NCBI GenBank assembly: GCA_000442015.1 | Contig: KE560580.1 | Span: 1 to 36,823, forward strand | Origin: Rozella allomycis CSF55 | Lineage: Eukaryota | Direction: 5' to 3' | DNA: 36,823 nucleotides | Part shown: piece after piece, positions 1 through 36,823 of the stretch | Position numbering within the stretch: the stretch's first letter is position 1 | How the letters are laid out: each line of letters begins with the position of its first letter | Translations under genes and position numbers: made by a program | The notes under the pieces: generated by a model | The model's input: only the letters and a program-made list of their open reading frames with translations | The model's database searches: none | What the model was told of the DNA's origin: nothing

Positions 1-39
1 CTAAAAGGGCCTTCACCGTTCACAAGAGAATGGAGGTAA
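1..39 (+). CDS. Possible 3' end of an upstream gene (LKGPSPFTREWR*)
   Basis: Frame-1 reading from the window edge ends in TAA at 37-39, followed by an AT-rich spacer convergent with UBC12. Too short to identify. Confidence 0.3.
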   Translation, partial: LKGPSPFTREWR

Positions 40-91
40 TTTGGGCTTAAATTTATTAAAAACGACGAAAGTAACAATAGTATTTATGAAC

Positions 92-682
92 TTAATACAA
101 TTTATCAAACTTTTCTGGACCAATGATTCCTCCTTTCAAAGCCCTCGCAACATTATTAGCAAATGCTTTCCTGTCACTCCTTAATACTTCAGCCGCTTCT
201 TTATTGAGCGGATCATCGGGATTTGGTTCCAAAAGCAAGAATTGCAGACCGTATACAATCGAGCTAATAGAGAGTACCGGTTTCCAGTCTTCTCTAAGAA
301 TATTTAAGCACACATTTCCTTCCAAGTCAATGTTTGGATGATAAACCTTGTTCAAACACAATACTTTTGGTGGATCATGGGGATATGTTGGCTTGACAGT
401 AAAAGAGAATGTGAAAGTGGCGTCCTTGTACATTCCTGCTGTAGAGAGTAGATAAAATTTACCTTCGTCTGGTTTGATAGTGAGCTGAAAGTTTAAGAGA
501 TTGTTTGAATCTGGAAAACTGATATTGATTGTGGAAGGAAGGGATAGTTCTGTGATATCTATATTTTAAAAGAGAATGAATAAACCTTTTTGGATGCGTA
601 TTTGGGCAGCGGATGTTTTATTTTGTGATGTTGAAGAGGATTGGTCTTTTTTCGCTTGTTTTAATGTGAAAAGTTTCAACAT
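92..682 (-). CDS. UBC12: NEDD8-conjugating E2 enzyme Ubc12 (UBE2M)
   Basis: Spliced: ATG 682 MLKLFTLKQ...[10 protein letters not shown]; 27-nt introns 559-585 and 436-462; [22 protein letters not shown] catalytic motif and [13 protein letters not shown]. The N-terminal M-x-K-L-F-x-L-K peptide is typical of Ubc12. Confidence 0.95.
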
Positions 683-876
683 GAGGGGCTTAGTCAAATG
701 GCAACAATAAGGTACAAGAATAAAATATAGATGTTTAATTGAATTAATTGAATTATATATATGCTAAGTTAAAGTTATTTAAAATCTTAAAAACATTTTA
801 TTTTCTTGATTAACTCAGAAAATTTAATTAATCTTATAAAAACATTTTATATGCACTAAACTTTTTTTATTTAACA

Positions 877-3800
877 TCAACTCCACTCGAGAACCTTTAG
901 TTTATTCAACATTGAAATAAAGTGCGAATGATTACCGGGCAAGTATTTTAATAGATCGTTGATTAACCTATAAAATTTTTTGGTTGCATTATCCAATTCA
1001 TGTAAAGAAATATCGTGTTTTTCGCATGTGCTGAATTTATTAAAGTTAAAATTGACGAGATCAGCAAGAATGTATCCTGTTTCGTAGAGGGAAGAAATAG
1101 CCAAATCTTCGCTATCAAAGCCGAAATTGTTAACGATTGAAGTATTTGATAATTTCTGAATAAAGATATGATTGTTTGAAGCAGAGTTGAAAGTGAATGA
1201 AGAGTTTAGAATGTTTGAATGGAAATGCAAGGGTTTTGAAGAATGAGAATTAGCGCAGATCAAGTTTAGATGAATATTGATTAGAGATTGAAAAGAAGAT
1301 TGAAATTTGTTTAGAATTGGAATAATTTTTGGTAATTTTCTAGGATGAGGGATGAAAGATCCAAGAATGATGATTAATAGATTTAGATTTGATAATTTGT
1401 TGAATAAGCCTAATTGAATAAAGTAATCTAGAAGAAAAGGATTGAAAATGTAATTTAAAGAAAAGATTAGATTGGATCTTTTTTCAACTTTGAAATTTCT
1501 GTTGATTAATCCTAGGGAATATAAAAGATTTAAAGAAAATAGAAATTGATTGTTACATTGTTCTTTTCCATTTAAAAATGAGAATAATCCATGTTGAGCG
1601 ATATTTGGGTAACACAGTGAAGACGAAGGTAGTGAAGGTAGAGGTAGTCTATCTTTCTCATCATCATTAACCTCTTTATCACCTTTAACTTCTCTATTAA
1701 CCTCTTTATCTTTATCTTTCACTTCTCTACCTTTCACTTCTCTGTCTTTCACTTTGTCGATAAAGTCTAGAACATTGCGTAGATTTAAGATGGGATTCCC
1801 ATTGAGATTGAAAGATTTAAAATTTAATAAATGTTCAATTTTAGTGAAAGAAAATAGATGAGAAAAGATGACGTTACCAGAAATATCAAATCCTCTTCTT
1901 CCAGCTCTGCCAGCCATTTGATTGAACATCATATCATTTAAAGGAAAAAAGTGAGAATCTCTAAGGAACAAGACAGAAGAAGCTGGAATGTGAATACCAA
2001 AAGATAAAGTGCTGGTGCAAATAATAGCCAATAAACAACCTTTTAGAGAGATTGATTGATTGATTACCTTTGCGAGATAAATTTTCAATTTCTAGTCTAA
2101 AGACGATAGAGAGACCGCTGTGATGAATTCCAATACCCCTTGCTAGTAAAGAGAGATGACCAGATTGTTCTAGTTGGGGTTCAATTGATTTCAACATTTT
2201 AATAGTCTAGAATTAAATAAAAGAAATTGAAATACTTTATCAATTAATTTCTTTTTATCAGAGTTTATTTTTGGTAGAGAATATTTAAACAATTCAAATG
2301 CTACTTGTTCACAACCATTTCTACTATTTTCAAATATTATAACTGGCAACTTTTTATTTAAATCTAAATCTATTAAAATTGAATTTAATAATCCATTTTC
2401 TATCATTTTATTAAATGTTAAATTTCTAAAATAATGAAGAAATGTTTGAATTTCATTTAATTCTCTTTTAGATTGGAAAAATAGAAATAAATTTAATGCA
2501 TTTTCATTAATCAATTTTAATCTTTTAATTTCATCTTCATTTAATAAATATTTTTCATTGCAAACATGTGATATTCTATAAAGATCCAAAACATTCAATT
2601 TATTAAACAACTCTACAAATTTATAAGTAGAAGGGTAAGAGTTGGAAGTAGAAGTAGAAGTAGTAGGGTTATTAGAAAGAGTACCACTACATGTATTAAC
2701 TTCATTCCCTCTTTCATCAACTTGATTCCCTCTCGCATCTATTTCATCCCCTCTTGCTTCATTCCCACTTGCCATTAAGTTGGTTAGGTTGGTTGATAAA
2801 TAACAATCTTTAAATGATTTAATTGTTAATCTTTGAATAAACCTCTTAATTTTATCATTCTTATTATCACCCTTTTTGTTTGATAATAAATTTTCAACTC
2901 TTTTTAAAACATTTAATTGAATTTCATTTAGATTAAAATTTAAATATTCTTCAATTAAATAAAAGATGTGATTTTCAAGACAAAAGTTTATTAAATTTAG
3001 AAAATCATTTGCATTTCTTAAATTGCTTTCTAAAACATTCAGAAATGGAATTTTATCAATTAATTTGTTTTTAAAAATTATTTTAAATTGTTCCAACGTT
3101 GATGGATATTTTTTAAAGTAATTAGTGAGAGAAGTAGTAGTAGGGGGAGATGTAGTAGGGGGAGATGTAGTAGTTGAAGTAGCAGTTGTTGAAGTTGAAG
3201 TAGTAGTAGAATGACATGTATCATTGTATGTATCTTTACATGTAGAGTCTTCTTTACAACTTACGGTATCTTTTCCATTCTCTACGTCTTCTAACGCTTT
3301 GAATTCTTTCAAAAGATTGATTGGAATTTCTTCTAGTTTGGATGTAAAAGATGAAGATTTAATTAAAGATTTCAAATGACAAAATAAAATATTTTTAGCT
3401 AAATTAAATTCAATTAAATTATTTTCAAAATTAAAAAGAAAAAAGAAACAATTCCAAAATTCATCAAATGAAAATATTCCACAAAAACACAATTCTATTT
3501 CTAATTCTTTATAAATCTCAAAACAATTTTTATTCTTTAAATTCAAATAAATAAATTCAACAATTTTATCTTTTTTGCTACTAGTATCAACACTTTCAAA
3601 CTTTTTGCCTGTAAATTCTTCATATAGACATTTCAGAAATAGTTTATCTTTGGAATCATTTAATACAAACAAATCTGGATGAAACTCGAAAAAATCTACA
3701 AATGAATTCACATAATAAACAAATGGAACTGGACTTTCAATCATTCTCTTTCTCTTTATCACTTTCTTTACTATGGGAAAACTAAATGCCAATTTCCCCC

Positions 3801-6800
3801 TCAAAATTAATCCCTTGACAAATTCAAATGAGCAATCTACACACTCATTCAATGCACTTAGTGAATTTAATGAAATTAGTGAATTTAAAAATGGAATTGA
3901 TTTAAAATTGTTAAATGATTTTACATTGCTATCATTTGTATCTCTTACATCTCTTGTATTATTTACGTCGCTAATCCCCTCTATGGCATAAAAATCATTC
4001 AAGTGAAGGCTGCATTTCTCTCTACTCTTAACATTCCCATCACACTCATCTTTATTCTCAACATCACTTTCAATCTCAATTAAACTAACTTCTCCTCTAA
4101 ACACCTTCTCAAACACACCATCTCCACTCTCCACCTTTTCCATCTTAATCAACCCCCCACAATAACTATAAAAATTCAACGGAATCACCCTCTTGTCAGT
4201 CTTGATAAAATCAATCACATCATTCTTCATCTCAAATATACTCTTCAGCCAGCCAAAAAATAACTCTTCACTCGTTCCCAACGTTGCTGACAATCCAACA
4301 AACAACACTCCACTAGGGATCATCAATATCATCTTTTCCCATACAATACCCCGCTCTTCATCTTGGATTAAATGGATCTCATCTACTACTACAACCTCAA
4401 ATTCATCGCCTCTGCCATTCTCATAGAATTTTAACACAATCTCTGGAACGGTCACTAGAATTCTCGCTTGTAAATCAATCTTCAAATCATTAGTCAATAT
4501 CCCCACCAAAGGGTTAGAATTATTCCCACTCATTTTATTATCACTCATTCTGTTATCATTCATTTTGTTATCATTAATTATGTTATCATTAATCTTTTTA
4601 TTTAAACCCTCTTTACACCCTTTACACTCTTTAAGATTGAATCTACTGGTCAACTCACAGTACGCTTGATGAACCAATGCTTTCGTTGGACACACATACA
4701 CCACCCTCTTCCCTTCAATCAACCCCTTCTCAACCGCATACATGCCAATCTCAGTCTTTCCATTAGACGTTGGCGCAGATACCAACACACTCCTCTCCCG
4801 ATACAAACTAGCAAACGCTCTCTTCTGGAATTCATCATATTCAAACTTTCTTCTTTTCTTGCTATACTCTCCGGGATATCGGGGTATCTCTCCTCCAGCA
4901 TTAATCTCTATTTTATCGACATTGTATCCCTTTGATACTGCTATCAATCGCTTCTTTTCTTTCTCTGCTTCAACGCTGTTCCTCTTGTTGAATTCTCTTT
5001 TATCTGCTTTGTTTCTCTTTTCATTTCTGAATTTTAAATGCTCAATTGGAAACAAGAACCCATCTGCTTTAGTTTGTTCAACTTTATCATCTTCAATATT
5101 CTCAAAGTTTTTAACTCTACCATCTTCAAAGTTTATAATTTGAATATCAATTAAATTCATTTCACTCAAAAATCGTCTCACTCTTTCATCTTGTAAATTT
5201 CCAGAATAATTCAAACTCATTTCAATAAAAATTGATTCATCAAAATTCATTAAATCATCCACCAAACTTTCATTCTCCTCTTTATTGTTTCTAAAGTTCA
5301 AACATTCATAATACATTAAATAATGATACAATCCCAATTCAATAAACGCCAACAATTCATTCTTCTCTTTTACTTTCTCCTTCACTTTACTCTCTTTCAC
5401 TTTGTTAAAGTTCCCTTGATAAATCAGATATGATGAAACTAGAACATTCCCAAAATACTTTGGAAACCTCAAATTGAAACATTTAAGAAATCTAGCAACT
5501 TTCCACATTAATGGATCACTCGAATCAAACAACTCATCTTCAATTAAAACATTACAAAATTTAGCTTCAACTATTTGTCGTCCTTCATCAACCCTCTCCA
5601 AATTCAAAATTGCATAAACGTGACTTCTTATCTCTCTAAAATAATTCCAATCAAACTCTGAAAACTTCACAAATGGAATTTCAGGCAACCTATTTCTTCC
5701 ATTAAAAAACAAACCAAAATTCCATCTCACATTGCCAACAATTTCCTTTGCTTCTTTTTCATTAACCTCCATCGCCTGCTGAATCAATCTCGTAAGCTTT
5801 TTTCTTTCTCGTCTCTCCACATCTCTAAACAAAACACTCAAATCTGTCGTCTTTTGCCACTTTAAAAAACAAATCACCAATTCAATCTTTTCTCGTCTAC
5901 TCAAATGTCTTTTAAGCGTCAACATTAAATAAAAAGCCTCTAAATCTGAATCTTTCACATAATCATTGCCAACAAGACATCCAAATAGCTTCAACTCTTC
6001 AAGACTACTAAATCCGAATTTATCAATTATCGTCTTTGAATCAAAAAGTCTTCCCTTCAATTCAAAATCTTCAAATCTCAACGACGATAATGGTATATAT
6101 TTAACTCCCATACAGTAATAATCTGAATCTTCGCCCATGCAAAACACATTACAAAATTTATCTCGTTCAATCGTTTTATACAAACTAGATATATAACTAT
6201 CAGCTTCATTAAATGCAAATACAGTCTTAATGTTTAGTCTTTTGCAAACATAATACAATAGTCTATTCGCCATAAACGGTACAAACGTCGCATCTTCCTT
6301 TTCAATAAACGTTCTTTCGCATTTCATTTCTGGTATCTCAATCTTCAACAATTCTTCAACATCTCTCATCTCTTCCTCTCCAACATTCACTTCCTCTACA
6401 CTCTCCTCGACCTTTCCAATCTCATCATCCACCATCTCCTCCGCGCCCTCCCCACCCGTCTCCTTCAACTCCCTCTTCAAAAACCCCTCAAAATCGTCCC
6501 TCCTCTCCCTGCCCCTCTTCACAACAGTCTCCCTCTTAACATCCTCGCTCGCTCCATCAAACACAACCACCACAGCATGCTCCTCCAGCAGCCCGAAAAA
6601 CCACTCGCAATTAACTACAAAATGTCTATAATCGCATCCAAACGACCATCCAACGCCCTGCAGCGGAAGCTGGGAATATTGTAGGTGCCACAGGTAGAAT
6701 ATCACGCTGCTGCCGTCAACTAGTATCAACGATCGCGGCTGTTTTGTTAAGCTTATTAGCTGGCTGTATTCGCGCCGGTTTGCGTGCAGGTACGAATGAA

Positions 6801-6816
6801 GACCTCGGATTCCCAT
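877..6816 (-). CDS. ~1960-aa fusion: N-terminal FEN1/XPG/Asteroid-like PIN nuclease plus DDX60-like Ski2-family DExH helicase
   Basis: ATG 6816 (MGIRGL). Exons 6816-2236, 2206-2068 and 2039-877, with GT-AG introns 2207-2235 (29 nt) and 2040-2067 (28 nt), join three ORFs in frame. Nuclease motifs: LVDGSS, VVFDG, EAD, EDSD, LVGNDY. Helicase motifs: SAPTSNGKT, YVCPTKAL, VVVDEIH, LSAT, PVIIFENSR, RGIGIHHSGL, TSTLSFGIHIPA, QMAGRAGRRGFD. Confidence 0.88.
1660..1755 (-). repeat. Degenerate coding tandem repeat (K/R-E-V-K/N units) in the helicase C-terminal region
   Basis: Protein KVKDREVKGREVKDKDKEVNREVKGDKEVNDD; recurring ctttcacttctct / taacctctttatc on the + strand. Confidence 0.6.
2698..2770 (-). 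repeat. Degenerate ~21-nt coding repeat (GNEARGDEIDARGNQVDERGNEV)
   Basis: Repeated ttcattccctct / tgattccctct / ttcatcccctct units at ~21-nt spacing. Confidence 0.55.
3130..3210 (-). repeat. Thr/Ser/Pro-rich coding repeat (gtagtagggggagat x2 plus gta runs)
   Basis: Two 15-nt copies of gtagtagggggagat; encodes TTTSPPTTSPPTTTS. Confidence 0.65.
4525..4595 (-). repeat. 15-nt degenerate coding repeat (NDNII-NDNKM-NDNRM-SDNKM-SGN) inside helicase RecA1
   Basis: gttatcatt / ttatcact recurring every 15 nt. Confidence 0.6.
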
Positions 6817-7034
6817 GGTTCGAAATTTCTGCTGATTGATTCGATAAGGTTTATCGGAATTTAGTTGGTGATTATGTTTAAGATTATGTTTAAGATAAAA
6901 TTGAGGTGACACAAGTCGTTGAATTTTTACCAGATACAAAAAAATTGCCTGCGATTAATGTAGCCTGATTCATCAAAAGAGAAACCGACAAAAGCGAAAA
7001 TAATATTTCAAGAAGAATAATGATCAAATGCCTT

Positions 7035-8159
7035 TTATTTAGATTCTAATATTTCACGTAGACGGCTGGACTCACGGTCAAAACGTTGTACTTCCAATAA
7101 AAATGATTCACGATTTAAATATCTCTTTAACTGATAATAAAGATGAATAGCTATTTCTTTCAATTCATTGTCGCTCAATTGGGCGCCAGATGTTAACGCT
7201 TCTTTATGGTAGTAAAGAAAATACTTATAAAACTCTGCTATTTGATTCAGTTGATTCATATCACGATACACCTTTAACCCGCTGAAAAAATTGTCAATCA
7301 TTTTCTTCTCTCTTTCCTCCAACGTTTTAAAATCTCTACAGATTTTGTAATTCGGGGGTTCAAGAGGTCCCCCAAGTCTCAACAAGACACGGCCATGAAT
7401 ACAAGGTAGTATTTCTGGCTCACAATTTGATAAAGCCAAATGCCTTAGGTTATTGCCTACATTTCTTAATTTGTAATCAAACTCCATTAGGTAGAATTGA
7501 CTTTTTGCCGATAACCTCGTCCAGTGATATTCAATAAGAATTTGAAACTTTTTTGTGCTTATGAAACTAGTATAATAGAAAATATCCACTAAAGAACTTT
7601 CTTTAAAAACGTTGGCCATAATCAAATGATCCAATACACGTACGCTTGAATACTTTATAATGCACTTTGTGATCGTGAATAGACCGAAACCAGGGAAAAA
7701 ATTGTCTGTCCCGATAACCATTGATGGTCTTAAGATTTTAGATAGAACAAGATCTTCAATTAATTCATCTTGTCGACATATTTTTTCATAGAATTCTGGA
7801 TGGTCAAGATCAGGTTGCTGTAAATGCGGTTTAAAAATTTCAGCGAAATTCAAAATGAAAGGGACCATTTCTAATTCCACCAGATCCTTTAACAAACTCT
7901 TCTTCTGCTCTGGGGAGCTGGGGATCAATTCTCCAAACAAGTCCATAGCCAAGACATCGTTTGCGTAATAAACACGGTGCAAGCATTGTAATTTTTCAAC
8001 TTGTGTATCAAGTTCGTCGAGAATTCTCAAGCCATCATCAAGTTGAACATCTGGAAAGGATAGGATACTCCTGAAACAGTTGTCAACGTCGGTCATGTCC
8101 TGGTCTAGATGTGAACAAAAGATCCCGATAAGAAACAGTAACAAATAATGAGCTTTCAT
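7035..8159 (-). CDS. Intronless putative secreted protein of unknown function (374 aa), effector candidate
   Basis: Long ORF. The ATG at 8159 gives MKAHYLLLFLIGIFCS, a typical signal peptide. No recognised domain; appears mostly helical. Confidence 0.7.
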   Translation of the reverse strand: MKAHYLLLFLIGIFCSHLDQDMTDVDNCFRSILSFPDVQLDDGLRILDELDTQVEKLQCLHRVYYANDVLAMDLFGELIPSSPEQKKSLLKDLVELEMVPFILNFAEIFKPHLQQPDLDHPEFYEKICRQDELIEDLVLSKILRPSMVIGTDNFFPGFGLFTITKCIIKYSSVRVLDHLIMANVFKESSLVDIFYYTSFISTKKFQILIEYHWTRLSAKSQFYLMEFDYKLRNVGNNLRHLALSNCEPEILPCIHGRVLLRLGGPLEPPNYKICRDFKTLEEREKKMIDNFFSGLKVYRDMNQLNQIAEFYKYFLYYHKEALTSGAQLSDNELKEIAIHLYYQLKRYLNRESFLLEVQRFDRESSRLREILESK

Positions 8160-8888
8160 TTTACCAGGGTTGATATTTTTGCAACTTTGTAATTGAATAT
8201 TCGTAAATCTATTTTTAGATTTTTCCGATGAATGCCTTTTCTGCATCATAATAATCCACAATATCAATTTCAAACCTGATTTTATTCAATTCGTAGATTT
8301 ATTCTAAATCACTTAAAGTAAAGGGTATAGAAAACATATTTTGAAATAAACCTATACTTGTAAGCTGCAACCAGTTTAATCCCAAGTGGCCAACCAGGAA
8401 CTTGGACCAGAGCGACAACATTTGAAATGAATCTTCTGGCTGATTAATGTCCCAAGTTTGGTTGCTTCACGGAGACTCTAGACATGTTATTTTTCCGTTT
8501 CTGCATGACATCAACTGGAGGAATGTGTGTATTCTTTGGGTTTCTATAAGTGTACTGTGTATCTCACATGAAGTAAAAGATAAGTTTCACATTAGCAAAA
8601 AATGATGCAATAACGAAAAAATCTGACCTTATTAACATTCAACAAATAACAATCATGAATGGATTTTCCTCTGCTTAATAATCAATATAAAATTTAAATG
8701 TTATATTTGATTCCTAAACTTTTCTCCTAAAATACTTGAAGAACACATTCAATTTTAGTGGTATAAGTTTCCAAATTGATGCTGAACTTTTAATCCACAT
8801 TTTTCTTTAGGAACTTTGCGCCTGTAGTAGGTTTAGTAAAATTATATCATGACGTGGATTTCGCCCGTCAAATTTTAGAAATTTCGAA

Positions 8889-11800
8889 ATGCAACAGCCT
8901 CGGCCTCCTCAAGCGAGTCAACAAAACGTAAGACCGGTGCATACAAATATAAGACCACCTGGTAATATTCCACCGAATGCAAGGCCACGTCCCCCTGGTA
9001 CACCCGGCGTACCGGTTGCACAAGGGATGCGACCAAGGCCTATGGTAATATTGGTGTAAATACGATGATAGAATCCTCAGCAAATGCAAAATATGAGACC
9101 TTTACCAGCGCAAGGTAATCCTAGTCGTCCTGCACAGCGACCGATTCCTAGCCAACAGCATACGCCACCAAGCCAACATAATGTTCCACCAAACATGAAT
9201 TTTAATCCAATTCACAACTATGCTGCAAATGTTCCGCCAAATGTAAATCAAAATGTAAGGCCAATGGTAAATTGTTTTAAATTGCGTTGAAAGGAAACGA
9301 TTACTAATGAAATGTCTCAGATGAATGTACGAAATACAAGGGCCAAGAGAGTATATGATAATGTGAATGTAGTGAATGCGAATGCGAACGCCAATACGAT
9401 GCAGCCACCTCTACCAGTACCAGGCAGGGGATCTTTTGGCGCACCACCGAATAACAATTTTCAAAGCAATTTTAACCTAGCTGGTCCTACATCGCCTGGA
9501 TCTGTTCAAACGCCCAGTAGTTTTCCTCAACCGCCATTGGGTACCGTGCCAAACCAGGGATACAGGCCACCACCGACAACAGCGCCATATCCGCCACCGA
9601 TGACACCGAATTCAGCACAGAACATTGCAACTCCTAATCAATCGCGTCCAAATGTTGATCCTGATATGATACCTTCGTGTTTGACGGTATTTGAACAGGA
9701 GCAGAGATATTTTAATGGGAATTTGTATTATACGGGGACAGGAGATGTACCACCCTCATCTATGATTGAATATGTGTCTGTTGATCAAGGTAAGATGATA
9801 AATTTTGAATTATAGGGAATTGTAGACCACAATTTATGAGATTAACTTGTGGCAATTTGCCATCGACTGCTGATTTGGCATTGGCGTCATCCATACCACT
9901 TGGAATTATTATTCAACCGTTGGCTGAAGTTGGAGATGAAGAAATGCCGATTCCTGTTGTAGATTTCGGAAGTTCTGGAATAGTGAGATGTTCAACATGT
10001 CAAGGTTATATAAATTGCTTTGTAAGGTTTTCTGAGGGAGGGAGAAAATATAAATGTAATTTATGTGGCAAGGACAATGAAGGTAAAAATAAGTTTGAGA
10101 GATTATAAAGTTTCGAATGAATATTTTTCTAATTTGGATCATACAGGGATGCGATGTGATATAGAAAGCAGACCAGAGTTGAGATTTGGGAGTGTAGAAT
10201 TTGTAGCGCCAGATGAGTTTAAGTTTAGAAAGATTGAAGAAACAAAGATAGTTTTTGTTATAGATTCTTCATGGCAGTCTATTCAAAGTGGTTTATTCCA
10301 GGGGTCAATAGAAGCAATAAAGAGATCAATTGAAACGTTTCCAGTAGTTGAAGGGAAATGTATTTATAAGATTGGGATTGTAACGTTTGATAAAGATATA
10401 ACATTTTATAATGTTCATGAATCATTGTTGACTCCACAGATGATTGTAGTGTCAGATCTAGAAGATCCATTTAATCCAATAGAAGAAAGATTTTTTGTAG
10501 ATCCAATTGAGAGCAAAGATCAAATTAATAATCTTTTTGAAATTTTACCAGAGATATTTAAAGATAAACGAAATATTCAATCTTGTTTGTTGGCGTGTTT
10601 AAAAGCGATGAAAATTTGTTTAGAAAAGACAGGGGGCAGAATAGAAGTGTTTCAAACAACGTTGCCTAATCATGGGCCAGGTGATTTAAAGACGAGAAAA
10701 GATAATAAAAACAATTCATCTGAGAATGAAAAAGTTTTGTATAATCCAATCGATAAAGAATATAAAGATTTTGCTCAATCATGTGCATCTAATGGCATCT
10801 CTATAGATCTTTTCATTTCGTCATCAAATTTTGTAGATTTAGGAACTCTTAATGTGTTGCCTTGTTTAACATCTGGATCTATTTATTTTTACCAAAAATT
10901 TAATCCAGAGAAATTAATTACAGATCTAAGATTACTTTTGCAAAAGAATTTTGGTTATGATGGATTGTTGAGGGTTAGATGTAGCAATGGTAATCTATTT
11001 GATTTGTTACTAAAAATAGAAATGGGTATTTCAGATCATTTAGGAAATTTCAGTATGAGAAATTCTACAGATTTAGAATTTGGAAGAATAGATTGTGACA
11101 GAACAATCGCAGTTCAATTAAGACATTTGAGTAAAATAGAAAATAATACAAATTGTTACTTTCAATGTGCGATGGTTTATACAACAAACAAAGGAGAGAG
11201 AAGAATTAGAGTTCATAACATTTCAGCTAAAGCAACGACCCAATTTTCTGAAATGTTTAAATCTTCAGATGTCGACGCCATCATAAATTTTCTTGCACGT
11301 GGTTCAGCCACACAACTATTTCTTTCATCTAGCAAATTTGTTAGAGATCATTTAAGATCTAAATGTATTCAAATATTCTCTGCTTATAGAAAATTCATGT
11401 CTGCTTCAAGTTCAACAAGTCAATTAGTCTTGCCTGAATCTCTAAAATTACTTCCAATTTTCCTTCTTTCTTTAATCAAATCTAAAGCATTCCGTTCTCT
11501 TGGAGAATCTTCTGACGTTAGAGTTTATTACGCTCGCTGCATCAAAAATTTTTCTCCTAAATCTTTAATGGAATTCATTTATCCAAAACTTTATCCTCTT
11601 CACTTCTTGCCTGAACAAGTTGGCGAGTTTGATGAAAAGGGTAAAATTATACTTCCTTCGCCTGTTCGCTTAAGTTACTCCAGATTAGATTCAAATGGCA
11701 TTTACATTTTATGTAACAAATTTCATTCTATTTTTTTCTAGGCAATCCCTTTTATCTATTTCTCTGGGTTGGTCAAGATGTTTCTTCAAATCTCTTATCT

Positions 11801-12099
11801 CTAGTGTTCAATGTAACTCAAATTAATCAAATTCCTCTCAAAGTAATCCATTATTATTCAATCAACAGAATTCTCTTCCAATCCTTGAAAATAATACAAA
11901 CAGACAAATCAGGGATGTTATCTCCTTTCTTCAAACTAAATTCAATGTTTATCTTCCTTTGCAAATCGTTAGACAAAGAATAGATCCTTGGGAAATCGAA
12001 TTCAATAATCTCCTAATTGAAGACAAAAATAACGACGCTTTGGATTACGCAGACTTTTTGGTTGATATTCATAGGGGTGTTATTCAAGAATTACAATAA
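8889..12099 (+). CDS. SEC24: COPII coat subunit Sec24 (Sec24C/D, Sfb3-like)
   Basis: Pro/Gln-rich N-terminus; DQGNCRPQFMRLT; zinc finger RCSTCQGYIN...YKCNLC; RPELRFGSVEF; trunk domain FVIDSS; GERRIRVHN; LVLPESLKLLP; C-terminal LIEDK..DYADFLVDIH. About seven 26-30 nt introns; stop TAA 12097-12099. Confidence 0.95.
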
Positions 12100-12259
12100 A
12101 CATTATTAACATGCAAATCTATCTCTTTATTAGTTTGTAATTTACAATAAGTGTTACGGCGTGAGCTAAACCATCGCGAGTATTTTATTATTTATATCAA
12201 CTAAGTAAAACAAATAGTCAGGATGCATTTGTATGTTTCATGGTGTTTGAATTACCTTC

Positions 12260-12495
12260 ATAAGAAAGTACATGCCGCGCTGGCATATCCGGGTCCTGGT
12301 TCGCCAAATAAAAATTCCAAGTTCGTAAACCGAGAAATGACTTTATGCAATTAGTGGGTAGAAACTTTATGAAGAAAGCGTATTTCTAAAACAATTCAGT
12401 GTTATGCTTTTAGCCGGGTCCCCGGGTAAATTCCAATTTAGAATATGATTTTAGGCATTGGAAAGACTACATTCTCACAAAGCGGAATTTCATGA
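12260..12495 (+). pseudogene. Degraded fragment of a P-loop NTPase gene (FVNRE...LLAGSPGIGKTT)
   Basis: KFVNREM at ~12319-12339, then TAG 12352 and a frameshift. KQFSVMLLAGSPG|29-nt GT-AG intron 12426-12454|IGKTTFSQ, then TGA 12493-12495. Confidence 0.6.
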
Positions 12496-12561
12496 AATAA
12501 GACATGTGAGCATATTGGTGCTATTTAGGAATGAAGTGAACATCGTCATACTATTTGTTTA

Positions 12562-13293
12562 TTAATTCAGCAACATTTTCTCAAATTCCGCAGCTTCATT
12601 ATGATCCCATCTTTTCCAATCATATCCTTTCATCTCATTCACTTTTGCCTATTGTTAAGTCTCAAATTCATTACTAATAACATTGTATTTTGAACCACTT
12701 CATCAAACCACTGTGGATTCTTCATTGCTAAAAATATAAAAATATACACAATCAATTTTTTGACCATTTGATTAGGGTAATCCAACAAGTCCACCAAAAC
12801 TTCAATCACTTGTACTTCTTCCACTAAATACGCAGGAACAAGATTTCCAATCCTCACAAGCACAACAAGAACATTCAGTGCTTCAATTTTAAGCTCAACT
12901 GGCTCACGCTCATTCTGAATGATATTCATCACAAGATTAATGATATGGCTATCCTTGATTAGATAATGTTGCACAATTTCACTCGCATTCCATAAAATAT
13001 AGCTGATTTCAGAACACGCTACATTAATACCTAGTTTATCTCAAACCTTTCAATCGCACTTGCAAATTCGTGGTATACAACAGCTTCGTTTCATGCAACA
13101 GGGCAGATTCATACATAGCCTCTTGCGTCATCGCCGTTGTCGCTTGATTCTGTTCTCCATTCTTTTCTCCAATCAATGGAATAACATTGCCTCCCTCTTT
13201 TATAACCTTGAAATATTCTTTGACTTTTTCTATCCCTTTTGTAAATCTCTCCATGTAAACAAATGTTAATAGCAATAAATATATATTTTTCAT
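12562..13293 (-). CDS. Small armadillo-like helical protein, possibly ARMH2-like
   Basis: Introns 13019-13046 (28 nt) and 12649-12674 (26 nt) join the ORFs into ~212-225 aa (start 13254 or 13293). Helical ARM/HEAT pattern; C-terminal DWKRWDHNEAAEF. Confidence 0.65.
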
Positions 13294-13337
13294 TCAACGC
13301 ATCATACATATTTCGCTAAACTACAAGCCACCAAAAA

Positions 13338-14093
13338 ATGACTTTGAGACTTGGTGACTTGGCCCCAGATTTTAGTTGTGAAACAACTATTGGAGACATT
13401 TCCTTTCATTCGTACATTGAAAATCATTGGGCGATATTATTCTCTCATCCAGCGGACTTTAGTAAAATACATATACTTTACTTTATAGCACCTGTTTGCA
13501 CCACAGAACTTGCTCGTGTAGCTGCACTCGAAAAACAGTTTGAAGAGCGAAATGTCAAGGTTCTTGCACTTAGTACTGATTCCGTTGAAGATCACTTGAA
13601 ATGGAAACAAGATATCGAGAGTTTTGGCGGCTGTTCAGTCAACTACCCGATAGTACCAGAATTTTATTCTATAAACTGAGATTGCTGATAAGAATAGAGA
13701 AATCTCAAAGTTATATGGGATGTTGGATTGTACGAGCCAAAATTCGAATTCGATGCCGCTGACCGTGAGAACTGTTTTCATAATCGATCCATGCAAGAAA
13801 ATTCGGCTGATGATTATATATCCAGGTAAATACAAATTTTTATTTCGAAAGCTTCGACTGGAAGAAATTTTGATGAGATTATCAGAGTCGTTGATTCCCT
13901 TCAAATGTCAGACAAAAATAAAATTGCGACACCAGTTGATTGGAAGAAAGGTGATGATGTAATTGTTCCTCCGAATGTTACTGATGAGGACGCTGGTGCA
14001 AAGTACGTAAAATTGTTACTAGAATATAGATTTGGTAGCAATAATATCAAAAAGATATTTCCTTATTTGAGGTATGCTAACGTTAACCAATAA
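13338..14093 (+). CDS. PRX1: 1-Cys peroxiredoxin (Prx6/Prx1 family)
   Basis: Spliced FSHPADFTPVCTTE, YPIIAD, TVRTVFIIDP, YPASTGRNFDEIIRV, ATPVDWKKG, PYLR; four 26-28 nt introns. Confidence 0.96.
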
Positions 14094-14211
14094 AAGTATT
14101 TTCCCTATTTCCTGATTACTGAATCAAGTATATGGTAATGGATCTATCGTGGAGAAATTTATAAGAAATTGTAAGTTTCTGCGGACCAAAAATTTCGATG
14201 TAGATTTTCAA

Positions 14212-15842
14212 TCAACAATGTAGTTTATTTCCTTGAAGCCATAGTTCTGTCATGGATATTGGATGATTCACATTATCCTTGTTCTGCACTCGCTTCGTTT
14301 GTATTTGTCCAGGATTGTTCTTTAATTTGGGTTGTTCCATACTCCCTGGACACGAAAGAGATCTCGTAGTCAATAATCCCATCATAGAAATTAATGAATC
14401 CTCGTTTACGGCACTTTGTATGGCAACGTTTTCGTTGACCTTTTTTATCCTTTTTCTAACGACCTTTTCTTCCAATATTTGGTTTCCGTCTTGAGGGCAT
14501 CTTGGCCCATTCTCTATGACGTATTTTTCAATACACGCCTAATTAAAGCATAAATGATATTAGCTTACTTGATGAAAAATGTGGGAACAATCCAATCGGC
14601 AAGCAAAGTTAATTCTCATAATCATCTTGGAACATAGTTCACACGTCTTTTCTATGTTTTGCTTAGGAAAGAAATCCATTAAGCGTTTCGGCTTTAATCT
14701 TTGAAGCACGCTGTAATCATTCATCTCTTCGAGGCGTTTGAGGAATTCGTAATCATCACATTCAAAGTCTCTAGACTGTAATTGTTCGATGAGCTCTTTT
14801 GATAAACCGATACAGATCTTTTTCAATTTATTACCTCCTGAATATATTTTCCAGCATTGATCTCTGTTTGATTTACAACTAACCAGGTGATTGCTATGGT
14901 CTGCAGACCTAAAGCAAAATTCGCACATTTTTTGTATCATATGTTTGCATATCAGCTATTTTACCTTGCATGTTTTACAAAAGTATATTGGCCCATTTAT
15001 GGGTGCAATTTTACAAATTGCGCATTTTGTTCCTTTATGACGTGCGTTGCTATATTCTACCGATTTGCTTTAAAGACTTTTCTACAATGCTCCTCTTTCT
15101 GGACGTGCCTTCGTATTCAGCATATATATCAGTTATCGTGCCGAAATCGACTCTGCAAAGTGGGCATTTGATTTCTTCACTGCTGTAATTTTTTCGATGA
15201 TGGTCTGCTATCATCTTCATGCATTTTCTTTTCATGAAGCAGATTCATATTTTACACATGGACGTTATTTCCACACCCGATTTTGCAGAACATTGTTGGT
15301 TGTTCATCCTTGATGAATAGTTCTTGACATATAGGACTATAAGTTTATTGGAAATCAATATACCAAATATCATCTTCATGTATTTCTTTTCGAATACAAG
15401 GTCCTTTGCTGTTTGGATCTCCAATTACGTTGGGATCATGATTCTGAAAATGGTTTTTAACGAAACTTTCTCTGAAATTGAGTATCTCATTGATTTGCCG
15501 TTCATTGTAAGATAGCTGATGCATCAATGAGTGATCTCGAGGCACATGCATGACTTTTTCGAGCACCCAGACAATATGTGGGCATAAATCTGACTTCGCT
15601 TTAAACCAAGGGCAAGAACACCGATTTATAGAACCTAAAATAACTTTGTATTTCTTTTCTTTGCTCTCCAAATCATTTGAATGGTTATCTTCTTTTATCA
15701 GGAAAGCCAAAGGGCCAGGCCGTTGCAACAGATAAAGTGCCAAAAGTGAAGCCTTCTCCATACTTTTCTTTACTTGCTATTAATGTAAGTTAATTTGAAT
15801 TACTTCTGGACAATCTTGTCTGAAAGGGAAAGTGGTGATCAT
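14212..15842 (-). CDS. ZSWIM2: E3 ubiquitin ligase ZSWIM2 (SWIM-RING-ZZ-RING)
   Basis: ATG 15842 MITTFPFRQDCPE; YLLQRPGPLAFLIKE; SWIM CSC...LCPHIVWV; RING CPICQE..FCKIGCGNNVHVKC..KCPLCR; ZZ HKGTKCAIC..CKTC..MCEFCF..H..H; second RING CELC..LDCSHIFHQACI..CPQD. Confidence 0.88.
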
Positions 15843-15873
15843 TGTTTGTATATTTGTTGCTAAGCTTGCGTTT

Positions 15874-17759
15874 ATGAATAGAACGGTTAGAAGAGCGCAG
15901 TCAGTTGTATCCGATCAAGAAACAAATGATGGATTAGGTAATTGTCATGTCTATACATAAATCAAGCTGAGATAGAGTTGGTGAAGCTACAAAGGCAGTA
16001 TCGAATAATGGAGGGAGATAGAAAAGCGTATAGTGAAGAATCTAGAAATTTTTTGAAGAAACAAAAGTATGATTTCAATTTACTATTAAAATACAGATCC
16101 TCAATAGATCAATTGAAAACTGATAATATGGTTCTATTGAATGAAATAAAGCTTTATGAAGCGAGGTTAAGTGCAATAAAGGATGGATTGAAGTCTAAAA
16201 ATGGGGTAGGATCTGAATCTATTCAAGATCAACTGGGTATTTTATTAGAAAGCTAACGATTAGAACATTTTCAAAAGAAAATGAAATACCTTCAAGATAC
16301 AATCCACGATATCGATAATGAAGCATTAAAATGTGAGAAAGAACTAAATGATCAAAGAGTTAAAATGGGGAGTATGAATGCTACGCAAACTAACATTGCT
16401 ATACAAAAACAAATCAGAATATTGGAAAATAGACTTGACAAGGTATTTCCAGTTTGATTAAATTACAAGGCACTCATAAAATTCAACAAAAGTCTTGCTA
16501 CAAATAAAACTTTGCGAGATGTAATAGACAACTTAAGGAGGGAACGTTCCGTGTTCGAGTCAGTGTACAGGAAGCAGGAGAGGGAGCTAAATGAACAAAA
16601 GAAGTTGATGGCGGATATAATAGAAGCTTCAAATAATGCTTATGAAGCTAGAGATGAAGCACAGGCCAAAATGATTGCGTTGAAGGAAAAGGCGGAGAAA
16701 GAATTCATGGCATACACACAAGAAATAAAAGAGCTAGATAGAGTATTAGAACAAGACCGAAAGTTTAAAAGCTTTATGAGTGTCAAAAATCATCCTCGAG
16801 TGCCAGGTACATCGTCTAGCACGATACGCATCAAAAAGGACAAAGAAAAAGAGAATCATAAGGGATCTCAAGATATGGTTTTAGAAAGCGTCAGCGATTA
16901 CGAGTCTGCTTTCGAAAAAATTCAAATGGTCACTGGCGTGAAAGATTTTAATGAATTGGTCTCTAAATTCAAGGAAATAGAAGATCAAAACTTTTCGCTA
17001 TTCAATTATGTCAACGAAGTTAACAATCAAGTTGAAAAGACCAGAGAAGATATTCAAGGAATAAATGACCAAATTCAAAAATATCAAGAGGGAAGGGAGA
17101 AAATTGAACAAGCTAAAGAAGAGGAAGCACGCGATCTTGAGGTTCGATATCTTCAATTATTGACAATAGAAAAAATTAAACGAATACATTTCACAGATTT
17201 CAGAAGACGAAAAACATTATCAAAACATTATTCAAACATTTGATCAAGTAGAAATCGGAATTGAAAGACTGTTGGGAAAAGTCCTATCTGATGAACCCGA
17301 GACAAATGCGCAAAATGATGTTAAAAATAACAACTCGGACTATGACAAATCGTACTTGCTCAAGAAACTCGAGAAAATTGAAACTAGGGCTAACGACTTG
17401 ATTATGTCACAATTCGTACTTTCTTTACCAAGAAGGTCAGCAGAAGAAAAAGAAAGCAATACTGGTGTTCAACTTTTATTTGGCGGCTTAACAATGCAGG
17501 GTCAAATGGCACCTTTGGTCAACGGAATCACTCCACCTGCAACCGGGTAATTTGTCACATTTGTGCATGTTAGTGAGGATTACGATTCTGATAATGAGGC
17601 TGCAGATGTAAGCGAGCGACCATTAAACATAGATGAGCTCAGGCTGAAATCTCTCAAAGGGGTAATAATATTTTGATATCGTTTTAGATCGCTAAACGTG
17701 AAAAGTCGGCTGGTTCGTCGAGAAGCCGACTTAAAAAGAAAGGCCTAATAAACGAATAA
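15874..17759 (+). CDS. ODAD1: Outer dynein arm docking complex subunit (ODAD1/CCDC114/CCDC63, DC2 family)
   Basis: LQRQYRIMEGDRKAYSEES, KQIRILENRLDK, LRDVIDNLRRERSVF, AYEARDEAQAKM, EDQNFSLFNYVNE; coiled coil; about seven short introns. Confidence 0.9.
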
Positions 17760-17813
17760 AACTTATTCGTGGTTAAAGTTTTGTTTTTATTACTTTTTAT
17801 TGACATTTTAATC

Positions 17814-18425
17814 TCAAAATTTGTTAGGATGCGCAGAGCGCAAGTACTCAAGCTCTTTCGTAAGTGCTAAATGGCGTTTTTGAAGATACTTAATATATTC
17901 GACACTCTTAAGAAGCTTTTTCGCTTTAGTCATTCTCCTTCCAGGTTGGTCGGGTGGAAGAACACTATCCAACATGTGAAATGCGTCTCTCTCATCGGCT
18001 CGTCGCCTTCTTTCTTTAATTGGGTTGCCGAAAGCGCTATTTGTGCTGGAAACAGTAGAGAGAACACTCGAAGGCCTTGAAATTCCCGCAATAAGACTTT
18101 CATAATTCATCTGAAACGGGCTCTGCGATAGGTCAACATGTTCAAAGTTATTAAAGCTATTGTTAAGGTTAGACATGGGCTTTGAATTTTTAATGTCAGT
18201 GTCCAATTCAAATGCGGATGAAGCAAAAATGTCTGGTGCCAATGACTTTTGCTTTTCAAGGCGCTTCTGCTTTTTAATCGACTTTTCAGATGGCTCAATA
18301 AATATATCGGCAATGTAATTATTGTTAAAAAGCCCTAAATCAAGATCTTCGCAAGTGTAATCGTCAAGGAAGTTGTCCATGAACGTCTGGTGTATAGGGG
18401 TATGTTTCAAAATTGTGACAAACAT
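17814..18425 (-). CDS. bHLH-leucine zipper transcription factor
   Basis: C-terminal KERRRRADERDAFHMLDSVLP...MTKAKKLLKSVEYIKYLQ, followed by a short zipper; acidic N-terminus. Confidence 0.85.
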   Translation of the reverse strand: MFVTILKHTPIHQTFMDNFLDDYTCEDLDLGLFNNNYIADIFIEPSEKSIKKQKRLEKQKSLAPDIFASSAFELDTDIKNSKPMSNLNNSFNNFEHVDLSQSPFQMNYESLIAGISRPSSVLSTVSSTNSAFGNPIKERRRRADERDAFHMLDSVLPPDQPGRRMTKAKKLLKSVEYIKYLQKRHLALTKELEYLRSAHPNKF

Positions 18426-18562
18426 ATATCATGTTACTATATTTGGAACAACTTTTTTTAAATCTTCCAAAAAATAGGTCGGAATAAATTGTTCCTTAAT
18501 CCAAAAACTGTATCGTCTTTGGTTAAACGCTCAAAAATTAAAGCCACTTAAAATTAAATTTC

Positions 18563-19636
18563 ATGGTCTATTTAGCCAAATCAGCACACAGATTTTCATC
18601 AGACGTGTACGTGTTACATTTATCTATATTTGATCATCTATCTTGGTTTGCTTCGGCGACTTCTGATTCAAAGATCACTATTTTTGACCAAAACTCGCTG
18701 ATGCCAGTTCAACATTTGCCCCTTTCTCCAAACTCTAGAATAACATCTCTTAAAAAATTAAATAATTTTGTTTTCACGACATCTAGTGATGGAACATGTG
18801 TTGTGTATGATCCAAGAGCTAACATAGTTAGTATGACATGGAGCGGTAAAATTTGGATATAGGATTGTTTATAGTGAAGAATGCATTGAGTTGCAGTGAC
18901 ATTTCTGGTTTTATTGTTGCTACTGGCTCAGACAAGTGTGAAAAAACGAAAGAGGCGCCTCTTCATATATGGTAAAATATAACAGTTATTCTCAATACTA
19001 GGGATTTAAACAACATATCTAATCCGATTATTTATAATGAATCTCATGGGGATGATGTGACATTCATAAAGTTCCATGAGGAAAATACAAACATGGTGTT
19101 CTCCTCAGATGTAGATGGGCTTATTTCGTGTTCTGACTATAAGCTAGGAAATGAAGATGAATCTTTACAAATGGTTTTGAACGAAGGGACATCGGTTTCA
19201 TCTTTTAATTTTCTTGGCAATTCAAAAGAATATCTTTCTTGTTTAACTCATACGGAAAATCTTAGTGTTTGGGATTTAAACAATGTTACGCGTATTAAAT
19301 CTTATGGTGATTTGCGTACTCCATTTCTTGAAACACCATCAAAATTCAACTATGCGCTCAATTCAATGACATTTGACAATCATTTATATACATTCTGTGG
19401 ATCTCAAAGGTATGTAACTGTAGATTATATAAATTAGTGGTGCGCTGTATTTGTATCACATTGGGTTAAATGAAATCAAGCTTTATGAATCATTTTTAAA
19501 TGGACATTCAGATATTGTTAGAACTTGCGAATACAATCAGCAAAAAGATGTAATTTTTCTTTTCTAGTTTTATTAGTATTTTATCTCTGGAGGAGAAGAT
19601 GGAATAATTTCATTTTGGACAAAGCAATTAGAGTAG
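18563..19636 (+). CDS. WDR89: WD40-repeat protein WDR89-like
   Basis: WD repeats; YNESHGDDVTFIKFH, SSDVDGLI, CLTHTENLSVWD, GHSDIVRT, SGGEDGIISFW; four short introns; stop TAG 19634-19636. Confidence 0.82.
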
Positions 19637-19660
19637 ATTATAAAAACACAAATAACTAAT

Positions 19661-20748
19661 TTATTCATTAATAAAAACAACCTCACACAACAACCTGCCG
19701 GAGTATTCATTTTTTCTTCCGTCTTTTTCTATTTCAACGACAGCATCTTCAGAAAATGGATAAACAAAAGGTTTTGTTACAAGAGCTTGGATTACTTTGC
19801 GTACTAAGAATGGAAGTTGTTTTAAAACATCAACTTTACCATTCCCATTTACCAAATTTATTTTGGAGGCAATTTTTACAGATCCCTCTTCTCCCAATAC
19901 GTCAATAGAGGTAGGAACGGCGTATTTTGTATCCTGATCAATTTTACACTCTCCCTCCTTTACACTCAAATTTGAAGTGTAAAATGAATTCCCTTCATCA
20001 TCAACGAATGCAATGATGTTTGATGGAACGTTATCATATCTTTTGTCCAACTGTTGGTTAACCATAAAGAATGACAATTTTTCGCTATGAAATGTACAGA
20101 AGAACACCTTGTCTGCAGTCTGGTGAGGTTTTGTGGTTTCAAACGCATGCGCAATACTTACAAAACCATTTACTTTCATTTCCTTATCTCCGGCAACTAA
20201 TTTTCCAGTGGCGACTCCTCGTGGGATCATGGAGTATTCACCAGTCCCATTATTTCCTAAAATCATCTTCTTTAAGAATCCCGGGCCTTTAATCTCTACA
20301 TCAAGCTCAAGGGAGAAAGCATTTGGAATATTCACATTTAATTGCACCTTGTTACCATCTGCAACTTGGTAGGAACAGGTAGGTGTTTTGGTTGAAACAT
20401 TATCGCCAGATATTTCAACTTCCTTTTTGGAATATTGAGTAGTTGATGACATTGGTATCATAATGCCATTTTGAGATGACAAGACTTGGTAATTTACTTG
20501 AAAAAATGGAGATAAGCTACAAAACATAACTGCAATATTGTTACCCTATCGCTGAATATATTATTTGCACTAAAATGAGTGACTTGTCATCTGTCTGCAC
20601 ATAAAAGACTTGACTCTCATTAGTCACTCCTGTCAAAGTCCATTTCAAGTCATTGATGCCCAAATTACTAGATAATATAGTTTCTAATTTTAACGTGAAT
20701 AGTTTTAATACGTGCATTTTCAGTTGTAGTTTTTGAAAATAGTGGCAT
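19661..20748 (-). CDS. SVF1: Survival factor 1 (Svf1)-like lipid-binding protein
   Basis: Spliced N-terminus DLKWTL..TNESQVFYV..LVQIIYS; HAFETTKPH; KVDVLKQLPFLVRKVIQALVTKPFVY; terminal CEVVFIN. Confidence 0.85.
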
Positions 20749-20850
20749 CAGGGTAGGGTGGCTAATTCATCAAAGTTACAAAGTTTAATAATAGAATGTC
20801 AAATATTAATTGATTGGCGAAAAACTTAAATTTATACTTTAAACATCATT

Positions 20851-22451
20851 TTAACTGGATGCTTTAAAATGATCCCATACAGAGTTGAGAAACTGAAACG
20901 TCGCATCATGCATCCATGAGTTTTTACCGCTTTGCAGCCAGCCTAAAAATATCAATTTCACTTTATGTGTACCTAGGTGTCCGCCTCTTTTGGTAGTGAC
21001 CAGAACAGTGTTGGGGTTTTGGAGAACCTCGACAAACGAGATTGTGTCTGCGTTCAACAAAGGGTCATCCAATGCACACAAAAGAAGGGTTGGAACTTTG
21101 ATTTTAGGAATATAAGATTTAGCGCTTGCCTTTTTGTAGTATTCATTTACACTTGGATAGCTGAACATATTAACGGTCACGTTTCCATCATATTCTGACA
21201 ACCTTTCACACTTTAATGACTAAATCAAATAAAATACGTGTAAAACATTTTCAATTTTCAATTCTGATTTTTGAAAGACTTCTTTATGCCTAATGCTGAG
21301 GTCACAGAGGCTGTTACTTGGCCATGTAGTTAACGACCTTATTTGTCAACACTTTATATATTATTATCAGAGCTTACTTTTGTTATAAAATCGTTGGATT
21401 CCAGATTCGTAATACCTTTGCGACTTTACAAAATCAAATTGTGGAGCAATAACAACAGCGGCAACCACAGATTTGTCTTCTTTAATTATAAACAATTGAC
21501 CTAATTTACCCATTGACGCCAAAAGTTTAATGAGTATTGAACAAGAATAACTTATGGCAATGGTGAAAATTGCTTGTCCAGGAAATCTCCTATTCACCAG
21601 TGCAATAGTTTGAGAAAAGTCGCCGGTGAATTCAGCTGAAAAAGTTTTAGCTGTTCTCAGTGGCGATTTATTACAGCCTCTAAAGTTGAAGCCAATCACT
21701 TGCCACCCATTTTCACCGAGTATTTGTGCGAATTTTCTGACGACGTTTGAATCACTGATTCATTGTAATTGGGGTATTTACCTGCCTCCTACAAATCCTG
21801 GGAATATTATAGCAATTGGTTTCTTTAATTTTTGTTGTTTTGGATGAAATATATCAATGTAAATTTCTCCACCGTCGGGTGTAGATTCATGTATTCTGTT
21901 TACAAGAACATGAAACAATACCTTTCAAAATCTATAAATAAAGGCTTCTTCAAATAGGCAAGTAGTGTGTGTATGTGCCCATTAACAGTATACCATGCCG
22001 GCCAATATCTTTGAGGAAAGAATGCCAATTTCAATTACTTTTCTTTTATAAACTTGCACCGCCTTAGAATTGACACCATTCTATCATTTTGTTGAAAATA
22101 TATTTGTGGTTCTGAAACTTGGGAATAATAATACAAGGCAAAGGTGAACAATATTATTGGACCAAATATCAAGCCTAGAATCAAAAGGAAAGGTGAAGCA
22201 GGGAGTATAAAGGCAATTATAAAGAGCACTTTAATGACAGGAGGATACCTTTCCCAATTTAATGGAGCCACCGATGAGAAAATCACTGTGTTAAAGTCAT
22301 TGACAAACTGATCCACTTCCAAAGCACAAAGCAATTGAATAACTCTTCCTAACAAGGGGATATTCACAAAGTATTTGCAAAAAGAGCTTGAAGTGAAGCT
22401 ATTTGGGAACAAGTAGTGAAATCGTTGCAAATGTATCCGATTTCCAAACAT
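20851..22451 (-). CDS. Membrane-anchored alpha/beta hydrolase, ABHD1/3-YheT-Eht1 family
   Basis: NGHIHT, TPDGGEIYID, IFPGFVGG, FNFRGC, GDFSQTI, YYKKAS, CALDDP, TKRGGHLGW; N-terminal hydrophobic hairpin; many short introns; exact start uncertain. Confidence 0.85.
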
Positions 22452-22598
22452 TGCAGGCTTTGCTTTGAATTTTGAAATTTTCAGATAGAAATTTTCCAAC
22501 CCGCATTGAATTAGACAAAGAGTACAATAATAATAAAATGAATTGAGGTGATTTTGAGTTTATTTAGAAAATGAAATTTCACAAGACCCTTGTCATTG

Positions 22599-25030
22599 AT
22601 GTTAATGGATGCCAACGAGAGAGGGGATGAGATAGTAGTTATGGTTTTTGAATTTGTGGAAGCCGAGAGTGCATGGAAATCTCTGGGGGTGGGCAAGCTG
22701 CAATTCTTCCAAGTAAAATAACATGGGAAGCGAAATAGAATAACGACCAAACGGAGACTGCGTTGTGCGTTACTAATGAAAAAGATGAAAGTGAGTGTTT
22801 GTTGGATCATACTATACGACCAGAAGAAAATTATTCGAGAACTGAAGGTATTTTGGGGTTAGTTTTGGGATGTAGAATTATTTATAACGTTTGAAGATGA
22901 AGGGAGGAATTTATCGCTTAGTTTTTCGAGTAGAGAGCATTTTGATATTATCTAGTAATAATTTTGTGGAAAGAGAATAGCGAATCTATAGAGCAAGCGC
23001 AGCAAATGTCAACAGCTGATTATATGATTGTGGATGTTGAGGATGGAAAGAGAATTAGTGTGGAACTGCCAGAGCCAACATTGAAGAATGTGGAGAGTTT
23101 GAAAGAGATATTTAAACAGACTAATGTGAGTGGGCGGGTTAAGTGGACATTGTATCAACAGATAATGAGGAATGTAAAATAATGCATGAAAATGATAAAA
23201 GAATTATTTAGAAACGTTGTTTGAGCTGTTTGAAACATGTGAAGATTTGGAGGCGACGGAAGAGTTGGAAAAGTTTTATTTTATCTTTAGAGGGATAGTT
23301 AATCTACTGTTTAATTCAAATACGATGGATTTGTTGAAGAAGATTGTGAGTAGAGAAAATGTGTTAAATTTTGTTGGTGTTTTTGAATGTAAATTGATTT
23401 GATTTTAAAAATAGATGATCCAGAGTATATGCATTGTAAACCAAAGTATCGAGAGTATTTGAAGAGTGAAGATTTGTATAGAAATGTTTTTTTCATAGAG
23501 AATAAAGAAATAGAAGAATTAATTCATCAGAGTTTTAGAGCTCAATATTTAAAAGATGTGGTATTAACGAGGGTGTTAGAAGATGAAGGGTTTAATTGTA
23601 TAATGAGATTTATTAGAAGTGTGAATTATGAAATAATAAATTATTTAATGTCAGAAGAATCAAATATTTTCATTCAAATGTAATTCTGATCTATGAATTC
23701 TAAAAATAGAAATGATCTATTAGAAAGAAGAGAAAAAAGAAGAGAAATTTTAAGTTTTTTAAAAGAATTTAATTTGATGGTGAAAATGACAGAATTTTCA
23801 AATCTATTTCAGAAAGAAGCAATAAAGATCTTGAATCCAATCTTGAAAATTTTTAAAGAAGAAAAAGAAGATCAAAGTGAAAAAGAAAAAGAAAATTTTG
23901 ATCTTAGATCTAAAGCGGCTGAATTCATTCTGGGAATTATTGAACAAAATCCAGACAACGTTAGATCTGCAATTTTAGATCAAGAAAATGAAAAAAATAA
24001 TTTAAATTTATTAAAAATAATTCTGGATTCTTTTCTAGATGAAAAAGATTCAGGGCTTAGATTAGAATTTCTTGAAATTATTAGATCTTTATTAACATTC
24101 CCACCCAACCCTTCAGAAAAGATAAAATCAGATCTTTTAAATCTTTTTTATCAATCTTTTGTTGAATCTTTTTTCTTTCCCCTTTCAAATCTATCAAATG
24201 ATTCTGAAATTAAAGATCCAGAAATCATCCAACACCTAATTGATCTCTTGTGTGGATTCATCAGACAACACACCTACAACATTAAATATTTCATTCTTGG
24301 CTCAAGTGTTTCCCAGGGAATTATTTCTTTATGCAATTCAAATTTCCCTCATCTCAAAATATGTAAATTTCGTAAATTATATTTTCATTTAGCCGCCATA
24401 AAATATTTAAAAACTTGCATTCAAAGAAGAGATCAATTCTTTGATAGATTCATAATTAAAAATGATCTAGTCAAAAAAGTCATCGAATTAGCCGTGGAAT
24501 ATCAAAATCAAGATAATCTCATTTCTGCCACAATTTTGGACTGTTTAAACACAATTGTAAGTTAATTAATTTTATTTCTTCTAGTCGTGTTCAAATCTGC
24601 TTTCTCTGCACCTACTTGAAAAGTATCGCCAGACTATTGAATCGCTATCAAATCCAAACTTTACAAATCTAATCAAACTGTATGAAAATGGTGTCAATGA
24701 AAACAATAAAAATAATCCAAAGTAATAAATCAATTCATTTTTAAAAGTGTTCCTGCTAAAGGTCTTTGGACTTCAGATGCCGACGAAGATGCCTATTTCA
24801 ACAGCGACGACGATCCAATTCATAAAAGAAACACATCAAGTCCACCGCCATTAGACGCTCTGCCGCCACTAAAACCAAGTTCTCCAACTCTAGACGATCC
24901 AGACTTTTCTTTAAACACTTTTGTGCCTCTCAAAAGAAAATCAAACGAAGAAAATGAAGATTTAAATTTCACAAAACCTAAAATTAAAAAATCAGAACCA
25001 ATCAAATTCAAATTTAGAGAAATATCTTAA
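22599..25030 (+). CDS. PSY2: PP4 regulatory subunit 3 (Psy2/SMEK/PPP4R3)
   Basis: N-terminal EVH1-like domain; ELPEPTLKN, LFELFETCEDLE, FVGVFEYDP, IHQSFRAQYLKDVVLTRVLED, LLCGFIRQHTYNIKYFI, DEDAYFNSDDD; multiple short introns. Confidence 0.92.
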
Positions 25031-25084
25031 TGTATTCATAAATTAAACTCACAATTTCAATATCTCTTAATTAATATCATTTAT

Positions 25085-26446
25085 TCAGTAATGGTTATTG
25101 ATATGCTTCCTTGTTCTTTTCTTTTTCAACCTTTCCTTGTTGTTCATCTCATCACCCAAAGAAGGTCCAAAAATATCCATTCCACGTTTAATCTTGCTCT
25201 TGTTATTCTGCTTTTCCCTTACGTAGAAAACAAGTGGAGCGGGTGTTGTTGCACCATCAATCTTTCCCGCGCTTTCCTTTACATACCCTTCACTTCCATC
25301 ATAAACAAACGTATCTGGACCTTCAATTAAACCACATGCCCCTCCATGAAATAACTTTGCTGTCAACTTGAACTTTTCTCCATCCAAGTATATATTGGCT
25401 GGAAAATTCTGCTCTCCTCTACTTTCAATTATCAACACTTCATTCCATCCAACAATCTGCTCTGTCTTTCTGCACTCAGCCATGCAACCATTCACGTTAC
25501 ACTCGGTAACCTCTCTCGGCATTTTAGAACACATTTTATTCATCGCTTTTTGAGCATTCATGCAATTCAACTCGCCATCCATAACCTATCTCCATGATTT
25601 AAACAAATTACAATGGTAGGTCTGAATTCTTCAAATTCATATCCATTATGGCCATCGTTGCATGTACTTCCTATCGAAACTGTCGTAGAAAATATTCTGT
25701 AAATAGGGTCGTTTTCAACTGTCTGCAAAAGCTTTTTTACTATTGCATGAATTCCGGATTGTACACCAGGAACCATTTCCCCCAAGCTCAATACCCAGGA
25801 TGAAAACTCTTCAAATCCTTCATCTAATATAGTTTCAAGCGACTTTTCTTTGTCAGTCTCCATTCTATTCATTTCATTATCGCTTCTCTCGACTCTATAC
25901 CGCTCTTCGAAATGACTAAACATCTACTTCAGAGAATACTAAACACATTACCTTGTAAAAAGGATTGTCATTAGTGTTATAAGGCAATAGAGGGGCTAAA
26001 ATATCACGCTTGGATTTGTAAATTGAATACAAAATTTCCATCAAACTACCTAAATTCTTCGTCTCGGGTGTTGTTTGATATGAAATCCTATGGTAATCTT
26101 TAAGAGCTACACGTTGAAGTTTTCTAGATAATGAAAACATCATATAGGATAAAGGATCCAACTCTAAAGAAGATATTTCATAATTTCCTCTTGGTACGGG
26201 ATCAGAACGTATCGTATTCAAAGAAACACTGCTTCCACTTGCTACGTGACTATCTAGCACAACATCCGGTGGATCAATCACAAGATGTGGTGTGATAATG
26301 TTACCTTCCGCATCTTCGAGGTCAGGAAAGTCCTCTTCGTCAGAAAATTCGCTGGCATTTAGTATCTTGGGCAAAAATATAATATTATCAGAGGCATATA
26401 CCACAAAACGTGGTAAAAGCACGAGCAGAGACAACAAAAATTTCAT
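25085..26446 (-). CDS. Putative secreted 435-aa protein with a degenerate USP/peptidase-C19-like domain and basic C-terminal tail
   Basis: Introns 25924-25951 (28 nt) and 25586-25611 (26 nt) join three ORFs. Signal peptide MKFLLSLLVLLPRFVVYA; motifs CNDGH, CNVNGC, EVLII, FPANI, FKLTAKLFHGG, FVYDG, LVFYVRE. Confidence 0.7.
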
Positions 26447-26861
26447 CACCTTGCCGTGGCTTGTTCCTAAACTTTTAAAAAAGTTCTCATACCCCCCAAA
26501 AAGGAAATGTAATGAAATATATCATTACACGCAACTTTATTCGAAATAAATTTATGATTAAGTTGCTATTTTTGGTGTTTAGTTAGATCAGATTAAGCCG
26601 GTCAAACGCAGTTTTGATAGAACTGTTTCCTATACATAATTAATTCAATAATTGATCCCTTAGGCATTTATTCTGGGCATCTTTGATTAATGACATGATC
26701 GACAATGTCCAGATATTAGAGGAAGGTCTAGAATCTCAATCGAATTTTCCGATCAGATCAAATGACGTCATTTTTGTCTAGACTCCGGCGGGCCAAGATG
26801 ACTAGACTTATGCTCAAAAATATAAAAGGAAACGCTGTCTGTCCACCTCATCAACATTAAT

Positions 26862-27251
26862 ATGTTTAACGACGATAGCTATTTCAGCGTATTCACTGAC
26901 GACATGTTTAACAACGATATTGAAACATTATCACAATCAACAAACAATAACTCTTCAAAGTCTATTGAAATCACAAGATGCCCATTATCATATAAGCCAA
27001 TGACAACTAAATCAAATATGGACTCTTCAATCTGCTTCAAAAAGGAGTCTGTCTCTTCATTACCAAGATCATCATCATTGACATCTGGCTTTAAATTGGT
27101 TGAATCAAAATCATTTAATTCATTAACACTTGCATCAAAAAGAAGAGCAATGAAATCAATGGAAAAGGGTACTGAATCAAATGTACAAGTTGACTCTTTT
27201 GACACATCATCATTGTCTAGCAATTACAACTTTGAATTCTCTTCTTGGTAA
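26862..27251. other. Overlapping antisense ORF pair (Ser-rich on +, acidic on -); coding status unresolved
   Basis: ORFs 26862-27251 (+) and 26879-27223 (-) lie in an otherwise gene-free ~900-bp gap; no recognisable motifs. Confidence 0.3.
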
Positions 27252-27428
27252 TCTACTGGATGCAAATTTGTGACTTGTATGATGGCTATAAACAAAGCCA
27301 AAAGATCCTATCTGACTCATCAAAAGGCTGACATTTAAATCACGTCAGCAAAAGTGGCATTTAAATCTAATTCATTATAATATTAAATAAAAAATTAAAT
27401 TAAATTAAAATATAATATATAGTTTGGT

Positions 27429-30400
27429 TTATTTGTTAGGAGATCTTAATTGCTCTCTAGTGATTGAATCCAATAGATCAACATTTTTGTATGCAAAGGT
27501 ATCTTCAGTTGTGTCGTCGTTGATCGCAAAATCTGGGTTCAATTGTAAATCACTAAATCGTTCATTTCGCACTAATTATTAACAAATATAATCTTTACTG
27601 TCAAAGTAGAATGTATCTTGTTGATTTTCAGGATTTGGAATAAATGGCGGTTCCATATCCAATATTTTATCCCAATTTATACCATCAAAAAATGGATGTT
27701 TTCTTATTTCTTTAAAACAAGGTCTCTTTTTGGGATCCCTGTCAAGCCAACTCAGAATCAGGCTTTTGGCGTTAGGAGAGATATCGATGCCAGTCCAATC
27801 AATTTGTTTAGAAAGAACATTTTTAAAAATTGAATCTGGAGAATTATCAAAGAAAGGAGGATATCCAACCAAGAATTCAAATAGACAAATACCCAATGCC
27901 CACCAATCAGCTTCAGGTCCACTGCTTAAGCCTAAAAGTAATTCAGGAGATAAGTAATCGGGAGTTCCAAGCACTTTACTGTCTGATTTATCATTTCCAT
28001 CAAGCGTGATTTTAGCTAACCCAAAATCAGATAATTTTAAATGGCCATTAGAATCAATAAGCATGTTGTCAGGTTTAATGTCTCTGTGAACAATGGACTG
28101 TGAATGAAGATAATCAAGAGCTAATGCAGCCTGTGCAATATAAAACCTTGCCATTTCTTCTGTAAATTTTCCCATGGCTTGAAGTAATGAGCTTAAATCA
28201 CCACCTATTAAATATTCCATCACCTGAATACACGATTTGAGAATTGATTACCAGATAAAGATATTCTTTAGATTGGAAAGCATAATATAGTTTAACTACG
28301 TATGGATTTCTAGCCAGAGCCAAAACTCTTTTTTCAGCAAGGACACTTGTAACCATATTTTTTCTAACCATGTCAGATTTCTTCAAAACTTTAATTGCGA
28401 AAAGATCCCTTGTTGACTTTTTTTGAGCCAAGTAAACTTTTCCATAGGCGCCTCTTGAAATTGGTTTTAATATTTCAAAGTCTTTAATGCTGATTGTCTT
28501 TTGCCTAAAAGATGGTGAATTTGAATTTTTGAATTTTCCTTGGTTTAGCACGGCGGCAAAAAGAGAAACGAACTTCTTGTCGCCATTCACGGAAGAGTTT
28601 GAAGAACTTTTTGATCTGGATCTCATTTTTCTTGATTGCAAATATTCCAAACAATCTTTTTTCTCTTCCATCTATAATTGAACTTTATTAATCTTACAAT
28701 GTACAAAAGTCTTTCGTAGCTCTTTTTGAGATTGTCAGGCAACAGATCAATTTCTAATTTCAAAATTTGTTTTTTAAGATAATCGAATGAAGATAAGCTG
28801 GAACTTTCGTTGATTGTTTTAGTTGAATACGCGATACTCTCAAGGGAAGTTAAATTTACAATCAAGTTTAATTTATTTTCATCTTTTTCCTTTTTATTAT
28901 TAACTAAATTCTTTTCTTTGGCTAACCAACAAATTAATTGTAATAGGCGCGCATCACAAACCTGAATTTTCTGAATTACTTCTTGTTGCATTGCACATGA
29001 TTTGGAATGATCTTCTATCGAATGGATGGAAAATTTTTCTTCACAAATTCTACAAATTACAGTTTGGTTTAAATTTGAATCAGAATAATTATTCCCAAGT
29101 ACTGATTTTATGCCTTTAAAAAACTTGTATATAAATGGTCTGTCTTTTTTCTTCAAATCATCAAATGATCCAATGGGTGAATTTATTTTCTTTGTCTTTA
29201 ATTCCATTTCATAATCCAATTCTTGAAATGAAATCGAATTATCAAGTTCATCAGCCACAGATTCAGCCTCCTGTTCAGCCACTACTGCGACCTGATCAAT
29301 TAATGTTTCATTTTCTCTATCTAGTTGGCTTTTCATTCTGTCATAAAATACCTATTTTTCCACACAATTTCTTTTACATAAAAATCAATAGTCCGTGCAA
29401 GAGGCGCGATTATCATTAGCATTGCGGTCATTCTATCTTCTGCCTCAACATTGGCAACAGATTTTATCATTTGTTTTTCCATCAAAGCGCTAATCTCAAA
29501 CACAATATTCTTGGATTCCGATTCCACCAATTCTTCCAACGAACACGCTAGCAACCTTCTAGCCAAATGATACATCTTGTCAAAGACGAGCAAATGCACA
29601 GATGAATAAACTGATGGCGGCCAACTTTTAGAAATGTTTGCACTTTTCCCTTCATCCCAACCAGAAATTAATAAATTCAGCTGCATTTTAACAGTTTTAA
29701 GCATTTCCTTCATTTCTTCCCACATATTAGTCAAAACTTGTTCATTTAAAAAGCTTTCCACGTCTTCATCTCCAATCAAATTAAAATTAGAATCATTAGT
29801 CTCTTCATCAAATACACAAACAGGCGACGGTATCGTCAATGGAGTTGGCGGTCTATGCGCCAATCCTAAAACCAAAGGAGACATCTCATTTCCCACTGAA
29901 TATTTTCTTGAAGATCTTCTAGAGCATGTAGCACTTGGTGTTGCAATAGATTCAGAAAATGTCGTCGGTATTGGTTTAACATGCTCTTCAAGAAATCCAC
30001 CTTCACTAATTGCAAGCGGAGATGGGCGACCGTTTGTCAATGATGCTATAGACTCTCTATCAGAATTTTCATTCAATTTAATTGGAGACGCTAGAACTTT
30101 GCTTCTTTCTTTATAAGAATTTGACCTTCGCAATCTATTGGTGGGACCATCCGTACTGGAACTATTAGATTGAGTATCATCTTCAAATCCATGGTGTGAC
30201 TGCGATACCGAATATCTTCTTCCTCCACGCTTCTTTTCCATACAAAATATTTACTTACTTTTGCAGACTCGTCGTCCGATTGACAAATAACATTACTCAG
30301 TGAACTCTTCCGCGATCTATTTTGAATATGAAGGGCGCCCATCGAATGAACAATACTTTCTGATCTTATACTCGGCGACCGAGAATCCAATGAAATCTTT

Positions 30401-30690
30401 CTAAGATTAGGTGAGATTGCTGTTGGCGTGCGAGGTGAAATACTTCCTCTCCCAACGATAGATTTTCTATGAGTCCAAGACGATGCAGTTCCCGTTGGAC
30501 TAGAGTACAGCGGATTTGGTTTATGACTTGGAGTTTTCACGGAACTTTCACTGCCAGTGCCAAAATCTGAAATCGACCCTGTATTTATATGCAAATTGCT
30601 CTTTTTTAAATTATTCTTCTTTTGACTCTCTTTCTTATCTGGGAGAGCTCGCTTTTCCATATTTGGGTCTGTTAGTTCATTGGGAAGCAT
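27429..30690 (-). CDS. Rim15/Cek1/IRE/Greatwall-family AGC Ser/Thr kinase with C2HC zinc finger
   Basis: ATG 30690 in gccaccATG context; VICRICEE...EDHSKSC; ISIKDFEILKPISRGAYGKVYLA, MEYLIGGD, HRDIKPDN, DFGL, GTPDYLSPE; AGC tail PPFIP..DTFYFD..FAYKNVDLL; stop 27429. Confidence 0.9.
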
Positions 30691-30857
30691 GGTGGCGTCA
30701 GCCCTGGATACCTTAACAATCAAAAATCATTTTTTAAAAGCTAAACCTAAAGAATTACAGACAAGATGAAGATATTATAGGTAAATGGAGATAGGAGAAT
30801 TAATCAGTGAATTTAATAGATTAGAATTAATCAGAAGCCAAAGTGTAAAATATCAAG

Positions 30858-33800
30858 TTAAACTAAAACGTTTATTAAAAAATCTAAACATCGGATGTCT
30901 ATTATGGCTTCTTTTTCATTAACTGCGTGATCTACTACAAATAACAACATCTCTTTTGACGATATCATGGTCTTCATTTCATTTATTAGTTTCAAAATAG
31001 CATACAATGATTTTCCGATTGGGACCTTATAATATAGCAATAGTAATTTGATATCATGACAGATCGGTACAACGCCCTTTGGCAACGTGAGCGAGTCGTG
31101 AATGGCAGCAAAGTATGCTTTCACTTCATTTCTGTTATTTTCATAAATTGAGTCGATAAATAATTGCATTTTTATTTCAATTTTCTGAAGAAAATTCCCA
31201 AAGAAACTATTCACAACAGAATCATTAGTGATGTTTTTATATCTTTGCATGTAAATCAAGCTTTTTTCTTTCAGTATCTTTTTGGCAATGAATTCTAATT
31301 CCAGAAACAAAGGCAAGTCAGATGAACGACCCTGGTCAAGTAATTCTCTGTGCAGGTTATCGTAATGAGAATAAATTGTATGTAAATGGGATGGATGGGT
31401 GACTGGTAATTTGAAACACTTTAATTTGTGAATGGGAAGAACGTTGGGCTTAATTTCTACCACGTTAATTTCCAAGGCAGAAAAATCCGTGAGGACCTTA
31501 TTTTCATACATTGGCGAGGATAATTCAATTGATCTTATGGAATCAAGTGGCGGCAACAAAAATGGAGTAATTTTGTAAAAAGAAGAGTTATTTTTTAAAT
31601 TGATTTTAGCTTCAACAGCTACAACTTTACCGGATGATTTTGTGACGAGGCACCGATCTTGTGTTACAGTAGCCCACAAGTGTCTCAATATTTGAAAATG
31701 ATATTGATTATCGTTGGGATATTTGGGATAAACAGGATAGCAGCTAATAAAAAGATGCGCGATAGATTCTCTAGAAGAAACTGAAAGAGTTTTTGATCCA
31801 TTTGAAAGACAAAGAAACCCAAGCGCTAAATGAACGCACATGTGATTTCCATAAGTGAAGTCTTGTTGAATTCTGCCATGCAATACACGACAGCGTCTTA
31901 TCAAGTCTAATTCGCCTGAACCCGCCATGACCAACGAAGCACTCAACAGAATTTGATTAATGCAACTTTTAATAAATATTTTGGAAACTTTTTCTGATAA
32001 AGAAACAGCTTTCTTAATTTTGAATCATTTAATTACCAATAGTTGATGTTATTCTCGTTAGTTTATCAATTGTTTCCAAACAAAACATTTTCCATTCGTT
32101 ATTCAAAGATCCAGCATACTTTATAGAAGAAATAAAAATTAATCCTGTTAAAATTGCAACAAAAGGACAAGTCGATGGGTTTTCTAAAGTCAATTCTTCT
32201 TCAATTTTCCCTAAAATACTTGGAATTTGACTTTTAAGCCACTTTGGGCAAAGTTTAATTGAATCCCATAAAACTAAATAATGATGACACACTCTGAGCA
32301 ATAAAAGATCCGGCCTAATAATAGTCAAATCATACGCAGTTGTGGGTATACTTAATATCTGTGATACAAGGGCATCATTTGTTTTCATAAACATAAAACT
32401 TAATGCCATCATAGCAGCTGGACTTGTAATATCTGTATGAATAAATCCGTTGCCTTTATAGCAAAGTGTACCATTCTGATTTTTCGCAAATGACACTTTG
32501 CCGCCATTTATGCATTTGTCCAATTCTTCTAAAATGTTCAAATCGTCTAATCCAACTACATTTCTACCTAATCCCAACAATGTTAAACCAAGAGAAAATC
32601 CTGCTGATAAAGCATAGCATTCCGCATATCCTCGAAACACATCATTATTAATTTCAGCAGTACTAGATGTAGAAAACATCATTTTATCGTAATTAAAGTT
32701 TCTTTTGATTTCATAAAGCAACATTTCTACCATTCGCCGTTGCCCAGACTCTTGAAACAGAAATCCAATTCCTACAATTGCAGACATGGCCACAAAATTA
32801 GAAGCTAAATTAGTTTGATTTTCTATCGTGGTAAATGAAGGAATATGAATAGAACAAAGTTTGGTGATTTTATTATCCATAGTCTTTCTTTTAGAAAATG
32901 ATAGCCCAATTAGCAGGCCAATATTAACAATTTCAACATTTGATGCCATGTATTGATAAATATCAACAGTAGACAAATTCAAGTAACCCAATAGACCTAA
33001 ACCAAACAGAAAACCTGCATGGTGCGCATTCAATTCATCCTTCAATTTATGCGCTATGATCCAAGAACTTTCAATGTCTTTATTCTCTGCAATCATTTGA
33101 AATGCAGTGGCAACTCCATTATGAAATTTTGGCCATTGGAAATAATCTGCAGCGAAATTGGCTTCTTGCAGATGAAACGGTATTTTGCTTGTTGGATAAA
33201 CAAGAGAATAATCCAAGAGTTCCTTTTTAATCATTTCCCTGTTTTTGATTATTTTTGTTTTAAAATTTATTGCAGATCTTCCAATGGGTAACGCTAAGGT
33301 TCTTTGAGCAACCAAAATCGCCACATTGGCTTGAACTTCAGGGGATTGTGCATCAGTCTCTGAGAGCGACCATTTCACTGGCTTTGAAGATTTTAGCATT
33401 TCAATACACTCCTCAACTCGGCAGTCGTCAGGGAAAAGTTTCGCTACCAATTTCATCATAGCATTCTCATTCTCTTCTTCTTTTTGTCCATTTTGTTCAT
33501 TCCAAACAGAATTCATATCTGTCACTATCACATTCTTTGCTTCATCTTCAAAAATAAAGGATTCTTTGTTGCAAAAGTCTAACTATTTACCCAAAAATTC
33601 AAACTCTTCACTTCCTTCTTTCATATTGCGAAAACATACAATAATCCTAATCAGAATATCAAGTGGTAAATCTTCCTTTTTTATGCCATTGTCTCTTAAA
33701 ATAGGTATCCCACTTTGTCCGTCATCTCTTAACGCATTTATTAGTTTTCCAAGTGGAGTTAATCCATTCACTTTATCATATATTATATAACTTTCCATTT

Positions 33801-33992
33801 CTTTTCCACAATCTATTGTGGTATTTCCATGTATAACTACTAACGATACAAGGCAATACTCTTACGCCTTGCCAAGTATTCGATGGTTTCTCGGTTCATT
33901 CTTTCATTCACTGCTATTTCATAGAGTTTTTGAGCCAGTTTCTCTGTGGGAAATAATAAAAGGGATTCAAAATTTGCCACTAGCTCATTCAT
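30858..33992 (-). CDS. APC1: Anaphase-promoting complex subunit 1 (N-terminally short, ~1017 aa)
   Basis: RTLALPIGR, WPKFHNGVA, HAGFLFGLGLLG, PC repeats, IRPDLLLLRV, LVMAGSGELD, YGNHM, HFQILRHLW; introns 33840-33865, 33564-33590 and 32009-32036. Confidence 0.92.
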
Positions 33993-34146
33993 TGGTCGCT
34001 GAGCCACTTCCTGATTCAATTCAAATGATAGTATTTATCATATAAACGGTTCAAAACAACTATATTTATTTGATAGTTCACGGATACATTAGCGTGTAGA
34101 TTTAACTTCTCCCCAAAGAAATTCACTTAAAATTAGCCAAGCCTCA

Positions 34147-35036
34147 ATGACGTGTTTATGGCTACTCCTGCTTCTAACTATGCAAAATATTGCAGCCAAG
34201 AAAATCTTATTGCGCGATGTTCAAGCTCTAACATTTTACAAAGGATTATACACGAAATCTAGTCGGACAAAGTCAATTCCACAATTGAAATGCGTCGGGA
34301 ACAGTATTTGCAAGTATTCCCCTTCAGTTGTTCAATGCAAAAATGTTGGATTTGATGGGAACGGTAAAATATGTTACAATTTGTAGTTAGATGTACAATG
34401 GAGTTGTAATGCCAATTTGGATGACAGAGTTAAATTTGATTCTCTATCAGTCAGTTGCGAAGGATACAGCTATAGTGACGATCCATACGTGCTAGTTGGA
34501 AGTTGCGGACTCGAGTACACACTTGCATATAAAGATTCGACAACACGAAAGAGATCTTCTACATCGGGACCTGAGGTTTGGATAATACCAGCCGTAATAA
34601 TCGGGTTTCTGCTCTTTGGAATTTATAAATGCATAAAAGGAACAAATAGGGGATATAATGAATATCACACTGTGCCTGATTATCAGCCCCCTCCTCCATG
34701 TAAGCTATTATCAAATCTTATACAAGATGCAAGTGCACCTCCTTTATATCCCAATGTTCACGCTTACACTTCGGATTCCCCTGGAAGGAATAATTTTTGG
34801 GGCAGTAATTTTGTTATTTTTTAATTATAGATTTCGCTGGCGGTGCTACCGTTGGTGCACTTGGAGCAATGTTAATGAAGTAAGTTGTTAAATTCTGTAT
34901 TATCAGTCGAAATAATAATCATGGTTTCAGACATCATTATAACTCTTTTGAACATGAAGATACAGATGACGAAAGGCGAAGTAGAGATTACACTACTTAT
35001 GAAGCGACAGGGTTTGGTGGGACAACAAGAAGATAA
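34147..35036 (+). CDS. SARAF: Store-operated calcium entry-associated regulatory factor (SARAF/TMEM66)
   Basis: Signal peptide; LLRDVQALTF, IPQLKCVG, VQCKNVGFDGNDVQWSC, VSCEGY..DDPYVLVGSCGLEYTL; single TM; PPPPY; terminal TGFGGTTRR*. Confidence 0.93.
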
Positions 35037-35164
35037 ATTTTAATGATATCTGAATATTTTAGTGTGCTTTTATGTTATGCATAATCTTTAATAAATTCGT
35101 TCGCATAATCGCGTTGTCTTTAATCGGAAAACCCATTTATACTATAATTGGTGACTATTTAACT

Positions 35165-36223
35165 TTATTTAGTATTAGTTGATGCTAATTTTTGGTGGGT
35201 ACCCTTTGAGTTGATGCTACCATCTTTATTTTCAAAGTGCTTATCGATAAAGACACCCAATGTTATTAATTTGCTACCTATAATAGGTACTAATGTAGCT
35301 ATCTCGCGCACAGTACCAAATATTAGTAAATGACCTAAACCAAATGTTCCGACCAAGTAATACATGAAAGGAACTGCCGTGTACATACCCAAATCGTCAT
35401 ATAATATGTTAAGGATGTAATCAGTGAAAAATATAATTGTCGAAGAGTAAAGAAGACACGTTTCCAGTCCCAGCCTAAACAATATCTGGGGTTTGATGCC
35501 AGAGACCATACCAAGTTTTCCTGCGCGGGTCCTGGCTGTGAAAAGATGAAGAAAGCTGTAAGCACCGAGGAGCAAATTTGATGCTCCAAATAAAGTCATG
35601 TAACCGACTTCCACATATGAATACGGATAATTGTACACATTTGTATAACACAGTAGATTTGAATAAATATAGATAGGAGGCTCGATATCAGACGGTAGAC
35701 TAAGTTGCAAAGCGATAAGAATCAATGAAGGACAGAAAGATAGAATAGATGCAGTGAACCACATTGCTGGATGGGAAGCAAATAGATAGGAGATCGTATT
35801 CTTTAGAGTTGATTTACCACGGGATGATATCAAGCTTTGAAAAATGACAATATTACAGCAGAAGCCCATGGGAAACGAGGCCATGCTGGCGTAATGGAAG
35901 TATGTTGTAATAGTATAGCATCCCTGCTTGGTATATATCCGGTAATCAAAGCTTTTACCTAATTAAAAGATATTTGATTTCGTACCAGGATAGCCGAAAT
36001 TGTTGTTCACAAAGATAGAATAAAAGGCAGTTACTGCAGTCCCAAAGTTGATTAAAAGGATAATAATTGCCATTGTAATAGTGGTTGGTAAGATTGGCGA
36101 TGGTTTTACCCGATTCTTCCAGGATTGAAACGCTAGACGAAATGTGGCTATAAGCAGCAAAATTGCACAAATAGAAGATATGAAATGCGTCGCGCCAACT
36201 AGAATGACATACCAAAGTTCCAT
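35165..36223 (-). CDS. Orphan seven-transmembrane GPCR-like protein (343 aa)
   Basis: The 27-nt intron 35959-35985 joins two ORFs. Seven hydrophobic segments; Cys at the start of TM3 (GCY) and in ECL2 (LLCY); TM7 ends GLGHLLIFGT. Confidence 0.72.
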
Positions 36224-36413
36224 AGCAACATTATTTTATAGTTCCAGTTATTAGGGTTCTAAAAAAATTTAAAAAATTTAATAAATTTGAACTTTTTTTA
36301 AGGGAATCTTTTGAGAAGCGAATTTAAGCGAATGATGTCAATTGGAAATATCATTTTGAGGAATTTTTGGACAAGGTTAACAGGTACCAGCATTAATGAA
36401 TCATTGTTTTACT

Positions 36414-36823
36414 TTATAAATGAATTTTATTTGCTTTCAATTTAAGCCTTTTAAAGACTTCATTGTTATGAATGGTAACGGCCTCTACGCGTTTCGATTG
36501 AAAATCAAGAATTTTTAGCAACTCTTCGTAATATCTTTCATAGTATACAAAATTATGCGCCTTTGAAAGATGTTCCTCGGCTTCCATAATAATCATCTTG
36601 CTTGTTATTAGCAAACTGTGTATTCTAATGGCGTACGTGCTATATCGTGCATAATCAGTTTTTAAAAGTTCCAATAATTGAAACACTTCTCTGTTTTTTC
36701 TTTCCAGCTTGTCAATTTTTGAGGCATGAGTTGTTAATTCAAGTTGAAGCCCTGTTTTTGTCACAGTTTGGATAACATGATCTTTGGAAAGTAGATGGTT
36801 CTTGTAATTCAAGCAAAACGAGG
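36414..36823 (-). CDS. 3' part of an unknown helical/coiled-coil protein running off the window
   Basis: Open frame of more than 130 codons reaching the window edge; no recognised motif. Confidence 0.5.
   Translation of the reverse strand, partial: SFCLNYKNHLLSKDHVIQTVTKTGLQLELTTHASKIDKLERKNREVFQLLELLKTDYARYSTYAIRIHSLLITSKMIIMEAEEHLSKAHNFVYYERYYEELLKILDFQSKRVEAVTIHNNEVFKRLKLKANKIHL

What the first reader, a model, noticed from the sequence alone, without database searches (positions are those of the whole stretch)
877..6816. Apparently active FEN1/XPG/Asteroid-type nuclease fused to a DDX60-like Ski2 helicase: a candidate single-chain unwind-and-cut (antiviral/RNA decay) machine
Seen: one spliced ~1960-aa ORF. 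The N-terminus carries the full FEN-like PIN active-site pattern: MGIRGL with Gly2, LVDG, VVFDG, basic arch KRETVVKR, EAD, EDSD and H2TH-type GNDY. Downstream are all SF2 Ski2-like motifs, whose wording (APTSNGKT, PTKALVHQ, DEIH, GIGIHHSGL, TLSFGIHIPA, QMAGRAGRRGFD) best resembles DDX60-type helicases. Established: animal DDX60 is an interferon-induced antiviral RNA helicase, and Asteroid/FAM120/XPG proteins are normally stand-alone. From recall, DDX60 has only a degenerate PIN-like N-terminus. Inference: this could be an ancestral-type or independently fused DDX60-like enzyme with a working 5' structure-specific nuclease, coupling ATP-driven unwinding to cleavage of viral or aberrant nucleic acid in a basal fungal lineage.
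Basis: partly seen in the sequence, partly recalled or inferred. Interest (0 to 1): 0.85.

Follow-up and report, generated by a model that had tools for sequence, protein, structure and literature searches.

The report
Asteroid-type nuclease fused to DDX60-like helicase
A gene of the fungal parasite Rozella allomycis encodes one 1960-residue protein that joins an apparently intact flap-endonuclease-like (Asteroid-type) nuclease to a deep-branching relative of the antiviral helicase DDX60, which suggests that the dead 'PIN-like' domain of animal DDX60 is the remnant of such a nuclease.

Summary
On the minus strand, 6816..877 encodes a 1960-aa protein in three exons with two mini-introns of 29 and 28 nt. 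Nuclease, linker and first helicase lobe lie in one stop-free 4581-nt exon.

- **Nuclease:** residues 1-478 match an HMM built only from stand-alone Asteroid-like proteins (202 bits, E 1e-62). All seven FEN/EXO1 carboxylates and the arch Lys/Arg are kept. The predicted fold matches human EXO1 (Z 21.8) and FEN1.
- **Helicase:** all SF2 motifs are present. It groups with DDX60 (support 98/95) against Ski2/Mtr4/HelY-, Brr2-like and bacterial rows, but outside the canonical DDX60 clade (100/99).
- **Canonical DDX60:** its Pfam 'PIN-like_DDX60' domain aligns with the Asteroid N-terminus (hhalign 92%). The second catalytic Asp is Phe in 29 of 30 sequences, and no later acidic position is conserved.
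- **Second case:** a 5'-truncated metagenomic protein, P0004, has the nearest helicase and an Asteroid remnant.

My reading: a stem DDX60-like nuclease-helicase that keeps the ancestral active nuclease. Activity, substrate and antiviral role are untested. No transcript data were found.

The parts
2236..6816 (-). Exon 1 (codons 1-1527): nuclease, linker, RecA1, inter-RecA insertion and the start of RecA2 in one uninterrupted frame
   Evidence: Chance of no stop about 10^-64.
5701..6816 (-). Asteroid-type FEN-like nuclease core (aa 1-372). Catalytic D34, D87, E204, D206, D230, D232, D285; arch K94 and R101; H2TH motif GNDY at 283
   Evidence: Asteroid-only HMM: 202 bits, E 1e-62, over aa 1-478. 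Conserved columns. Profile alignment to EXO1 catalytic motifs, E 1.5e-13. AF2 pLDDT 80. EXO1 Z 21.8 and FEN1 Z 20.8. Foldseek probability 1.0.
6283..6498 (-). Acidic, poorly predicted stretch (about aa 107-178) around the helical arch. Its core, about 56 residues, is an insertion relative to stand-alone Asteroid proteins
   Evidence: Gap against the Asteroid HMM. pLDDT below 50 for residues 139-173.
4897..5700 (-). Region between nuclease core and helicase (aa 373-640). aa 373-478 still align to the Asteroid profile; the rest matches nothing
   Evidence: No Pfam hit. hhalign against the Asteroid C-terminus and the DDX60 N-terminal profile not significant.
4210..4884 (-). Helicase RecA1 (aa 645-869): motifs I (APTSNGKT), Ia (PTKALVHQ), II (DEIH), III (SAT), plus an Asn-rich low-complexity insert at about aa 732-768
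   Evidence: Pfam DEAD 1.5e-22. 36% identity to P0004. Sub-HMM hits.
2290..4209 (-). About 640-aa AT-rich (26% GC) low-complexity insertion between RecA1 and RecA2 (aa 870-1509). It is coding, since the frame stays open
   Evidence: P of no stop about 10^-26. Only its last ~30 residues resemble DDX60, weakly (E 4.6e-4, probability 33%).
2207..2235 (-). Intron 1, 29 nt, GT..AG
   Evidence: Also used by the public model P0003.
2068..2206 (-). Exon 2 (aa 1528-1573 plus 1 nt), containing GIGIHHSGL
2040..2067 (-). Intron 2, 28 nt, GT..AG.
   Evidence: Motif V aligns with P0004 and kDDX60.
877..2039 (-). Exon 3 (aa 1574-1960 plus stop): motifs V and VI, a DDX60-like post-RecA2 region (to about aa 1791), then a tail with no match
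   Evidence: Best solved-structure hit is kDDX60, 5.3e-8. The DDX60 HMM match runs to aa 1791. hhalign against the DDX60 C-terminus gives E 1.2e-3, against 0.34-0.36 for Ski2-like controls.

Best explanation
This is one real nuclear gene of Rozella allomycis. It encodes a 1960-aa nuclease-helicase.

Shown:
- The N-terminal domain is a complete Asteroid-type (FEN/EXO1/XPG superfamily) 5'-nuclease domain with every catalytic residue in place.
- It is covalently followed by a Ski2-like SF2 helicase with all ATPase and translocation motifs.
- The helicase belongs to the DDX60 lineage but branches below all canonical DDX60 proteins.

Inferred, on origin:
- The DDX60 lineage arose when an Asteroid-like nuclease fused to the front of a Ski2-like helicase.
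- Canonical DDX60 of animals, other fungi, algae and protists later lost the active site. That left the 'PIN-like_DDX60' domain.
- Rozella, and probably the organism behind P0004, kept the nuclease.

Inferred, on mechanism:
- The helicase loads on a 3' single-stranded tail and translocates 3'->5', as Ski2-like helicases do.
- This peels off the opposite strand, or feeds a 5' end or flap into the arch of the N-terminal nuclease.
- The nuclease cuts with two-metal chemistry, so the molecule is a single-chain unwind-and-cut enzyme.
- I consider structured RNA or RNA:DNA hybrids (surveillance of viral, transposon or aberrant transcripts) somewhat more likely than DNA. This is the least secure step.
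For: One gene:
- Nuclease, linker and RecA1 share a 4581-nt stop-free exon.
- Neighbouring genes are ordinary housekeeping genes.

Nuclease identity and integrity:
- phmmer of aa 1-650 against 1.84 billion representatives gave 93 hits, the best at E 1e-15.
- Of 10 of those hits scanned with Pfam, 7 carry XPG_N, XPG_I or XPG_I_2.
- An HMM of 45 stand-alone Asteroid-like proteins scores Rozella at 202 bits, E 1e-62.
- In a 61-sequence alignment D87, D230, D232 and D285 are invariant. D34, K94, R101, E204 and D206 are conserved in at least 90%. All are present in Rozella.
- The profile aligns these positions with the EXO1 motifs VFDG, YEAD and EDSD.
- The predicted structure (pLDDT 80) matches EXO1 at Z 21.8 (rmsd 3.4 A, 282 residues) and FEN1 at Z 20.8.
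- The source database lists Pfam PF27242 for this protein. The Atlas output names that family FAM120A.

Helicase affinity:
- A DDX60 HMM gives Rozella 229.6 bits and P0004 290.9 bits. Five Ski2/HelY/Brr2-like proteins score 155-180 bits.
- The careful ML tree has the clade (P0004, Rozella, canonical DDX60) at 98/95 and canonical DDX60 alone at 100/99. The quick tree of 53 rows agrees.
- For exon 3, kDDX60 is the best solved-structure hit.

A remnant in canonical DDX60:
- PF23002 PIN-like_DDX60 sits at the N-terminus of the DDX60 proteins scanned. It is listed for 101 of the 120 best DDX60 hits, and none of the 120 lists an XPG/Asteroid/FAM120A family.
- hhalign of its profile against the Asteroid profile gives probability 92%, E 5e-7. 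Without the Rozella row it gives 91.6%.
- The Asteroid HMM hits 12 canonical DDX60-like proteins (11 named or PF23002-bearing ones plus P0006) at E<=1e-3. Each hit covers HMM positions 26-83, inside or at the expected place of their PIN-like domain.
- The D87 equivalent is Phe in 29 of 30 non-redundant DDX60 sequences. No acidic column is conserved downstream.

A second fused example:
- P0004 is the nearest helicase (36-40% identity).
- It starts at the H2TH motif (LVGNDY). It is colinear with the Asteroid profile from H2TH to the C-terminal domain (hhalign 94%, E 1e-7).
Against: - No transcript evidence exists: no RNA holder was listed. The two mini-introns and the single mRNA rest on sequence and homology.
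- The local Pfam XPG models are below threshold: XPG_N 14.1 bits against a cut-off of 22, XPG_I_2 12 against 24.2.
- Only one complete example exists. P0004 is 5'-truncated, so its active site cannot be judged.
- Rozella aa 480-640 does not detectably match the Asteroid C-terminal domain.
- The Rozella branch is long (1.6 changes per column). Its sister position to canonical DDX60 is weak (73/37).
- Outgroups were few (5 DSHCT-bearing, 1 Brr2-like, 4 bacterial), and the core regions were cut out with DDX60-derived sub-HMMs.
- DDX60-specific Pfam families PF26076 and PF26167 are not listed for Rozella. The C-terminal similarity is weak (probability 19%).
- An acidic insertion of about 56 residues sits in the arch, inside a poorly predicted stretch of about 70 residues (aa 107-178), and could alter or block threading.
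- Conserved residues do not prove activity. The substrate (RNA or DNA) and any link between the two activities are untested.
Confidence: 0.6

Rival explanations
1. Same architecture, but the nuclease domain is not a working enzyme. It serves as a nucleic-acid-binding or scaffold module, as is assumed for canonical DDX60, Mkt1 and FAM120A. Only the helicase is catalytic.
For: - Several FEN-like relatives are reported as non-nuclease RNA-binding or regulatory proteins. FAM120A is described as an RNA-binding protein in an abstract seen in the search listing. The Mkt1 abstracts were seen in the same listing.
- The database family listed for Rozella is PF27242, named FAM120A.
- A large acidic insertion lies in the arch region.
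Against: - All seven carboxylates, the arch Lys/Arg, Gly2 and the H2TH motif are retained.
- Canonical DDX60 replaced the second Asp by Phe and lost the rest.
- Retention across the deep divergence from stand-alone relatives (about 31-35% identity over matched stretches) argues for selection on catalysis.
Confidence: 0.2
2. The fusion is independent of DDX60. An Asteroid gene fused to a divergent Ski2-like helicase in the lineage of Rozella and P0004, and the PIN-like domain of DDX60 has another origin.
For: - Rozella does not match PF23002, and PF26076 and PF26167 are not listed for it.
- Rozella and P0004 lie outside the canonical clade.
- DDX60-Asteroid similarity is confident over only about 60-90 residues.
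- The second colinear block is weak (probability 15.6%, E 0.0017).
Against: - The helicase cores form one clade with DDX60 (98/95).
- The PIN-like_DDX60 profile aligns motif by motif with the Asteroid N-terminus (IDG, GG-x-Y/L, the hydrophobic strand before D87) at 92% probability.
- It sits at the same N-terminal position.
- Two separate fusions of the same two partners, in the same order, in sister lineages is less parsimonious.
Confidence: 0.2
3. It is a DNA-repair or replication enzyme, not an RNA-surveillance one. The helicase opens DNA, and the Asteroid or EXO1-like nuclease trims DNA flaps or ends.
For: - The best structural matches are DNA nucleases: EXO1, FEN1, XPG/Rad2 and GEN1.
- ASTE1 is listed in a table of a review of structure-specific nucleases in genome dynamics (passages seen, PMC11574390).
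- By recall, ASTE1 cuts DNA overhangs in end-joining.
- Some Ski2-like helicases (Hel308, Pol theta, ASCC3) act on DNA, and these appear among the exon-3 hits.
Against: - The helicase groups with DDX60, not with Hel308-type proteins.
- kDDX60, the best solved match for exon 3, is deposited under that name in entries 7ase and 7ask, which I recall as ribosome complexes.
- By recall, DDX60 is described as an RNA helicase.
- None of this excludes DNA.
Confidence: 0.3
4. It is an artefact: an assembly chimera, or two neighbouring genes merged by a wrong gene model.
For: - No RNA evidence was obtainable.
- GC content and skew vary along the gene.
Against: - The junctions nuclease-linker-RecA1 lie inside one continuous 1527-codon frame, with no splicing needed.
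- An unrelated GC-rich organism (P0004) shows the same order of parts.
- The composition change coincides with the low-complexity insertion, not with a domain junction.
Confidence: 0.03

Closest known systems
DDX60 / DDX60L (interferon-induced Ski2-like helicase of animals; homologues in fungi such as Entrophospora candida, in algae and in protists; kDDX60 of trypanosomatids)
   Same: - The order is the same: an N-terminal PIN-type domain, a long linker, then a DExH Ski2-like core with an insertion between the RecA lobes and a DDX60-like region after RecA2.
- The helicase cores form one clade.
   Different: - The Rozella N-terminal domain is a full Asteroid-type nuclease with an intact active site, arch and H2TH. 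Canonical DDX60 keeps only the first Asp and lacks the rest.
- There is no PF23002 match and no PF26076 or PF26167 listing.
- The inter-RecA insertion is about 640 aa, against about 260-330 aa.
- It branches below the canonical clade.
Asteroid / ASTE1 (Pfam XPG_I_2) and FAM120A-C
   Same: - The nuclease domain is the same family: MGIRGL start, IDG, FGxDY, VFDG, K..T...R arch, EAD, DSD, GNDY.
- The Atlas neighbours are Asteroid and FAM120 clusters.
   Different: - These proteins are stand-alone, about 600-800 aa. None of the 93 hits was long enough to be helicase-fused, and one of the two long hits scanned (P0072) carries a Rubicon-homology domain.
- Rozella has an acidic insertion in the arch.
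- It lacks a detectable Asteroid C-terminal domain.
FEN1 / EXO1 / XPG (Rad2) / GEN1 5'-nucleases
   Same: The fold and the seven-carboxylate two-metal site are the same.
   Different: - Sequence identity is only 13-18%.
- The Pfam XPG models are below threshold.
- None of these is fused to a helicase.
Ski2 / Mtr4 / HelY (exosome-linked Ski2-like helicases)
   Same: - The DExH core is shared.
- RecA1 alone gives the best solved-structure hits to FRH/Mtr4 (E about 1e-23).
   Different: - There is no DSHCT domain.
- The tree separates them (DSHCT group 95/93; DDX60-inclusive clade 98/95).
Other single-chain nuclease-helicases: PhoH2 (PIN RNase + PhoH helicase), Cas3 (HD nuclease + SF2 helicase), Dna2, Hef
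   Same: The logic is the same: a motor that unwinds and a nuclease that cuts the displaced strand. PhoH2 is described this way in Matelska et al. 2017 (passage seen, PMC5499597). The others are recalled.
   Different: The domain families and lineages are unrelated. The analogy is one of function only.

Membership tests
FEN-like PIN nucleases, Asteroid (XPG_I_2/FAM120) branch | Seven conserved active-site carboxylates (EXO1/FEN1 pattern) | tested here: met
   D34, D87, E204, D206, D230, D232 and D285 are present. They are invariant or conserved in at least 90% of the 61-sequence alignment. They align to the EXO1 motifs.
FEN-like PIN nucleases, Asteroid (XPG_I_2/FAM120) branch | Domain at the extreme N-terminus with an MG(I/V)xGL start, arch Lys/Arg and an H2TH (GxDY) motif | tested here: met
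   MGIRGL at residue 1, K94, R101 and GNDY at 283.
FEN-like PIN nucleases, Asteroid (XPG_I_2/FAM120) branch | Significant match to family profiles | tested here: met
   - Own HMM of 45 stand-alone members: 202 bits, E 1e-62.
- PF27242 is listed for this protein by the database.
- However, the local Pfam XPG_N and XPG_I_2 models are below their cut-offs.
FEN-like PIN nucleases, Asteroid (XPG_I_2/FAM120) branch | FEN/EXO1 fold | tested here: met
   AF2 pLDDT 80. Foldseek probability 1.0. EXO1 Z 21.8 and FEN1 Z 20.8.
FEN-like PIN nucleases, Asteroid (XPG_I_2/FAM120) branch | Metal-dependent structure-specific nuclease activity | not testable with these tools
   Needs biochemistry.
DDX60 family | Ski2-like DExH core that groups with DDX60 in a helicase tree | tested here: met
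   It lies in the DDX60-inclusive clade at 98/95, but outside the canonical clade (100/99). HMM score is 229.6 bits, against 155-180 for Ski2-like proteins.
DDX60 family | N-terminal PIN-like_DDX60 domain (PF23002) | tested here: not met
   No PF23002 hit for the whole exon-1 protein at E<=1, nor for the first 420 aa at E<=10. A homologous full Asteroid domain sits in its place (hhalign 92%).
DDX60 family | DDX60-specific middle and C-terminal domains (PF26167, PF26076) | tested here: inconclusive
   - They are not in the precomputed list for Rozella, and these models are not in the local library.
- Similarity to the DDX60 C-terminal profile is weak (E 1.2e-3, against 0.34-0.36 for controls).
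- The kDDX60 alignment runs past motif VI.
DDX60 family | Antiviral or interferon-linked function | not testable with these tools
   Fungi have no interferon system. No expression data were available.
Ski2/Mtr4/HelY | C-terminal DSHCT domain (PF08148) and grouping with Ski2/Mtr4 | tested here: not met
   No DSHCT hit. It is separated from the DSHCT-bearing group in the tree.

The most novel reading that the evidence does not exclude
The whole DDX60 superfamily began as a single-chain nuclease-helicase: a complete Asteroid gene fused in front of a Ski2-like helicase. Rozella allomycis preserves that ancestral, catalytically active state. The 'PIN-like' domain of animal antiviral DDX60 is then a fossil nuclease. 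The Rozella enzyme would itself degrade the nucleic acid it unwinds, acting as a self-contained defence or surveillance effector in an early-diverging fungal parasite.
Probability: 0.4. Interest if true: 0.75.

Novelty: new variant of a known kind. Interest (0 to 1): 0.6.

Why it matters
DDX60 is a much-cited interferon-induced antiviral helicase, and its long N-terminal region has no assigned function. This locus gives that region an origin, an Asteroid-type 5'-nuclease. It also gives a living example in which the nuclease still looks functional. Two questions become directly testable: was ancestral DDX60 a nuclease-helicase, and what does the dead domain still do in animals (binding of 5' ends or flaps)? 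The protein would also add a eukaryotic member to the small set of single-chain unwind-and-cut enzymes.

I found no paper that links DDX60 to a PIN-like, XPG or Asteroid domain. A search for 'DDX60' with 'PIN-like' returned 0 papers. A search for 'DDX60' with 'PIN domain' returned 4 papers: the one whose DDX60 passages I read did not make the link, and the listings of the other three do not suggest it. The 6-term search showed no such paper among the 25 listed of 352. Pfam's own family name already records the PIN-like nature.

Tried and rejected
- **RNA evidence:** The look-up of sequencing runs listed no RNA holder.
- **Own genome:** not held, so I could not ask whether Rozella also has a stand-alone Asteroid or a canonical DDX60.
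- **Recovering the P0004 contig:** the scan found no relative.
- **A second metagenome scan with a Rozella+P0004 alignment:** it gave 5 loci at only 23-40% identity (best segment). I took these for ordinary helicases and did not follow them.
- **Word-based homologue search with aa 1-420:** it returned only the protein itself.
- **Atlas search with aa 420-1528:** it gave only generic DEAD-helicase clusters.
- **Rozella aa 380-660 against the Asteroid full-length and DDX60 N-terminal profiles:** not significant.
- **The inter-RecA insertions of Rozella and P0004 against each other:** not significant.
- **kDDX60:** it was not among the listed structural matches of the nuclease model (50 entries in the VIA list; the Foldseek rows). 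This says nothing about its fold.
- **First attempt to cut the helicase core with global hmmalign:** it misaligned the long proteins and was discarded.
- **One Pfam call:** it failed on a reference with stop codons and was repeated without that reference.
- **Supplementary files of papers:** closed. None was needed for a claim made here.


Full report
**1. What is there**

The gene lies on the minus strand.
- The frame 6954..2191 is open for 1587 codons. Its first Met, at 6816, begins MGIRGL.
- Two GT..AG mini-introns follow: 2235..2207 (29 nt) and 2067..2040 (28 nt). They join this frame to two further frames that carry GIGIHHSGL and then TLSFGIHIPA and QMAGRAGRRGFD.
- The spliced CDS (6816..2236, 2206..2068, 2039..880, stop 879..877) gives 1960 aa with one terminal stop.
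- The nuclease, the linker, RecA1 and the long insertion all sit in the 4581-nt first exon, so the fusion does not depend on any splice. Given the base composition, a stop-free run of that length has a chance of about 10^-64. For the AT-rich insertion alone the chance is about 10^-26.
- A database search returned the protein itself as P0003. Its source names it a Rozella allomycis 'P-loop containing nucleoside triphosphate hydrolase domain-containing protein' of 1678 aa, on a contig of 36823 bases, the size of the window.
- That public model shares intron 1 but uses other 3' splice sites. These remove helicase motif V and a segment after motif VI, and they end the protein early.
- The removed segments align with P0004, kDDX60 and the DDX60 profile. 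I therefore prefer the 1960-aa model.
- No RNA run holding the locus was listed, so splicing is inferred.

**2. The N-terminal domain**

- Local Pfam gives only sub-threshold hints: XPG_N E 0.068 and XPG_I_2 E 0.15.
- phmmer of aa 1-650 against 1.84 billion representative proteins found 93 proteins at E<=1e-3, the best at 1e-15. All are 95-1382 aa long.
- Of 10 of these scanned with Pfam, 7 carry XPG_N, XPG_I or XPG_I_2 and 3 have no family. One of the 7, P0072, also carries a Rubicon-homology domain.
- In an alignment of Rozella aa 1-420 with 60 of these hits, D87, D230, D232 and D285 are invariant. G2, D34, K94, R101, E204 and D206 are conserved in at least 90%.
- An HMM built from 45 stand-alone members, without Rozella, matches Rozella aa 1-478 with 202 bits, E 1e-62.
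- The profile of the 61-sequence alignment finds human EXO1 (1.5e-13), Rad2, GEN1, FEN1 and XPG among solved structures. It aligns the Rozella-type motifs with VFDG, YEAD and EDSD of EXO1.
- An AlphaFold2 model has mean pLDDT 80. It is low only in an acidic stretch (about aa 139-173) and after residue 373.
- The model matches FEN1 and EXO1 by Foldseek (probability 1.0, E about 1e-8). By VIA-align it matches EXO1 at Z 21.8 (rmsd 3.4 A, 282 residues) and FEN1 at Z 20.8.
- The language-model Atlas places the domain next to clusters with Asteroid, FAM120A and XPG families.
- The nearest stand-alone relatives with a name come from distant eukaryotes, a malawimonad and a copepod. So there is no sign of a recent capture from a close fungal Asteroid.

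Conclusion: this is a complete Asteroid-type FEN-like nuclease domain with every catalytic residue. Whether it cuts is not shown.

**3. The helicase**

- Pfam finds DEAD (1.5e-22) in aa 662-847 and a weak Helicase_C in exon 3.
- All SF2 motifs are present in the 1960-aa model.
- RecA1 alone is most like FRH/Mtr4 among solved structures (about 1e-23, against kDDX60 at 4.7e-11). For exon 3 (motifs V and VI and beyond), kDDX60 is the best hit (5.3e-8), and the alignment runs past motif VI.
- The nearest protein in the 5.8-billion collection is P0004 (2618 aa, metagenomic, 36% identity over RecA1). The next hits are HelY-like proteins and two DDX60-like proteins.
- I collected DDX60 proteins with P0011 as the query. 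Of the 120 listed, 101 have PF23002, and none has an XPG, Asteroid or FAM120A family.
- From the 84 of these that are 1550-1950 aa long, I kept 32 after removing pairs above 60% identity, and built an HMM.
- That HMM scores Rozella at 229.6 bits and P0004 at 290.9. The five Ski2/HelY/Brr2-like proteins score 155-180. The Rozella match runs to aa 1791, well past where those proteins stop matching.
- A quick ML tree of RecA1+RecA2 from 53 rows put Rozella, P0004 and all DDX60 in one clade (SH-aLRT 96), with canonical DDX60 alone at 99.
- A careful tree of 36 rows gave 98/95 for the inclusive clade, 100/99 for canonical DDX60 and 95/93 for the DSHCT group. For this tree I left out two very long branches, P0027 and P0028, and 15 canonical DDX60 rows to save time. 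Rozella is sister to canonical DDX60 only weakly (73/37).
- Caveats: the Rozella branch is long, the outgroups are few, and the core regions were cut out with DDX60-derived sub-HMMs.
- The region after RecA2 resembles the DDX60 C-terminal profile weakly (E 1.2e-3, probability 19%; P0004 3e-4). Two Ski2-like C-termini give E 0.34-0.36.
- Rozella has about 640 aa between the RecA lobes and P0004 about 1240. DDX60 has about 260-330.

**4. Relation to the DDX60 'PIN-like' domain**

- Canonical DDX60 proteins carry Pfam PF23002, 'PIN-like_DDX60', at the N-terminus. I scanned Xenopus laevis, Branchiostoma, the fungus Entrophospora candida and two unnamed records.
- Rozella does not match that model.
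- Profile-profile comparison of the PIN-like region of 30 non-redundant DDX60 sequences with the Asteroid alignment gives probability 92.4%, E 5.2e-7. Without the Rozella row it gives 91.6%.
- The alignment pairs FlIDGDSLL with LvIDGnsL, gGQ.LH with fGGdYd, and IVFF with vvfDG.
- The Asteroid-only HMM hits 13 of 123 DDX60-like proteins at E<=1e-3. Twelve of these match at HMM positions 26-83 only, inside or at the expected place of their PIN-like domain. The thirteenth is P0004.
- In the 30 DDX60 sequences, the first catalytic Asp is kept (24 D and 3 E of the 28 sequences with a residue there). The position of D87 is Phe in 29 of 30. No acidic column is conserved in at least 70% of sequences further on.
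- So canonical DDX60 keeps a catalytically dead remnant of the same domain.
- A second, weak, colinear block links DDX60 residues about 325-425 with the Asteroid C-terminal domain (E 0.0017, probability 15.6%). This is suggestive only.

**5. A second fused example**

- P0004 starts without a Met, at ...LVGNDYLSDD, which is the H2TH motif.
- Its first 570 residues align colinearly with the Asteroid profile, from H2TH to the C-terminal domain (probability 94.3%, E 1e-7). The HMM gives two hits in the right order. The helicase follows.
- It comes from a GC-rich organism unrelated to Rozella by composition.
- Its 5' part is missing, and I could not recover the contig.

**6. Surroundings**

- The neighbouring genes are ordinary eukaryotic ones: a ubiquitin-conjugating enzyme downstream, then Sec23/24, ODAD1, Svf1 and PP4R3 further along. 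The upstream ORF 7038..8285 has no Pfam family.
- Nothing suggests a mobile element or a defence cluster.

**7. Mechanism**

This section is inference.
- Ski2-like helicases move 3'->5' on single strands. FEN-like nucleases need a free 5' end or flap that threads under the arch. They cut with two metals held by the seven carboxylates, and the free N-terminus (Gly2) sits at the active site. This is established knowledge of these families.
- A nuclease that must sit at the N-terminus, tethered to a 3'->5' motor, suits a machine that unwinds from a 3' tail and cuts the displaced 5' strand.
- RNA or RNA:DNA hybrids seem somewhat more likely, given the DDX60 kinship. DNA cannot be excluded, because the nuclease's best structural relatives act on DNA.

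**8. Comparison and novelty**

- The architecture 'PIN-like + DDX60 helicase' is known through Pfam.
- Three things are new here:
  - The domain is specifically Asteroid-derived.
  - A deep-branching member keeps a complete active site.
  - The same order of parts occurs in a second stem lineage.
- I found no paper making these points. 'DDX60' with 'PIN-like' returned 0 papers.
- 'DDX60' with 'PIN domain' returned 4 papers. I read the DDX60 passages of one of them (PMC8195603), which concern other fusions. The other three I judged from the search listing alone.
- The classification of PIN-like domains (PMC5499597, passages read) lists Asteroid as function unknown and does not mention DDX60-type helicases.
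- The 25 papers listed from the 6-term search (of 352 holding at least two of the terms) showed none linking DDX60 to Asteroid, XPG or FAM120A.
- A silkworm study reports an antiviral role for a stand-alone Asteroid (abstract read, PMC10298989).

**Verdict**

The finding is real and correctly described. It is a new variant of a known kind. Interest is moderate to high, because it gives the unexplained N-terminus of DDX60 an origin and offers a testable active form.

Noticed in passing
window 877-2240 (minus strand): The public gene model (P0003, 1678 aa) appears mis-spliced at its 3' end. It skips helicase motif V (TSTLSFGIHIPA) and a DDX60-like segment after motif VI, and it ends about 230 residues early compared with the open, homology-supported 1960-aa model.
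   Followed up: partly
window about 436-462 (minus strand); also 2207-2235 and 2040-2067: Introns here look extremely short (27-29 nt, GT..AG). The neighbouring ubiquitin-conjugating-enzyme gene has an in-frame 27-nt GT..CAG candidate. Removing it restores a ...[13 protein letters not shown]... sequence, which is typical of UBC12-like enzymes by recall.
   Followed up: partly
window 2290-4209 (minus strand): The roughly 640-aa insertion between the two RecA lobes is 26% GC and rich in Asn/Lys/Ser/Thr runs, yet stays open. P0004 has an even larger insertion (about 1240 aa) at the same site, with no detectable similarity to the Rozella one. Only the last ~30-40 residues of each resemble DDX60, weakly.
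   Followed up: partly
protein P0072: This is another fusion of an Asteroid-like nuclease: a 1382-aa protein with XPG_N and XPG_I at the N-terminus and a Rubicon homology domain (E 4e-59) at the C-terminus.
   Followed up: no
window 4001-7000: There is strong strand asymmetry (GC skew -0.34 to -0.56 on the plus strand) over the 5' half of the gene, and the opposite sign (+0.25) over 1001-2000. This reflects purine-rich codons in the conserved domains against pyrimidine-rich codons in the C-terminal part.
   Followed up: no
window 7038-8285 (minus strand), and ORFs at 29333-33582 and 35165-35962: Several long ORFs near the gene have no Pfam family at E<=1e-3.
   Followed up: no
protein P0006: This is a 2178-aa DDX60-like protein. 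Its degenerate PIN-like domain (FIIIDG...VVFAG) starts only near residue 350, behind an N-terminal extension.
   Followed up: no
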